In this document: positions 1-64,000 of the stretch, piece by piece | How positions within the stretch are numbered: the stretch's first letter is position 1 | How the letters are laid out: every line of letters starts with the position of its first letter | NCBI RefSeq assembly: GCF_030144855.1 | Contig: NC_082714.1 | Span: 31,682,001-31,746,000, forward strand | DNA: 64,000 bases | Origin: Hypanus sabinus | Taxonomy: Eukaryota | Direction: 5' to 3' | Translations under genes and position numbers: made by a program | The notes under the pieces: model-generated | Told to the model about the DNA's origin: nothing | What the model saw: only the letters and a program-made list of their open reading frames with translations | The model's database searches: none

Positions 1-759
1 ATATTCGGAATTTTCTGCCCAACAGAACAGTGGTGGTCAGTTGCTAAATGTATTCAAGACATATTCATACATTTATAGATATTACGCGAATCAAGAGATG
101 TGGGTTAGTGCAGGACGTTGGAACCAAGGTGAAAGATGATTACGTTATGTTAAATGATGCAGCAGGCACAATAAACTGGATGTTATTTCTGCTTGTTTAT
201 TCAACATTTTACGGAGAGAGAAAATAGAGGTAATAAATGACAATCAAAATTATCGGAAATGTTAATTCTATCTCTTCTTTAATTCTCATTTCATAAGTGC
301 TTTCTCAGCTATTTTATTTTAGAAAATAGATAGGTATGTGAAATATTTTTTGTGTGTCCATAGATGGACCCTGACCTGTTGAGTATTATTTTCCGTTGGA
401 AAGAAATATAGTTAACTTTTAAGTTCAATGTCCATTCCTTCAAAAACTGATTTGATGACAGGCTATCGGCCTGAACGTTCTTTTTAGCTTTACAGATACC
501 ACCTGACCTGCTGTGCACGTTCAGAGATTTTCTCTTGCTTCAGAACAGCTCGTTTATAATTTAAGAAACAGGGGCTGTGAGCTCAAAAAAAACTTTATTT
601 GAGAAAGTTGTTAAGTTGCATTAAGGCCACAAGAGTTCTGTTCTAAAAATCGGTGAAGGCGTAAAATACCATCTAAAGAGCAGGAAGTATTGATGGGAGA
701 AGTCTCGGTGGAATGTTATGCTATTGTCTGTTAAAAAGTACTTTAAGCTATTTCACATC

Positions 760-975
760 TGACGCACCATCAATAACTCTCTGAGACATGAGGCGAGATA
801 GCGGCCTATATTGGCTGGAAGAAAGAACAAGCAGCACCTGACCACTGCACTGCATCCTGGAGACTGAGCCGGGGGCGGAGTCTCCAATTGCCTTTATACC
901 GGAGTCTGTGGGAGGAGCCACAGGAGCAGTCAGCGTTGGGGGGCGTGTCCAGACAGGTATATGTAGTTCACCACA
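760..975 (-). mobile_element. Solo LTR (Gypsy-like), copy 1
   Basis: TG...CA termini; 5-bp TSD ACATC at 755-759 and 976-980; TATAAA on minus strand; close paralog at 2094-2316. Confidence 0.8.
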
Positions 976-2093
976 ACATCTACTTTCATTCTGGAGTATC
1001 TCCCTCTGTAACCTCTGCTTTTAAAATTCAAAAGTAAGTTTTACTCCAAAGTTAAAATAATATTTTTTAACTATTAATGCCCTAATTCGTGAATTTTATA
1101 CAAAATAATTTTGTATCTGAAAATATCAGGATGACAGATATTAAAAACAAGAGACATATTCAAATCATTAACCAAGAGTTTGTTTTGAACTGTGCATTGG
1201 AAAGCATAATTATATTGTATTCCTTAAGACTGCGCAAATTAGAATGAGATTAATAACCAGTTAATACTAGTTATATTAGCTAAGAAATACATATTGTATA
1301 AGAAATCATGGGAATTAGAAGTATCTGATTTCCCACCAGATCCTGCATATTCATTAATCCTGTTCTTGCTGCCACTGGCCTCATCTACAACCCAAAGCTC
1401 TACTCATTTCAAATATTAAGTCTCCTGCTTAAAACACCCCACAAGTTAAATTCACCTATACATTCCTTTAAGATTTTCTCCCTCAATTCTCCTAAATCCT
1501 GTCTGACTTTGAAATGCTGAGAGGTGCTTTTCATTTAAGAGTTGATTGTTTTGCTGTGAAAGTATGCAAGCAGCCTTTAGGAGTTTAAGCTGTTCTCTAC
1601 ATAACAGAATTCGAACGTGGTCAGATAAAGTCTTGGGACAATCAGGTTCCTTGCTTAACTTCTTGTTTACAAATAACACAATTCCATCTTTAAATTCAAA
1701 TATATTTACAGAATAATTCAAAACTTGCCCAGTTTGTTCTTACTCTGAGGAGGAGATTTGCTAAAACCCACAAGTGTCAATGTTAGTGCACCTCTTTTGG
1801 TATAGTACATATTGTAACCTTTACTTTGCATCAGGATTTGGCTGACAATACCATTCTAGTTCACAATGAACTTTACTGAATTAAAGATAAGTCTGCAATA
1901 TTGAAACACACTCAAAGAAAATAATTTTAACAGCTGGTACAGATATTAGTATCCCTGCATTTCGCAAAAGGATTTAGATTCCATCCATTGTTATGTCGCA
2001 GGAGTAATTCAGCATGTCAGCTTCCTTCTTTCTTCTCCATTTTGTCTCTGAGACTTTTTCTTTCGTAACTGTCGCACTTTATTACTTTAGATG

Positions 2094-2316
2094 TGATGCA
2101 CCATCAATAACTCTCTGAGACATGAGGCAAGATATCAGCTTTTATTGACTGGAAGAAAGAACAAGCAGCAATTGACCACCATGCTACATCCTGGAGACTG
2201 AGAGGCAGGGCTCAGGCCCCAATCGCTTTTATACCGGGGTCTGTGGGAGGAGCCATAGGAGCAGTCAGCGGGGGCGGGGGGGGGCGTGTCCAGACAGGTA
2301 TATGTAGTTCACCACA
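2094..2316 (-). mobile_element. Solo LTR (same family), copy 2
   Basis: TG...CA termini; own 5-bp TSD AGATG at 2089-2093 and 2317-2321; TATAAA and AATAAA on minus strand. Confidence 0.8.
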
Positions 2317-3519
2317 AGATGCTGGTGAATCCTCACGTCAATCACCCACCTTTTCATTGCCCAGTTTCTATTCAGATGTGGCAAACCACATGACAGGGCA
2401 GTATCCTACCAAGATAGTACTCTTTATTTGTCATATTGCAAAGAAATGAACTGACCTTGTTCTGTATTTAGTACAATTAAATAAACTATGAAACATTTAT
2501 ATTATTAATTAATATAAAGATTACATATCTGTACATGCTCTGGTTTATTTTAATTAACATTATCATTCAATTCAATTTTAATTTTTGTCAAAATACCTTT
2601 ATATATTTCTTAAATTTAGGAACACATTACCTGACAAAATTAATGTTTCTGATCAATTCTACACTTGTTTTGGGTCCATAAAAAGGGTGTATGAGGGGGT
2701 GGTCCGGTGACCAGCTGTTCTTTCTGCTCTTTCAAACCTCCAAGGGTCTGGGTTGCAATCTGATCTCAGGTGCTGTCAGTGTAGAGCAACAAACAACATG
2801 CTGAAATAGCTCGGTGGGTTGAGCAGGATCTGTGGGAGAAAAGGAATTGTAAGCGTTTTGGGTGGAAACCCAGGGTTGTTGCTCCGGTTTCGAGCATCTG
2901 CAATCTCTTGTGTGCCAAGCTGTCAGTGCAAAATGTACATGTTCTCTGTGACTGCATGGGTTCCTTCTGGTTTCCTCATTTAATCTCAAGTGTATGGTAA
3001 TTGGCTACTGAAAATAATCCCTAGCAAAATCAATCAATGGGCAATTGATGGGAATATGTTAGTGAGAATACTTTGTAGGAGTGTAGAGAAAGTAGAGTAA
3101 GGGTACTGAGACTGATGGAACTGCTCCCCTGGGAATTGGTATCAATCTTCTTTCCATATTATTAATAGATAAAATTATCCCAGAGATAGTGCCTTCTATG
3201 ATTCACTAACAATGGAAAATTGATTTATGCAAATTCATCAACTGCTGCGGCATTTTTTGACTGCTATTATTATCTCAATTCTTTATTTCAAAAAAACAGT
3301 AACAAGTGCTATGATGTTCAATATATTCATCAAGCATCAGTTATTACATCACCTCTCATGAATTTTGAATTAGTTTTCAGTTTAAGCAAAGTAAATTCCC
3401 AATAGCATTTTTATTGATGTAATTATTGGTAAGTTACAGAGATCAAGTTCATGTACCATAATATATTTTCAAAAATTATACTTGGTAACTTCTACTGAAG
3501 CTTCCCGGTATTCCCAGTT

Positions 3520-3644
3520 TATGCAAGAAAATTGTAGACTTGGAAGGGGGAAATGTTTATGATCTATCCACTGAAATCTCAATCTTTTATGAGTGGTTAG
3601 ATCATAAACATATCCCCCTTCCAAGTCTACAATTTTCTTGGATA
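3520..3644. repeat. Near-perfect inverted repeat / hairpin (possible MITE)
   Basis: 3524-3566 is the reverse complement of 3598-3640 with 1 mismatch; stem extends to 3572/3592; 19-nt loop; TA at both outer ends. Confidence 0.85.
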
Positions 3645-4323
3645 ATTTTCCAATTAATAGAATGTGCTCCTTAAGCTAATAATTAGTCTAGTAGCCCTCA
3701 TCTGAACTGTTCAATAGCTTTCAAAACCGGAAGCATTTTTATTGATATAACCAGTTCAAAACAACTATAGGAAACAGATTCAACATATAGTTTATTTAAA
3801 ATTGTTCTATCTGTGCATACTAGCATTGTATTTTATTTTCAGTGTCCTAGCACTAATGATCATGTACTGAATTGTGGACTATTACTCTGTAGCCTTAAAT
3901 GGACAGCCAAAAATTGATCACTGTAATTGACTATAGTGCTTTGAGTATTAAGAAAATGCAATTCGGTTAGCAGCTGTCTGATATCAAATCAGTTTATGAG
4001 TAAAATATATTACAAAAATACAATGCATGAGTATAATTAATGTGCCATTTCAAAAGGAGCCACCATACAAATCCATGAAAATTCATAATAATAAAGTACT
4101 GAAATACACAACAAAGTTTAATTATCAGTTTTCAAATTAGTATGACATGATTAAATTTATAAGTTATGAGTATTGTACAAAAAATAGATTCTGCAAGACT
4201 ATCTTAGTCATTAAAATTGCAGTATCCTCATAATTGGTCATATAAATATTTCTATGTTATATTTTGTAACAATCATTACAAATATGTCAAACTTATTTTA
4301 ATATATGTCACACAAGTGTTTTC

Positions 4324-4329
4324 TTTATT
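4324..4329 (-). terminator. Candidate PTX4 polyadenylation signal (AATAAA)
   Basis: First AATAAA noted on the minus strand, about 190 nt past the PTX4 stop; AT-rich context makes it uncertain. Confidence 0.4.
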
Positions 4330-4519
4330 GTACTTGTTTATAATCCCACTATAATCACAAAGCTAGACAAATAATAGTTTGATTTCTGAAGTTATTAATT
4401 TTAAACTGTAAATCAGATTGCTGGGGATAAATAATTCAATTAAATTTCCATATGGTAAACTTTGCCTATGACCACAAAGGCTGTATATTGTTAATGAATC
4501 CCTATGCAATACATTGGTT

Positions 4520-5160
4520 TTAATAACAATCATCTAGGCATGTACAATTAAAATGCTGAATAGCACCACTGAGAGTGGAAATATCATTGAAAGTTAAAAC
4601 TCTGCCTCCAGGTAATGCCTTTCCTGTAGTAATGCCTGAGATTTCCCCAGGAGACAAAGCACGGTTCCAAATTGTAAATCCGGCCAAATTTCCCACAAAG
4701 GACTCAGTATTATCAAATCCCCCTCCCATTTTATCCTGTTCCTGACCTATTATAAGTATTCCACCAGCTGGAATCTCATATCCTTTTTGAAATTTGGATC
4801 CAGCTGCTATCAGACGTCTGTCTATATAGTACCAGTATCTACCCTCAAAGGAAGACCATATAATGCAGACGTGATGCCAGTGGCCATCTAAGAGTGGAAT
4901 CACAGGAAGTTCCCTGAATGCTGGATCTCCAATTACAAAATGAATAGTGCTCTGTTTGCTTGTATTTCTGCCGTGCAGTACCAATTTGTTGTCATTATCT
5001 TCTGTGGCATAGGATAATATGGTTCCTAAGTAATTTGAATTGGTGCTGATCCAAGAGCAGATAGTCATTTCAAAGAGCCCAGTTGAAAAACCTCTGCTGA
5101 AACTTGCATAGTTTTCAATGGAAGAATTGGGAAAATGCATCATTGATTTCACATTACAGA
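4520..5160 (-). CDS. PTX4: Pentraxin 4, coding exon 3 (pentraxin domain, stop codon)
   Basis: Translation CNVKSMMHFPNSS...LGTILSYATEDNDNKLVLHGR...IHFVIGDPAFRELP...WHHVCIIWSS...GQEQD...NCTCLDDCY* matches the recalled PTX4 pentraxin domain; acceptor ttttcttgtattacAG at 5162-5161, phase 1. Confidence 0.95.
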
Positions 5161-6239
5161 CTGTAATACAAGAAAACAAATAAATAATAAATATGCATAG
5201 TATGAATAACAAAAAGGCATTCTGTTCAACATATATGCAATTGTTATTTGATCCCTATTTTACAGACTAACTTTTGATGCTTTGGCACCAAACATGCTTG
5301 AATGGTTAGAGTCTTTCATATGATTCTAACATCTGTTAAGTTATAACTATTTACATCATGTAGTAATGCATTTTTGTGTATATATTTATATCGGTTTTAA
5401 GGGATATTTTGTTGCATTCTGTAAACAAATTTAAGAGTTTTTGATAGAAATTTTAAAATTATGTAAGGATTTCAGAAGCTGAATTGTGAAGGATTTTTTA
5501 TGTTTGTGGATCTTTCAGAAATTGCATAGCCCTTGGATTATCAGAGGAAAAATCAGAGGAAAAGTTTTCATAGAAGGAATTGTTCTAGTATAGAATATTT
5601 CACCTCAAGACTTGTGTAACAGAGATTGTTGTACAATGTATTCCATTTGATCCCATTTGTAGAGTACTGACAATTTTAAGTTTTATTGTGGATTTCCATT
5701 ATTTGAACAGTTTGACTGAAATTCTTAGAAATTACAAAGAAAGCTTTGCAAATCATGCTGGATCTTATGGATGATATACAATTCTACTTCCCAGAGAGAT
5801 TTTATAATACATATTCTCATTTATCTCTTATATGCTTAAACTTGGGAATGCAAAGTAAGTAGAGGACAAACAATATTACAGTAATGATAACTGAACCAAT
5901 TCCTGATGAGCAGTTCATAGTAGCACAGGAATGAATGTTTGTCTCATGTTGAGCTTAATATTATAATTACAACACAGCACATAATATCAATCAGAATGTA
6001 TTCTTGGTTGAGATAGAGTTGTTAAATTGAAGCCCAAATTCTGGTTTACACCTGTCTTAACTTTGCACAACTGTACACGTATTCAGCGACAAAAGAGTGC
6101 ATGTACAAGTGCTATTTAGAGGAAGTATTTAAAAATCAGCATATAATTGTACATCAAGTGCTGAAGGTTGTTGCCCTCATTTCAAGTGTTGCTTTCAAGC
6201 ACCTGGTTATTCTGTCCCAATCATATTGCACAATTGGAG

Positions 6240-6780
6240 TGCAGCATTACTTGGAAAATTAACTGAGGGCATGCAGAGTAGGACAAGCTACTACAAATAG
6301 GAATCCTCAGTAATGGGGCAAATTCAACAAATATGTTCAGAGAGCAGTTTCCCTAAATGAAATTCATGAAGAAACAAACTATGAGACATATGCACCTCAG
6401 CAGGAATACCTCCAATGTAATATTCAAGTGCAAGTTGCTTAGTCAATGCCAAGACTTTGAAGCTTATGCCTCAAATGTCTTCCCTGCTAGATCTGGCTAA
6501 TATCTCACAGTTAATCTTTACTACTGCAGAACCATGCCAAAATTCTGTTTCAGGAGCAAAAGGTGAAGTTAAAGGCATCCTTGCAATATTTGGATTTCTC
6601 CATGGTGCTGGGTGTCATTGACTGTGTCAGTCCGGATTTATTAACACACATGTCAATTTGTATGTACCACAAACAGAATGGTTTATAGCCCTTCACTGGT
6701 GTATGCCCACATAAAGTGCCTCAGGGAACGTTTATCGGTGTATTGCTGGTGTGCAAAGCAAGGCCAAGTGTGCTTGCACA
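6240..6780 (+). mobile_element. Highly decayed PIF/Harbinger-like transposase fragment
   Basis: Broken reading frames give DLANISQ (~6490-6510) and GF/SMVLGVIDC (~6592-6625), resembling HARBI1-type GFPxVxGAIDC motifs. Confidence 0.4.
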
Positions 6781-6784
6781 CAAG

Positions 6785-7983
6785 TCAGAATCAGAATCAG
6801 GTTTAATATCACTGGCATGTGTCATTAAATTAGTTATAAATGTGATTATATTACATGAATAGTGCAAAAAGAGAAAAAAATAGTGAGGTGGTGTTCATGG
6901 GTTCAATGTCCATTCAGAAATCTGATGGCAGAGAGGAAGAAGCTGTAACTGAATCATTGGGTCTTTAGGCACCAGTACTTCCTCTCTGATGGTAGCAATG
7001 AGAACACGGTGTGTCCTGGGTGATGGGGGGGGGGTGGTCCTGGGTGATGGGGGTGGTCCTTAATAATGAAGGCTGCCTTTTTGAGGCATCACTCCTTGAA
7101 AATGTTCTGGATGCTGGGAAGGCAAGAGCCCATGATGGAGCTGACTGAGTTCACAACTTTCTGCAGCTTATTTTGATCCTGTGCAGTGCCTCCCCCCACC
7201 CCCCATGCCAGTCAGAGATGTAGCCATTTAGAAAGCTCTCCACAGTTACATCTGTAGAAATTTCTGAGTGTCTTTTGTGACATACTAGATCTCCTCAAAC
7301 TCCTAATGAAATATAGCCAGTCATGCCTTCTTTGCAACTGCATCGATATGTTGTGCCCAATACAGATCCTCAGAGATGTTGACACACAGGAACTTGAAAC
7401 TGCTTACCCTTTCCACTACCGGTACGAAGACTGGTGTGTGTGCCCTCATCTTAACGTTTCTGAAGTCCACAACTAATTCTTCGGACTTACTGACATTGAG
7501 TTCAAATAAGTTGCTGCAACACCACTCAACCAGCTGATCTGCCTTGCTCTTGTACACCTCCTCATCACCATCTGAATTTCTGCCAACAATAATTGTGTCA
7601 TCTGCAAATTTATAGCTGGCATTTGAGCTGTGCCTAGCCGCACAATCGTGGTTGTAGAGAGAGTAGAGCAGTGGACTAAACACATATCCTTGTGGTGCAT
7701 CAGTGTCGATTATCAGCAAGGTGGAAATGTTATTTCTGATCCGTACAGACTGTGGTTTTCCACTGAAGAGGTCGAGGATCCAGTTGCAGAGTGAAGTACA
7801 GAGACCCAGGTTTTGGAATTTTTTGATCAGAACTGTAGGAATGTTTGTGTTAAATGTTGAGCTGTAGTCAACGAACAGCAGCCTGACATAAGTATTAGCA
7901 CTGTCCAGGTGGTCCAAGGGCCAATGAAATCACATGAACTATAGACCTATTGTTGTGATTGGAAAATTGCAGTGGGTCCAGGT
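6785..7983 (-). mobile_element. Rex1/Babar LINE, 5'-truncated
   Basis: ORF 7321-7917 has RT motifs LFVDYSSTFNT, PQGYVFSPLLY, KFADD; (TCTGAT)n 3' tail at ~6785-6800. Confidence 0.85.
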
Positions 7984-9200
7984 CACAAGTCACTGAGAAT
8001 CAATTTGCAGGTCCAGTAAGCATTAGAAGGCAAATGGTATACAGGCCTTTATGATGAGAGGATCTGAATCTTACGGTAATTGTATTTCAACTGGGTGAGG
8101 CCACAGTTGGGAGTATTGTGTGTTTTTTTATCTGTTGTCATGAGAAAGGATGTAATTTCCAAGGAAGGACTGCAGTGATATGAAAGGTTGGTGATGAAAC
8201 ATATCAGCTCCTGCCTGTGAGGTGACTTGGATCTGCTCCAATTTGCCTACTGGAGAAACAAGTCCACGGCAGATGCCATCTCATTGGCTCGTTACTCAAA
8301 TCCTGAACACCTGGTTCAAGAGATGGAAAAGTTTGTTGCACGTGGAGAGTTGAGTGGAATGGCACTCAACTCTGGAGCTTAAAAGAACAAAAACTCTCAC
8401 TGAAGTTCCAAAATTCTAAGAAGGCTCCACAAGCTGGATGTAGTGGAGGTCTGGCAGCAACGTCTACAACCAAGGCTCAGAGACTAGGAATAAAGGAAGT
8501 GTCAGTACCTCCAGTTGAACTCTGTCTTTTTGTGTGTTTCCCCCTAGCTGTCAGTCTGTGGTTTTGTATTGCCATGTGCTCCTGTCCCCACTCCTGCTCT
8601 ACTCTGGCCCCTGTATTACTGAGCACTCTGTCTCTCATCTGCTTCTCATTATTACCTGTTTTGCTGCCACCTGTGTCTCATTCTGCTCCACCTATCATCT
8701 GCCTCTCTGTTTATTGCTCAGTGTATTCCAGTCCTGTGTTTTCACCTGTTTGTTGCCAGATTGTACCAGTGAATTTTCCTGAGTCCTTCTTACATTTGTA
8801 TCTGTACTCTGTCTGTCCGAATAGCGACTCTGCCTGTTTCCTGATTCTGGTTTTTGGATTTCTCTGGATGTTTTGATCTCTGCCTGAAGTTTGACGCCAA
8901 CTTCATTTGCACCTTGGGGTTTGGTACTCAATTAATATCACTCTGCGCGCAGTACTGGGTCTGCGATTGAATCCCTGACAGGAAGGCCGTTTAGGATTGA
9001 GTTGAGAAGAAATTTCTCCATGTTGAAGGAGGTGAATTTTCAGAATTCTCTACCCAAGAAGGCTGTGGAGGATCAGTCAAAGAGTTCATTCATAAAAGAT
9101 AAGAATAAGAAATTTGAGAATAGTACAGGAAAATAACAGAGGCAGATTAGCCATGACCTTGATGGAAGGTGGAAGAGACTCAACAGACCAGATTATTTCT
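7984..9200 (+). mobile_element. Decayed CR1-like LINE 3' portion, interrupted by a Rex1 fragment and a solo LTR
   Basis: Remnants of LVRPxLEYCV and RIRGRPFR..R.NFF motifs typical of the CR1 ORF2 C-terminus. Confidence 0.6.
8500..8980 (+). mobile_element. Solo LTR (Gypsy-like), 481 bp
   Basis: Termini TGTCAG...CTGACA; 5-bp TSD GGAAG at 8495-8499 and 8981-8985; inserted into CR1 remnant; strand assignment tentative. Confidence 0.8.
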
Positions 9201-10641
9201 TCTTCTTTAGAATCAGATCCAGGAAAAGGTGGTTTCTGAACAACAAATACCTTCCATTGATGAAATGCCTCTTGACTCAATTCCTGCAGAGGTACACAGC
9301 ACCCTACATCTTACCTTCTTAAAATGATATGCCATGTAAAAGAGTAACCTCAATTTCAATTTCACTGAAGTTGACAAAATCTTATTCATCACTAGCAAAT
9401 GTCATTTCGTTCCATCCTTTTCTGTGGAGTAATTTCCCAGTGCAAACAACTTTTCCTCATAACTCAGCCCTCAAATTTCCAGAAGTACTATACTTGTTTT
9501 AACTCCGTGAAATAATTCTGCATTTTTCCCTGTATACAGAAAACAAAATCTACAATGTACACAGTATACTTACACGTGACGTCAAAGTGATCAACACTAC
9601 AGTAATTCCGAATGACAAGTCACATTCGTGGGTATCCATTCATCATTTTGTTTTCTCACCTGAGGATGCTGAACATATAATTTGAATCGCCTTGTACAGG
9701 TTCACGAAGATCCGCATATTTCTTTCCTGAGTATAAATACTGGACTGGTGAAAGTGTTTCTGCATTTTACTAAATAAGTTTTAATTTTTCACTGCGAACC
9801 ACGTAAACCTCATTTTCTCATTATCCACTTACTATCCATCGATCAAAAGTAGTTGTATATATTTACTTACTTAGAGACACAGCGTGGAACATCCGCGCCA
9901 TCACAGGACATTTTACAATGACCATTTAATCTACCAACCTGTATGTTTTTGGACCGCGGGAGGAAACCCTGTTTAATTACATTTCTACTCTTTTGCATTT
10001 ACAGAATGTTAACCAAGACACTTAATGGAAGTAATTTAGCAGCAACTGTACACTGGGTTATTTCTGACCTTTCATCATTCTGCCTGCTGGGTTCTTGAAC
10101 ACATTACTATTCTGAGATTGGGTGTTGTGGGCGGGGTAGTACTAAAGTGTCCGCGCTGTATAGCAATTATAGCGAAACATTTAATCGTTCCAATGCTGTA
10201 TAAATGGGATACAGAATGACCTGTCCATAAGCACTCCTCACCCGCTGCCTTGATTAAATCACTAATTGCTTTTACAAAACATACAGTTATGTCATTTTCG
10301 ATTTTTTAAAAATCCTGATTTAAGTATTAGCTATCTATTACCATCTCAATGCAAGAGTCAAATCCCCTTCGCTTTAACGGGGTAAGAGTTACAGCCGAAT
10401 GATTTATTAACTCGATTTTTTTAAACTTTGCTTTGGAATTGGAGGGAGGTTGGGTTAAATTATTGCAGCGGACAACCATTAAATTACATGTTAAGGGAAA
10501 TTCCAAGATGATTTACATAAACAAAGGAGAATCTGAAATTATAATCTGGGAAGAATGACGTTTGGTTGGTTCGTGTTAAACCTTTAAATAGCCTTGTAAA
10601 CATAGAACCTGCGCCAGATTGCTAGGAGAATTTTGACATAC

Positions 10642-11224
10642 TTGACCCTTCTTTTCTGGGCATTCGCTGCTTGCCCCTGGGCGGTTGGTTAAAGGACTTC
10701 GTATGGGGGCCTCGCGGCTCGGACAAATCAACGGAACTGGGTTTGGCCGAGAGCGCGCCATTCTGCAAAGCGCCCTTCATCTGATCCTGAAACCTTGCTA
10801 TCTTAACATGTTGCCCCCTAACTTCTTCTTGAATACTCTCTACTTCCTTTCGCAGTTTCTTCTTGCCCGCAGCCAAGGAGATGATTTCATTCCTCTGATG
10901 TTTTACTTCGGCTGTCAGGTTAGACGTGATCTCGCTCTGGTCTTTCTTGTCTTTCAGGATTTGCTTGCTTCGCTCATTGAAGACTTTCTCTAAGGTTGAC
11001 ATTTTCAGGTCAATCTTCCTGGTTTCCTTCTGTAATTTTTTGATCCATGATTTCAAGCTCCTGATGTCGTTTTCTGTAACCGTTTGGAAGCCCTGCACCA
11101 TTGCTGTGATATTATTGTACTGTTCTGTCAGAGATTGAAGGCGGGCGTCCATGTTAGAAGACGCATTGAAGTTCTCAGAAATTATTTGCAAACGTGTCAA
11201 GCTAATTTCTTGAAATCGGCGGAA
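10642..11224 (-). CDS. PTX4: Pentraxin 4, coding exon 2 (N-terminal coiled-coil region)
   Basis: Acceptor cccacAG then FRRFQEISLTRLQIISENFNASSNMDARLQSL...LKSWIKKLQKETRKIDLK; donor TCAA|GTATGT at 10641 (phase 1, joins exon 3 to give I-CNV); 583 nt. Confidence 0.9.
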
Positions 11225-11505
11225 CTGTGGGAATAATGTGGGGGAGAATACGCATTACAACAAGAAATAGCAACAGATGAAGTTTACGGGATATATTCGC
11301 TCGGACTACCCTGACAGAGATCCCAGAAGCTCCCAGTTTAACACTGTAAATTCTAGGACATTCGAGCATCGAAAATTGTTCCAATTCGCGTTTAAATTCT
11401 AAATATCCACCGGGAGAAATCGGAACGACCGCGCTTCTCACCCTGATGTGTACAGCGATCCGACCGACCAATTCCTCCGACCCTCCGAAGTCTGTTGGGA
11501 CCTAC

Positions 11506-11643
11506 CTGCTCTTCCAGGCGCCGAAACCGTTCGAAAAACGGTTTCCTCTGTTTTACAGCCTCAGGGTATTGTGAGCAGGTCATAGGTAGGTTACAACACA
11601 TCCACATCAGGAAAGTCCAAATAATCATTTTGCCGAAACCCAT
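11506..11643 (-). CDS. PTX4: Pentraxin 4, coding exon 1 (signal peptide)
   Basis: MGFGKMIIWTFLMWMCCNLPMTCSQYPEAVKQRKPFFERFRRLEEQ; RKPFFERxRRLEEQ is the recalled PTX4 N-terminal motif; aaaATGg Kozak; donor CAG|GTAGG; total CDS 1362 nt = 453 aa; an in-frame ATG 9 nt upstream is possible. Confidence 0.9.
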
Positions 11644-11730
11644 TTTTAACATTAGGATTCCTCTGTCACCCGCTTCAGGGTAGACCGATGACAAAGCCTG
11701 GAAATGGCTCGCTATGGCAAGCAATATTGC

Positions 11731-11738
11731 TTTATATA
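11731..11738 (-). promoter_or_regulatory. TATA box of PTX4
   Basis: TATATAAA on the minus strand about 90 nt upstream of the PTX4 ATG. Confidence 0.6.
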
Positions 11739-14232
11739 AGGCATGTCTATCTTTGAAATGAATTACGTTTTCATTCCAGCAGCACCCTCACTCCGGCTTC
11801 TGTTACAGGGAAAACGGAAATAAAGAGAGTCGCTTAAGAGGAGGAGGTTTCCAGACTTGACTCACTGGGCTGTCTAAGTGCATTGACATAGATTCCAAGT
11901 GTTATTGTAACTTGGCAATGGCAACGAAATGTGTTCTTCAAGGAATGCACTGGCGGGCCACTCAAGGTAACTTGGTGTGTTCTGCTTGAGTAGTTTTCCA
12001 GGTGTACCAAAGGGAGCCTGCACATTGTAAAGATAAACGGAACACACAGCTAAGTCAACACCTATAAAGAAAGGCAAAGGAGAAAACAGTGTAGGATAAA
12101 CGGACTAGAGCCATATCCTCCTCTTCAGCAGTTCTGGCTATATGGGATGAGTTGTTTCCATTCTGGTTTAGTGGGTTCTGAACTGTCTGACATGATGCAC
12201 ACTGCAATGTTGGAACCCAAGTGTGGAGTAAAGACTGATTCCAAAGTACACACAGCAACTGGAGTTCATTCATAAGAATTCCAACAGAATGTTGGTTGCT
12301 CGGCCAAGTGACAAAGGCGTGACGTTCTCAAAACGAGGACCCCACGATCTGCACCTATTGGGTGTCTGCTTAAATAATACAAGTAACATGGAATCCCTGT
12401 GCCTATCAAAATAAATTTAACAAGCTTAAACAGAAGGCACCAGGAGAACGCATTGCAAAGAGCAAGTCACTTGAGAGAAAAAAAATCAAGGAATTCTAAA
12501 GGGTTATAATCCTCATTAATCAACAACTAACCAATTCAGGTTCTCTGAAAACCTTGGAGCCCAGTGGTCTCTGGCTTTCTGCACAAGCCCAAAGAGCTCA
12601 TTACAAGACCACTGTGTGAACAGGATACTGTTCCATTATTGATTCGGGAGGTGGTAGGCGAGTGGGTGCACTCCTTGCACCATGCAAAGCTTCTGTCTGC
12701 TTCAGATGTCTGGAGTTCTCAATTCCAGTCCAGATCTGCTTTCTCCATTTTAGGCAACATGGGCTAGGTGTCAAGAAATGAATAGAACAGCTAGCAAAGA
12801 AATGAATTGGAGCATTTTCAAATGTATATTTATTTGTCGTACAGAAGAACGCTATTTACCCCTTGAATCTAAGCCAGGTCACAGAGCAATGCTATTCCTT
12901 TATTTCCATGAAATTTATTGTCTCATGTACTGTGTTCCCATTAAATCCCACCAATTCCCTTGCAACATATCTACATGAGGTAATTTACCAACAGGGATGT
13001 GGGGGGAGGGGGGTTGAATTTGAACGTCTGAGGAGAACCCATGTGATCCAAGGACGAAATGAAAACTTCATCCTGGAATGGTCGGTTACAGCCGAATCGA
13101 GGCGGTCCAGGCCCCAGAGCATATTAAGATAATTAAACCCAATGTTTGGACATGGATTTAGGCACTGGGCCAGCGTGAAGAGGGAGACTGGAGCTGACAG
13201 TAGCACCACGTTCTGCACCACCGGCCAGTCCTCAGATAAATGTTGAGGAAGCGTTTTTATGGCAAAAAAAAAACCTCACAGTAACAAACCTGCAATCAAG
13301 TGTAGGATGGAATGTTTTTCATCTTGGCCAAAATTGGGTTTTGTTTTGTGTCTTGGACAAAGCCAATTGTGGATGGAAAAACTTCCAACAAAATACTTTA
13401 ACTAGACATTAAACTGAATTGAAAATACATTTGTGAAAGGAATTGTACACATATCATTGGTATTTACTTAAATATCCAGACTTCCTCTCAGTCCCTCTGC
13501 TATTGCCATTATACTGCTTCATATGATGGCCAAGAAAAATAGTTAATGGGCACACGAGTGTCCTAGCAGGAATAATAACAGAGCTCTGGCTAGGACTGGA
13601 CAAAAGGTGGAGTGGAGGTTTTGAAATCTAATGATAATAATACAAACCTATCAATAGAGTGGTAAATATTATTCATTAACTTCCAACACCAACTGATACC
13701 ACTATCAATTGTTCCATTTAATTTCTCCTAAATTCCATCCCACTCATAGACTTTCCCTTTTGTTCTTGCCACCACTCCCATCTTATCTCTAATTTAAAGA
13801 TGCTTTTATGTCTGATTTTTCCCAGTCTTCTGAAAGACAATAGGCTTCTGTGTGAATTCTGATTGTCTCTCCACTGTTGCTCGACTTGCTAAGCATATAA
13901 CTTAATAATAATTAAGAGAGATTTTGACAATTGTAAATAAGATGGGAAGCAGAGGAAGTGAAAAATAAGTGAATACTTTTTTCATGCATCCACTATACTT
14001 TTCTGAAAGAGCAGGAGAAGCCCAAGTAGGAGATGGAATTGAGGGTGGGGAGTGCAATGCATAATATATCTAGTACAGGGAAACAAACATGCAGAAAAAA
14101 GGAAGCAAGCATCAAACTATGTCTAGAAATAGAGAGTACAATATTTTATGAGACAAAATAATGATTCTCAAATTTTGAGAGAATGGGAAATGAAGTTGCA
14201 CAGGTTGGTTGTTTTCGACCATGGATATTATG

Positions 14233-16905
14233 GAAACATAGAAATCTACAGCACATTACAAGCCCTTTGGCCCACAAATTTGTGTCAACCATGTAACCTA
14301 CTCTAGAAACAGCCTAGAATTTCCCTACCGCATAGCCCTCTATTTTTCTAATCTCCCTGTACCTATCTAAGAGGCTCTTAAAAGACCCTAATGTATCCAC
14401 TTCCACCAATATCACTGGCAGTGGCAGTGGGTGGCACACACACCCACTACTCTCTGTGTGAAAAACTTACCTCTGACATCCCGCTCGTACCTACTTCCAA
14501 GCACCATAAAACTATGCCCCTCGTGTTAGTCATTTGAGCCCTGGAAAAAAGCTTCTGGCTATCGACATGATCAATGCCCCCATCATCTTATACACCTCTC
14601 TCATGTCACCTCTCATCGTCAGTCGCTCCAAGAAGAAAAGACAAAGTTCACTTTACCTGTTTTCATAAGGTAAGCTGTCTAATCTAGGCCCAATCCTTGT
14701 AAATCTCCTCTGCACTCTCTCGATAATATCCACATCCTTCCTGTAGAGAGGTGATCAGAACTGATCACAGTACTTCAAGTGGGGTCTGACCACTGTCTTA
14801 TATAGTTTAACATTGCCTCTTGGCTCTTGAACTCAATCCCACAGTTGATGAAGGCCATCACACCACACGCCTTCTTAACAACACTATCACCCTGTGCGGT
14901 ATCTTTGAGTGCCTTATGGACACGGACCCCAAGATCTTGCTGAACCTCCCCACTGCCAAGAGTCTTACCATTAATATTATATTCTGTCTTAAAATTTGAC
15001 CTATCACAATGAACCACTTCACACTTATCTGGGTTAAACTCCATCTGCCACTTCTCAACCCAGTTCTGCAACCTATCGATGTTCTGCTGTAACTTTTGAC
15101 AATCCTGCAGACTATCAACAACACTCCCAACCTTTGTGTCATCAGCAAAATTACTAACCCACCCTTCTACTTCCTCATCTAGGTCATTTATAAAAATCAC
15201 AAAGAGGAGGGATCCCAGAACAGACCCCTGCAGAACACCACTGGTCACCATCCTCCATGCAGAATACGAACCGTCTACAACCACCCTTTGCCTTCTGTAG
15301 GCAAGCCAATTCTGGATCCACAAAGCAAGGTCTCCTTGGATCCCATGCCTCAATACTTCTTAAAGGAGCCTTGCATGAGCCTTATCAACTGTCGTACTGA
15401 AATCCATATACACTACATCCACTACTCTACTTACGTCAACGTGTTTTGTTACCTCCTCAAAAAATTCAATTAGGCTCATAAGACACGGTCTGCCCTTGAC
15501 AAAGCCATACACTGTAATTTAGAAGGATGAGAGTGGATCTGATTGAAACATATAAGATGATTAAGGGATTGGACACGCTAGAGGCAGAAAACATGTTCCC
15601 GATGTTGAGAGAGTTCAGAACCAGAGGCCACAGTTTAAGAATAAGGGGTAAGCCATTTAGAACAGAGTTCAGGAAAAACTTTTTTACCCAGAGTTGTGGA
15701 TGTATGGAATGCTCTGCTTCAGAAGGCAGTGGAGGCCAATTCTCTGGATGCTTTCAAGAAAGAGTTAGATAGAGCTCTTAAAGATAGTGAAGTGAAGGGA
15801 TATGGGGAGAAGGCAGGAACGGGGTACTGATTGTGGATGATCAGCCATGATCACATTGAATTGCGGTGCTGGCTCGAAGGGCCAAATGGCCTACTCCTGC
15901 ACCAATTGTCTATTGTCTAACAATCCCTTATCAAATTATGTCTCTCTAAATGCTCATAAGTCCTGCCTCTTAGGATCTTCTCCAACAACTTTCCCACCAC
16001 TAACTTAACACTCAATGGTCTGTAATTTCCTGGGTTATCTCTACTCCCTTTCTTGAAGAAGGTAACAACACTTCCAACCTTCCAATCCTCTGGTACTTCT
16101 CCTATCCCTATTGATGATGCAAAGATCATCACCAAAGTCTCAGTAATCTCCTCCCTCGCTTCCCACGGTAGCCTGGGGTATAACTTGTCTGGTCCTGGTG
16201 TCTTATCTAACATAATACCTTTCAACAGCTCCAGTACATCCTCATTCTATACGCTCAAGTGTTCAAGTCCGTTGTAAGTCACCTCCACAATTGCCAAGGT
16301 CCTTTTCACTGGTGAATACAGAAGCTAAGTATTTATTAAGTACCTCTGCTACTTCCTCCAGCTCCATGCACATATTTCCACTATTGCACTTTGGTTCATC
16401 CTATTCTCTCACAGCTAAACCTCTTGCTCTTCATGTACTTGTAGAATACCTTGGAGGTTTCCCTTAATCCTTAATCCTTCTCACAAGGCCTTCTCATGGC
16501 CCCTTCCAGATCTCCTCATTTCATTCTCGAGCTCCTTCCTGGCACCCTTGTAATTTTCTAGAGCTCTAACAGTACTTAGTTTCTTGAACCTTTTGTAAGC
16601 TTTTCTTCTTAACTAGATTTTCCACATACTTTGAACACCATGGTTCTTTTACCCTAGCATTCTTTCCCTGCCTCAATGGAACATACTTATGCAGAATGCC
16701 ATGCAAATGTTCCCTGCAAACATTTGCCACAGTTCTGCTGTGCATTTCCTTGAGAACGTCTGATCCCAATTTATGTTCCCAAGTTTCTGCTTAATAGCAT
16801 CATATTTTCCCCTACCCCAATTAAATGTTTCCCAAATTGTCAGCTCCTAACCCTCTCCAGGGCTATGGTAAAGGAGATGGAGTTGTGATTACTACTCCAA
16901 AATGC
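14233..16905 (-). mobile_element. CR1/HER1-like LINE ORF2, 5'-truncated, with nested insert
   Basis: ORFs 14775-15353 (GVLQGSVLG, FADD, WQMEFNPDKC) and 15917-16225 (PGPD, VPEDWK, GNYRP); CR1-type tail at ~14233. Confidence 0.9.
15510..15917 (+). mobile_element. CR1 LINE 3' end nested in opposite orientation
   Basis: MRVDLIETYK...TRGHSLRIRGKPFRTE..KNFFTQ; (TCTATTG)n tail; host CR1 resumes on both sides. Confidence 0.85.
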
Positions 16906-17004
16906 ATGTTGCGACCCAGCTGTTTAATGTTTAGTTGATAAGCAAGTTGGGGCAGTATGATATGGAGTGCAAGTTGTTGCCCTTTCAGCAGGCACCCCCT
17001 CTCC

Positions 17005-17650
17005 ATAGAAACATAGAAAACCTACAGCACAATACAGGCCCATCAGCCCACAAAGTTGTGCTGAACATGTCCCTACATTAGAAATTACTAGGCTTACCCA
17101 TAGCCTTCTATTTTTCTAACCGCCATGTACCTATCCAAAAGTGTCTTAAAAGACCTTATTGTATCCGCCTCCACCACCATTGCTGGCAGCTCATTCCATG
17201 CACTCACCACTCTTCACATAAAAAACTTACCCCCGATATCTCCTCTGTTCCTACCCCCCCCCCCCCCCAGCACCTTAAACCTTGTGCCCTCTTGTGGCAA
17301 CCATTTAAGCCCTGGGAAAAAGCCTCTGACTATCCACACGATCAATGCCTCTCATCATCTTATACACCTCTATCAGGTCACCTCTCATCCTCCATCGCTC
17401 CAAGGAGAAAAGGCCAAGTTCACTCAAACTATTCTCATAAGGCATGCTCCGCAATCCAGGCAACATCCTTGTAAATCTCCTCTGCACCCTTTCTATGGCT
17501 TCCACATCCTTCCTGTAGTGAGGCAACCAGAACTGAACACAGTACTCCAAGTGGGGTCTGACCAGGGTCCTATATAGCTGCAACATTACCTCTCAGCTCC
17601 TAAATTCAGTTCCACAATTGATGAAGGCCAATACGCCGTGCGCGTTCTTA
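17005..17650 (-). mobile_element. CR1 LINE 3' fragment (relatively young)
   Basis: ORF 17305-17586 LYRTLVRPHLEYCVQFWLPHYRKD...RMRGDLIEVYK; (TTTCTATG)n tail. Confidence 0.9.
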
Positions 17651-17844
17651 ATCCTGAGCCACAAAGTTATTGTAGATAATGTTACCAAAGTGCTAAATTT
17701 AAATTAAAAGAAGAGTAAATGTGATAAAGAGGCTGATTTAAGCATCATGACCCATGTAATCCTTTCCTTTCCTCCATTTTGTGGCCAAAGGTTGGGCACA
17801 GAAAGAGTTGGTAGATTGAATGGAGCTTGAAAGGATAGTGAGTT

Positions 17845-19330
17845 CACTAAGGTCTTTAACCTTTCACTTCAGCAGTGTGTGGTACCCACCTGCTTCAAGC
17901 AGACTTCAGTTATACCAGTGCCCAAGAAGAGTGTGGTAACCTATCACAATGACTACCACCCAGTTGCACTTCCATCTACAGTAACAAAGTGTTTTGAGAG
18001 GTTGGTGATGAAACATGTCCACTCCTGCCTGAGAGGCGACTTAGATTCGCTCCAGGTTGCCTATCAGAGCAACAGATACACAGCAGATACCATCCCATTG
18101 GCTCTTCAATCAACCCTGGAACATCAGAACAGCAACGATGCATAAATCAGCATGCTTGTTATCAACTACAACTCAACATTCAATGCCATCATCCTCTCAA
18201 AACTAATCAATAAGCTCCAAAACTTTGTCCTCAATACCTCCTTGTACAACTAGATCCTGGATTTCCTCACTTGTAGAAACCAGTCAATTCGGATTGGCAA
18301 CAACATCTTCTCCATGATCCCCATCAGCACAGCTGTACCATAGGGCTGTGTGCTTAGCCCCTGCTCTACTCACATTACACCTAAGCCTGAGTGGCTAAGT
18401 ACAGCTCTAATACCTTACTCAAGTTTGATGATGACACCACTGTTGTGGGCTGAATCAAAGGTGGTGATCAATCAGCTTATAGGAGGGAGGTTGAAAATTT
18501 GGTTGAGTGGCGTCATAACAACAACCTCTCACTCAATGTCAACAAGACCAAGGAACTGATTATAGACTTCACGAGAGGGAGACCGGAGGTTTATGAGCCA
18601 GTCCTCTTCTGAGGATCAGAGATGGAGAGGGTTAGCAGCTTCAAATTTCTCGGTGTTACTATTTCCAAAGATCTGTATCCATCATATAAATATAATTGCA
18701 AGAAAGCACAGCAGCACTTCTACTTCCTAAGGAGTTTGTCGAGATTCGGTATGACATTTAAAACTTTGACAACCTTCTATAGATGTACATATAGTGTAGA
18801 GTATATTGACTGGTTGCATCATGACCTGGTATGGGAACACCAATGCATTTGAATGGAAAATCCTACTAAAGGTAGGATTCAGCCCAGTACATCACGGTAA
18901 ATCTCCCAACCATTGAGTACATCTACATGAAATGCTGTCGAAGGAAAATAGCATCCATCAGCGAAGATTCCCACCACCCGGGTCATGCTCTCTTCTCACT
19001 GCTTCCATCAGATAGAAGGTACAAAAAGTTTAGGACTTGCACCACCAGGTTCAAGAACAGTTACTACCCCTCAACCATTGGGCTCTTGAATAAAGGGGAT
19101 ACCTATAATCACTTGCCCCATCACAGAAATGTTCCCACAACCAATGATCTCACTTTAAGGACTCTTCATCTCATGTTCCCGTTATTTATTTTTGCATTTG
19201 CACAGTTTGTTGTTTTCTGCACTCTATTGATCCTGTTAACATATTCTGCAAATTTGCTGAGTATGCCCACAAGAAAATGAGTATCAAGACTGCATATGGT
19301 GACATATATGTACTTTGATAATAAAATTTA
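17845..19330 (+). mobile_element. Rex1/Babar LINE, RT and 3' UTR
   Basis: VPTCFKQTSVIPVPKK, ERVSSFKFLGV, LLPSDRRY...TTRFKNSYYP; 3' AATAAA and tail near 19320. Confidence 0.88.
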
Positions 19331-21114
19331 CATTGATCTTTGTAAGGAAAATTCTTCTATATCTGTAATTTCATAAAACCACACTTTTGGACAAGTTTTA
19401 ACTTCTTCCAAACTTTACACAATTGATGAAGTTAAATGTAATAAATTCATCAACATTGAACACAGAATTTACTTGGATGACTTAAGATGTACATATGCAT
19501 TTAAGTTGCTGTCCATGCCAATATTATTTCAATAATTTCTTCATTATTCCTGTTCAAACTTTTGAAGTTAATGTCTGTAGAATATTTGACAATGGTACCA
19601 TCACAGGAAAACAAAATGGCAAGCAGAAAATGCTGAAACTACTCTGCAGATGAATACTATTTGTGGAGGGAAAGAAAATAATCAGTGACGTTTCATTAGA
19701 ACCCAAGCATTCAGTTTAACCATGCCACAAACTTTTCAAAGGTAACATCTGTGCTGTGGATGAATTAGAAAGACAAATTATTAATATGTAATTTATTTTT
19801 AATCACTTGTTTGTTTCAGTAGAAATGCAAATTAATAAAATCTGCTTCGTATATAATAACATGGAAATTGTATAAGTGCTGAAGTTTTAAATATATTATG
19901 CTGAAGCTTGTGTTTACTTAGACTGCAAACTCCAACAAATGTGAATAATCCACTGATGGATGACCATCTACTCACATACTCATATCAAATATTGTAAATC
20001 CAATTTGTAAAGGTGCACATTCCTATCCCATAATATAATCATTAATTTTTATAAACAAGGAAAAAATTCTTACATTCTGTAAGATTTAGTGATAATCACA
20101 TTACACTCCATTATCTTAAAATTCCTTCAAGCCTTACTGAACACAATGATTTGACTTAAAATCCCACTCAGCTTCACTCCACTGCTTACTCCCAAGCCCC
20201 ATGATCTCCAGATGTCAAGATCCCTGTCATTTTCCATAAACCCCTTGACTGTATTTCTAGTGCTCCTTAATCCCAGAACTACCCAAATGTTCCAGGCTTC
20301 AAAATCGCTAATTTACACGATATCTCTCTGGTTGATTTTAGTATCGTGAGCTCCACTCCAGCGTGCTTGGAATTCATTCTTCTAGTTTACTCTCAGAGAT
20401 CACTAGATCCCGAATCTCATAATTTGGCCCCAAATTGGGTTCTCTTCCCAGTGCTCCTACGTGGCAGAGTCATCCCTGCACCTACTTCTAATACAGACTA
20501 ATGCCATTGAATCTCATTCAGAATCCCTTACAAAAATGTAAACTTGATTATGTATTAAAGTATTATTATTCAATCAGAAAAATAAGCAGAGTTTAGTTGT
20601 GTAAAATTAACGCGGGGAGTTGAAGTCGAAATTGCTAGCAATCTTTTTTTTCCCCCAGAAAATGTATCTCATCTCATTGTTCTCAGTAAATTGGTGAGGC
20701 AAAGTATTCAATTTTTCTGCCCCTTCAGAATCATTACCTGTGGGTTTTACTTGTGCAACCTTTAGTGGACCTATACCCATACATTTTTTTGTTTTCATAA
20801 CAATAATTCACTCCTCTTCTCTCTAAATTGCCACTCCTCTTTTACGAACCGTTTACTCAAACTGTATTTCATAGTTTGCTGATTTGTCATAGAAAGTAAC
20901 AGTGGTGTTTTCAATCATACAAATCAAATGATCAGCGGCATATGTTAAAAATCCGTGTGATGCTATGTGCATACTTGAAACTGGACGGGAGCAATCAGCG
21001 AATGTATGATAGTTTCGGAGATAAAGCTCAGAGTGTGATTTTCGAAAAGACTTCCTCACCATCTGCAGGATCATCGTGGAGTTGCAGGCTGGGCAACACA
21101 AGCTGCAGTTTCAT

Positions 21115-21222
21115 CGCAGCTCGAAAGGGGGCGCTGCTTCCGCCCCGCAGCTCGAAAGGCAGAGCTGCTTCCGCCCCGCAGCTTCCGGTTTGTGTTCCCC
21201 ACTGCCCGGCAGAAAATGGCGG
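21115..21222 (+). promoter_or_regulatory. ECI1 CpG-rich core promoter: 2x31-bp tandem unit with CTCF-like, ETS and GC-box motifs; YY1 motif over the ATG
   Basis: Units 21115-21145 and 21146-21176; AGGGGGCGC, CTTCCG, CCGCCC; AAAATGGCGGC at the start codon. Confidence 0.65.
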
Positions 21223-21255
21223 CGTTGTTGAAGGCGGTTCGAGGGTTTTATTCAG
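21216..21255 (+). CDS. ECI1: Enoyl-CoA delta isomerase 1, exon 1 (start of mitochondrial transit peptide)
   Basis: aaaATGGCG in a CpG-rich patch; MAALLKAVRGFYSG; donor TCAG|GTCTGT, phase 1, compatible with exon 2. Confidence 0.8.
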
Positions 21256-21539
21256 GTCTGTGATACCGGGGTCCAGCGGGTGGCGGCCTCCGGGTGCAGG
21301 CCGGAATTAACTGGACCGGTACCAAATATTGGAGGGAAATTAGGAATTGCAAGCTCGGCCCCCGTTCTTCGCTTGCCCGGTACCAGGGCACCAGGGATTA
21401 CTTTAATGCTCTCTGCCTACCTGGCATCAGTGGACTGCCTGGTATTATTACTAGCGGCAATGAAGTGCCAGTATCCTCTCTGGTATCACCACAGTGCTCT
21501 TACCCTACCCAACATCTCCACAGTTTGTACCATACATAA

Positions 21540-21716
21540 ACGAGAAAATCTGCAGATGCTGGAAATCCAAAGCAACACACAAAACGCTGGACGAACTCGC
21601 AGGCCCGGCAACATCCATGGAAAAGAGCAAACTGTTGACGCCTCCGACCGAAACCCTTAGTCAGGACTGCTCTTTTCCATGGATGCTGCCTGGCCTGCTG
21701 AGTTCCTCCAGTGTTT
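21540..21716. mobile_element. Palindromic Penelope-derived non-autonomous element, degenerate hammerhead
   Basis: AAAATCTGCAGATGCTGG...GAAACCCTTAGTCAGGACTG followed by an inverted partial copy; same family as 42850-43084. Confidence 0.7.
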
Positions 21717-23195
21717 AATGGCAGTTTATACCATTGCGCTACCCAATGTCAGTATAACACTACACTACCTAGTACATCACAGTGTCAGTTCTCACTCCGT
21801 ACTGCATTCACCATTGCTAATCTACTGCATTCTCTATTGACACAGTGCTATCATTACTGATCACAAATTCTAAACCTAGTATAATGTTGAATGTACTAGG
21901 TCTGTGCACTTTTTTACTGCCAGTATGTGGATCATCTCCAGTAAAAACAGTAATACAGTGATTGTCAATTGCCATATCCCAATAGAAAATGATCTATATC
22001 TTTAGAAGGTATATTTTTGGCTTTGTGTCCTTTCCATGTACTGTACAATCTTTGTGCAATTGACTTCATTTCTATTCCAATTAAATGCCAAACTTTGTTC
22101 CTGTGCTACCTAACAAACTAAACCATTTAATTTATAGCAGTGTGGGTCAACTTGCTAACCTTCGGAGCAATTCAATGATAGAAGTTTGAGAGCTGCAAGG
22201 TATACATTTTTACTGCAGAGACTCCAACTTCTAGAAAGATTTTAAGCATAATCTTCCTCTATCCTAACTACTTACGATGGAATTGGAGGCCTTGTGATTC
22301 TCCAGTATGGTTGTGTTTGGGCAAGTTCTCAAATGATCTAGGGTTTCTCAGCCAAATGTTAAGGAAACTAATCTGATGAATTTCATCAAAGAATACTGTG
22401 ATTCAAGACAATATACTGTTAATTAAGGTGAGTCATATGATCCTATTCTTGTAATGAGGATACTGGTCCTGGTACTTGCTTCTAGAATTCATCCGTAGAC
22501 TCTAACATGCACATCATGTTCAGAGCTTGCACTTCTTGGAGTTCCAGTAATTCTATCTATACAGTAAATGTTTCCTTAATCATCTTTTTGAAGATAAGAC
22601 TCCTTCAATCATAATCAAGGTAGGAGAAGCAGAGTCTGAACTTCAGCAAATCTTTAAACCTGGCCTGAAAGTTCTTGCAATTTACCTTTGTATTTATTAC
22701 TTCTGTAGTTTTTTACCTGGCTTTCTGGTTGCATGTTTACTCTAGTTTGAATTGTAGAAGTGTCAAGTGATTACACCTCTGCAGATAGTTTAACTGTTAT
22801 AGAAGCTGATAGCCGTGAATAGGGACAGAATACAACTTTATTCTTGTCTTGGACAGCTAAATGGAGAGCTTAGTATCAGTAAGGAGTACCAGCTCCTAGT
22901 CCATTACTCATATTCAAGTTGCAGATAGGATTTCCTGGTTTCTTTAAGGAAAGCAATAATAGGCTCCAACATTTCCACAAAGCTATTCAAGTTAAATTTC
23001 ATACCTTTGTGGATATTTTAGTGTTGGAATTTATATTGCAATTGCCTGCTTATGGAAATTGTGATAGCTGATGCAATGATCAGAAGAAATCCTGAATGTT
23101 TGCGATGGATTTCAAGAGTTTAGTAAAATCTACATACAGCGTAACAGAAATATTAATGTAGGAAACACTTGATACTTTCCAATGATTTGTCAGCT

Positions 23196-23730
23196 AGAAT
23201 CAGAATCAGGTTTAATATCACCGGCATATGTCGTGAAATTTGTTAACTTTGCAGCAGCAGTACAATGCAATTCATGATAAATAAATTGAGATAAGTAATA
23301 CAAAAAACAGAATTTTTAAAAGAATTTGTGAGGTAGTATTCATTGATTCAATGACCGTTTAGAAATTGGATGGGAGAGGGGATGAAGCTGTCCTGAATCA
23401 CTGAGTGTGCACATTCATCTTTCTGTACCTCCTTCCTGATGTTAACAATGTGAAGAGAGCATGTCCTTGGTGGTCGGGGACCTTGATAAAGCCACTTCTC
23501 TGAGGCTCCTTGAAGATACCTTGGATACTACAGAGGCTAGTACCCATGATGGAGCTGACTAATTTTGTAGCTCTCTACCATGTACTACGATCCTGTGCAG
23601 TAGCACCCTCCCCCCCCCCCCCAAACCTGACAGTGATTCAGCCAGTGAAAATGCTCTCCATTTTTCGTTTCTAGAAGTTTTTGAGTGTTTTAGGTGACAA
23701 ACCAAATCTCCTCGAACTCCTGATGAAAAT
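23196..23730 (-). mobile_element. Rex1/Babar LINE 3' fragment
   Basis: (TCTGAT)n tail and 3' UTR similar to 6785-7320. Confidence 0.75.
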
Positions 23731-25224
23731 ATAGGCACTTATAGTCTTTACATAAGCACCATGATTGCTTATTTTATCGCCACTATATCCAACATTTTTC
23801 TTTTATCCAGAAACAATGACAAATATTTTTGTAATTTGTTTTCTTTGTGGCTTCATCGAGCAAGGCTGATTACTTCAAATTGCCTTGCATTCTGTTCTGA
23901 ATATTAGCACCAACCTGGGAGATCAAGAACACTGTTTCTCTGTAATGAGGACAAAATTGATGTTTGATTTATTAGTTATAGAAATGTTGTGTTGTCTTCA
24001 TCTAAAATTAAAATAAGATTTTAAATATTTCCTTAGCGAGGTTTCCATTCAAAATGGACAATTATTATGCTATTTAATGCAATAATTTTTAAATCATACA
24101 GGGTAATCACCTTATATTCATACAAGGTAACCATAGGTGACAACTTGTGTTTGATTTTAAAGTGACAAATGAAGTTGCTCTGTTTGTACTGACTGAGTAA
24201 TGATATGTAGATAACTCACATTTAATCAGTACTAGTTTAAAACTTATGGCTGTTTCTTAATAACTTGATTTCATATAAGATGATGATTTAATTCATTATC
24301 TGCAGTTGATATAAGTGTTTTGAAAGCCACATATGGTATTTTTAAAGAAAAGGTAGTGAAAATAATGGCTCATTACAGTGCAAATCTGAAGGAAGCTGCC
24401 ACTTGCATGCAAGACCATGCCATTCTGTGTCCTACCACTGAATTCCATATGGAATCAGAGAATAAGTGCTAAGATGCCTCTGCATCATCCAACGTACTGT
24501 AGGATAGAAATCCTCATTTGTCATTTTAAATACTAATGAATGTTTATTAGTGTATTTAAATATTTATTCATGCTATAATGTGTTTTAATAACTTGAATAC
24601 TTTTATATATAAACAAATAATGTATTTATTGTTTCTTAATTAAAACAGTTTATTTGTTTCACATGCGTCTGACTAGCAGAGCTGTTTAAGCCTTCACAGA
24701 ACCCCTCAGACTGACAAGGGAACATTGCTCTGTCAAAGGCTGCCAGAATATTCAGAGGGCAATCATCTGTGATAGGTTGTGTGGGATGTAATTGTGCCCT
24801 GTCACCTGACTCTGAAATTGAAAGTCCCAAGACAACATGACCTGGCATGCACAAACACTTAAACGTAGGGGTGGGGACTGAGTCAGAGCAGTGGGCTGAA
24901 TCATTTGCAGTTCAGCCAAGAAAATCTGCCTGATTGATAGTTATTGCAAGCAAGGTTGTTTATGGCTGAGATAAAAATTCAAAAATAGTTTGACCCTTTT
25001 TTCAGCTTTCTCAGTTAAACAAAAAAAGTCAAGTCCAACATAAGCTCCTGCGTTTAATAAGACACTTAGTTCCACTGCCTAATGCAGTCTCTTATCTTCT
25101 GAGATTTAGTACTTTGTGAACTTGCTGAACATTTTCTATTTTGTGTATTAATGGTGTACTGGTCCACTTCTATTTGGATTCTCTCCTCTTTAATTGCTCT
25201 TCCTCTAACAGGCTATTCTACTCA

Positions 25225-25545
25225 ATACACACAAAGTGCTGGAGGAACTCAGCAGCTCAGGCAGCATCTATGGAGATGAAGAAACAGTTGATATTTCAGC
25301 CTAATCCCCTTCTTCAGGACTGAGAAGGAAGGGGGAAGATGCCAGACTAAAAGGTGGGCAGAGCAGAAGGAGGATAGCTGAAAGGTGAAGGGTGAAGCCA
25401 GGTGGGCAGGAAAAGTCAAGGGCTCAAGAAGAAAGAATCAGCTAGGAGAGAAGAGTGGATGATAGGAAGTGGCGACCCAGGGGATGTAATAGGTAAGCGA
25501 GAAGAAAATAAAAGGGCCAGAGTGGAGAATAGAGGGGTGGGGGGA
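25225..25545 (-). mobile_element. Penelope-like 3' terminal fragment with hammerhead motif (25285-25322)
   Basis: Minus strand reads cagtc CTGAAGA A GGGGATTAGGCT GAAA TA TC aactg; pyrimidine-rich 3' UTR as in 36398-36770. Confidence 0.7.
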
Positions 25546-25554
25546 TTTTATTTA

Positions 25555-25690
25555 CTGGTTTCTTCCCACATTGCAGTTAGTAGGTTAACTGGTCATTGTA
25601 AATTGTCCTGTGATTAGCCTAGGGTTAAATTAGGTTGGTTGCTGGGAAGGGCCTGTAGCGTGCTGTATCTCTAAATTTAAAAAAAAAATG
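25555..25690 (+). mobile_element. HE1-like V-SINE fragment
   Basis: GGTTTCTTCCCACA...TAGGTTAACTGGTCATTGTAAATTGTCC core shared with 43690-43918 and 44222-44415. Confidence 0.7.
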
Positions 25691-26219
25691 AATAGAATTT
25701 AAGTAGTTCCAAGGCAAATCGCTGGAGTCAATGTGGCTTTGTGTAAAGGGAGTGGGGCTTAATATAGCTATCCACTTATTATAGCTCTGTGAAATTATAA
25801 CTATCAGGTCAGAGAAAGCTGAATGAGGATCTGGATTTTTGAGGGGTCTTTGGTGAGGTAGCACGAGAAGATAAGAGCTCATTGCTCTGGGTACAATAGA
25901 ACAGATAGAAGATTAGACACCCATTCACACTGAGAAGGGTAGGATAACTGAGTCATCTCATACTGATGAGCCATGATTAGTGAAGTCTCAATTTATTCCT
26001 GTCACAATGATCTTTAGGAAAGCAAGTTGTAGGAAAATGATGCAACATGTCTGCAAAGGGATATAGATAGATCAATTGAGTGATCAAAACTATGGCTGAT
26101 GAGGTATGTGATATTATTCATTTTCAAAGTTAAAATGGAGAAGTAGAATACTGTTTAAATGGACGGACTACTGAATGCTGCTGCATAGAGAGATCTGTGT
26201 ATCATGAAACACTTTCCAA

Positions 26220-29200
26220 GATGAAGGCATGTTCAGACGCAGTGACCACTTTGTTCTCTGGATGTAATAGCTCGTCCATTTCCTGTATGTCTTTGTCACG
26301 ACTGGAAAATGCAACTAGTTAAGAAATATACTGTGCACTGCAATTCTACCTCATTAATGAACTGTTGAACTGCAGAGGAGCTCTGCAGTCTGGGCTTATC
26401 ATGCACACCATTGCCTGCTACAGATCTCCGTGAGGATGGCAAAGAAATGAGAAAGGGGAAGACATGTTGTAATTCAGGAACAACTTAAGTTGAAGCCCTT
26501 CAGGCCAGCTCTCCCCTCATTCTTACTGCCAAACATCCGCTCACTTGAAAAACTGGACTACCTGCGCCTGAGACTAAACCTGTGATGGGAAAACCTCTGT
26601 GCACACATTCTCATGGAATTCAGAATCTTCATGAATCCATCCCAGGTGCAGGGATGGATTTCAGTGTGTTTCAGGAATCCAGTGATCTCAGGCAAGACAT
26701 GTGGTGGCAATATCTATATTTACATAAATAAGAACTGGTGTACGGATGCTTTAGCAGTGGTGCCCCATTGTTCACCGATGATTGGGTGCACTTTTGTGGA
26801 GAGCAAACCATTTTATTTACTGAGGGAGTTCACCACAATTGCATGGGTAGCTGTGTATATCAGCACACACCCTCTGCTAATGCCAGCGAGACACTACGTT
26901 GGTGTACAGCGCTATCAGTACTTTCAAACCAAGCACCCTGATGGTATCCTCATTATCACAAGTGATTTTAACCATGTGAACCTAAAGACAACCCTGTCTA
27001 AATTCCACCAGCATGTTGATTTTTCTACCAGAGGTGAAAATACACTAGACCTGGTTTACACTAACATACCAGGTGCCTATAAAGCAGTCCCTCAATCCCA
27101 CATTGGACTCACAGATTGCGTATTTATAATGTTAATTCCAGCATTCAAACCAGTGATCAGACGGGTCAAACCAGTTCTAAAGGTGGTGAAAACATAGTCT
27201 GATGATGCAGTCTCTGCACCGCAGGACTGCTTTGATAATATGAACTGAAGAATATTCAGGGAGGCTGCTACCTATGGCAGCCATGTTAATATTGAGGAAT
27301 ATGTGGACTCTGCGACCAGCTACATAGAGAAATGTAGAGAATGTTACCATCATGAAACACATCCATGTGCGGGCAAATCAGATGCCATGGCTTACTGCAA
27401 AGGTCCGTGCCAGGCTGAGGGATCATGACACACACAAAACACCAGAGGAACTCAGCAGGCCAGGCAGCATCTATGGAAAAGACTATAGTTGATGCTTCCG
27501 GCCTTCATCAGGACTCATGATGCTTTACCAGGATGCTTCACTCCCTGAGATTCAATATCCTCCAGGTCCAGTTTGATGCGCAGAACAACGTGCTGATGAG
27601 GAGGAAACCCCTTCCCCCAGGTGAGCAGATACTCTGTATGACTGAAGCTGAGGTGAGAAAGACCCTGGCCAGGGTCAACCCACACAAAGCTGCGGGGTCC
27701 GAAAATGTACCAGGTCCAGTTCTGAAAGACTCTGCAGCTCAGCTAACGGATATATCAAACATCTCTCTGGAACAATCCATTGTCCCTTTGGCTTTCAAGG
27801 TGGCAACCATTGTTCCAGTGCCAAAGAAGGAGACAGTAACCTGCCTAAATGACTACTGTTCGGTGGCATTAACATCAGCCATTATGAAATGCTTTGAGCA
27901 GCTGGTCCTGGAGCACACTAAAGCCTTTCTCCTGGCTACATTAGACCCTTTCCAGTTCACTTCTCACTCAAGTCGATCCACTGATGATGCAATAGCCTCT
28001 GCTGTCCAATTGTCCTGTCCCAACTAGAAAATGGGGTCTCATATGCCAGACTGCTCTTTATATATTTCAGTCTGGCATTCAACACCATCATACCCCAGAA
28101 ACAGGTGGAAAACTGTCTTCACTGGGTCTCAACACCTCCCTCTGCAATTGGATACTGGACTTCTTAACAGTAAGGCCACAGTCAGACTGTGTGGGTGGCA
28201 ACATCTCTCGTCCCATTCCGTTGAGCAGTCCGCTACTGTTCACATTGCTGACACATGACAGGATCCAGCTCAAACTGTGTCATTAAGTTTACAGGTGCCA
28301 CAACAGTGGTGGACCTTATCAAGAATGATGATGAATGGAGTATAGAGAGGAAGTGGAGTTGCTTGTGTGAGAACAGCCACCTAAGCCTGAACGTGGAGAA
28401 GACAAAGGAAATCACTGTGGAGTTAAGGAAGGTATAGATGAACCATCCCTCTCTGCGAGTACATGGCTCCATGTAGAGAGAGTTATGTGCACTAAATTCC
28501 TGAGATTTCACATGATGGATGACCTCACCTGGTCCCTTAATATTATCTCCCTGAACAAGAAGGCACAGCAGCACCTCCACTTCCTAAGAATGAGGCAGAC
28601 AAGGCTCCAAGCCCCCATTTTAACTGTGTTTTACAGGAGCACCATTGAGAGCTTCCTGACAGGTTGCACCTCCATCTGATATAGGAGAAGTTGAGTATCA
28701 GACCAGAAGTCCCTACAAGGGACTGTGAGAACAGCTGAGAGGATCATAGGGGTCTCCCTAACATCCATTGGAGACGTTTATCAGGAGTGCTGCATATGCA
28801 GGGTCCTTACTATTATTAAGGATTCCACCCAGCCATACAGCATTCTCTTTGACTTTCTACCATCAGGCAGGAGACTCCGATCCATAAAAACAAGAATGGT
28901 CAGGATGAGAAACAATTTCTTCCCCCAGGCCATTAGGCTTCTGAACTCCTGGCTGCATCGTATTCAAAGTGTCGCTGGTTAATCTGTTCTGTACCTTCCA
29001 ATATTTAAAATTTATTGATGTGTGATTATTGATTTATTGATCGTTATTGATGTGTGATTCATCTGTAGATTTATTCGTACCGTCATAAGTTATCGTGTGT
29101 TTTATGTACTACTGTGCTTTACACCCTGGTTCGAAGAAATAGCTCATTTCGATATACGTTGTATGGTTCTTTACATTTTATATATATATATATTCTTTTT

Positions 29201-29222
29201 TAAATGACAATAAACTTGACTT
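26220..29222 (+). mobile_element. Rex1/Babar LINE, near full-length but decayed (APE endonuclease + RT)
   Basis: ORF 26613-27197 (YINKNWC, SDFNH, TRGENTLDLVYTN), 27533-28027 (IVPVPKK, VALTS), 28725-28982 (LPSGRR..NNFFPQAIRLLN); AATAAA plus tail; inserted in a CR1 remnant. Confidence 0.88.
27429..27514 (-). mobile_element. Short Penelope-derived insert with degenerate hammerhead, inside Rex1
   Basis: CACACACAAAA..GGAGGAACTCAGCAGGCCAGGCAGCATCTATGG..CTTCATCAGGAC flanked by TCATGA direct repeats (27423-28, 27515-20). Confidence 0.65.
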
Positions 29223-29496
29223 TGAAATTAACATGCAGATGCAGCAAGTTATAAAGAAAGCAATGAATTATTACCCTTTATTGAAAGGGAAATAGAATAC
29301 ATGTGTACAGAGATCTTGCCACAACTGTGCTGGGCTTTGGTGAACGCTGTATTTACTGTTGGTCTCCATATGTAAGTATACTTAAATATATTGGAGTTAC
29401 TTTAGAGAAGGTTCAAGAGGTTGATTCCTGGAATAGATGGGGGCAGGGGTTGGATGAAGAAAGGTTGAATCTGTATTCAGCAGAGTTTAGACTCAA

Positions 29497-29578
29497 GCAA
29501 CACACAAAAAATGCTGGTGGAACGTACCAGGTCAGGCAGTGTTGCTTGAATTTCCAGCATCTCAGATTTCCTCGTGTG
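29497..29578. mobile_element. Internally deleted palindromic Penelope-derived insert
   Basis: Both terminal arms present; flanking direct repeat AGAGTTTAGACTCAA at 29482-29496 and 29579-29593. Confidence 0.65.
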
Positions 29579-30031
29579 AGAGTTTAGACTCAAATGACCT
29601 TGAAAACATTAGATTCTGAGAGGAAAGTAGAATCAGGACAAAATTTCAGATTAAAGGGAATTTGCTATTTAAGAGGAAGATGAAGAAGACTTGAATCTGT
29701 GAGTTGAAAATATTTGGAATTCTCTACCACAGAGCCTTGGAAATGGAATTACTGAATAGATGGATTTTTAGACAATTGGGGAATTGTGCATAAAGGACAA
29801 GGGGTGGGAAGGTGGCATTGAGTGCAAGATCCTATCATCTATGATCTTATTGATGGGCCATGTGACCTAGTACTGTTCATGTTTCTTATGTCCTCATGAG
29901 ATCAATTTAATAAGAAATGTAAGGTTATTAATGTACCACCCAATGGAAGAGATAGAGATTTAATTAATCAATGGATTAGATTTTCGTATTCCCTATCCAT
30001 TTAACAGCTGAAATGATTTTTTGTGTTTTAG

Positions 30032-30169
30032 GACATGCATCACTTAACAGTATTAAAAGTTTACAGTATAAGCCAGGAAGGATTTTATGCCTGCTACCTT
30101 GTAAGGCATCAGGTCAGAGGAGATCATTCACAAATAAGAACATGATTGTGGAACTTGACAACAACTCAG
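30032..30169 (+). CDS. ECI1: ECI1 exon 2
   Basis: ttgtgttttAG acceptor; GHASLNSIKSLQYKPGRILCLLPCKASGQRRSFTNKNMIVELDNNS; donor CAG|GTAAAT; phases 1/1. Confidence 0.85.
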
Positions 30170-30889
30170 GTAAATACAGAATAATTTGCCTTTGTAAACC
30201 TTTGCAGATATAATGGAGGGTGGGGTGGATTATGGGCTCCCTGCAGAAAGGAACAAGAGAATTTTCAATTGAAAATAAGAAAAGAGTTAAACAGATTGCT
30301 TTGTTTTCGGTTTTCTGCATCTTCCTCTGACAACTAAAGAGCTGGGGGATAAGTGAGAACTGTAAGCTGAAGGATTTTTTTTAAAATGTTACCAGTGAAG
30401 ATGTTGATCTTGAAAACTTAAAAATCCCAAAATTACTAATTTCCCAGAGAGTTTTGAAGGATTGGCCTTAGAGATAGTGAATGGTCTGGATCTTCCATGA
30501 TTCTATAGAAGGGTAATTACTTACCTTTTACTTACTGAATCTCACATCAACTGTGGAACTAAAACAAAATTAAACATGAGGTTATTGATGCCTGAAATTA
30601 TGTGCTAACGTTCAGTGGTAGGGATTGAATCATGTATCTCAAGAAGTCAGAGATTTCCAACTGTGCTGAGTATACAACCATTTCAAGACTGTAGACAGTG
30701 AATTCATTGTAGCAGAAATGGAACAGCTATCGCTATAACTCTATAAATGTTATTAATAGATGTGCAAAGCCTCCTTACCCTCTGGTCAAAATCCATTATT
30801 TGTTTCCTGTTTGCCATCAACTTCTGACTCCCTTTTCATTGCATAAAAGGATGACAAAAAAAACTTTAAAACTTATCATTTATTTTCAG

Positions 30890-31017
30890 CAGTTGCTGTG
30901 ATTAAAATGAAGAGGCCTCCTGTTAACAGTCTAAACCTGGAATTTCTCACAGAGTTTGCAATTAGCCTGGAGAAACTTGAGATGGACCGAAGATGTCGTG
31001 GAGTTATCCTTACTTCT
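30890..31017 (+). CDS. ECI1: ECI1 exon 3
   Basis: AVAVIKMKRPPVNSLNLEFLTEFAISLEKLEMDRRCRGVILTS; donor GTATGT. Confidence 0.95.
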
Positions 31018-31214
31018 GTATGTATGGTCGATCATCCTGGTTAATTTATTCATAGAATAACAGCACTTATTCTATCAGGATTATGCAGGCTTTTAGGTAG
31101 AATGACTAAATTCATTGTGCTCTTTATACAATTCTTTTGTAGACTTCTTTTGTTCCAAGTGAAACATACAAATAATTATCTTTTAAATGTTCTAATTGAA
31201 TCTGTTCTCAACAC

Positions 31215-31800
31215 TGTTATATTTTGTAACTTCAAAACATGAAACTAATTACAAGAAAAAGATGGGAACCTAGGAGAATGTGTCTAGTTTTGTTTTTACT
31301 TTAAGTGAGGCACGCACACATCATGTGGTTGCATCATGACGCATGCAATTCATGTATTTTTACAGTTAACCCATTATAAATTATTTAAACAAAGAATGCT
31401 TACTCAAATATCACTGAAATATTAAATCCACAACACTCCTCCCTGCTTAACTATAAACTCCAACTAAATACACAACATATCTACAGTATACTATACTACT
31501 ATATAGAAACATCCACAGCATAGTCAATTTTAAGTCTTCCCATGCATGCCTAAAGATTTAATTGCTGTGGAGGCTTTGTTACTCTTGTGGGATAATGTCT
31601 TTCCTGACAATGAGAGTGGGTAATTCTGCTTGACAGGAGAGAGTTGTGGCTGTGAAACAATCTCATATTCTGTGGCCCCCTCCATGGTGGTTGTAGGACC
31701 TGGCTCTGGGACTGCAGGAAGTGGTTCTGACAGCTCTGGATAGCTTTCTTCTGGACACGTTGGCATCCCAAGCAGTGCATGGCAAGCTTTACGGGATGAT
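31215..31800 (-). mobile_element. Gypsy LTR-retrotransposon remnant: 3' LTR (31215-31435), PPT (31436-31448), internally deleted integrase
   Basis: LTR TG...CA; minus-strand AAGCAGGGAGGAG abuts the LTR; ORF 31550-31840 has LAMHCLGCQRVQK (integrase zinc-finger half) fused to the ERHYPTRVTKPPQQLNL* pol tail. Confidence 0.8.
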
Positions 31801-32169
31801 GTGAAGCATAATGTGTGAGCAAAGTGTCTGACATAACCATTTATTTTACCTTTTGGAAAGCCACCTCCCACTGCTTTGTGCATTGCCATTTCTTCCGGAT
31901 CTTTAGTAACAAGTTCAAAGGGTGGAGCACAGCAGCCAGCTCCTCATTGGCTGGTGTATTAAGCATATGTTCACACAGTAATGAATCTGTTCCCAAGGAA
32001 CATAGCTTTTTGAATTAATGGAGTGGCCTGAAGAAACAATATGTAAAATAAGGAATTTCACCTTAAAATGAAATCAGTCTAAAGTACAGGTTGATCATAG
32101 TAAGCTTTCTAAGTGTTTGAATTTTTCTACCTTTCATAAGGATGAAATATAATTATGCTTCAATTTTAG

Positions 32170-32316
32170 TCTATCCCCAACATCTTTTCTGCTGGCTTGG
32201 ATATCACTGAGATGTATGGGAAGTCACCGGAGCATACAGGAGAGTTCTGGAGATCTGTTCAGGAAATGTGGTTGAAGTTGTACGGATCTAACTTGGTGAC
32301 CATTGCTGCAATCAAT
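32170..32316 (+). CDS. ECI1: ECI1 exon 4
   Basis: SIPNIFSAGLDITEMYGKSPEHTGEFWRSVQEMWLKLYGSNLVTIAAIN (crotonase FSAGLD oxyanion motif); AG/GTAAGT. Confidence 0.95.
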
Positions 32317-32529
32317 GTAAGTGATCCAATAGTCATTACAATTTGCAAATTGTTTGTTTGGATTGTTATTTATCCTGACATTGTTCATAAAGGAAACAAT
32401 TGAAGTGGAACATGAAATCCTACAGAACCATGTTTATTTAAGAATTTCACATTTATCATTTACTTCAAAAATCAAACAGATTTTAGATCTGTTTGAATGG
32501 ATAATGTCTATCGATAAAGCAACACCAAC

Positions 32530-32930
32530 TTTGATGGACAGGTTATGTCATCCGAGTGCCAAACTCATGTTTCCTCCAACAGATCCTTTACTCCCAGTTG
32601 AAGGAAGGTTATTGAGCCTCTGGTGGGCAAAGGAAATGCTTCAGAGATAACATCAAAATCAGCCTGAAGAAATCCAATGTTACATCTAAAAACTGGGAAT
32701 ATACACTTGGAGGAAATCTGATCAAGAGGGAACTGTGTTACATGAGAGTGACTTCCGCTGTGCTGCAGACAGCAAACCAAAAGACTCAACCACTAACCAC
32801 AGCCACCACTTACTTTTGGCCACACTGCACCAGAATATGTGGACCTTAGTTCAGCCTCTACAGACACCTGAGGACTCATAAATAGACAATCTCTCAAAAG
32901 AACATCATACTCAACTCGAGTGATCACACT
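32530..32930 (+). mobile_element. RTE-clade LINE 3' fragment, decayed
   Basis: QILYSQLKEG and a terminal PHCTRIC...LYRHLRTHK* zinc-knuckle-like end typical of RTE ORFs. Confidence 0.6.
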
Positions 32931-34201
32931 ACTGGGTCCTGAGTACCTGTGCAAAGGGCTATAAAGTGAGGAGAGGTAAAACAAAATTAAAAAATGTCGT
33001 AACTACACCGCAGGTTGGTCTGTATCTGCAGGAAGAGAAATGGTTACTACCTCTATTTAGAGACTCTTCATCAGAACTGAAAAGAAGACAAAAGAAGTTT
33101 GTGAAGCTACAGCAGGGATCAGGGAGTAAGAGGTGACACCAAGCTGATAAGAGGGTGAAACCATAGCGATAAACTGTGAATAAGGTTATTTGAGGTAGCA
33201 TAGAAGTTTGAGGGACTGTTACTCACTTACAAGATAATGGTGGATACCAAAGAAATCAATGAGTTTGCTTTCTTATTCAATCAAGAATGGACTACAAAGA
33301 TATTTTCATAAAGTAATATAAAATGCTGCAGGTGTTGTAAATCTGGTAAAAAGGCACAAATGATGGAAATACACAATTGGTCTGGTAGCATCTGGATAGA
33401 GAGAAATAGATTTAGTATTTCAGATCAAAGACCACTCATTTAATTTCCACATTCCTTCATACTAAGGAAGCTGTTTTGTAAGGCATTGCCTATTAAGTTG
33501 AAAAGCAAAACTTTGGCTGTGTACCTTTAAAACTAGCATCATCCGCCATCAGATTTCTGCGTAGGCATTGATCCCATGTATCCTACGTCACTATTTTTCT
33601 TTCTTGCTCTCTTGTTGCTCTGATATAATATTTTATTAATTTCTTAACATGATTTTCTAGTTTTTCTTTTATTATCATATGCTCCAATGTACTGCTGTCA
33701 CAATGCAACAAATGAAGGGACTGGGAATGTGACTCTCACTAAACACTGATGAGACCAGCCAGGCCCAGGATTAATTGGAGGAAGAGACTGCCAAATTACA
33801 TGGGCAGGTCAGTGAAGTTTTGCCAGTTAGGACAGAGTATACACTGCAGTCATTATTGTCTCGTGAGAGGTCAATGCACAGTATGTTGTGTATTGAACCC
33901 TTTCTGGTCTCTACTGACTCCCACCTGCACACTTTGCAGTTCTTGCTCAGAAATAGACTGAGGTGGTACCCAAGATATTTGCACACCAGTCTCTAAGTAG
34001 AACTTGCATAGCCCTAGACTCAAAACCAAGATTACTATCAAATGAGTCATTCTGTCTTTTGCTTTTAACTCTTCATAGCCGTTCTTGTAAATGGGACTTT
34101 TATTCTTAAAAGTAACAATTGAAAACTTATTAAGTATAACTCAGCTAATGTAGTAGATAGTGGTGCATGTTTTGAAATCGGCATTTCGATTATTATTCTA
34201 G

Positions 34202-34323
34202 GGAGCCAGCCCTGCTGGAGGATGTCTCATGGCAATGGCTTGTGACTACCGCATTATGACAGATAATCCAAAGTATGGGATTGGCCTTAATGAGACAAAG
34301 CTTGGAATTGTTGCACCTTTCTG
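34202..34323 (+). CDS. ECI1: ECI1 exon 5 (catalytic Glu)
   Basis: GASPAGGCLMAMACDYRIMTDNPKYGIGLNETKLGIVAPFW; GLNET carries the ECI1 catalytic glutamate; phases 0/2. Confidence 0.97.
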
Positions 34324-34664
34324 GTACGCAATCAAATATGATTCAGCTAAATATATTATTATTATTATTATTGTGTATTATGTGATTTGTCATGATTCTC
34401 ATTCTCATAATTTGAACTGTGTAATTCTTTGATTCTTGGAGTTTACTTGTCTCCACCATTTATGTGCATAATTCTGTCATGTCTTTCTAACTCTTCAATC
34501 TCCCTTTCCATTTAGTTTGATATTTCCTTTGCTATCCTTTTTCGTGTTTCAAATTTCCTTTGTATTCTGATATCTATAACTCTCTTTCTTGCTTGTTTCC
34601 TTATGGATGTTGTTCCGTTTTGTTCTACTTTCTTCATTCCCAGAATCAGAATCAGATTTACTAT

Positions 34665-37600
34665 AAGACCATAAGATATAAGAGCAGAATTACGCCGTAC
34701 AGCCCATCGAGTCTGCTCAACCATTTCATCATGGTTGATCCATTTCCTTCTCAGCCCCAATCTCCAGTCTTCTCCCTATAACCCTTCATACCTGAATAAT
34801 CAGGAATCTATTAGCTTCTGCCATAAGTATAGCTAATTACTTGGCCTCCAGAGCCACCTGTGATGTCAAATTCCACAGATTTACCACTCTCTGGCTAAAA
34901 TAAATTCCTCTGCATCTCCTTTCTAAGTGGATGTCTCTGTTCTGAGGCTGTGTCCCCTGGTCCTAGACTCCCCCACCATAGGAAATATCCTCTCCACATC
35001 CACTCTGTCAAGGACTTTCAACATTTGATAGGTTTCAATGGGATCACCCCTCATTCTTCTGAATTCCAGTGAGTACAGGCCCAAAGCCATCAATCAGTCC
35101 TCATACGGTAACCCTTTCATTTCCAGACTCACTCTTGTGAACCTCCCCTGAATCCTCTCCAATGCCTACACATTCTTCCTTAGATAAGGGGTCCAAAACT
35201 GCTCAGAATACTCTTGTGTGGCCTTTATAAACCCTCAACATTACATCCTTGCTTTTATATTCTAGTCCTCTGGAAATGAACATGAACATTGTATTTGCCT
35301 TCTTCACCACCAACTCAACCTGCAAATTAACCTTTAGGGAATCCTGTCTGAGGTCTCCCAAGTCCCTTCTAATTTCTGATACTTGAATTTTATCTCCATT
35401 TAAAAAATAGTCTGTGCTTTTATTTCTTTTACCAAAGGGCATGACCATACACTTCCCAACACTGTACTCCATTTGCCATTTCTTTGTCTATTCTCCTAAT
35501 CTATCTAAGTCCTTCTGTAGCCTCTCTGCTTCCTCAACACTATCTGCGCCTCCACCTATCTTTGTACCATCCACAACCGTGGCCACACAGCCATCAATTC
35601 TGTCATCCAGATTATTGACATATAACATAAAAAAAAGCAGTCGTAACATAGACCCCTGGTGAACACCTCTAGTCATTGGCAGCCAATCAGAAAAGGCTTC
35701 CTTTTTTCACTCTCTTTGTCTTCTGCCAGTCAGCCACTGCTTTATCCATGTTAGTGTCTTTCCTGTAATAACATGAGTCCTTAACTTGTTAGGCAGCCTC
35801 GTGTGCAGCACCTTGTCAAAGGCTTTCTGAAAACCCAAGTACACTATATCCACCGATTCTCCTTTGTCTTTCCTGGTTGTTATTTCTTCAAAGAATTCCA
35901 ACAGATGTGGTCAGGCAAGATTTTCTCTTGAGGAAACAGTGCTGACTTTGGCCTATTTTATCATGTGCCTCCAAGTACTCTGAAACCACATCCTTAACAA
36001 TCACATTCAGCATATTCACAACAAATGAAGTCAGACTAACTGGCCTATGATTTCCTTTCTTCTGCCTGTCTCCCTTCTTGAAGAGTGGAGTGGCACTTGC
36101 ATCTTTCCAGTCCTCCGGAACCATCTCATGACTCTTGAAAGATCATTACTTATGCCTCCACAATCTCTTCAGCCATCTCTTTCAGAACCCTGGGGTGTAC
36201 ACTATCAGGTCCAAGTGATTTATCCACCTTCAGACCTTTCATTTTCCCAATCACCTTCTCCCTAGTAATGGCAACTTCATTCTCTTCTGCATCTGGACAC
36301 TCTCGAACTTCTGTCATACTGCTAGAATCTTCCACAGTGAAAACTGATTCAAAATATTTATTCAGTTCGTCTGCCATTGCCTTGTCCCCTATCTTTCTAA
36401 GCAATGCACACAAAATGCTGGAGGAACTCGGCAGGCCAGGGAGCATCTATGGAAGGTGTCTAGGCGACGGTTCAGGCTGAAACCCTTCATCAGGACTAGA
36501 GGGGAAAAAAAAGATGAGGAGTCAGCGTTAGGTGGGGGAGGGAAGGAAGAAACACAAGGTGATAGGTAAAACCGGAAGGTGGGAGGGGTGAAGTAAAGAT
36601 CTGGGGAGTTGTTTGGTGAAAGAAATACAGGGCTGGAGAAGGGAGGAATCCAATAGGAGAGGACAGAAGGCCATGGAAGAACAAAACAGGGAGGAGCACA
36701 AGAGGGAGGTGCTAGGCAGGTAAGGAGATAAGATGAGAGAGGGTAAAGGGAATGGTGAAGGGGGTGGGCATTACTGGAAGTTCGAGAAATCGATGTTTAT
36801 ACCATCAGGTTGGAGGATACCCAGATGGAATATCAGGTGTTGCTCTTTCAACCTGACTGTGGTCTCTTTGAGATAATAGAGGAGGCCATTGACATACATG
36901 TTGGAATGGGAATGGAAAGTGGAATTAAAACGGGTGGCCATGGGGAGATCTTACTTTTTCTGGCAGACGAAACATAGGTGCTTGGGAAACTGGTCTCCCA
37001 ATCCGTGTTGGGTCTCACCAATATACAGAAGGCCACACTGGGAGCACCAGATACAGTAGATGCCCCAACAGGCTCAGAGGTGAAGTGTTGCCTCACCTGG
37101 AAGGACTGTTTGGAGACCTGAATGGTAGTGTGGGAGGAGGTGTAGGGGCAGGTGTAGCACTTGATCTACTTCAGAGTCGGCATCCTTGGAAGAGACTTCA
37201 CAGTGTAGTAGCCTCTAGCTCATTTTCCAGCAGTCCAATATGTACACTCGCCTCCCTTTTACTCTTTGTATATCTGAAGAAACTTCTGGTATCCTCTTTA
37301 ATAATATTGCTAGCTTATCTTCATATTAAATCTTTTCCCTCTTTATGACTTTTTAGTTGCCTTCTGTTGATTTTTAAAAGCTTCACAATCCACTAACTTC
37401 TCACTAATTTTTGCTCAATTGTATACTCTCCTTGGCTTTTATGTTGGCTTTGACTTCCCTCGTCAGCCACAGTTACATCATCCTGCTTTTTTTCTTGTTG
37501 GGAATGTACATATACTGCACCTTCTCAATTGCTCCCAGAATTTCCAGCCATTGCTGCTCTGCTGTCATCCCTGCTTGTGTCCCCTTCGAATCAACTTTGG

Positions 37601-39280
37601 CCAGCTCCTGTCTCATGTCTCTGTAATTCCTTTTACTCCATTGTAACACTGTGGAGTTGACTCGAGCTTCTCCCCCTCAAACTGCAGGATAAATTCTATC
37701 ATATTATGATCACTGGCCCTTAAGTGTTCCTGTACCTTAAGCTCTTAATCAATTCCAGTTCATTGCACAACACCCAATCCAGAATAGCTGATCCCCCAGC
37801 AAGCTCAACCACAAGTTGCTCTAAAAAGCCATCTTTAAGGCATTCTACAAATTCACCCTCTTGGGATCCAGCACCAACCTGATTTTCCCAATCTACCTGC
37901 ATATTGAAACCTTCTTTGACTATCATAACGTTAGGCTTTTGACATGTATTTTCTATCTCCTGTTGCAATTTATAGCTTTCATCTTTGCTACTATTTGGAG
38001 GCATGTATATAACTCCCATTAGGGCCTTTTTTAGCTCTACTCAACAATTCTACATCCACTGGTCGTATGTCACCTCTTCCTGACGATTTGATTTCATTTT
38101 TTGCCAACAGAGTCACCCCACTCCCTCTGCCTACCAGCCTGTCCTTTTGATACAGTGTATCTTTGGATGTTAAGGTCCAAGCTATAATCTTATTTCAACC
38201 AACACTCAGTGATGCCCACAATGTCATACCTGCCCATCTTGAAATGCTCAAAATCCATCCACCTTATTCTGTATACCACGTGCATTCAAATATAACACTT
38301 TCAGTCCTATATTCATCACTCTTTTCTGACTTTGGCCCCTTTTTACATTGCAACTGATCCTGTTGACTGCAATTTTGCCCTATCATCAGCCTGTCTTTGC
38401 TAGCAGTCCCTCTACACTCTGCCTCTGTTTGTAAACCAACTGCTTCATCCACAGCACTATTACTCTTGTTCCCATCCCCCTGCCAAATTAGCCTAAAGCC
38501 TCCCATACTGCTCACGTAAATCTGCCTGCAAGGATATTGGTCCCTCTCGGGTTCAGGTGTAATCCGTTCCTTTTGTACAGGTCGTACTTTCCCCAGCAGA
38601 GATCCTAATGATCCAGAAATCTGAACCCCTGTACCTTGCGCTAGTCCTCAGCCACATATTTATAATGACAAATGCTCCTATTCTTACCCTCACTGGCACA
38701 TGGCACAGGCAGCAATCCAGGGATTACTACCCTAGCAGTCCTGCTTTTCAGCTTTCTACCTAGCTCCCAAAAGTCACTCTTCAGGACCTCCTCACCTTTC
38801 CTATCTATGTCATTGGTGCCAATATGTACCAAGACTTCTGCCTGTTCCCCCTCCCTCTTTTGAATGTTGTGGACCCGATCTGAGACATCCCTTGACCCTG
38901 ACACCTGGGAGGCAACGTATCAACCAGTAGTCTCTATTGCATCCACACAATCTTGTCTCTACCTCAAACTATGGAATCTCCTATCACTACTGCAGTCCTC
39001 TTCAGCTCTCTTCTCTTCTGAGCCACAGTGTTACAGTGCCAGAGACCCAGTCGCTGCGGCTTCCCCGCGATACGTGATCCCCCTCAATAGTATTCAAAAT
39101 GGTATATTTATTACTGAGGGGAACAACCACAGGGATACGCTGTACTGGCAGCTTATCTCCTTCCTTCTCCTGGCAGTCACCCATAACCTGCAACCTAGTG
39201 GTGACTACCTCCCTGTAGCTCCTATCTGTCATTTCCTCAGTCCCCTGTATGAGCTAAATGTCATTGAGCTGCAGCTTGGT
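34665..39280 (-). mobile_element. Near full-length decayed CR1 LINE in ECI1 intron 5 (ORF1 esterase, ORF2 EN + RT)
   Basis: ORF1 VLVHIGTNDI (SGNH/GDSL-like, 38641-38904); EN GVIYMPPN (37720-38019); RT pieces 35203-36446; short tandem-repeat tail at ~34665-34680; split by a Penelope insert. Confidence 0.88.
36398..37163 (-). mobile_element. Penelope-like element (Neptune type): GIY-YIG endonuclease end, 3' UTR and hammerhead motif
   Basis: Across one frameshift: KCYTCPY...HFTSEPVG/GIYCIWCSQCGLLYIGET...LKEQHLIFHLGILQPDGINIDFSNFQ* (37163-36771); hammerhead-like tctagtc CTGATGA A GGG TTTCAG CCT GAAC CG TC gcctaga at 36500-36459. Confidence 0.88.
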
Positions 39281-39425
39281 GCACCAGAAAAGTCGACTAT
39301 GTCTTCGCCTCCCCAGATGCTGCCTGAGTTCCTGAGTTCCTTCAGCAGTTTGTTTTTTCTTGAGCCATTCATTAAATACTGAATGGATTTTAAAGTGTAG
39401 CTTTTTCTCCATGTCACCATCAAAG

Positions 39426-39604
39426 GTTCAAGGACACCATGAAAAGTACTATTGGAAGGAGAGCTACAGAGCATTCTCTTCAACTTGGCATTTTGTACAG
39501 TGCTCCAGAGGCTTTGAAAATTGGACTTGTTGATCGCCTAGTGGCACAAGATAAAATTATGTCTACTGCTTTGAGCACCATGTCTGAATGGTTGACTATT
39601 CCAG
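39426..39604 (+). CDS. ECI1: ECI1 exon 6
   Basis: FKDTMKSTIGRRATEHSLQLGILYSAPEALKIGLVDRLVAQDKIMSTALSTMSEWLTIP; AAG acceptor, GTAAAA donor; phases 2/1. Confidence 0.95.
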
Positions 39605-40391
39605 GTAAAACTTTTCTAAATTTAAAAATGGTAAAATGTTAAATAGTTCTGATGAGCCTTTTTGAGGAAGATCTTATTTTATCATTCCTGCAAAAAAATT
39701 AAAGAAAAATGTTTGTTAAGAGGTGCTGAACATGTGCTCAGTTGTAGTTAAAAATTACTTTGGCACTGCATAAATTGAAAAAAAAACAAAACTAATTTTG
39801 TAAGCTCTGAATTTCATGTGATTGTTTCACATTGAGAAAGCCTTTGAAATGTGGTTCCATTAGAGTGTTAAAATTCAGCTGCTATGTTCCTTATTTGCAA
39901 AATATGTTTTTGTATGCCAAAATCAATAACTCTACTTGGGTATAATAACCTTTGGCCTCATCTGAGGTTCTAACCAGAACACAATGCTTTTATACTAGCT
40001 AGGGCCATGAAAAATTTACACAACTCTGTACACTAATCATCGAAAAAGGGAGCCTGCAATACCTGGAAATATTCTTAAAGCAGTCATCTTTATGTAATTA
40101 TCCTCTACATTTTTATCTGTAGTCTTGTAACTTTTACATCCTCAAGTACCTTTTTGAGTTACATTATTTTCTTTTATGAAATCAACTTTTCAGATCAAGA
40201 TTTAAGATTCTGAGGACTACTGCATTAAATAAATAAATAAATGTGTCTTTTGTGATTTTGAGTGTGTATTTTTTGATTATCTCACTAGGGGAAATAGTTT
40301 CTCTCCATTTCTCATCTCCCTTTAAAGCTGTAATCATTTTATTCTGACTCACCTCTTTGTTCCAAGGATGACAGTTCTAACTTACCCCCAT

Positions 40392-40697
40392 TAAAGATTT
40401 TAAAGATTACCTTTATTTGTCACATATACATCAAAACATGCAGTGAACTATGTCACTTGTGACAATGATCAACACAGTCCATTGGTGTTCTGGGGCAGTT
40501 CACAAATGTTGCCATGCCCACAACTTAACAACCCTTACCCGTATGTCTTTGAAATATGGGAGGAAACCACAGCACCCAGAGGAAACCTATGCAATCATGG
40601 GCAGAATGTACAAACTCTGTATGGACAGCAGCAGGAAATGAACCCCAATCTTACAGCTGATACTGTAAAGTGTTGTACTAGCAGCGATACTACCATA
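40392..40697 (-). mobile_element. tRNA-headed V-SINE-like element with LINE-type 3' tail
   Basis: Minus-strand GGTTTCCTCTGGGTGCTGTGGTTTCCTCCCA core, B-box-like GGTTCATTTCC, AATAAA plus short tandem tail. Confidence 0.65.
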
Positions 40698-41908
40698 ACA
40701 TCCTCTAAAGCCCCTTATCACTGCTAACTTATGGTAAACCTCCCTTGTTTTAAACCCCTAACTTCTTAACCTACATCTAGAATTCTCCACGGTACTCCAG
40801 CTAAAGCCTAAGCAGCAATTTACAAAGTTCTAGTCTGACTTCTTAGTTTTCTATTCTGTACATCTATAAACCAAAGTAACCTATCCAGTGCCTACATTAA
40901 AGTTGTTTGCATACACACCAAGCTCACCCTTGCCAGTACTTTTTAAAAATCATGCCATTTGTATTGTGCTGAATTTCCATAGTTGGCCTCCAAAAAGACA
41001 CACTGTACACTTCTTTGCATCGATAACCATCTTTCATGCTTGTAACTATGTACTACAGTTAGAGAACCTAAACTTAAAATGGTCTGTTGTCTGAGTTCAT
41101 CTCTACCTACTAATTTTTAAGAAGCATTTGATCATCCATTTTTTAAGTAACATTTTAGTTTTACCATTCATGACCAGAGTATAGAAAATGCATGTGAACA
41201 TGTGAATTGGGTGCAGAAGTAGGCACTTGGCCTCTCAAGCTTGTTCCTCCATCCAAAAAGGTCATTGCTGATCTGAATATAACCTCATCCACTCTAATGG
41301 TATTCCAGAAAGCCTTTTGCTCCTTCACATCTAAAGTGCATGCTTAACTACACAGCTCTAGTTAGGTTACACATCTTTCAGTTTTCCATGTCCACATGCA
41401 CTCTTTGAACTTAGCATTCTGTGCTAGTCACAGCACTCAGCTAGTCCTCTGCACAATTCTATTTGTACAAAGGGGCCTCTAACCTCTCCTCAGGACTATT
41501 TCTTAAATGTGACTGAGGGCAGGAAATCAGTGGTATGGCAGATTGAAGTTCTTCATTTAATTTGTAGAATATCCCTGTATTGCTACTAATTAATCATTTC
41601 TTGGTGTACTTTGCCAAGCCCTAATGAGCTATATGTTATTAACCTACTCCTATGGATCCTTTTGTGATCAGCAGTTTATCAGAGTAGTTTTCACCCCTCA
41701 TGGCTTCAAAATGTGGTAAATTCAGTCAATACACATAGCTTGATTGGCAAGACCTAAGATGTGACATAACTCCAGAAAGCTTGAATGTACTTTTTAATTC
41801 CCATTTCTTAATGTAGGATTATTTATAATTAACGAATTGCTTCAGGGAAGGTTTTCCCTTTCATTTCCGTTTTGGATCCCTTACCTTCTTAAACCATTTA
41901 TCTTGCAG

Positions 41909-42075
41909 ATCATGCTCGGCAAATAACCAAGACCATGATGCGGAAACCAATACTTGAACGACTTTTGACTCAAAGGGAAGCAGATATACAAAATTTTGTC
42001 AATTTTATCAGTAAAGATTCTATTCAGAAGTCTCTTGAGATGTACATGGAGATGCTGAAACAAAGAAAAAGCTGA
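41909..42075 (+). CDS. ECI1: ECI1 exon 7 (stop)
   Basis: DHARQITKTMMRKPILERLLTQREADIQNFVNFISKDSIQKSLEMYMEMLKQRKS*; total CDS 921 nt = 306 aa. Confidence 0.97.
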
Positions 42076-42326
42076 ATAACTGTGTTCTTAAACAAGGTGG
42101 CAAAAACTCTCTGAATATCTAATTGTATTTTTCTGTATTTGACCATTCCATTCTGTAATTTCATCAATGAAAATTTGCATCTTTTCCAAAATGAAAGACA
42201 AATGGAAATTTGTGTCTAGACCCTTTACGTTTTAAAATGTGAAAGTGCCTAATTCTGCTGCTAACAGTCTCCTGATCGTGCAGTTTACTCAAGAAGCTTG
42301 TTGAATGCCTGAGTAGCCTAATAGTA

Positions 42327-42332
42327 ATTAAA
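42327..42332 (+). terminator. Candidate ECI1 polyadenylation signal (ATTAAA variant)
   Basis: About 250 nt after the stop and followed by GT/T-rich sequence; the next AATAAA noted is at ~42775 inside a LINE. Confidence 0.4.
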
Positions 42333-42849
42333 ACAATATCTTTCAGTGTAATGTTTACTTATTTGGTTGAATCTTTACAAAACAAGTCCGGGAGTTTTGG
42401 GAATTCAGAATTTAATTTTTGTAGGAACGCTGAACTATTTTTTATTTTCAGAAGAGATTTTTTAAAAGATGCCAATTTCAAGTGAAAAAGTAATTTGTAG
42501 GAAATTGGCAAAGATGTGGAATCAAGTTTACAAAATAACTTGCAGTTGGGGATAGAATTAATCTTTATACAAACTGGTTTTCTCGGTGATCTTAACACAG
42601 TTTTAGTTAAGTGAAAGATAGCCAGTAAACCGATGGTTAAAATCAACTTCTCATTGTGAGGCATCTGGTCTTCCAGACTCAGAATTAGGTTTATTATCAT
42701 TGCTTATATGATGTGAATTGGTTGTTTTGTGGCAGCAATACAGTGTAAAGGCATAAAACTCCTATGAACTAAAAAATAAATAGTGCAAAAAAAGGAATAA
42801 TGAGGTAATGCTTTCATACGCTGTTCAGAAAACTAATGGCAGATGAGAA

Positions 42850-43084
42850 TTTAAAGAGCAAGAACGAGGAAATCTGCAGATGCTGGAAATTCAAACAACA
42901 CACACAAAATGCTGGTGGAACACAGCAGGCCAGGCAGCATCTAGAAGGTAGAAGCACTGTCGACGTTTCGGGCTGAGACCCTTTGACAAGTCCTGACGAA
43001 GGGTCTCGGCCCGAAATGTAGACAGTGATTCTACCTTGTAGATGCTGCCTGGCCTGCTGTGTTCCACCAGCATTTTGTGTGTGT
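42850..43084. mobile_element. Head-to-head Penelope-derived element with hammerhead motifs
   Basis: Arms ~42896-42984 and 42999-43086 are inverted copies; 13-bp TSD TGGCAGATGAGAA at 42837-42849 and 43085-43097. Confidence 0.85.
42990..43023 (+). ncRNA. Minimal type I hammerhead ribozyme motif
   Basis: gtc CTGACGA A GGG TCTCGG CCC GAAA TG TA gac: catalytic core, 3-bp stem II, stem III reduced to AUGU, UA cleavage triplet end, short stem I; activity untested. Confidence 0.7.
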
Positions 43085-43689
43085 TGGCAGATGAGAAGCT
43101 GTTCCTGAATCATTGAGTGTAGATCTTCCAGCTCCTCTATAATGGTAGTAATGAAAAGAGGACATACCCCAGATAGTAAGAATCCTCAAAGATAGATTCC
43201 ACTTTCTTCAGGCACTACCTGCTGTAGATGTCCTCAACGGTAGGAAGGGTTGTGCCCTCGATGGAGCTGGCTGAGTCTATGCAGCTTGTTGGAACCCTAT
43301 ACGTTGGAGGCTCCATATAAGGTGGTGATGCAACCGGTCAGAATGCTCACCATTGTCCTGCGGGGGTCCAGGCTGTGTTGGAGGCTGGACCGTCCTGTCA
43401 GTGGTTCCCTCTAGTGTTCACTTGGAGCAGGACAAGCTGGATTCCTTTTCTCAGTTGCTGCACTGGTGTGTGAATGTGGCTCCAGGACCAACATCCCGTG
43501 CCATCATACAGGCCACGACACTCAGGAACTTGGGCTATATTATTATTTTTTGTGACTGTATGTTTTTCTGCTGCCATAATTATATTGCTGTGTATGACTG
43601 TTGGTATTGTGCTTTGCATCTTGGCCCTGGAGGAACGCTGTTTCGTTTGGCTGTATTCACGTGTATAGTTGAATGACATTGCTATTCTA

Positions 43690-43918
43690 GCACAGGGTAT
43701 CGGAGTTCAGAGTTCAATCACGGCGTCCTCCATACGTCCTCCCATGGAATGCGTGGGTTTCCTCTGCGGGTTTCAGTATCCTCATACTGGGTAGTAGGTT
43801 TAATTGGTCAGTGTAAATTGTCCCATGATTAAGACAGGGTTAAATCTGGGAGTTGCTGGCAGTGCAGCTCAAAGAGCCAGAAGGGCTTATTCTGCACTAT
43901 ATCTCTAAATAAATAAAA
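43690..43918 (+). mobile_element. HE1-like V-SINE (mirror copy 50244-50472)
   Basis: B-box-like GAGTTCAATC, GCGTGGGTTTCCTC core, GGTTTAATTGGTCA.TGTAAATTGTCC, (TAAA)n tail. Confidence 0.75.
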
Positions 43919-44221
43919 ACAGTAAAATAAATAAATTCCATTATAGGTAATCAAGCCAAAAGGTTTAGGATTGGTAATCTTAATTATAGAAGTTCAATGG
44001 TATTTAGCATCATGAATCAGAATATATAATGAAATCTACATCAAAATATTCGTAGTCTGAAACTCACGTTAATGTTAGAAAAAGTAGCTTTTAGACCTTT
44101 GTAGTCTTCAATGGATTTAATGTTGGAAACAGATTTGGATTGAGCAGACTGTTAGCATGTGAGATGGAATTAATAAAGTTCAAAGTTTTAAGTAAATTTG
44201 TTATCAAAGTGTGTACCATGC

Positions 44222-44415
44222 AGGGGAGAACCGTAACCGCATGGGTTTCCTCCGTGTACTCCTGTTTCCTCCCACAGTCCAAAGATACATGGGTTGGTAG
44301 GTTAATTGGTCATTGTAAATTGTCCCGTGATTAGGCTCAGATTAAATTGGGGGATTGTTGGGCGCCACGATTCAAAGAGCCAGACGCTCTTATTCGGTAC
44401 TCTATCTCAGTAAGT
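44222..44415 (+). mobile_element. HE1-like V-SINE (mirror copy 49747-49940)
   Basis: GGGTTTCCTCCG.GTACTCC.GTTTCCTCCCACAGTCCAAAGA core. Confidence 0.75.
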
Positions 44416-44419
44416 AAAC

Positions 44420-45860
44420 TGAACTGAAATGACTTTATTTCTTACATCCTTCACATACGTGAGGAGTGGAAATCTTTACATTGCATCTCCGTCTGAATAT
44501 GAAATGTACAAATTATAGTAGTTTGTAATAAATAGTATATACAGTAAAATATACAACAGAACAGTCGATATAGCATAGAAATACAATTACATCAGCATGA
44601 ATTAATCAATCTGATGGCCTGGTGGAAGAAGCTGTCCTGGAGGCTGTTGGTCTTGGCTTTAATGCTGCGGTACAGTTTCCCGGATGGTAGCAGCTGGAAC
44701 AGTTTGTGGTTTGGGTGACTTGGGTCCCCAAAGATCCTTCAGGCCTTTTTTACACACCTGTCTTTGTAAATATCCTGAATAGTGGGAAGTTCACATCCAC
44801 AGCTGTGCTGGGCTGTCCGCATCACTCTCTGCAGAGTCCTGTGATTGAGGGAAGTACAGTTCCCATACCAGGCAGTGATGCAGCCAGTCAGGATGCTCTC
44901 AAGCGAGCCCCTGTCAAAAGTCCATAGGATTTGGAGACTCATGTTGAACTTCTTCAACTGCCTGAGGTGAAATAGGAGCTGTTGTGCTTTTTTCACCACG
45001 CAGCCAGTACTTATAGACCAAGTGAGATCCTCGGTGATGTGTATCACCCTCTCAACCCCAGATCCATTGATGTCAATAGGGTGAGCCTGTCTCCGTTCCT
45101 CCTATAGTCTACAACCAGCTCCTTTGTTTTTGTAACATTGAGGAAGAGGTTGTTTTCTGGTCACTACTGTGTCAGGGTGATGTCTTCTTCTCTGTCGGCT
45201 ACCTCGTTATTACTTGAGATAGGGCCAGTCAATGTGGTAGCATCTGCAAATTTAATTAGCAGATTGGAGCTGTGGGTGGTGACACAGTCATGGGTATACA
45301 GAGAGTAAAAGAGGGGGCTTAGAACACAGCACTGGGAGGCTCCTGTGTTGAGGATCAGAGGGGCAGAGGTGAGAGAGCCCACCCTTACTACCTGCTGGCG
45401 ATCAGACAGGAAGTCCAGGATCCAGCTGCACAAGTCAGGGTGAAGGCCGAGGTCTCTGAGCTTCTTGTCAAGCCTGGAGGGAATTATGGGATTGAATGCT
45501 GAACTGTAGTGCAAGAACAGCATTCTCATGTAAGCATCCCTCCTCTCCTGGTGTGTAAGGGTGGTGTATAGAGCTGTGGCTATTGCGTCATCTGTCAGTC
45601 GGTTGTGTCGGTAGGTGAATTGTAGGGGGTCCAGTGTGGGTGGAAACATGCTGCAGATGTAATCCTTGGCCAGCCCCTCAAAGCATTTACTTATATTGAG
45701 GTAAGTGCGACAGGACGCCACTTGTTCAGACATGTTACCGAGGTGCAGGTCTCTCCTCGGGGGCCCAGTGTTGTCGACATCGAACCGTGTAAGAAAAAGA
45801 TTTAGCTTATCTGGGAGAGAGGGAGCGATATTGGCAGCACTGCTGTGCTTAGCTTGATGT
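44420..45860 (-). mobile_element. Rex1/Babar LINE RT fragment (mirror copy 48302-49742)
   Basis: ORFs 45164-45733 (LDPLQF, YSSAFN, LSPLFYSLYTHDC, KFAD) and 44739-45047. Confidence 0.88.
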
Positions 45861-46963
45861 TAATTTGCTTGCAGGCACCCACAGGAAAAGAAGGCAATAG
45901 AATCTGTGAAAAGCCATACATAACAAAGACCAACAAATATCCAATATGCAAAAGAGGACAAAGCGTGCAAATAATAAAACAGGTAAACAAACCATACTGT
46001 GAACATGAGCTGCGGAGTCTCTGAAAGGGGATCCACAGGCTGTGGAATCAGCTCAGCACTGAGGCGAGTGAAGCCACCCATGCTGGTCCAGGACCTCAGT
46101 GCTTGTAGAATAACAACTGTTCCTAAACCTGGCGGCATGGGACCCAACGCTCCTGCACTTCCTGCCTGACAGTAGTAATGGGAAGACAAGGAGATGGGTC
46201 AAATGCAAGCAGACAGGACAGATTCAGGTGGGAGATCTTGGCTGGCACAGAGCAGTGGGTCAGAACACTGGTTCATTTTCCATTCTTGGGCCTCAATGCC
46301 CTCTTTTCCAGCAATGACTGACCTTTGTCAAAGTGCCACACCTGCATTCCTAAGAATCAAGTTTGCCAAATCCTTCAGGAGATCGTAAAATCACTAGATC
46401 ATTTAGACAGTTCAAAAGTACATTTCTTAAAGGAAAATTATAGGCTGCAGATTGCAGTGAATATAGTTCATATAAATATATTTCATACAATGCCATTGTC
46501 ATAGTAGATAAACCATGATTATCTCCTGCCAACTTTATTTGCTGATGACATCATTGTTTGCTGGCCGAATCAAAGGTGGTGATGAATCAGCCTTTAGGAG
46601 GATGATTGAAAATCTGGCTGAATGATGCCACAACAACAACCTCTCACTCAATGTCAGCAAAACCAAAGAGCTGATTATCGATTACAGGAGGAGGAAGCTG
46701 AAGGTTCATGAGCCAGTCCTCCTCCAGGAATCAGAGGTGGAGAAGGTTAATAATTTTAAATTCCTCAACATTATCATTTCAGAGGATCTGAACTGGGTCC
46801 AGGACATCATTCTGCCATTACAAAGAAGCAGCTCCACTTTCTTAGAAGTTTGAAAAGATTTTGGCATGTCATCTAAAACTTTGACAAACTTCTTTCGATG
46901 TGTGGTGGAGAGTATATTGACTGGTTGCATCATGGCCTGGTTTGGAAACACCAATGCCCTTCA

Positions 46964-47198
46964 GCCTGATGACTGAAGGGAAATAACTGTTCCTGAACCT
47001 GGTGGTGTGGGGTCTGAGGCTCGTGTACCTCCTTCCTGACGGCAGCAGTGAGAAGAGAGTATGGCCTGAATGGTGGGGGTCCTCGATGATGGATGCTGCT
47101 TTCCTAAGATGCCACTCCTCGTAGGTGTGCTCAGTGGTGGGATGGCTTTACCTATGATGGACTGGGCTGTATCTACTACTTTTTGTGGGCTTTTCCAT
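46964..47198 (-). other. Single-copy palindrome spacer (235 bp), part of a Rex1 LINE continuous with the right arm
   Basis: ORF 46961-47296 runs from the right arm through the spacer; colinear with Rex1 copy 18830-19090. Confidence 0.9.
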
Positions 47199-50100
47199 TG
47201 AAGGGCATTGGTGTTTCCAAACCAGGCCATGATGCAACCAGTCAATATACTCTCCACCACACATCGAAAGAAGTTTGTCAAAGTTTTAGATGACATGCCA
47301 AAATCTTTTCAAACTTCTAAGAAAGTGGAGCTGCTTCTTTGTAATGGCAGAATGATGTCCTGGACCCAGTTCAGATCCTCTGAAATGATAATGTTGAGGA
47401 ATTTAAAATTATTAACCTTCTCCACCTCTGATTCCTGGAGGAGGACTGGCTCATGAACCTTCAGCTTCCTCCTCCTGTAATCGATAATCAGCTCTTTGGT
47501 TTTGCTGACATTGAGTGAGAGGTTGTTGTTGTGGCATCATTCAGCCAGATTTTCAATCATCCTCCTAAAGGCTGATTCATCACCACCTTTGATTCGGCCA
47601 GCAAACAATGATGTCATCAGCAAATAAAGTTGGCAGGAGATAATCATGGTTTATCTACTATGACAATGGCATTGTATGAAATATATTTATATGAACTATA
47701 TTCACTGCAATCTGCAGCCTATAATTTTCCTTTAAGAAATGTACTTTTGAACTGTCTAAATGATCTAGTGATTTTACGATCTCCTGAAGGATTTGGCAAA
47801 CTTGATTCTTAGGAATGCAGGTGTGGCACTTTGACAAAGGTCAGTCATTGCTGGAAAAGAGGGCATTGAGGCCCAAGAATGGAAAATGAACCAGTGTTCT
47901 GACCCACTGCTCTGTGCCAGCCAAGATCTCCCACCTGAATCTGTCCTGTCTGCTTGCATTTGACCCATCTCCTTGTCTTCCCATTACTACTGTCAGGCAG
48001 GAAGTGCAGGAGCGTTGGGTCCCATGCCGCCAGGTTTAGGAACAGTTGTTATTCTACAAGCACTGAGGTCCTGGACCAGCATGGGTGGCTTCACTCGCCT
48101 CAGTGCTGAGCTGATTCCACAGCCTGTGGATCCCCTTTCAGAGACTCCGCAGCTCATGTTCACAGTATGGTTTGTTTACCTGTTTTATTATTTGCACGCT
48201 TTGTCCTCTTTTGCATATTGGATATTTGTTGGTCTTTGTTATGTATGGCTTTTCACAGATTCTATTGCCTTCTTTTCCTGTGGGTGCCTGCAAGCAAATT
48301 AACATCAAGCTAAGCACAGCAGTGCTGCCAATATCGCTCCCTCTCTCCCAGATAAGCTAAATCTTTTTCTTACACGGTTCGATGTCGACAACACTGGGCC
48401 CCCGAGGAGAGACCTGCACCTCGGTAACATGTCTGAACAAGTGGCGTCCTGTCGCACTTACCTCAATATAAGTAAATGCTTTGAGGGGCTGGCCAAGGAT
48501 TACATCTGCAGCATGTTTCCACCCACACTGGACCCCCTACAATTCACCTACCGACACAACCGACTGACAGATGACGCAATAGCCACAGCTCTATACACCA
48601 CCCTTACACACCAGGAGAGGAGGGATGCTTACATGAGAATGCTGTTCTTGCACTACAGTTCAGCATTCAATCCCATAATTCCCTCCAGGCTTGACAAGAA
48701 GCTCAGAGACCTCGGCCTTCACCCTGACTTGTGCAGCTGGATCCTGGACTTCCTGTCTGATCGCCAGCAGGTAGTAAGGGTGGGCTCTCCCACCTCTGCC
48801 CCTCTGATCCTCAACACAGGAGCCTCCCAGTGCTGTGTTCTAAGCCCCCTCTTTTACTCTCTGTATACCCATGACTGTGTCACCACCCACAGCTCCAATC
48901 TGCTAATTAAATTTGCAGATGGTACCACATTGACTGGCCCTATCTCAAGTAATAACGAGGTAGCCGACAGAGAAGAAGACATCACCCTGACACAGTAGTG
49001 ACCAGAAAACAACCTCTTCCTCAATGTTACAAAAACAAAGGAGCTGGTTGTAGACTATAGGAGGAACGGAGACAGGCTCACCCTATTGACATCAATGGAT
49101 CTGGGGTTGAGAGGGTGATACACATCACCGAGGATCTCACTTGGTCTATAAGTACTGGCTGCGTGGTGAAAAAAGCACAACAGCTCCTATTTCACCTCAG
49201 GCAGTTGAAGAAGTTCAACATGAGTCTCCAAATCCTATGGACTTTCGACAGGGGCTCGCTTGAGAGCATCCTGACTGGCTGCATCACTGCCTGGTATGGG
49301 AACTGTACTTCCCTCAATCACAGAACTCTGCAGAGAGTGATGCGGACAGCCCAGCACAGCTGTGGATGTGAACTTCCCACTATTCAGGATATTTACAAAG
49401 ACAGGTGTGTAAAAAAGGCCTGAAGGATCTTTGGGGACCCAAGTCACCCAAACCACAAACTGTTCCAGCTGCTACCATCCGGGAAACAGTACCGCAGCAT
49501 TAAAGCCAAGACCAACAGCCTCCAGGACAGCTTCTTTCACCAGGCCATCAGACTGATTAATTCATGCTGATGTAATTGTATTTCTATGCTATATCGACTG
49601 TTCTGTTGTATATTTTATTGTATATACTATTTATTACAAACTACTATAATTTGTACATTTCATATTCAGACGGAGATGCAATGTAAAGATTTCCACTCCT
49701 CACGTATGTGAAGGATGTAAGAAATAAAGTCATTTCAGTTCAGTTTACTTACTGAGATAGAGTACCGAATAAGAGCGTCTGGCTCTTTGAATCGTGGCGC
49801 CCAACAATCCCCCAATTTAATCTGAGCCTAATCACGGGACAATTTACAATGACCAATTAACCTACCAACCCATGTATCTTTGGACTGTGGGAGGAAACAG
49901 GAGTACACGGAGGAAACCCATGCGGTTACGGTTCTCCCCTGCATGGTACACACTTTGATAACAAATTTACTTAAAACTTTGAACTTTATTAATTCCATCT
50001 CACATGCTAACAGTCTGCTCAATCCAAATCTGTTTCCAACATTAAATCTGTTGAAGGCTACAAAGGTCTAAAAGCTACTTTTTCTAACATTGACGTGAGT

Positions 50101-51164
50101 TTCAGACTACGAACATTTTGATGTAGATTTCATTATATATTCTGATTCATGATGCTAAATACCATTGAACTTCTATAATTAAGATTACCAATCCTAAACC
50201 TTTTGGCTTGATTACCTATAATGGAATTTATTTATTTTACTGTTTTTATTTATTTAGAGATACAGTGCAGAATAAGCCCTTCTGGCTCTTTGAGCTGCAC
50301 TGCCAGCAACTCCCAGATTTAACCCTGTCTTAATCATGGGACAATTTACACTGACCAATTAAACCTACTACCCAGTATGAGGATACTGAAACCCCCAGAG
50401 GAAACCCACGCATTCCACGGGAGGACGTACGGAAGACGCCGTGATTGAACTCTGAACTCCGATACCCTGTGCTAGAATAGCAATGTCATTCAACTATACA
50501 CGTGAATACAGCCAAATGAAAAAGCGTTCCTCCAGTGCCAAGATGCAAAGCACAATACCAACAGTCATACACAGCAATATAATTATGGCAGCAGAAAAAC
50601 ATACAGTCACAAAAAATAATAATATAGCCCAAGTTCCTGAGTGTCGCGCCTGTATGATGGCACGGGATGTTGGTCCTGGAGCCACATTCACACACCAGTG
50701 CAGCCACTGAGAAAAGGAATCCAGCTTGTCCTGCTCCAAGTGAACACTAGAGGGAACCACTGACAGGACGGTCCAGCCTCCAACACAGCCTGGACCCCCG
50801 CAGGACAATGGGGAGCATTCTGACCGGTTGCATCACCACCTTATATGGAGCCTCCAACGTATAGGGTTCCAACAAGCTGCATAGACTCAGCCAGCTCCAT
50901 TGAGGGCACAACCCTTCCTACCGTTGAGGACATCTACAGCAGGTAGTGCCTGAAGAAAGTGGAATCTATCTTTGAGGATTCTTACTATCTGGGGTATGTC
51001 CTCTTTTCATTACTACCATTATAGAGTAGCTGGAAGATCTACACTCAATGATTCAGGAACAGCTTCTCATCTGCCAACACACACAAAATGCTGGTGGAAC
51101 ACAGCAGGCCAGGCAGCATCTACAAGGTAGAATCACTGTCTACGTTTCGGGCCGAGACCCTTCG
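47199..51164 (-). repeat. Right arm of 8.2-kb palindrome (3966 bp)
   Basis: Reverse complement of 42997-46963 with about 27 substitutions and one 1-bp indel by manual count. Confidence 0.98.
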
Positions 51165-51192
51165 GGCTGGACTCATCAGTTAACTACTCATC

Positions 51193-51503
51193 AGGGGTGA
51201 TTAATAAGTTCATGGCCTAAAGTAGAAGATGAGTTATTAACTTCAAACTTTCTGCGTAATCACTCAGAGTTGAACTGCATGTGCACGTAGAGAGCTCGAT
51301 AACTCATCACCGTCTACCTTAGGCCACGAACTTATCAATCACCCATCTGTGGACATTCTCTGGAGGTCCAAGATCCGTATGCTCCATGACCGCTGGACTA
51401 AGTGTGTAAATGTAGAAGGGGACTATGTTGAAAAATAAATGTGCTAGGTTTTCTAAAATAGACGCCTTCCTCCTTAGGCCACGAACTTATCAATCACCCC
51501 TAG
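51193..51503. mobile_element. Non-autonomous mariner derivative with three TIR copies
   Basis: TIR AGGGGTGATT[A/G]ATAAGTTC[A/G]TGGCCTAA at 51193-51220, inverted copies ending at 51344 and 51503 (the latter followed by TA); IRMLHDRWTKCVNVEGDYVEK* (51373-51438) is a mariner transposase C-terminus. Confidence 0.88.
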
Positions 51504-51634
51504 TATGTATAGCCTGGAATATTAAGCACATAGTGCTTTTCACTATGTAACCACATTTCTGTAATAGCTATTACATCAGCCAATTTAATGTGTGTTTCTT
51601 TAAATTTTGTGAAACATCAGGTGTTTGGCTTGTT

Positions 51635-51712
51635 ATCCTGATGAAGGGTCTTGGTCCGAAATGTTGACTGTTTATTCATTTCCATAGATACTGCCTGAGA
51701 ACTGCTGAACTT
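51635..51712 (+). ncRNA. Penelope-derived fragment with intact hammerhead core
   Basis: CTGATGA (51638-44) A GGG TCTTGG TCC GAAA (51658-61) TG TT gactg; 5' strand of stem I largely truncated. Confidence 0.6.
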
Positions 51713-51714
51713 GC

Positions 51715-52660
51715 CACCTCCTGCAAACCATGGTGAACAAGCTCATACTCTTGTCTAAATACACCATTGTGCAATGCGATGTTTGTCTTCCTAATGAACA
51801 GAGCTCAGATAGTCAGGATGCACATCTGCCCCTCCCTCCACATCATCCTCAACACGGGTGCCAGCCAAAAAACTCTTCCTTAATGTCAATAAGACAAAGG
51901 AGTTCCAGGAGAACCCATTCCATTCACCTACCCCCCTCCCTTTACATCGGGGCACAGCAGTGGACGCTGAAAGCCGTTTCAAACTTCCACAACCGCTCAA
52001 GGCCCAGAATACATCATGCCCAGTTAAGAAAGGTCACCGAAGCCTTTACTTTCAGAGGAGGCTGAAGAGAGTTGGACTTTGCACATCTGCCGCAAGTCAT
52101 TCGACAGATGCGAAGTAGAGAACATCCTAACAAGCTGTATCACTGCATGGTATGGAAACTTCACTACGGCAGACAAGGAGGCTCTGGAGAGGGTTGTCCA
52201 AACTGCCCAAAGCACCATCTTATCTGGCATTAATGACATTTATACAAAAAGATGTTAAATAAGGGCCAGTATCATCATGAAGGATCCCACACACCACACA
52301 CCCAGCTCATGGACTGTGCTCCACTACTATCAGGGAGGAGGCTACGTAGCAATGACATCAGGATCACTATACTCAAAGTAACAGTCACTTTTGCAAGCAG
52401 CAAGGCTGATCAACACATTCACCCACTAACTCCAGCTCTACTTTATTATTTTCCATCAGTCACCTTTTGTACAACCTAGTGTCACTATATGGACATACAA
52501 TCAATTTATGTATATAAGCTATTTTATGCATTCATGTTTATTGTGTTTATTATATTATCATTGTGAGCTTAATTTTTTGTGTTGCATCGGATATGGACTA
52601 ACAATTACTTTGTTCTCCTTACACTGTATACAGGAAATTAGATTAAACAATCTTAAGTCT
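51715..52660 (+). mobile_element. Rex1/Babar LINE 3' portion, decayed
   Basis: LNVNKTKE, SLYFQRRLK, ILTSCITAWYGN, LLSGRRLRS remnants; ATTAAA plus tail. Confidence 0.8.
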
Positions 52661-53019
52661 TGTATCATTGATTTGCTCCAGGATCTGCAGAATCTCTTGT
52701 GTTTAGACGTTTGACATGATTTCCAAACCACCTGTTTACAAAATTTTCTATCATTCCACTAACTATTTAATCACTATTTCCACCCAGAAACTTTGCTTTA
52801 GAGCGGAGTATGACTCGCTCAGTCTGCAAGCGTTATATTAACATAAAGGCATGGTGCATTGGTTCAAAATAAATAACAATATCCGAAAAGAAACCTCAAC
52901 AATTTGAACTTAACTAAAATGGAAGTATTAAGGTTCACTTGACTGATGTGCTAACAGAAACTTAACATGTAGATAAATAGAGTGTCTGGCATTTAGTAGA
53001 AGCCAGTTCAATGCATGTG

Positions 53020-53460
53020 CGGTTTGGATCCGTGCGGCCGCCGTCCGTCCCATCGGCCTCTGCTGCCGTTGTTGGGAGCGAGTGAGATTCCGGTGTTGGG
53101 TTCCTAGTGGCTGTCGAGATGTGGGGTTGAGCTACCGGTCTGCCCACCTTCGGGATCCCGCCGTGCGCCATCCAGTCTCCCTCTCACCTGCTCCGGGCCG
53201 GAATCGGGTGAGTGCTTCTGCTGAGCGGCGGAAGGTTTGGGCCCCCCTCCCTAGGACTTGCAGCCGTGGAGCGTGGACTGGGCCTCTGTAACAGTTGGGG
53301 ACGGACTGAGAGAGTCAAGGCCTCCATGCTCACGCCCTTTTCTGAAGAGAAGTTGTTTGCAATGGCGTCACGCTGCACACAGCATGTGTCCACAAACAGA
53401 AGGTCGATCGTGACCGAAATGTTTCTGAGGTGAAAAGTCGTGGTTATGACACCTGCGAAT
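53020..53460 (+). promoter_or_regulatory. INTS15: CpG island: probable INTS15 promoter and non-coding first exon (donor CGG|GTGAGT at 53208)
   Basis: Only CpG-dense tract upstream of the INTS15 coding exons; consensus donor; the INTS15 ATG exon begins with an acceptor. Confidence 0.65.
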
Positions 53461-54469
53461 AACGCCTCCACCCTTCTTCCTACAACTTTCTGTCCTCGAT
53501 TTCAAATGACATTGTACTTTTTTCATTTGTTATTAGTCTTGAGCTTATTTTGTTCTAAAGTAGTTTTTGGACACAAACATTTCTGCCTTAGAGTGGAGAT
53601 TATTACCAAGTGAGTCTGCAAACACAAAGGCTTAATATGTTGATTCAAAGCAACACCTCAGCTCTACCAATCATAACTTCTAACTTTATTTTGATGCCCT
53701 GATCTGTGAAGGTGTAAGCTATTCGCAGGCACGGTCAACATTCCTGTTCCATAAGGTTACTTGTTCAGAACATTTTTACGATTAGGAGGTATTTTTCACC
53801 TTTTCAAATCTGAAATAAATATGTTCTTAGTTTAAATGGTATTTGTTTAAAATCTGCTGTGGCGTACAGAATATTATTGCAGGATGCGCCCATTGAGATT
53901 AGGTTAAATAACCAATAAGGAGAAAATAATTACTGTATACTGACTCAGTTTGCAGCTTAAGAGACATCCTTTCAAATGTGCAAGTCCTCACATGCAATTT
54001 GAATAGCTTCCTGTCATTAGTCAAGTTTCATTTTGGTATACATCTGGAAGTTTGTGGATCAGCCTGGCAAAGGTACATAGAAACAAAATATTTTTTGTTT
54101 ATTTGGACACAGAACAAAATTGTTAAGCAGAAAAATGAAGTAATTTCAAAAGGTAAGCTAGAGTATGGTATCTACAAAACCTCCGTCACTGGAATTTGGC
54201 TGCTGTCAGAATAGCCTAGGCAAATAACTACAATGCATGTGTACATGATGGTCTTGTCAGAACTGAACAAATTTGTCAAGGCAACTTACCTTCTTGCTAT
54301 AGCTGTTAATTAATGCATTTTGGAACTTTGTTATAATTTCATGGACAATATTTGTTATTCATTTTTCAGCACTCATGGCTCATCCTTATTTGCCCTCAAG
54401 TACACGGTAGTGAGCTGCCACCTTCATGCACTGTAGTGCTTTTGGTCAAGGTGCTTCCCCAATACAATT

Positions 54470-55680
54470 AAAACCATGACCATAGAATTACAGAACAGAA
54501 GTGGGCCTGTAGCCTGCCACATCTATGCCAACTATTTTTGCCCATCAATGCTCATCCTAATTGCCTGCAATACACCTGTATCTTTCTTTGACTTTAAGTG
54601 TCTTTCTATTTATCTCCTAAGCAGATGTTTGCATTCAATTCCTTCATCATCTCCTCTAGCAGAGTTTTCTAAATATAAACCACTATCTGTGATGGTATGA
54701 GTATCAGTTTCTCCTTCTGGTAAACAATTCACCCCTCCTCTTCCTCTATTCCCTACTCTGACCTTTTACCTCCTCACCTGCCTATCATTTCCCTCTGGGT
54801 CCTCCTTCCTTCCCTTTCTCCTATGGTCCACTCTCCTCTCCTATCATCTTCCTTCTTTTCCAGCCCTTGACCTCTCCTGCCCACCTGGCTTCACCTATCA
54901 CCTTCTAGCTAGCATCCCTCCCCTTCTCCCACCCCTTCTCCCATATTTTTACTCTGGCATCTTCCCCCTCCCTTCTCAGTCCTGAAGAAGGACCGTGGCC
55001 CAAAACAGTGACTTTCTATTAATTTCTATAGATGCTGCCTGACCTCCTGAGTTCCTCCATCATTCTGTGTGTGTTGATCTGTGTCAAATAAAACTTTTCC
55101 CTCAAATTTCCTTCAAAACTCTTCTCTCACTTTAAACCCATGTCCACTTGTTTGTGATTATACCTACCATGGGTAAAAGATACTGACTTTATAATTTTAT
55201 ATATCACTATCAGGCCACCCCTCCATTTCCACTGCTCTTGGGACATCTCTCCTCCAATCCAGTCAAAGTGCTGATGAATCTTCTCTGTATTCTCTCCAGC
55301 ACAACCACACCCTTACTATGGTGTGAAAAGCAGAACTGCACAGTACTGCAAGTGCAGTCTTACCGCTGTTATCAAGTGTCCTTTATGTTCTTGTCATGAT
55401 CTATGTCACCTTTGTCACCCTGTGTGACCATTCAGGGAATTATAGTTGAATCCCGAGGGCTTTCTGTTGATCAACGTTCATTAGCACCTATCATTTGCTG
55501 TAAATGAATTGCCCTTCTTTTGAGTTCCCAGAATGCATAATCTTCCATTTGTGGTGCTTAAATTCCATCCGCCAAAATTCTGCCCAACTTTTTATGTGAT
55601 CTGCATCCTTAGGCAATCTTTGTGGCTATTCATAACATTTCCAACTTCCATGACATACACAAATACACTAATTATCCTGA
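54470..55680 (-). mobile_element. Old CR1 LINE 3' portion, split by a Penelope insert
   Basis: (ACCAT)n-like tail at ~54473; LHLQYCAVLL/LEYCVQFW-like remnant near 55330-55360. Confidence 0.6.
54692..55076 (+). mobile_element. Penelope-like 3' fragment with mutated hammerhead (GAAA to AAAA)
   Basis: Homologous to 36398-36810; 7-bp TSD ATCTGTG at 54685-54691 and 55077-55083. Confidence 0.75.
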
Positions 55681-58198
55681 TCCTTATATTGGGAGTTTTG
55701 GAATCTGTGACCAGGCATGATCGGGAAATGGGGATATATTGTTTGACTTGAATGGTGCAGTTGGTGATGTTTTTGTGTGCCTTTACACTTATTCTGCATT
55801 GGTAGATGTTTTGGGTTCTGGATGTGATGGAATTGTCCTGGTATGCAATTGTACTGCATTTTTGTAGATGACATGTACTTCAGTCATGGTGCTCAGCTGG
55901 TGGAGAGACTGAATGCTTAGGGTGGTGCTTGGGTTGCAGTCATGCAGCCTACTTCGTTCTTGATGGTGTTGAACTTCAAAATGTTGTTGGAACTACATTC
56001 ATGTAAGCATAACTGGTACCTAACTAGTACCTTGTGAGTTGTTGAAGACTTTAGGATAAGTTGTGGTTAGCAGGAAATCCAGCCTCTTACTGTGTTCTTA
56101 AACCCACAACATGTAATTGGCTGAGCCACTTGAGTTTTCCATCAATTATGTTGATGGGAGGGGGATATAATGTTGACATTGCCATTGAATATCTACAGTA
56201 GGTGGTTATTGTACACTTGTTGAAAATGGTTATTGTTTCCCACTGTTGTGGGATAAACGTTACTTGTCATTATCAACCCATGCCTGTTAACGTCGCCTAG
56301 ATCTTGCTTCATATCTGTGTAGATTGCTTTATTTTTTGAGGAGCTGTAATAGCATTGTACCGTCACCAATTCTGACCTTGTGATGGATAGAATGTTATTG
56401 AAGATCATTGTGAGTAGGACACAGTTTGAAGGAACTTACACAGTTATGAGACATTAACTATTTGACATGGGAACAGAATTAGACCATTTAGTCTTGGGCT
56501 TGTAAAGCTAGAGATGAAGTGACATTCAGTACAATAGCTTATCTTACCATTGCTCTTTCTTCTTGGACAGTAAGATTCCTCCTTAATGCCAGTGCTATCT
56601 TCATTTGGCTGATATAAAATGCAGTGATTTAGTTGTTTCTGGATGTTGCACTGGATGTAGCTGATACAAGCAGAAGTTAGTAGATCAAATTTTCCTCTTG
56701 AACAGTTTCATAATATATATTAATTTTTCAGTTTAAAATATCAATACCTTTTTTAGACCAAATCACCATGATTTTATGAATAATATGTTATATTGTGCCA
56801 AGACAGTTTCTTGTTAAAGATGTCACTTCTAATATTTTCCATTTGCTGAAGATCACCATCAGCTTAAAAGTTTTAATGAACAAGTAATAGCCTAGAATAT
56901 CCAGTGCTAAGAAAAACTCTCAAAATTCACTTTTATACCACACAACTCAAAGCACTTAAGACCATGAGACATGGAAGCAGAATTAGGACAATCATCCCAT
57001 TGAGTCTGCTTTGCCATTTGATCATAGAAAATTGATTTTCTCTCAAAACCCCATTCCCCTGCCTTCTCCCTGTAATCTTTGACAACCTTTCTAATCAAGA
57101 ACCTATCAACTGTGCTTTAAGTTCCCATGGTAATAATCATGCTGGAGTATGATGGAAGTTCTCAGTGACAAGGGCATGAAGTATGTGAAGTTACCATAAC
57201 TAGAAAGAAGGTTCTTGAGGAAACTGAAAGATTCAATGAGGGTGGCCTCACTGAAACCTGTCAAATGGCGAAAGGCCTTGATATAGTGGATGTTCTCTAT
57301 GGTGGGAGAGCTTAAGACCAGAGGACACAGCCTCAGAGTAGAGGGGTGTCCTTTTAGGATGGAGATGAGGAAGAATTTCTTTAGCCAGAGAATTCTTTGC
57401 CACAGGCAGCTGTGGAGGCCAAGTGTTTATGTATATTTATGACAGAGGTTGATAGATTCATGATGAAATGGCAGAGCAGACCTGATTGGCCACTCTGTCT
57501 AATTCTGCTCCTATATCTTATGGTAATAGGCAAATTGCTGACTGCTATTCTGTGGGTTGGCTTTGACGGTGACTGTAATTAATATAACTTCATTAATTTG
57601 AGGTGAACTTGACTATTTCTGTGCTTTACTTGTATAAAAACCAATGAAAATGTTGAATAAGGTGAAATTTTAATGGCTTATTAAGGGAAAATTACTGTAA
57701 TCAGTCTCTTTACTGCCAAGGAACAAATTCTATTAATTTGTGTGTCATTCTCTCCATATGTTGACAATAAATTCCATTTATTTTGAAATGTTTGTTATTA
57801 ACTTAAATATTTCATAATTCAGCTTCTGTCTCAATCCCCATATTAACATATCAAACTTTTCATTTTATTTTTTGTAATATGATTTAAAATATATTTATTT
57901 AGTGTTTATTATTTATTTGCTGACAGCCAGAGCCGTTACTGTGGAGCTCAGCCTGTTCCTCGACCTGTAGGTTCCCTGTTGATCACTGTGGCGTGAAAAT
58001 CTCACAAAAAATGGAAGAAATTAAAATTGAATTTCGGAGACCTTTGGGAAGTGTTGTCCCTTTGTCACTGGCCACAAAATATGGGGCAGTAAATGACAGC
58101 TTTAATAATACAGATTTTCATAGGTTCCAGTTTCACTTTCATAGTACAGATTTTATAGGTTCCAGTTGGTGACTACTTATAAATCATATTAAATATTT

Positions 58199-58489
58199 TT
58201 TCAAAACTTTTGTTATTGTATTTCAAGTAGTTACAAAATAAAAGTGGAAAAAAATTGTATATTACCCATCCCCCCTCCCTTTAACCCCTCCCCCCTAGCA
58301 TCCCTATAGAAAAAAAAGAGAAAGGAGGAAAAAAAAGAAAGAAAGAGTGCCTGGATATTGGAAGATCCCCACATGCTCCATGGAGTTCGTAATAACTTTA
58401 GTATATATATGTATTTCTTTCCCCAAATGACTAATTATTTCATCTTCGGAGCACCTATATATTTAATCCTGTCTTTTGTAAATAAGGAC
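58199..58489 (-). mobile_element. 5'-truncated L1/Tx1-like LINE 3' end
   Basis: 16-bp TSD ATCATATTAAATATTT (58183-98, 58490-505); minus strand reads CPYLQKTGLNI*, then a G-tract 3' UTR and short A tail. Confidence 0.7.
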
Positions 58490-59118
58490 ATCATATTAAA
58501 TATTTAAGCAACCTAGGTACATTGCGCTCTTATCTCAAACTGTCAGGAAAATTGGTTATTAATGCGTAACTGTCAGTGTAACAAAATAAAACAATCGGGC
58601 AGAAGTAGTGGAAGTAGGAAAAATATATTTACACCTTTTACATCAGAATATTTTAAATCATGTGATGTAATTGTTTAGACAAACAAGAATTACAGTGATA
58701 ATATCTTGATAGTTTAGTATTTTATCTGCTAAATGATTGAACTCTAGAAAAAGATTTGATGCTTATTTAAAAGCGCTTGGACATTATATCTACTTATAGA
58801 AAATCTGACAGGTCATGTGGTGCTAGGTTACTTGTGAAAATGATTAGATTAAATTTGTTAAATGTTAAAATGTGTTTTCCATAAAGTGATATTGAACATA
58901 TTTCACAGAAAGGTAGGTTTTATATTAAAGTGACCTTGAGGTAAAATAAAGATTATAGAAATGGCTTGGAATAAACATATTTAAACTTTTGTAGACCCTA
59001 AAATTAAGTTCTAATTTTACTTGTCCTTCTGCAAAATAAGGTGTAAACTACTGAAGTAAATAAAATGAAAATGTCCTGTATTTTATTGCACTGCTAACTT
59101 ATGTGTCTACTGAACAGG

Positions 59119-59310
59119 ATGACTGATATTCGCCATTCCCTTTTGAGGCGAGATGCTTTAAGTGCAGCAAAAGAACTCCTGTATCATTTGGACATATTCT
59201 TCAACAGCCAGCTGCAGAATGTACCTGGTCCACTGGTTGACAAGTCCACCATTGAACTGGTGGAGGAATTTATTTTTCAGCTTCCAAAAGAACGTAATAC
59301 ACAGCCAAAA
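59119..59310 (+). CDS. INTS15: Integrator complex subunit 15 (C7orf26), first coding exon
   Basis: MTDIRHSLLRRDALSAAKELLYHLDIFFNSQLQNVPGPLVDKSTIELVEEFIFQLPKERNTQPK matches the recalled C7orf26 N-terminus; donor GTAAGT. Confidence 0.95.
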
Positions 59311-59374
59311 GTAAGTTAAATAAGTAAACTGTACAAGATAATTTCAAAAGACCTATAATTCAGACCATAATTCA

Positions 59375-60003
59375 AACTGGACCAGCGTGTCCAGTTTGAC
59401 TCCTATAACAGAGCCAGCCTTTCTAATCAGTTTATTGAGCCTGTTGGCATCACTGATGTGCCATTGCCCCAGCACACCACTGCATAGAAGATTGTACTGG
59501 TGACAACAGACTGGTAGAACATGTGAAGGCGAGGCCTGCCTACTCCAAAAGACCTCATTCTTCTCAGGAAGTAGAGGCAACTCTGGCCCTTCTTGAATAC
59601 AGCCTCTGTGTTGATGCTCCAGTCAAGTCTGTGATCCAGGTGCACACGCAGGTACTTGTAGGTCCTCACCGTCAATAGTAACAGGGAGCTGTAGAGGCTT
59701 TGTCTTCCTGAAGTCCATCACCATCTCTTTTGTCTTACTGATGTTGAGCTGCAGATGATTCAGCTGACACCACTTGACAAAGTCCTTGTGTCCTCCCTTT
59801 ATGCACCCAGCTATTGCTTAGTCATCAGAGAATTTCTGCAGATGACATGGCACTGTTATATCTAAAGTCTGAGGTATACAGGGTAAACAGAAGGGGGCAA
59901 TACTGCCCCCTATTGGCCCCCAGTGCTGCTTATTGCCACGTCTGACACACAGCTCTGAAGCCGTACAAACTGTGGTCTGCCAGTCAGGTAGTCCATTCTC
60001 CAG
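59375..60003 (-). mobile_element. Rex1/Babar LINE RT fragment
   Basis: ORF 59427-59675 YKYLRVHLDHRLDWSINT...FYAVVCWG; QKFSDD upstream. Confidence 0.8.
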
Positions 60004-60754
60004 TTTACAATGGAAGTGCCAACCTGCATTGAAGGGAGCTTTTCCTCTTGTAATGAGGGCTGTATGGTATATGAGATCTGCAAACTTTGGAAATGTACAA
60101 AAACAAATTAGAAATACATGGAAAGAGTGGAATAGTTAAATGTTTCAGGCAGTGCCCTTTTTGAGAATAAGGATGAGGCTTAAAGAATTTGTTCTTTTCA
60201 TGTATGACAGATCTGGAGAATTTACCATGATGGACAGCAAATTTGGGACTTTGGCATAAGCATGTAAGAATGAGGACGTCCCAAATTTCCATTTGATAGG
60301 AAGCATACCTATTTGACTTCTTGATTTTAGTGTGCAGGAATGGAATAAACTTAAGATAATTTTTTCTGATAACACTAAATTAAATTTTTACTGCTTTCTA
60401 GTGTTTTAAACATTTAAAATTTATGTTAGTTTAATTTTCAAATATCTGTGAATATTGTAGACATTCTCCAATATTCAAGCTGTTTGACAGGCTGTTGGGT
60501 TTAGGATGAAATTTGTTGGGCTACCAAAAGCATTTCTGTTATCTGTGCAGAACCTCTGTTGAAGAAGAATTAGCTGGGGGTATCTGCTTAGTAGGGGAAA
60601 AAACTGATGTGAGGGCAGGTGAGTATGCTATTCTTAGTAAGTGTTAGGCCATTAGTTTTCCAATGATATGTATCTTTTTAAAATTTATTTTAATTGTGCT
60701 TTCTTCTGAGAGGTCTATTTCTACTGTGTACTAATTATATTTTTTTATTGTAAG

Positions 60755-60976
60755 CGGTTAAGTTCATTACAGGAGCTACAATTGCTGGAGATCATGTGTA
60801 GTTACTTCCAAGAACAGAGTAAAGATGCAGTTCGACAGATCATCTTCTCTGCACTGTTTGGTCCTCAGGGTAATAAAGCTGATGAAAATAGGCTGGCTAT
60901 GTTGGGAAAACTTGTATCCATGGCAATAGCAATTTGTCGTGTTCCCATTTTGGAATGTACTGCATTATGGTTGCAG
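60755..60976 (+). CDS. INTS15: INTS15 second coding exon
   Basis: RLSSLQELQLLEIMCSYFQEQSKDAVRQIIFSALFGPQGNKADENRLAMLGKLVSMAIAICRVPILECTALWLQ; 222 nt; CAG|GTATGT. Confidence 0.95.
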
Positions 60977-61327
60977 GTATGTTTCACCTAGTGAAAAAGC
61001 AAATTTTAAAGGATATTGTAACATAGATTTTTGTACTATAATAATGAATGGATATTCTAATAAATTGTCACCATCATTTGTATGTTTTTGAGGAGTACAA
61101 GAGATTGGTAATTAAAGTTGCAAAAGAAAATCCTTATGATTATCATGTTTATAAAAGTAATGTTTTATATACATAATTAAAACTTCGCTGTGTTTTACCA
61201 GGTTGCTTGCATGATTTACTGTATCCATTGCCAGTGTTGTATTATTAATTTTTAAATATGGTTAAATCAATCATTTAATGATACTTAACATTAAAAATGT
61301 TTGAAATTACATTGGTTGGATTTGCAG

Positions 61328-61493
61328 CGAACGCATGCGGTATTCTGTGTGAAACTTGCAAAGGTACTTGTTGAGGATTACTGCATATTGGTACCAGGAT
61401 CTGTGCAGACATTAAAGCGAATTGTTCATGCCAGTCCACGGTTTTGCTGTCAGCTGATCACTGCTGTCACTGCATTATATGACCTTTCAACAG
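61328..61493 (+). CDS. INTS15: INTS15 third coding exon (gene continues beyond window)
   Basis: RTHAVFCVKLAKVLVEDYCILVPGSVQTLKRIVHASPRFCCQLITAVTALYDLST; tttgcAG / G|GTATGC. Confidence 0.95.
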
Positions 61494-61704
61494 GTATGCT
61501 ATTTTTCTTAATGAAGTCTCTGATTGTGCCGATATGAATGGCTTAATTTTATACGATTTTAAATTATATTTTTCCCGTCTGCGTATTTTCATGCTCTACT
61601 CTGATTATGCTACTGCACTCAATTAGTTGGCAGTATTTCAAGGGAATGTTGAAATTTGGGGGAAAAAAAGTTTCTTTTTTTCTCTCTCTCATTACAATAA
61701 CTTA

Positions 61705-64000
61705 GAACATTGAATATAGAAAACCTACGGCAAAATATAAGCCCTTCGGCCCACAAAGCTGTGCCGAACATGTCCCTTTCCTGAGAAATTACCTAGGGTT
61801 ACCCGTAGCCCTCTATTTTTCTGAGGTGCATGTACCTGTCCAGGAGTCTCTTAAAAGACCTTATTGTATCCGCCTCCACCACTGTGGCCAGCAGCCCATT
61901 CCACGCACTCAGCACTCTGCGTTTTAAAAAAAACAACTTACCCCTGACATCTCCTCTGTACCTACTTCCTAGCATCTTGAAACTGTGCCCTCTCATACTA
62001 GACATTTTAGCCCTGGGAAAAAGTCTCTGACTATCCACACGATCAATGCCTCTCATTATCTTATATACCTCTGTCAGGTCACCTCTCATCCTCCATCGCT
62101 CCAAGGAGAAAAGGCCGAGTTCACACAACCTATTCTGTTAAGGCATGCTCCCCAATCCAGGCAACATCCTTGTAAATCTTCTCTACACCCTTTCTATGGT
62201 TTCCACATCCTTCCTACAGTTAAGCGACCAGAACTGAGCACAGTACTCCAAGTGGGGTCTGAACAGGGTCCTATATAGCTGCAACATTATCTAAGCTCAT
62301 TCCCGAGATTGATGAAGGCCAATGTACCATATGCTTTTTTAACCACAGAGGCAACCAGTGCAGCAGCTTTGAGTGTCCGATGGACTTGGAACCCAAGATC
62401 CCTCTGATCCTGCACATTGCCAAGAGTCTTACCATTAGTACTATATTCTGCCATCATATTTGACCTGCCAAAATGAACCACCTCACACTTATCTGGGTTG
62501 AAATCCATCTGCCACTTCTCAGCCCAGTTTTGCATCCTATCATGTCACACTGTAACCTCTGACAGCGTTCCACACTATCCACAACATCCATAACCTTTGT
62601 GTCATCAGCAAATTTACTAACCCATCCCTTCACTTCCTCATCCAGGTCATTTATAAAAATCACGGGGTTCCAAAACATATTCCTGAGGTACACCACTGGT
62701 GACCAACCTCCATGCAGAATATGACCCATCTATAACCACTCTTTGCCTTCTGTGGGCAGGCCAGTTCTGGATACACAAAGCAATGTCCCCTTGGATCCCA
62801 TGCCTCTTTACTTTTTCAATAAGCCTTGCATGGGATAAAATATCAAATACCTTTACTGAAATCCATATACACTACATCTACTGCTGTACCTTCATCAATG
62901 TGTTTAGTCACACCCTCAAAAAATTCAATCAGGCTCATAGGCCTGACCTGCCTTTCACAAAGCCATGCCAACTATTCCTAATATTATGCCTCTCCAAATG
63001 TTCATAAATCCTGCCTCTCAGGATCTTCTCCATCAACTTACCAACTACTGTAAATAAGACTCATTGGTCTATAATTTCCTGGACTAACTCCCTCTCTTGA
63101 ATAAGGGAACAATGTCTGCAACCCTCCAATCCTCCAGAACCTGTCCCGTCTCCATTGTTGATGCAAAGATCATCGCCAGAGGCTCGGCAACCTCCTCCCT
63201 CACCTTACACGTAGCCTGGGGTACATCTTGTCCAGTCCTTGATGCTTTCCAAAAGCTCCAGCGTATACTCTTTCTTAATATCTACATGCTCAAGCTTTTC
63301 AGTCCACTGTAAGTCATCCCTACAATCGCCAAGATTCTTTTCCATGGTGAATACTGAAGCAAAGTACTCGTTAAGTACCTCTGTTGTCTCCTTTGGTTCC
63401 ATACACACTTTTCTACTGTCACACTTGATTGGTCCTATTCTCTCACATTTTATCATCTTGTTCTTCACATACTTGTAGAATGCCTTGGGGTTTTCCTTAA
63501 TCCTGTCTGCCAAGGCCTTCTCATTGCCCCTTCTGGTTCTCCTAATTTCATTCTTAAGCTCTTTCCTGCTAGCCTTATAATCTTCTAGATCTCTATCATT
63601 ACCTAGTTTTTTTTTTGAACCTTTCGCAAGCGCTTCTTCTTGACTAGATTTCCAACAGCCTTTGTATACCACTGTTTCTGTACCCAACCATCCTTTCCCT
63701 GTTTCATTGGAATGTACCTATGCAGAACTCCACGCAAATATCCCCTTTCTGCTGTACATTTCCCTGAGAACATCTGTTCCCAATTTATGCTTCCAAGTTC
63801 CTGTCTGATAGCCTCATATTTCCCCTTACTCCAATTAAACATTTCCCTAACTTGTCTGTTCCTATCCCTCTCCAATGCTATGTTAAAGGAGATAGAATTG
63901 TGATCACTATCTCCAAAATGCTGTCCCACTGAGAAATCCAACACCTGACCAGGTTCATTTCCCAATACCAGATCAAGTACAGCATCTCCTCTTGTAGGCT
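61705..64000 (-). mobile_element. CR1/HER1-like LINE ORF2 (runs off window)
   Basis: ORFs 61799-62128, 62287-62535, 62454-62729 (FADD), 63205-63687, 63603-63965 (GDSDHN endonuclease end); same subfamily as 14233-16905 and 17005-17650. Confidence 0.92.

What the first reader, a model, noticed from the sequence alone, without database searches (positions are those of the whole stretch)
42997..51164. 8.2-kb giant palindrome between ECI1 and INTS15
Seen: 3967/3966-bp arms at about 99.3% identity by manual count, with only a 235-bp spacer. The content is a patchwork of old LINE/SINE fragments, so this is a duplication of genomic DNA rather than transposon TIRs. Established: long near-perfect inverted repeats with short spacers form hairpins and are unstable in most systems, so persistence between two housekeeping genes is unexpected.
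Basis: seen in the sequence. Interest (0 to 1): 0.85.

Follow-up and report, generated by a model that had tools for sequence, protein, structure and literature searches.

The report
Real 8-kb palindrome beside ECI1
An 8.2-kb stretch just after the ECI1 gene is a 4-kb piece of old transposon-littered DNA copied backwards next to itself; it looks like a genuine inverted duplication kept alike by copying between its two halves, a known kind of structure and not a surprising one.

Summary
The arms are 42997-46963 and 47199-51164 (3967/3966 bp), with 27 substitutions plus 1 indel (99.29% identity) and a 235-bp spacer. All differences lie in the outer 2.4 kb.

It is a duplication of ordinary low-copy DNA, a patchwork of LINE and fold-back element fragments, not a transposon with long terminal repeats.

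Sequence footprints:
- The left arm is the original at its outer end. A 13-bp target-site duplication brackets a small head-to-head element that spans this boundary.
- The right arm's outer end is a breakpoint that falls at the stem-loop junction of that small hairpin.
- The inner novel junction cuts a LINE and carries a 4-bp inverted microhomology (TTCA/TGAA).

These fit replicative fold-back or template switching.

The differences look biological: 19 transitions to 8 transversions, 9 at CpG, and derived states in both arms. In three related organisms the arm contigs have 1.5-2.1 times the word depth of contigs from the flanks (both flanks in two of them), so the duplication is probably shared and homogenised by gene conversion.

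Weak point: no DNA reads of the window's own species were served. Its RNA-like runs hold only the left-arm version, so an assembly error is not excluded (about 15%).

A 235-bp spacer greatly lowers hairpin fragility in yeast, so persistence is not unexpected.

First-stage readers had already noted this same stretch. They also noted other inverted duplications in this genome, none checked here.

The parts
42997..46963 (+). Left arm (3967 bp). It is the ancestral copy at its outer end and is transcribed as an ECI1 downstream or read-through region.
   Evidence: A 1235-nt contig of organism A (43059-44293, depth 30) matches it with 0 differences.
46964..47198 (.). Spacer (235 bp), LINE-derived. 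It is contiguous in the LINE with the right arm (junction 47198|47199). The novel junction is 46963|46964. TTCA at 46964-46967 and TGAA at 47195-47198 form a 4-bp inverted microhomology.
   Evidence: Another LINE copy (18424-19084) aligns unbroken over 46963-47624 and continues beyond the point where the palindrome copy stops. Sequence read.
47199..51164 (-). Right arm (3966 bp), the derived inverted copy. Its outer end 51164|51165 is a rearrangement breakpoint.
   Evidence: It carries only one copy (reverse complement, 51064-51076) of the 13-bp target-site duplication and only half of the fold-back element.
45373..46963 (+). Inner zone of the left arm, identical to 47199-48789. This is the homogenised tract next to the centre.
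   Evidence: the last difference is at 45372/48790. P = 6e-7 for an even spread.
42850..43084 (.). Pre-existing head-to-head fold-back retroelement (two roughly 90-110-bp units) that spans the left boundary of the palindrome. It folds as a DNA hairpin with main stem 42898-42985 / 42997-43084.
   Evidence: Alignment to other copies. Fold energy -108.8 kcal/mol, z = -20. Stem coordinates. The boundary 42996|42997 is the first base of the descending stem.
42837..42849 (+). Left target-site duplication TGGCAGATGAGAA of the fold-back element, lying in the unique left flank.
   Evidence: The 13-mer occurs three times in 64 kb: here, at 43085-43097, and as its reverse complement at 51064-51076.
43085..43097 (+). 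Right target-site duplication of the fold-back element, lying inside the left arm.
44742..45733 (-). LINE fragment inside the arm (reverse-transcriptase part and C-terminal part), degenerate.
   Evidence: Pfam RVT_1 E = 1.6e-8 and ALKBH8_N E = 2e-9. ORFs.
41893..42072 (+). Last coding exon of the ECI1-like gene. The stop follows at 42073, and the 3' UTR runs toward the palindrome.
   Evidence: Pfam ECH_1, profile positions 196-245 of 251. An RNA-like contig of depth 131.6 reaches from about 41608 to 42892.
53106..53208 (+). Exon-like transcribed piece in a CpG-rich stretch to the right of the palindrome, possibly a non-coding first exon of INTS15. Its strand was not determined.
   Evidence: X1 contig of depth 96.6. 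GC is 0.586 at 53000-53499.

Best explanation
This is a genuine inverted segmental duplication (a palindrome with a short spacer) in the intergenic DNA just downstream of ECI1.

Origin (inferred from sequence footprints). A 3.97-kb stretch of TE-littered DNA was copied in reverse by a replication or repair error with two template switches.
- First switch: a 4-bp inverted microhomology (TTCA/TGAA, 227 bp apart) inside a LINE created the centre and the spacer.
- The copy then ran back along the original arm. It stopped at the stem-loop junction of a pre-existing small hairpin-forming fold-back retroelement.
- Second switch: the new strand joined the present right flank. The 3' tail of the LINE was lost.

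Maintenance (inferred). The two arms then mutated independently in a methylated germline. They have been partly re-homogenised by arm-to-arm gene conversion, most recently over the 1.6 kb next to the centre. The duplication is probably shared with closely related species, whose arms look near-identical.

It carries no gene and probably has no function. Only the left arm is seen in RNA, as a downstream extension of ECI1 transcription.
For: Structure.

The left arm is ancestral at its outer end. A perfect 13-bp direct target-site duplication (42837-49 and 43085-97) brackets the head-to-head element that spans the boundary. The right arm has only one TSD copy and half of the element.

The outer breakpoint falls on the first base of the hairpin's descending stem.

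The inner novel junction cuts a LINE whose other copy continues past that point. The missing tail is in neither flank. TTCA/TGAA sit at the spacer ends. Human fold-back inverted duplications have spacers and 2-8 bp of inverted microhomology, and 4-6 bp suffices in yeast (PMC3907307).

The differences look biological. The ratio is 19 transitions to 8 transversions, and 9 are CpG transitions. Of the 11 sites where the related organisms' state was listed, they carry the left-arm state at 7 and the right-arm state at 4. One ancestral CG (44112-13) became TG in the left arm and CA in the right.

Arm divergence in the outer part (1.14%) is more than 10 times the difference between the window and same-species contigs (3 SNPs in about 3.9 kb).

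Copy number in relatives: arm contigs against flank contigs give a depth ratio of 1.80 in X20 (P = 0.0006), 1.48 in X19 (P = 0.004) and 2.1 in X22.

Arm divergence (1.14% outer, 0% inner) is below the 2-2.5% divergence from those relatives, as concerted evolution predicts.

The right flank runs forward into unique DNA and INTS15. A single fold-back read would not give that.
Against: No DNA reads of the window's own species were served. All of its runs behave like RNA (depth 4-131 over 12 kb).

Those runs hold only the left-arm version. Their share of right-arm words is 0.46-0.68, and 0.658 is what a left-arm-only holder would give. So the right arm's own variants have no independent confirmation.

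No contig crosses any of the four junctions, because all of them lie in high-copy TEs.

The twofold depth in relatives rests on assembler word depths of a few short contigs, which the tool warns are not copy numbers. It also says nothing about orientation.

A 4-bp microhomology has a chance probability of about 1/256, so it is only suggestive.

The centre-weighted identity could also come from one recent repair event, or from consensus polishing.
Confidence: 0.7

Rival explanations
1. Assembly artefact. The genome holds one copy of the arm, and the second inverted copy was created by a chimeric or fold-back long read or by a mis-join of two haplotypes.
For: The right-arm version is absent from every run of the same species that was served. 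No contig crosses a junction. Fold-back reads exist in long-read data, at about 0.6% of ONT genomic reads (PMC12870357).
Against: The two strands of one molecule would give identical arms apart from random errors. Here there are 27 substitutions with a 19:8 ratio, 9 of them at CpG, and derived states in both arms.

Allelic difference seen locally is about 0.08%, against 1.14% between the arms.

The structure needs two switches, and its right flank continues forward to INTS15.

The breakpoints show biological footprints: the TSD logic, the hairpin stem-loop junction and the microhomology.

Relatives show about twofold arm depth. The served same-species runs are RNA-like, so absence of the right arm there may only mean it is not transcribed. 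HiFi data showed virtually no fold-back reads.
Confidence: 0.15
2. A real palindrome that is young and specific to this species, with no ongoing gene conversion. The outer 2.4 kb were duplicated first. The centre was rebuilt later by a single repair event, a second fold-back or a centre-break type repair, which made the inner 1.6 kb identical.
For: The pattern is a sharp step, with zero differences inward of 45372, rather than a smooth gradient. Rearrangements in primate palindromes concentrate around the centre of symmetry (PMC8327919). The polarised sites fit equally well with a single copy in the relatives.
Against: The arm contigs of three relatives have 1.5-2.1 times the flank depth. This argues that the duplication predates the split. 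In that case arm divergence below species divergence requires homogenisation.
Confidence: 0.1
3. A functional long hairpin-RNA locus. Read-through from ECI1 transcribes both arms, and the resulting 4-kb double-stranded RNA feeds small-RNA silencing of the LINE and Penelope-like families it contains.
For: The left flank and left arm are transcribed, at depths 131 and 30. The arms are made of TE fragments.
Against: No RNA-like run holds right-arm-specific words. RNA depth falls across the unit, to 6-12 at 47619-48200. Several AATAAA signals lie inside the left arm. No small-RNA data were available.
Confidence: 0.03
4. A large fold-back transposon or composite element whose 4-kb arms are terminal inverted repeats.
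For: The overall shape, and the TE content of the arms.
Against: The arms are a mosaic of unrelated, degenerate TE pieces in both orientations. Their non-repetitive parts are at about two copies per genome in relatives. No TSD flanks the unit, and the left boundary lies inside another element's own TSD-bounded insertion.
Confidence: 0.02

Closest known systems
Sex-chromosome palindromes of primates and mice maintained by arm-to-arm gene conversion (PMC8327919, PMC8600007, bioRxiv 10.1101/800185)
   Same: Inverted arms over 99% identical around a unique spacer. Arm divergence is below between-species divergence. There are signs of the same duplication in related species. Spacer orientation is free to flip by recombination between the arms.
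   Different: The arms are 4 kb, not over 10 kb. The unit is apparently autosomal and intergenic between housekeeping genes. The arms hold no genes and no testis gene family. Identity is 99.3% with a centre-weighted step, not a uniform 99.9%.
Fold-back inverted duplications in humans and yeast (PMC3907307)
   Same: A non-duplicated spacer lies between the direct and the inverted copy. There is a short inverted microhomology (4 bp) at the spacer/inverted-copy junction. Sequence beyond the break was lost.
   Different: The unit is interstitial and small, with a second junction back to forward-oriented DNA. It is not a terminal deletion with megabase duplication after a dicentric intermediate. 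The spacer (227-235 bp) is shorter than the 766 bp to 70 kb reported.
Replication template switching at inverted repeats (FoSTeS/MMBIR; ODIRA, PMC10766183)
   Same: Both junctions coincide with pre-existing inverted repeats: a 4-bp one and an 88-bp hairpin. The inverted copy lies next to the original.
   Different: ODIRA predicts an inverted triplication. Only a duplication is present here.
Long-read fold-back artefacts (PMC12870357)
   Same: Two copies on opposite strands meeting within about 200 bp.
   Different: The arms differ by mutation-like substitutions. The copy has a defined outer end and then continues in unique forward DNA. In the published survey these artefacts are properties of single reads, not of consensus contigs.

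Membership tests
Gene-conversion-maintained palindrome (primate/mouse X and Y type) | Two inverted arms with over 99% identity around a unique spacer | tested here: met
   99.29% over 3967 bp, 235-bp spacer.
Gene-conversion-maintained palindrome (primate/mouse X and Y type) | Large arms (over 10 kb by the definition in bioRxiv 10.1101/800185) | tested here: not met
   The arms are 3.97 kb.
Gene-conversion-maintained palindrome (primate/mouse X and Y type) | Arm-to-arm divergence lower than divergence from the orthologue in a related species (concerted evolution) | tested here: inconclusive
   Arms differ by 1.14% in the outer part and 0% in the inner part, against about 2-2.5% to relatives' contigs. 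This counts only if the duplication predates the split, which rests on word depth alone.
Gene-conversion-maintained palindrome (primate/mouse X and Y type) | Orthologous palindrome present in related species | tested here: inconclusive
   Arm contigs have 1.5-2.1 times the flank depth in three relatives. Orientation and junctions could not be seen.
Gene-conversion-maintained palindrome (primate/mouse X and Y type) | Protein-coding gene families in the arms | tested here: not met
   Only degenerate LINE ORFs (RVT_1, ALKBH8_N-like); the other ORFs have no family.
Fold-back / template-switch inverted duplication | Single-copy spacer between the direct and the inverted copy | tested here: met
   Spacer 46964-47198, contiguous with one arm in the LINE.
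Fold-back / template-switch inverted duplication | Short inverted (micro)homology at the novel junction | tested here: met
   TTCA at 46964-67 and TGAA at 47195-98. The chance probability is about 1/256.
Fold-back / template-switch inverted duplication | Dicentric intermediate with adjacent terminal deletion or translocation | tested here: not met
   The right flank is forward-oriented and leads to INTS15. Only a local loss of the LINE tail is seen.
Transposon with long terminal inverted repeats / fold-back transposon | Target-site duplication flanking the whole unit, and multiple genomic copies | tested here: not met
   The flanks at 42996 and 51165 share no repeat. Unique arm segments are at about two copies in relatives.
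Long-read fold-back artefact in an assembly | Arms derive from the two strands of one molecule and are identical apart from random errors | tested here: not met
   27 substitutions, 19:8 transitions to transversions, 9 at CpG, derived states in both arms.
Long-read fold-back artefact in an assembly | No independent molecules span both junctions | not testable with these tools
   No DNA reads of the window's species were served. Both read-laying runs returned assembled contigs only, and these break in the TEs at all four junctions.

The most novel reading that the evidence does not exclude
A short-spacer autosomal palindrome made purely of dead transposon DNA has been kept for a species-level time span in several related vertebrates. 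It is kept by centre-initiated arm-to-arm gene conversion, with no gene in the arms for selection to act on. That would mean conversion alone can maintain such structures. Its birth could be read to the base: a template switch ending at the stem-loop junction of a fold-back retroelement hairpin.
Probability: 0.3. Interest if true: 0.55.

Novelty: new member of a known kind. Interest (0 to 1): 0.35.

Why it matters
If real, the locus is a clean natural example of how an inverted duplication is born. Both breakpoints are readable to the base. One sits at a 4-bp inverted microhomology. The other sits at the stem-loop junction of a small retroelement hairpin, which links dispersed fold-back elements to larger structural change.

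It would also show concerted evolution of palindrome arms outside sex chromosomes and without genes in the arms. That bears on whether selection or conversion alone keeps palindromes alike.

It does not open a long-standing question. Inverted repeats of this size, identity and spacer length are known in vertebrate genomes, and a 235-bp spacer is enough to make them tolerable.

Tried and rejected
- **Junction-spanning evidence.** Both read-laying runs returned only assembled contigs. These break in the high-copy elements at all four junctions, so no junction could be confirmed or refuted.
- **Right arm in independent data.** I looked for it with a right-arm-specific query. Every same-species run held just the share expected from the left arm alone. 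These runs are RNA-like, so this does not settle the DNA question.
- **More distant relative.** X9 was too diverged to give flank depth.
- **Rfam scan of 41-53 kb**. It gave no hammerhead and only sub-threshold miRNA-family hits, so the hammerhead motif of the small element is not supported by a model.
- **Tandem repeats.** None found.
- **Missing LINE tail.** I searched both flanks by local alignment and found nothing above shuffled controls.
- **Protein atlas look-up.** A look-up with an INTS15 exon, meant to place the organism, gave nothing usable.
- **Transposon-TIR reading.** Rejected on copy number, mosaic content and lack of a TSD.
- **A "flipped spacer" as a necessity.** Rejected. A direct two-switch template-switch product gives the present orientation without any later inversion.
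Full report
**1. The observation**

The repeat finder reports two inverted pairs that together make one palindrome, split by a single indel. A global alignment gives arms 42997-46963 (3967 bp) and 47199-51164 (3966 bp). There are 27 substitutions and a 1-bp indel at 43514, and homology is lost abruptly outside. BLAST gives 99.294% identity.

The spacer is 46964-47198 (235 bp). It begins TTCA and ends TGAA, so 4 more bases are inverted-complementary and the unique core is 227 bp.

The window has no N and no other inverted repeat of 250 bp or more. There are no tandem repeats in the region.

**2. What the arms are made of, and where they sit**

- The arms contain a reverse-transcriptase fragment (Pfam RVT_1, 45167-45733, minus strand).
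- Next to it is a LINE C-terminal piece (ALKBH8_N-type match, 44742-45047).
- A second LINE fragment lies at the inner end (46538-46963).
- Two copies of a roughly 130-bp repeat are present.
- At the outer end there is a roughly 90-bp unit of a very high-copy element.

This is a mosaic, not one element.

The last coding exon of an ECH_1-family gene, which I read as ECI1, ends at 42072 on the + strand. INTS15 coding exons lie at 59098-59316 and 60710-60988, also on the + strand. The palindrome therefore starts about 920 bp after the ECI1 stop.

**3. Which junctions are old and which are new**

I number the junctions J1 (42996|42997), J2 (46963|46964), J3 (47198|47199) and J4 (51164|51165).

Inner end:
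- Another copy of the same LINE in the window (18424-19084) aligns without a break across the right arm's inner end and the whole spacer (46963-47624).
- That copy then continues where the palindrome copy stops.
- So J3 is original LINE sequence, and J2 is a breakpoint inside the LINE.
- The LINE's 3' tail is found in neither flank. It was lost.

Outer end:
- The left boundary lies inside a head-to-head pair of the high-copy element (42850-43084).
- This pair is bracketed by a perfect 13-bp direct repeat, TGGCAGATGAGAA, at 42837-42849 and 43085-43097.
- The 13-mer occurs only once more in 64 kb, as the reverse complement in the right arm at 51064-51076.
- So the pair inserted as one unit with a target-site duplication. 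J1 is original sequence, and J4 is a breakpoint.

An earlier first-reader note had flagged this element and its 13-bp repeat. I checked the repeat and it holds. The hammerhead motif named in that note gets no Rfam support.

**4. The outer breakpoint sits on a hairpin**

The head-to-head element folds as single-stranded DNA into a long hairpin (-108.8 kcal/mol, z = -20). Its main stem pairs 42898-42985 with 42997-43084 around an 11-nt apical region.

The first base of the palindrome arm, 42997, is the first base of the descending stem. The derived right arm therefore contains the whole half-stem and nothing of the loop.

**5. How it most likely arose (inference)**

The present order is left flank, arm, spacer, inverted arm, right flank, with the spacer attached in LINE order to the inverted arm. 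This is the direct product of two template switches of a growing strand:
1. After copying the arm, the strand switches through the 4-bp TTCA/TGAA microhomology to the opposite strand 227 bp ahead.
2. It copies the spacer and the arm backwards.
3. It leaves the template at the hairpin's stem-loop junction.
4. It resumes on the right flank, skipping the LINE tail.

An intrastrand fold-back after a break, followed later by a spacer inversion through recombination between the arms, gives the same sequence.

Supporting literature:
- Spacers plus 2-8 bp of inverted microhomology are the signature of human fold-back inverted duplications. In yeast 4-6 bp suffices (PMC3907307).
- Template switching between leading and lagging strands at short inverted repeats is an established route to inverted copy-number variants (PMC10766183, seen).
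- NAHR within one chromatid inverts palindrome spacers, and this is frequent in primate X palindromes (PMC8327919).

**6. Are the two arms two real DNA copies?**

The 27 substitutions are 19 transitions and 8 transversions. Nine are CpG to TpG or CpA changes.

Contigs from whole-genome-sized runs of three related organisms (B, G, H; about 2-2.5% diverged) let some sites be polarised:
- The relatives carry the left-arm state at seven sites: 43134, 43260, 43515 with its adjoining indel, 43626, 44070, 44105 and 44113.
- They carry the right-arm state at four sites: 43456, 43732, 44048 and 44112.
- At 44112-44113 the relatives have CG, the left arm TG and the right arm CA. That is independent CpG decay in each arm.

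Both arms therefore carry their own derived, mutation-like changes. These are not sequencing errors of a read folded on itself.

They are also unlikely to be two alleles. Contigs of the window's own species differ from the window at 3 sites in about 3.9 kb of arm and flanks (about 0.08%). The arms differ by 1.14% in their outer part.

**7. Copy number in relatives**

Assembler word depth of contigs orthologous to low-copy parts of the arms, compared with the unique flanks:

| Run (organism) | Arm contigs, mean | Flank contigs, mean | Ratio | One-sided Mann-Whitney P |
|---|---|---|---|---|
| X20 (G) | 34.1 (n = 7) | 18.9 (n = 6, both flanks) | 1.80 | 0.0006 |
| X19 (B) | 13.8 (n = 8) | 9.4 (n = 4, both flanks) | 1.48 | 0.004 |
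| X22 (H) | 12.5 (n = 6) | 5.8 (n = 1, left flank) | 2.1 | not computed |

At nearly all sites the relatives show one state, so their two copies would be near-identical. This suggests that the duplication predates the split of these organisms. It also suggests that the arms are homogenised in each lineage.

In the window's lineage, arm divergence (1.14% outer, 0% inner) is below the species divergence, as concerted evolution predicts.

Caveats: the tool warns that word depth is not copy number, the contigs are short, and orientation is not visible.

**8. The centre-weighted identity**

All 28 differences lie in the outer 2376 bp (P = 6e-7).

The simplest reading is a recent conversion tract of at least 1.6 kb that starts at the centre. 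A single later repair event at the centre would give the same pattern. Rearrangements in primate palindromes concentrate around the centre of symmetry. Consensus polishing could in principle produce this pattern too.

**9. The weak point**

No DNA reads of the window's own species were served. Its runs (X1, X2, X25, X26 and others) have about 0.2 Gb of contigs, and depth varies from 4 to 131 within 12 kb, peaking on exons. They are RNA-like.

They contain a 1235-nt contig identical to the left arm and nothing specific to the right arm. With a right-arm-only query they hold 0.46-0.68 of the words, and 0.658 is the share expected from the left arm alone.

This fits transcription that reads out of ECI1 into the left arm and fades. 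Depth falls from 131 to 30 to 6-12, and several AATAAA signals lie inside the arm. It also means the right arm has no independent confirmation in this species.

No contig crosses a junction, because all four junctions lie in high-copy TEs.

A fold-back-read artefact remains possible. It is disfavoured for three reasons:
- the nature of the differences between the arms;
- the need for two switches, given the forward-running right flank;
- the near absence of such reads in HiFi data, against about 0.6% in ONT (PMC12870357).

**10. Is persistence surprising?**

Not much.
- In yeast, an 8-bp spacer is the transition point for MRX/Sae2 attack and strong fork block (PMC8053094).
- Lengthening the spacer from 12 to 200 bp cuts rearrangements about 20-fold (PMC10164571).
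- Palindromes with over 99% identical arms persist for more than 25 million years in primates, although small spacers are the less stable ones (PMC8327919).

**11. Verdict**

- The structure is most likely real (about 0.8).
- It is an inverted segmental duplication born by fold-back or template switching and kept alike by gene conversion.
- It is a new member of a known kind, with unusually legible breakpoints.
- There is no evidence of function and no evidence for a hairpin RNA.
- Other first-reader notes list further inverted duplications and a dispersed family of small fold-back elements with 14-15-bp TSDs in this genome. I did not check those. The family note agrees with what I saw at 42850-43084 and at about 21.5-21.7 kb.

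Noticed in passing
window 42837-43097: Head-to-head fold-back retroelement (42850-43084) with a perfect 13-bp target-site duplication. Its units match a very high-copy family, with word depth in the millions in whole-genome runs. Another head-to-head pair lies at about 21539-21711. The hammerhead-like core (CTGACGA...GAAAC) gets no Rfam hammerhead hit.
   Followed up: partly
window 51197-51345 and 51472-51499: MITE-like element with roughly 28-bp terminal inverted repeats right after the palindrome, plus an extra solo terminal repeat. Only sub-threshold matches to miRNA precursor families on both strands (E = 0.001-0.05, far below gathering scores).
   Followed up: no
window 41608-44293: RNA-like runs of the same species cover the ECI1 last exon and 3' UTR at depth about 131 and continue into the left arm at depth 30. 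ECI1 transcripts appear to read into the palindrome. AATAAA or ATTAAA signals lie at 42327, 42775, 43908, 43926, 44172, 44341, 44527 and 45973.
   Followed up: partly
window 53000-53500: CpG-rich stretch (GC 0.586) with a short, highly covered RNA contig (53106-53208, depth 96.6) about 6 kb upstream of the first INTS15 coding exon. It may be a non-coding first exon or promoter. The relatives show several small insertions around 53296-53329, and the same-species RNA contig lacks 17 bases within 53179-53995.
   Followed up: no
window 44112-44113 / 50049-50050: An ancestral CpG (CG in three relatives) has decayed to TG in the left arm and to CA in the right arm. This is independent deamination in the two copies.
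   Followed up: yes
window 18424-19300: A more complete copy of the LINE that forms the centre of the palindrome, about 75% identical. It shows that roughly 200 bp or more of 3' tail are missing at the palindrome.
   Followed up: partly

What the first reader, a model, noticed from the sequence alone, without database searches (positions are those of the whole stretch)
42997..46963. Arm divergence falls to zero toward the centre, the signature expected of arm-to-arm gene conversion
Seen (manual count): about 20 differences in 42997-44120, about 8 in 44121-45372, and none in the inner 1591 bp (45373-46963). Many differences are transitions. At 44112-44113 one arm has TG and the other CA, the two alternative decay products of one CpG, which looks like real mutation rather than read error. 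A single duplication event should give uniform divergence. Inference: ongoing homogenisation starting near the spacer, as known for primate Y-chromosome palindromes but at kb scale.
Basis: partly seen in the sequence, partly recalled or inferred. Interest (0 to 1): 0.8.

Follow-up and report, generated by a model that had tools for sequence, protein, structure and literature searches.

The report
Kilobase palindrome with mismatch-free centre
An 8.2-kb inverted repeat of transposon debris between the ECI1 and INTS15 genes has arms that differ only in their outer 60% and are identical near the centre, which fits copy-correction between the arms starting at the centre, a known process, but no independent DNA reads could confirm it.

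Summary
The arms are 42997-46963 and 47199-51164, with a 235-bp spacer. Uniform scatter is rejected (P about 6e-7; still 1e-4 to 3e-4 after merging clustered sites).

The empty inner 1,591 bp is not a cold spot. It has as many CpGs as the outer zone. Contigs of three related species differ from it by about 1.7-2.2%, close to the 2.1-2.7% of the outer zone, so about 22 arm differences were expected.

Those species carry CG at 44112-13, which confirms the TG/CA CpG-decay reading. Both arms carry derived alleles (3 left, 5 right).

The firm feature is a step: an identical 3.4-kb core. The outer-versus-middle gradient is weaker (p=0.013, lost when clusters are merged).

My best reading (about 0.5) is one or a few centre-anchored copying events between the arms, by conversion or template switching. 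"Ongoing" conversion is not shown.

Rivals are late re-copying or inward growth of the repeat (about 0.2) and an assembly artefact (about 0.17). No indexed run holds right-arm-specific words; the same-species runs look RNA-like and carry only the left arm.

This is a new member of a known kind, of modest interest.

The parts
42997..46963 (.). Left arm of the palindrome (3,967 bp)
   Evidence: 99.3% complementary to 47199-51164
46964..47198 (-). Spacer (235 bp). It is the 3' end of a LINE-like fragment, read on the minus strand, and is contiguous with the inner end of the right arm.
   Evidence: window 18424-19084 aligns without a break to the minus strand of 47624-46963. ORF 46961-47296(-) runs from the right arm through the whole spacer.
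47199..51164 (.). Right arm of the palindrome (3,966 bp)
45373..48789 (.). Mismatch-free core: inner 1,591 bp of each arm plus the spacer (3,417 bp)
   Evidence: no difference inside 45373-46963 / 47199-48789. P = 5.8e-7 under uniform scatter.
44121..45372 (.). Middle zone with 8 differences (0.64%). It is mostly a high-copy LINE reverse-transcriptase fragment (ORFs 44739-45047 and 45164-45733 on the minus strand).
   Evidence: (RVT_1 E=1.6e-8; PF09004 E=2e-9); depth profile
42997..44120 (.). Outer zone with 20 differences (1.78%). It includes low-copy sequence at 43171-43484 and 43956-44128, where related species allow the differences to be polarised.
44112..44113 (+). CpG decayed differently in each arm: left TG, right CA (mirror positions 50049-50050). 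Three related species have CG.
   Evidence: (44112 T>C in X3, X8, X9; nothing listed at 44113)
42838..43097 (.). Small head-to-head Penelope-like terminus element (42851-43084) flanked by a 13-bp target-site duplication TGGCAGATGAGAA (42838-42850 and 43085-43097). The outer end of the big palindrome (42997) lies at its axis.
   Evidence: The right arm carries only one half plus the inner TSD copy.
51191..51350 (.). A roughly 160-nt fold-back element, 26 nt outside the outer end of the right arm
   Evidence: only hairpin-type model hits, far below gathering scores; local inverted repeats

Best explanation
This is a real intergenic palindrome built from old transposon fragments, lying downstream of ECI1 and upstream of INTS15. 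After the inverted duplication, both arms accumulated ordinary point mutations (transition-rich, with CpG decay). Later, one arm was copied onto the other from the centre outward at least once. The most recent event reached at least 1,591 bp. An older event may have reached about 2.85 kb, to near 44113-44544, which would explain why the middle zone has 0.64% differences and the outer zone 1.78%.

The inferred mechanism is one of two. In the first, a nascent strand that has replicated one arm and the 235-bp spacer snaps back and uses that arm as template for the second arm (Ripley-type template switching, as described for short inverted repeats). In the second, a break near the centre of symmetry is repaired from the other arm (intrachromatid gene conversion with a polarity gradient). 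Both give tracts anchored at the spacer and can flip the spacer.

Shown: the geometry, the counts, their non-uniformity, normal between-species divergence of the inner zone, and derived alleles on both arms. Inferred: that the copying replaced an already homologous arm, where it started, and its enzymology.
For: The counts and statistics are exact.

Mutability is similar across zones: 22/20/22 CpGs and GC of 0.438/0.443/0.455.

The inner zone differs from contigs of organisms B, C and D by about 2.2%, 1.7% and 1.8%, against 2.6%, 2.1% and 2.5% for the outer zone (table 8). About 22 arm differences were therefore expected in the inner zone, and 0 are seen.

Both arms carry derived states relative to three related species. 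Left-derived: 43456, 44048, 44112. Right-derived: 43260, 43349, 44070, 44105, 44113. The outer differences are therefore real lineage-specific mutations, with a 19:8 Ts:Tv ratio.

The outer TSD marks the left arm as original, yet the spacer is contiguous with the right arm. This is what a spacer flip by arm-to-arm exchange would leave.

In organism C the arm contigs have depth 28-39, against 16.9 for the one flank contig. This hints that the palindrome predates the species split.

Literature: template switching homogenises inverted-repeat arms and inverts spacers, and is favoured by short spacers (PMC8604942). Rearrangements in primate X palindromes concentrate at the centre of symmetry (PMC8327919). 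[quoted passage not shown] Kilobase-scale inverted repeats are kept identical in Caenorhabditis (PMC1803023).
Against: No DNA reads of the same species were available. Every organism-A run holds 0.64-0.67 of the right-arm outer words, which is exactly the 0.6655 of those words shared with the left arm. The right arm therefore has no independent support.

A step model (AIC 308.7) fits as well as a ramp (308.9), and the two-step model is only slightly better (306.0). A single event suffices, and the outer-versus-middle contrast fades when clustered sites are merged.

Whether related species have the palindrome rests on the depth of one 129-nt contig.

The flipped spacer can also arise directly from a two-switch inverted duplication, so it does not prove exchange between the arms.

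No GC bias is visible: strong/weak bases split 10 versus 14 between the arms.
Confidence: 0.5

Rival explanations
1. The inner segments are simply younger duplicates, produced by staged structure building. An older inverted repeat with a larger spacer grew inward, as plastid inverted repeats expand. Alternatively, the centre was deleted and re-synthesised by fold-back copying of one arm. In either case no mismatches ever existed to be converted.
For: The best-fitting models are steps, with breaks about 1,590 and 2,850 nt from the spacer. The left-arm/spacer junction coincides with the natural 3' end of a LINE fragment, and a 7-nt CCCTTCA/TGAAGGG inverted match sits at that junction, which looks like a structural breakpoint. 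Centres of palindromes are known hot spots of rearrangement, and their inner boundaries turn over between species (PMC8327919, PMC5054716).
Against: One LINE reverse-transcriptase fragment (44739-45733) runs unbroken across the 45372 zone border in both arms. No relic of an older spacer or junction is visible at either zone border. In organism C the inner-zone and outer-zone contigs have the same depth, about twice that of the flank, which suggests both zones were already duplicated before the split.
Confidence: 0.2
2. Assembly artefact. Either the palindrome or its identical core was produced by assembly or polishing, or the outer differences are allelic: a phase switch in the identical centre joined arms from two haplotypes.
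For: No indexed run contains any right-arm-specific 31-mer. In run X1 a 1,264-nt contig is identical to the left arm across 15 or more difference sites, and no right-arm allele is laid there. The identical centre is where a phase switch would go unnoticed.
Against: There are no N runs in the window, unique flanks lie on both sides, and the 235-bp spacer is native LINE sequence rather than an adapter. The differences are transition-rich and CpG-type with one complex indel, which is unlike read error. The organism-A runs are not uniform DNA. Their depth relative to X3 varies from 0.009 to 0.17 across repeat families, while X8/X3 stays at 1.5-2.2. Their depth also falls 48, 37, 7, 2 away from ECI1, and the two-copy inner unique zone is almost uncovered. 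They therefore look like RNA or an enriched library that samples only the left arm, downstream of ECI1. Five organism-A samples show no right-arm alleles, so those alleles are not common variants of the left arm. Neither polishing nor allelic mixing predicts a centre-anchored pattern.
Confidence: 0.17
3. Chance, a local low mutation rate, or purifying selection on the inner arms. A uniform-initiation conversion process with edge effects belongs in the same group.
For: CpG density is somewhat lower in the inner zone (1.4% against 2.0%), and divergence from related species is about 20% lower.
Against: P is at most 3e-4 under every clustering tried. The inner zone diverges from three related species at 1.7-2.2%, so about 22 differences were expected. 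It is transposon debris with no intact ORF. A symmetric edge effect predicts equal excess at both arm ends, but the counts are 0 versus 20 (p = 1.9e-6).
Confidence: 0.03

Closest known systems
Large sex-chromosome palindromes homogenised by arm-to-arm gene conversion (human/ape Y P1-P8, primate and mouse X palindromes)
   Same: Inverted arms around a unique spacer with more than 99% arm identity. [quoted passage not shown] The centre of symmetry is the dynamic part, and spacer inversions occur (PMC8327919, PMC3723533).
   Different: The arms are 4 kb rather than 10 kb to 1.5 Mb. The locus is intergenic transposon debris with no arm genes, flanked by ordinary housekeeping genes and with no sign of a sex-linked ampliconic context. 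Identity is 99.3% overall, with a perfectly identical core. No population or multi-species evidence of conversion events is available here.
Template-switch homogenisation of inverted repeats (Ripley quasi-palindrome correction; yeast survey PMC8604942)
   Same: One arm serves as template for the other. The process is favoured by a short spacer, it can invert the spacer, and tracts begin next to the spacer.
   Different: Documented cases involve arms of a few to tens of bp and spacers of a few bp. Here the copied tract would be at least 1.6 kb across a 235-bp loop.
Kilobase-scale inverted repeats maintained in Caenorhabditis (hsp-16 and F44E5.4/5 loci; PMC1803023)
   Same: Arms of 2-4 kb, spacers of 126-414 bp, near-perfect identity attributed to conversion via cruciform or heteroduplex repair.
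   Different: Those arms hold paralogous genes and are conserved across species. This one is non-coding and its age is unknown. No positional pattern of divergence was reported there.
Plastid inverted-repeat expansion and contraction
   Same: It would give younger duplicated sequence next to the single-copy region, and so a stepwise age profile.
   Different: It concerns an organellar, recombination-dependent replication context. Here it serves only as a structural analogy for the rival explanation.

Membership tests
Palindromes evolving in concert by arm-to-arm gene conversion | Two inverted, near-identical arms around a non-duplicated spacer | tested here: met
   3,967/3,966-bp arms, 99.3% identity, 235-bp spacer
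Palindromes evolving in concert by arm-to-arm gene conversion | Arms more alike within a species than orthologous arms between species, with the palindrome older than the species split | tested here: inconclusive
   The inner zone shows 0% arm-to-arm divergence against 1.7-2.2% to organisms B-D. Presence of the palindrome in those species is hinted only by the depth of arm contigs in X8 being twice that of one flank contig.
Palindromes evolving in concert by arm-to-arm gene conversion | Observed conversion events (loss or gain of arm differences on a phylogeny or pedigree) | not testable with these tools
   No same-species DNA runs hold both arms, and read laying was capped at one call.
Palindromes evolving in concert by arm-to-arm gene conversion | GC-biased fixation of converted sites | tested here: inconclusive
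   Only the remaining differences can be scored: 10 sites have the strong base on the left arm and 14 on the right. Converted sites are invisible without complete outgroup sequence.
Large ampliconic sex-chromosome palindromes | Arms of at least about 8-10 kb carrying testis-expressed gene families | tested here: not met
   The arms are 4 kb and hold only decayed LINE and Penelope-like fragments. The flanking genes are ECI1 and INTS15.
Template-switch (quasi-palindrome) homogenisation | Homogenised tract abuts a short spacer | tested here: met
   The identical block 45373-48789 is centred on the 235-bp spacer.
Template-switch (quasi-palindrome) homogenisation | Spacer inversion relative to the ancestral order | tested here: inconclusive
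   The TSD shows the outer end of the left arm is original, while the spacer is contiguous with the right arm. This is consistent with a flip, but a two-switch origin gives the same order.
Assembly artefact from palindromic (missed-adapter or chimeric) reads or haplotype duplication | Arms differ only by read-error-type changes, an adapter or no spacer at the axis, and a position at a contig end or gap | tested here: not met
   19 transitions, 8 transversions and one complex indel, with CpG decay confirmed by outgroups. The spacer is native LINE sequence. There is no N in the window and both flanks are unique.

The most novel reading that the evidence does not exclude
Short-spacer kilobase palindromes in this vertebrate genome are corrected from the centre outward by snap-back template switching or by centre-break repair. 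Time since the last correction would then rise with distance from the spacer, giving a natural polarity gradient that records the tract-length distribution. The same locus would be kept palindromic in several sister species by this process (concerted evolution of non-coding arms).
Probability: 0.3. Interest if true: 0.55.

Novelty: new member of a known kind. Interest (0 to 1): 0.35.

Why it matters
If reads and sister-species assemblies confirm it, this locus would be a compact, neutral, fully sequenceable example of where homogenisation starts in a palindrome. Conversion in megabase sex-chromosome palindromes is hard to localise. A 4-kb arm with a 235-bp spacer can be spanned by single long reads, so tract origins, tract lengths and spacer flips could be measured directly in populations. 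It would also link Ripley-type template switching at bp scale to palindrome conversion at kb-Mb scale. As it stands, it is one unreplicated locus showing a pattern that known processes predict.

Tried and rejected
Rfam at gathering scores over the whole window gave no hits. With E-value thresholds around both outer boundaries there were no hammerhead hits, only weak hairpin-type matches.

Tandem Repeats Finder found nothing in 40-54 kb.

I looked for the continuation of the LINE copy (19085-19500) in either flank of the palindrome, to find the pre-duplication neighbour of the spacer. Scores were no better than shuffled sequence.

I tried to fetch independent assemblies through exact-protein look-ups of the spacer ORF and the arm reverse-transcriptase ORF. 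Neither is on record.

Polarising the eight middle-zone differences from the majority letter of transposon copies was abandoned. The table is truncated, and in high-copy bins single-locus contigs fall below the 10% share threshold.

A microhomology explanation for the left-arm/spacer junction was explored. A 7-nt CCCTTCA/TGAAGGG match exists, but no consistent priming geometry was found, so I make no claim.

A model of uniform initiation with edge effects was rejected on symmetry grounds.
Full report
**Observation.** The repeat finder and a MAFFT alignment of one arm against the reverse complement of the other define a palindrome. The arms are 42997-46963 and 47199-51164, and the spacer is 46964-47198 (235 bp). 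The arms differ at 28 positions. There are 20 in 42997-44120 (19 substitutions plus a 1-nt indel at 43513, which together with 43515 forms one small complex change), 8 in 44121-45372, and none in 45373-46963. Nineteen substitutions are transitions and eight are transversions. Eight to ten lie at CpG sites. At 44112-13 the left arm reads TG and the right arm CA.

**Is it more than chance?** Under uniform scatter, the probability that the inner 1,591 bp is empty is 5.8e-7. The KS test gives p = 1.4e-5 and the mean-position test z = -4.5. If neighbouring differences are merged into 16-23 events, the empty core still has P = 7.6e-6 to 2.7e-4. The contrast between the outer zone (1.78%) and the middle zone (0.64%) has p = 0.013 when sites are independent, but only 0.10-0.32 after merging. 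Clustering itself is not significant. Model comparison gives AIC 335.4 for uniform, 308.7 for a single step, 308.9 for a ramp, and 306.0 for two steps with breaks about 1,590 and 2,850 nt from the spacer. The robust feature is thus a mismatch-free 3,417-bp core (45373-48789). A graded decline outside it is plausible but not established.

**What the sequence is.** The arms are a mosaic of transposon fragments.
- A LINE reverse-transcriptase fragment lies on the minus strand of the left arm (45164-45733, RVT_1 E = 1.6e-8). Its C-terminal region is at 44739-45047 (PF09004, a domain model that this LINE tail matches).
- There are short SINE-like direct repeats and some low-copy stretches.
- A second LINE-like 3' fragment occupies the inner ends of the arms.

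Pfam confirms ECH_1 (ECI1-type) exons on the + strand at 34.2 and 39.4 kb and INTS15 exons on the + strand from 59.1 kb. The palindrome is therefore intergenic.

**Boundaries.** The outer end of the left arm (42997) falls at the axis of a small head-to-head Penelope-like terminus element (42851-43084). This element is flanked by a perfect 13-bp target-site duplication, TGGCAGATGAGAA, at 42838-42850 and 43085-43097. The right arm carries only one half of that element plus the inner TSD copy, and then runs into unrelated sequence. At the outer end, therefore, the left arm is the original and the right arm the copy.

At the inner end the reverse holds. A related LINE copy at 18424-19084 aligns without interruption to the minus strand of 47624-46963, and an ORF runs from the right arm through the entire spacer. 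The spacer is thus contiguous with the right arm. The left-arm/spacer junction is the breakpoint, and it coincides with the 3' end of that element. This is what note s1-233798 called a flipped spacer. It fits a spacer inversion by exchange between the arms. A two-switch inverted duplication could also give the same order directly, so I do not count it as proof of recombination.

Rfam finds no hammerhead at E <= 1 in either boundary region. A roughly 160-nt fold-back lies 26 nt beyond the right arm.

**Evidence from public runs.** Only contigs were available, and read laying allowed one call.

Organism A is the species of the window. Run X1 has a 1,264-nt contig at 43058-44321 with no difference from the left arm. 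No right-arm allele is laid there. A word search with the outer region of the right arm gave shares of 0.64-0.67 in four organism-A samples and at most 0.55 in RNA runs. The fraction of right-arm 31-mers shared with the left arm is 0.6655. No indexed run therefore holds any right-arm-specific word.

These runs do not behave like uniform genomic DNA. Their depth relative to X3 varies from 0.009 to 0.17 among repeat families, whereas X8/X3 stays at 1.5-2.2. Their depth also falls 48, 37, 7, 2 with distance from ECI1, and the two-copy inner unique zone is nearly uncovered. I read them as RNA-like or enriched libraries that sample an ECI1-downstream transcript entering the left arm. They neither confirm nor refute the right arm. 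They do show the left-arm haplotype intact in five samples, which argues weakly against the outer differences being common alleles.

**Related species.** Organisms B, C and D (X3, X8, X9; 2.2-2.7 Gb of contigs each) hold single contigs over the low-copy parts of the arm.
- Divergence from the left arm is 2.6%, 2.1% and 2.5% in the outer zone, and 2.2%, 1.7% and 1.8% in the inner zone (table 8). The inner zone evolves at a normal rate. Scaled from the outer zone, about 22 arm differences were expected there, and none is seen.
- CpG counts are 22, 20 and 22 in the three zones, and GC is 0.438-0.455. Low mutability, constraint or chance therefore does not explain the core.
- In the unique stretches, all three species carry the right-arm allele at 43456, 44048 and 44112. 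They show no difference from the left arm at 43260, 43349, 44070, 44105 and 44113.
- In organism C the arm contigs have word depth 28-39, while the one flank contig has 16.9. This hints that the palindrome, inner and outer zones alike, exists there with collapsed arms. It rests on one 129-nt contig.

**Interpretation.** A single duplication followed by uniform divergence is rejected. So is conversion with uniform initiation and symmetric edge effects, since the counts are 0 at the inner edge and 20 at the outer edge (p = 1.9e-6). What remains is copying of one arm onto the other, anchored at the centre, at least once and possibly twice.

Two mechanisms predict spacer-anchored tracts. One is snap-back template switching during replication; it is described for short inverted repeats, where it homogenises arms, inverts spacers and prefers short spacers (PMC8604942). 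The other is repair of a break near the centre of symmetry using the other arm. The literature agrees that the centre is the active part of palindromes (PMC8327919; inner boundaries turn over between human and chimpanzee, PMC5054716). [quoted passage not shown] Kilobase-scale inverted repeats kept identical by conversion are known in Caenorhabditis (PMC1803023).

The main biological rival is that the inner segments are younger duplicates, from inward growth of the repeat or re-synthesis of a deleted centre. This differs only in whether the overwritten sequence was already homologous, and it cannot be excluded without the structure in sister species. An assembly artefact cannot be excluded either, because no same-species DNA reads were accessible. 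The native spacer, the unique flanks, the absence of gaps and the natural mutation spectrum all argue against it.

**Verdict.** The pattern is what centre-anchored homogenisation predicts, but "ongoing" conversion is not shown, the gradient may be a single step, and the structure lacks independent read support. It is a new member of a known kind (palindromes homogenised between their arms). Its interest is modest, as a small, neutral and tractable example.

Noticed in passing
window 42838-43097: Head-to-head Penelope-like terminus element (arms about 95% alike) with a perfect 13-bp TSD, TGGCAGATGAGAA. The outer breakpoint of the 8.2-kb palindrome lies at its axis, which suggests the small hairpin-prone element set the end of the duplication. 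Rfam gives no hammerhead hit at E<=1 here.
   Followed up: partly
window 51191-51350: A roughly 160-nt fold-back (MITE-like hairpin; only weak miRNA-model hits far below gathering scores), 26 nt outside the right arm. Both outer boundaries therefore adjoin small palindromic elements.
   Followed up: no
window 42220-44458: Organism-A runs (four samples of one study plus RNA runs) hold a contig identical to the outer part of the left arm and to the flank next to it. Depth falls away from ECI1 (48, 37, 7, 2), and none of the right-arm-specific words is present. This is probably an ECI1 3'UTR or read-through transcript entering the left arm. There is no sign of a transcript covering both arms, so the long-hairpin-RNA idea is unsupported for the outer region.
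   Followed up: partly
window 46957-46980 and 47199-47205: The last 7 nt of the left arm (CCCTTCA) can pair with TGAAGGG 10 nt into the spacer. The same TGAAGGG begins the right arm. This may be microhomology at the inner junction, but I found no consistent priming model.
   Followed up: partly
window 18424-19084: A 661-bp copy (about 75% identical) of the LINE-like 3' element that forms the spacer and the inner arm ends. Both copies start and stop at the same element positions, which suggests a discrete roughly 660-bp unit rather than random 5' truncation.
   Followed up: no
window 43784-43913 and 44285-44418 (mirrored at 50249-50378 and 49744-49877): Two copies, about 75% alike, of a roughly 130-bp SINE-like repeat in direct orientation within each arm. 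Many contigs of the related species join sequences around them (joints 43718 to 44264/44297), which reflects the repeat family rather than this locus.
   Followed up: no
window 42700-42801 versus the arms, run X8 (organism C): The flank contig has depth 16.9 and seven arm contigs have 28-39. This hints that the palindrome is present, with collapsed arms, in a species about 2% diverged.
   Followed up: no
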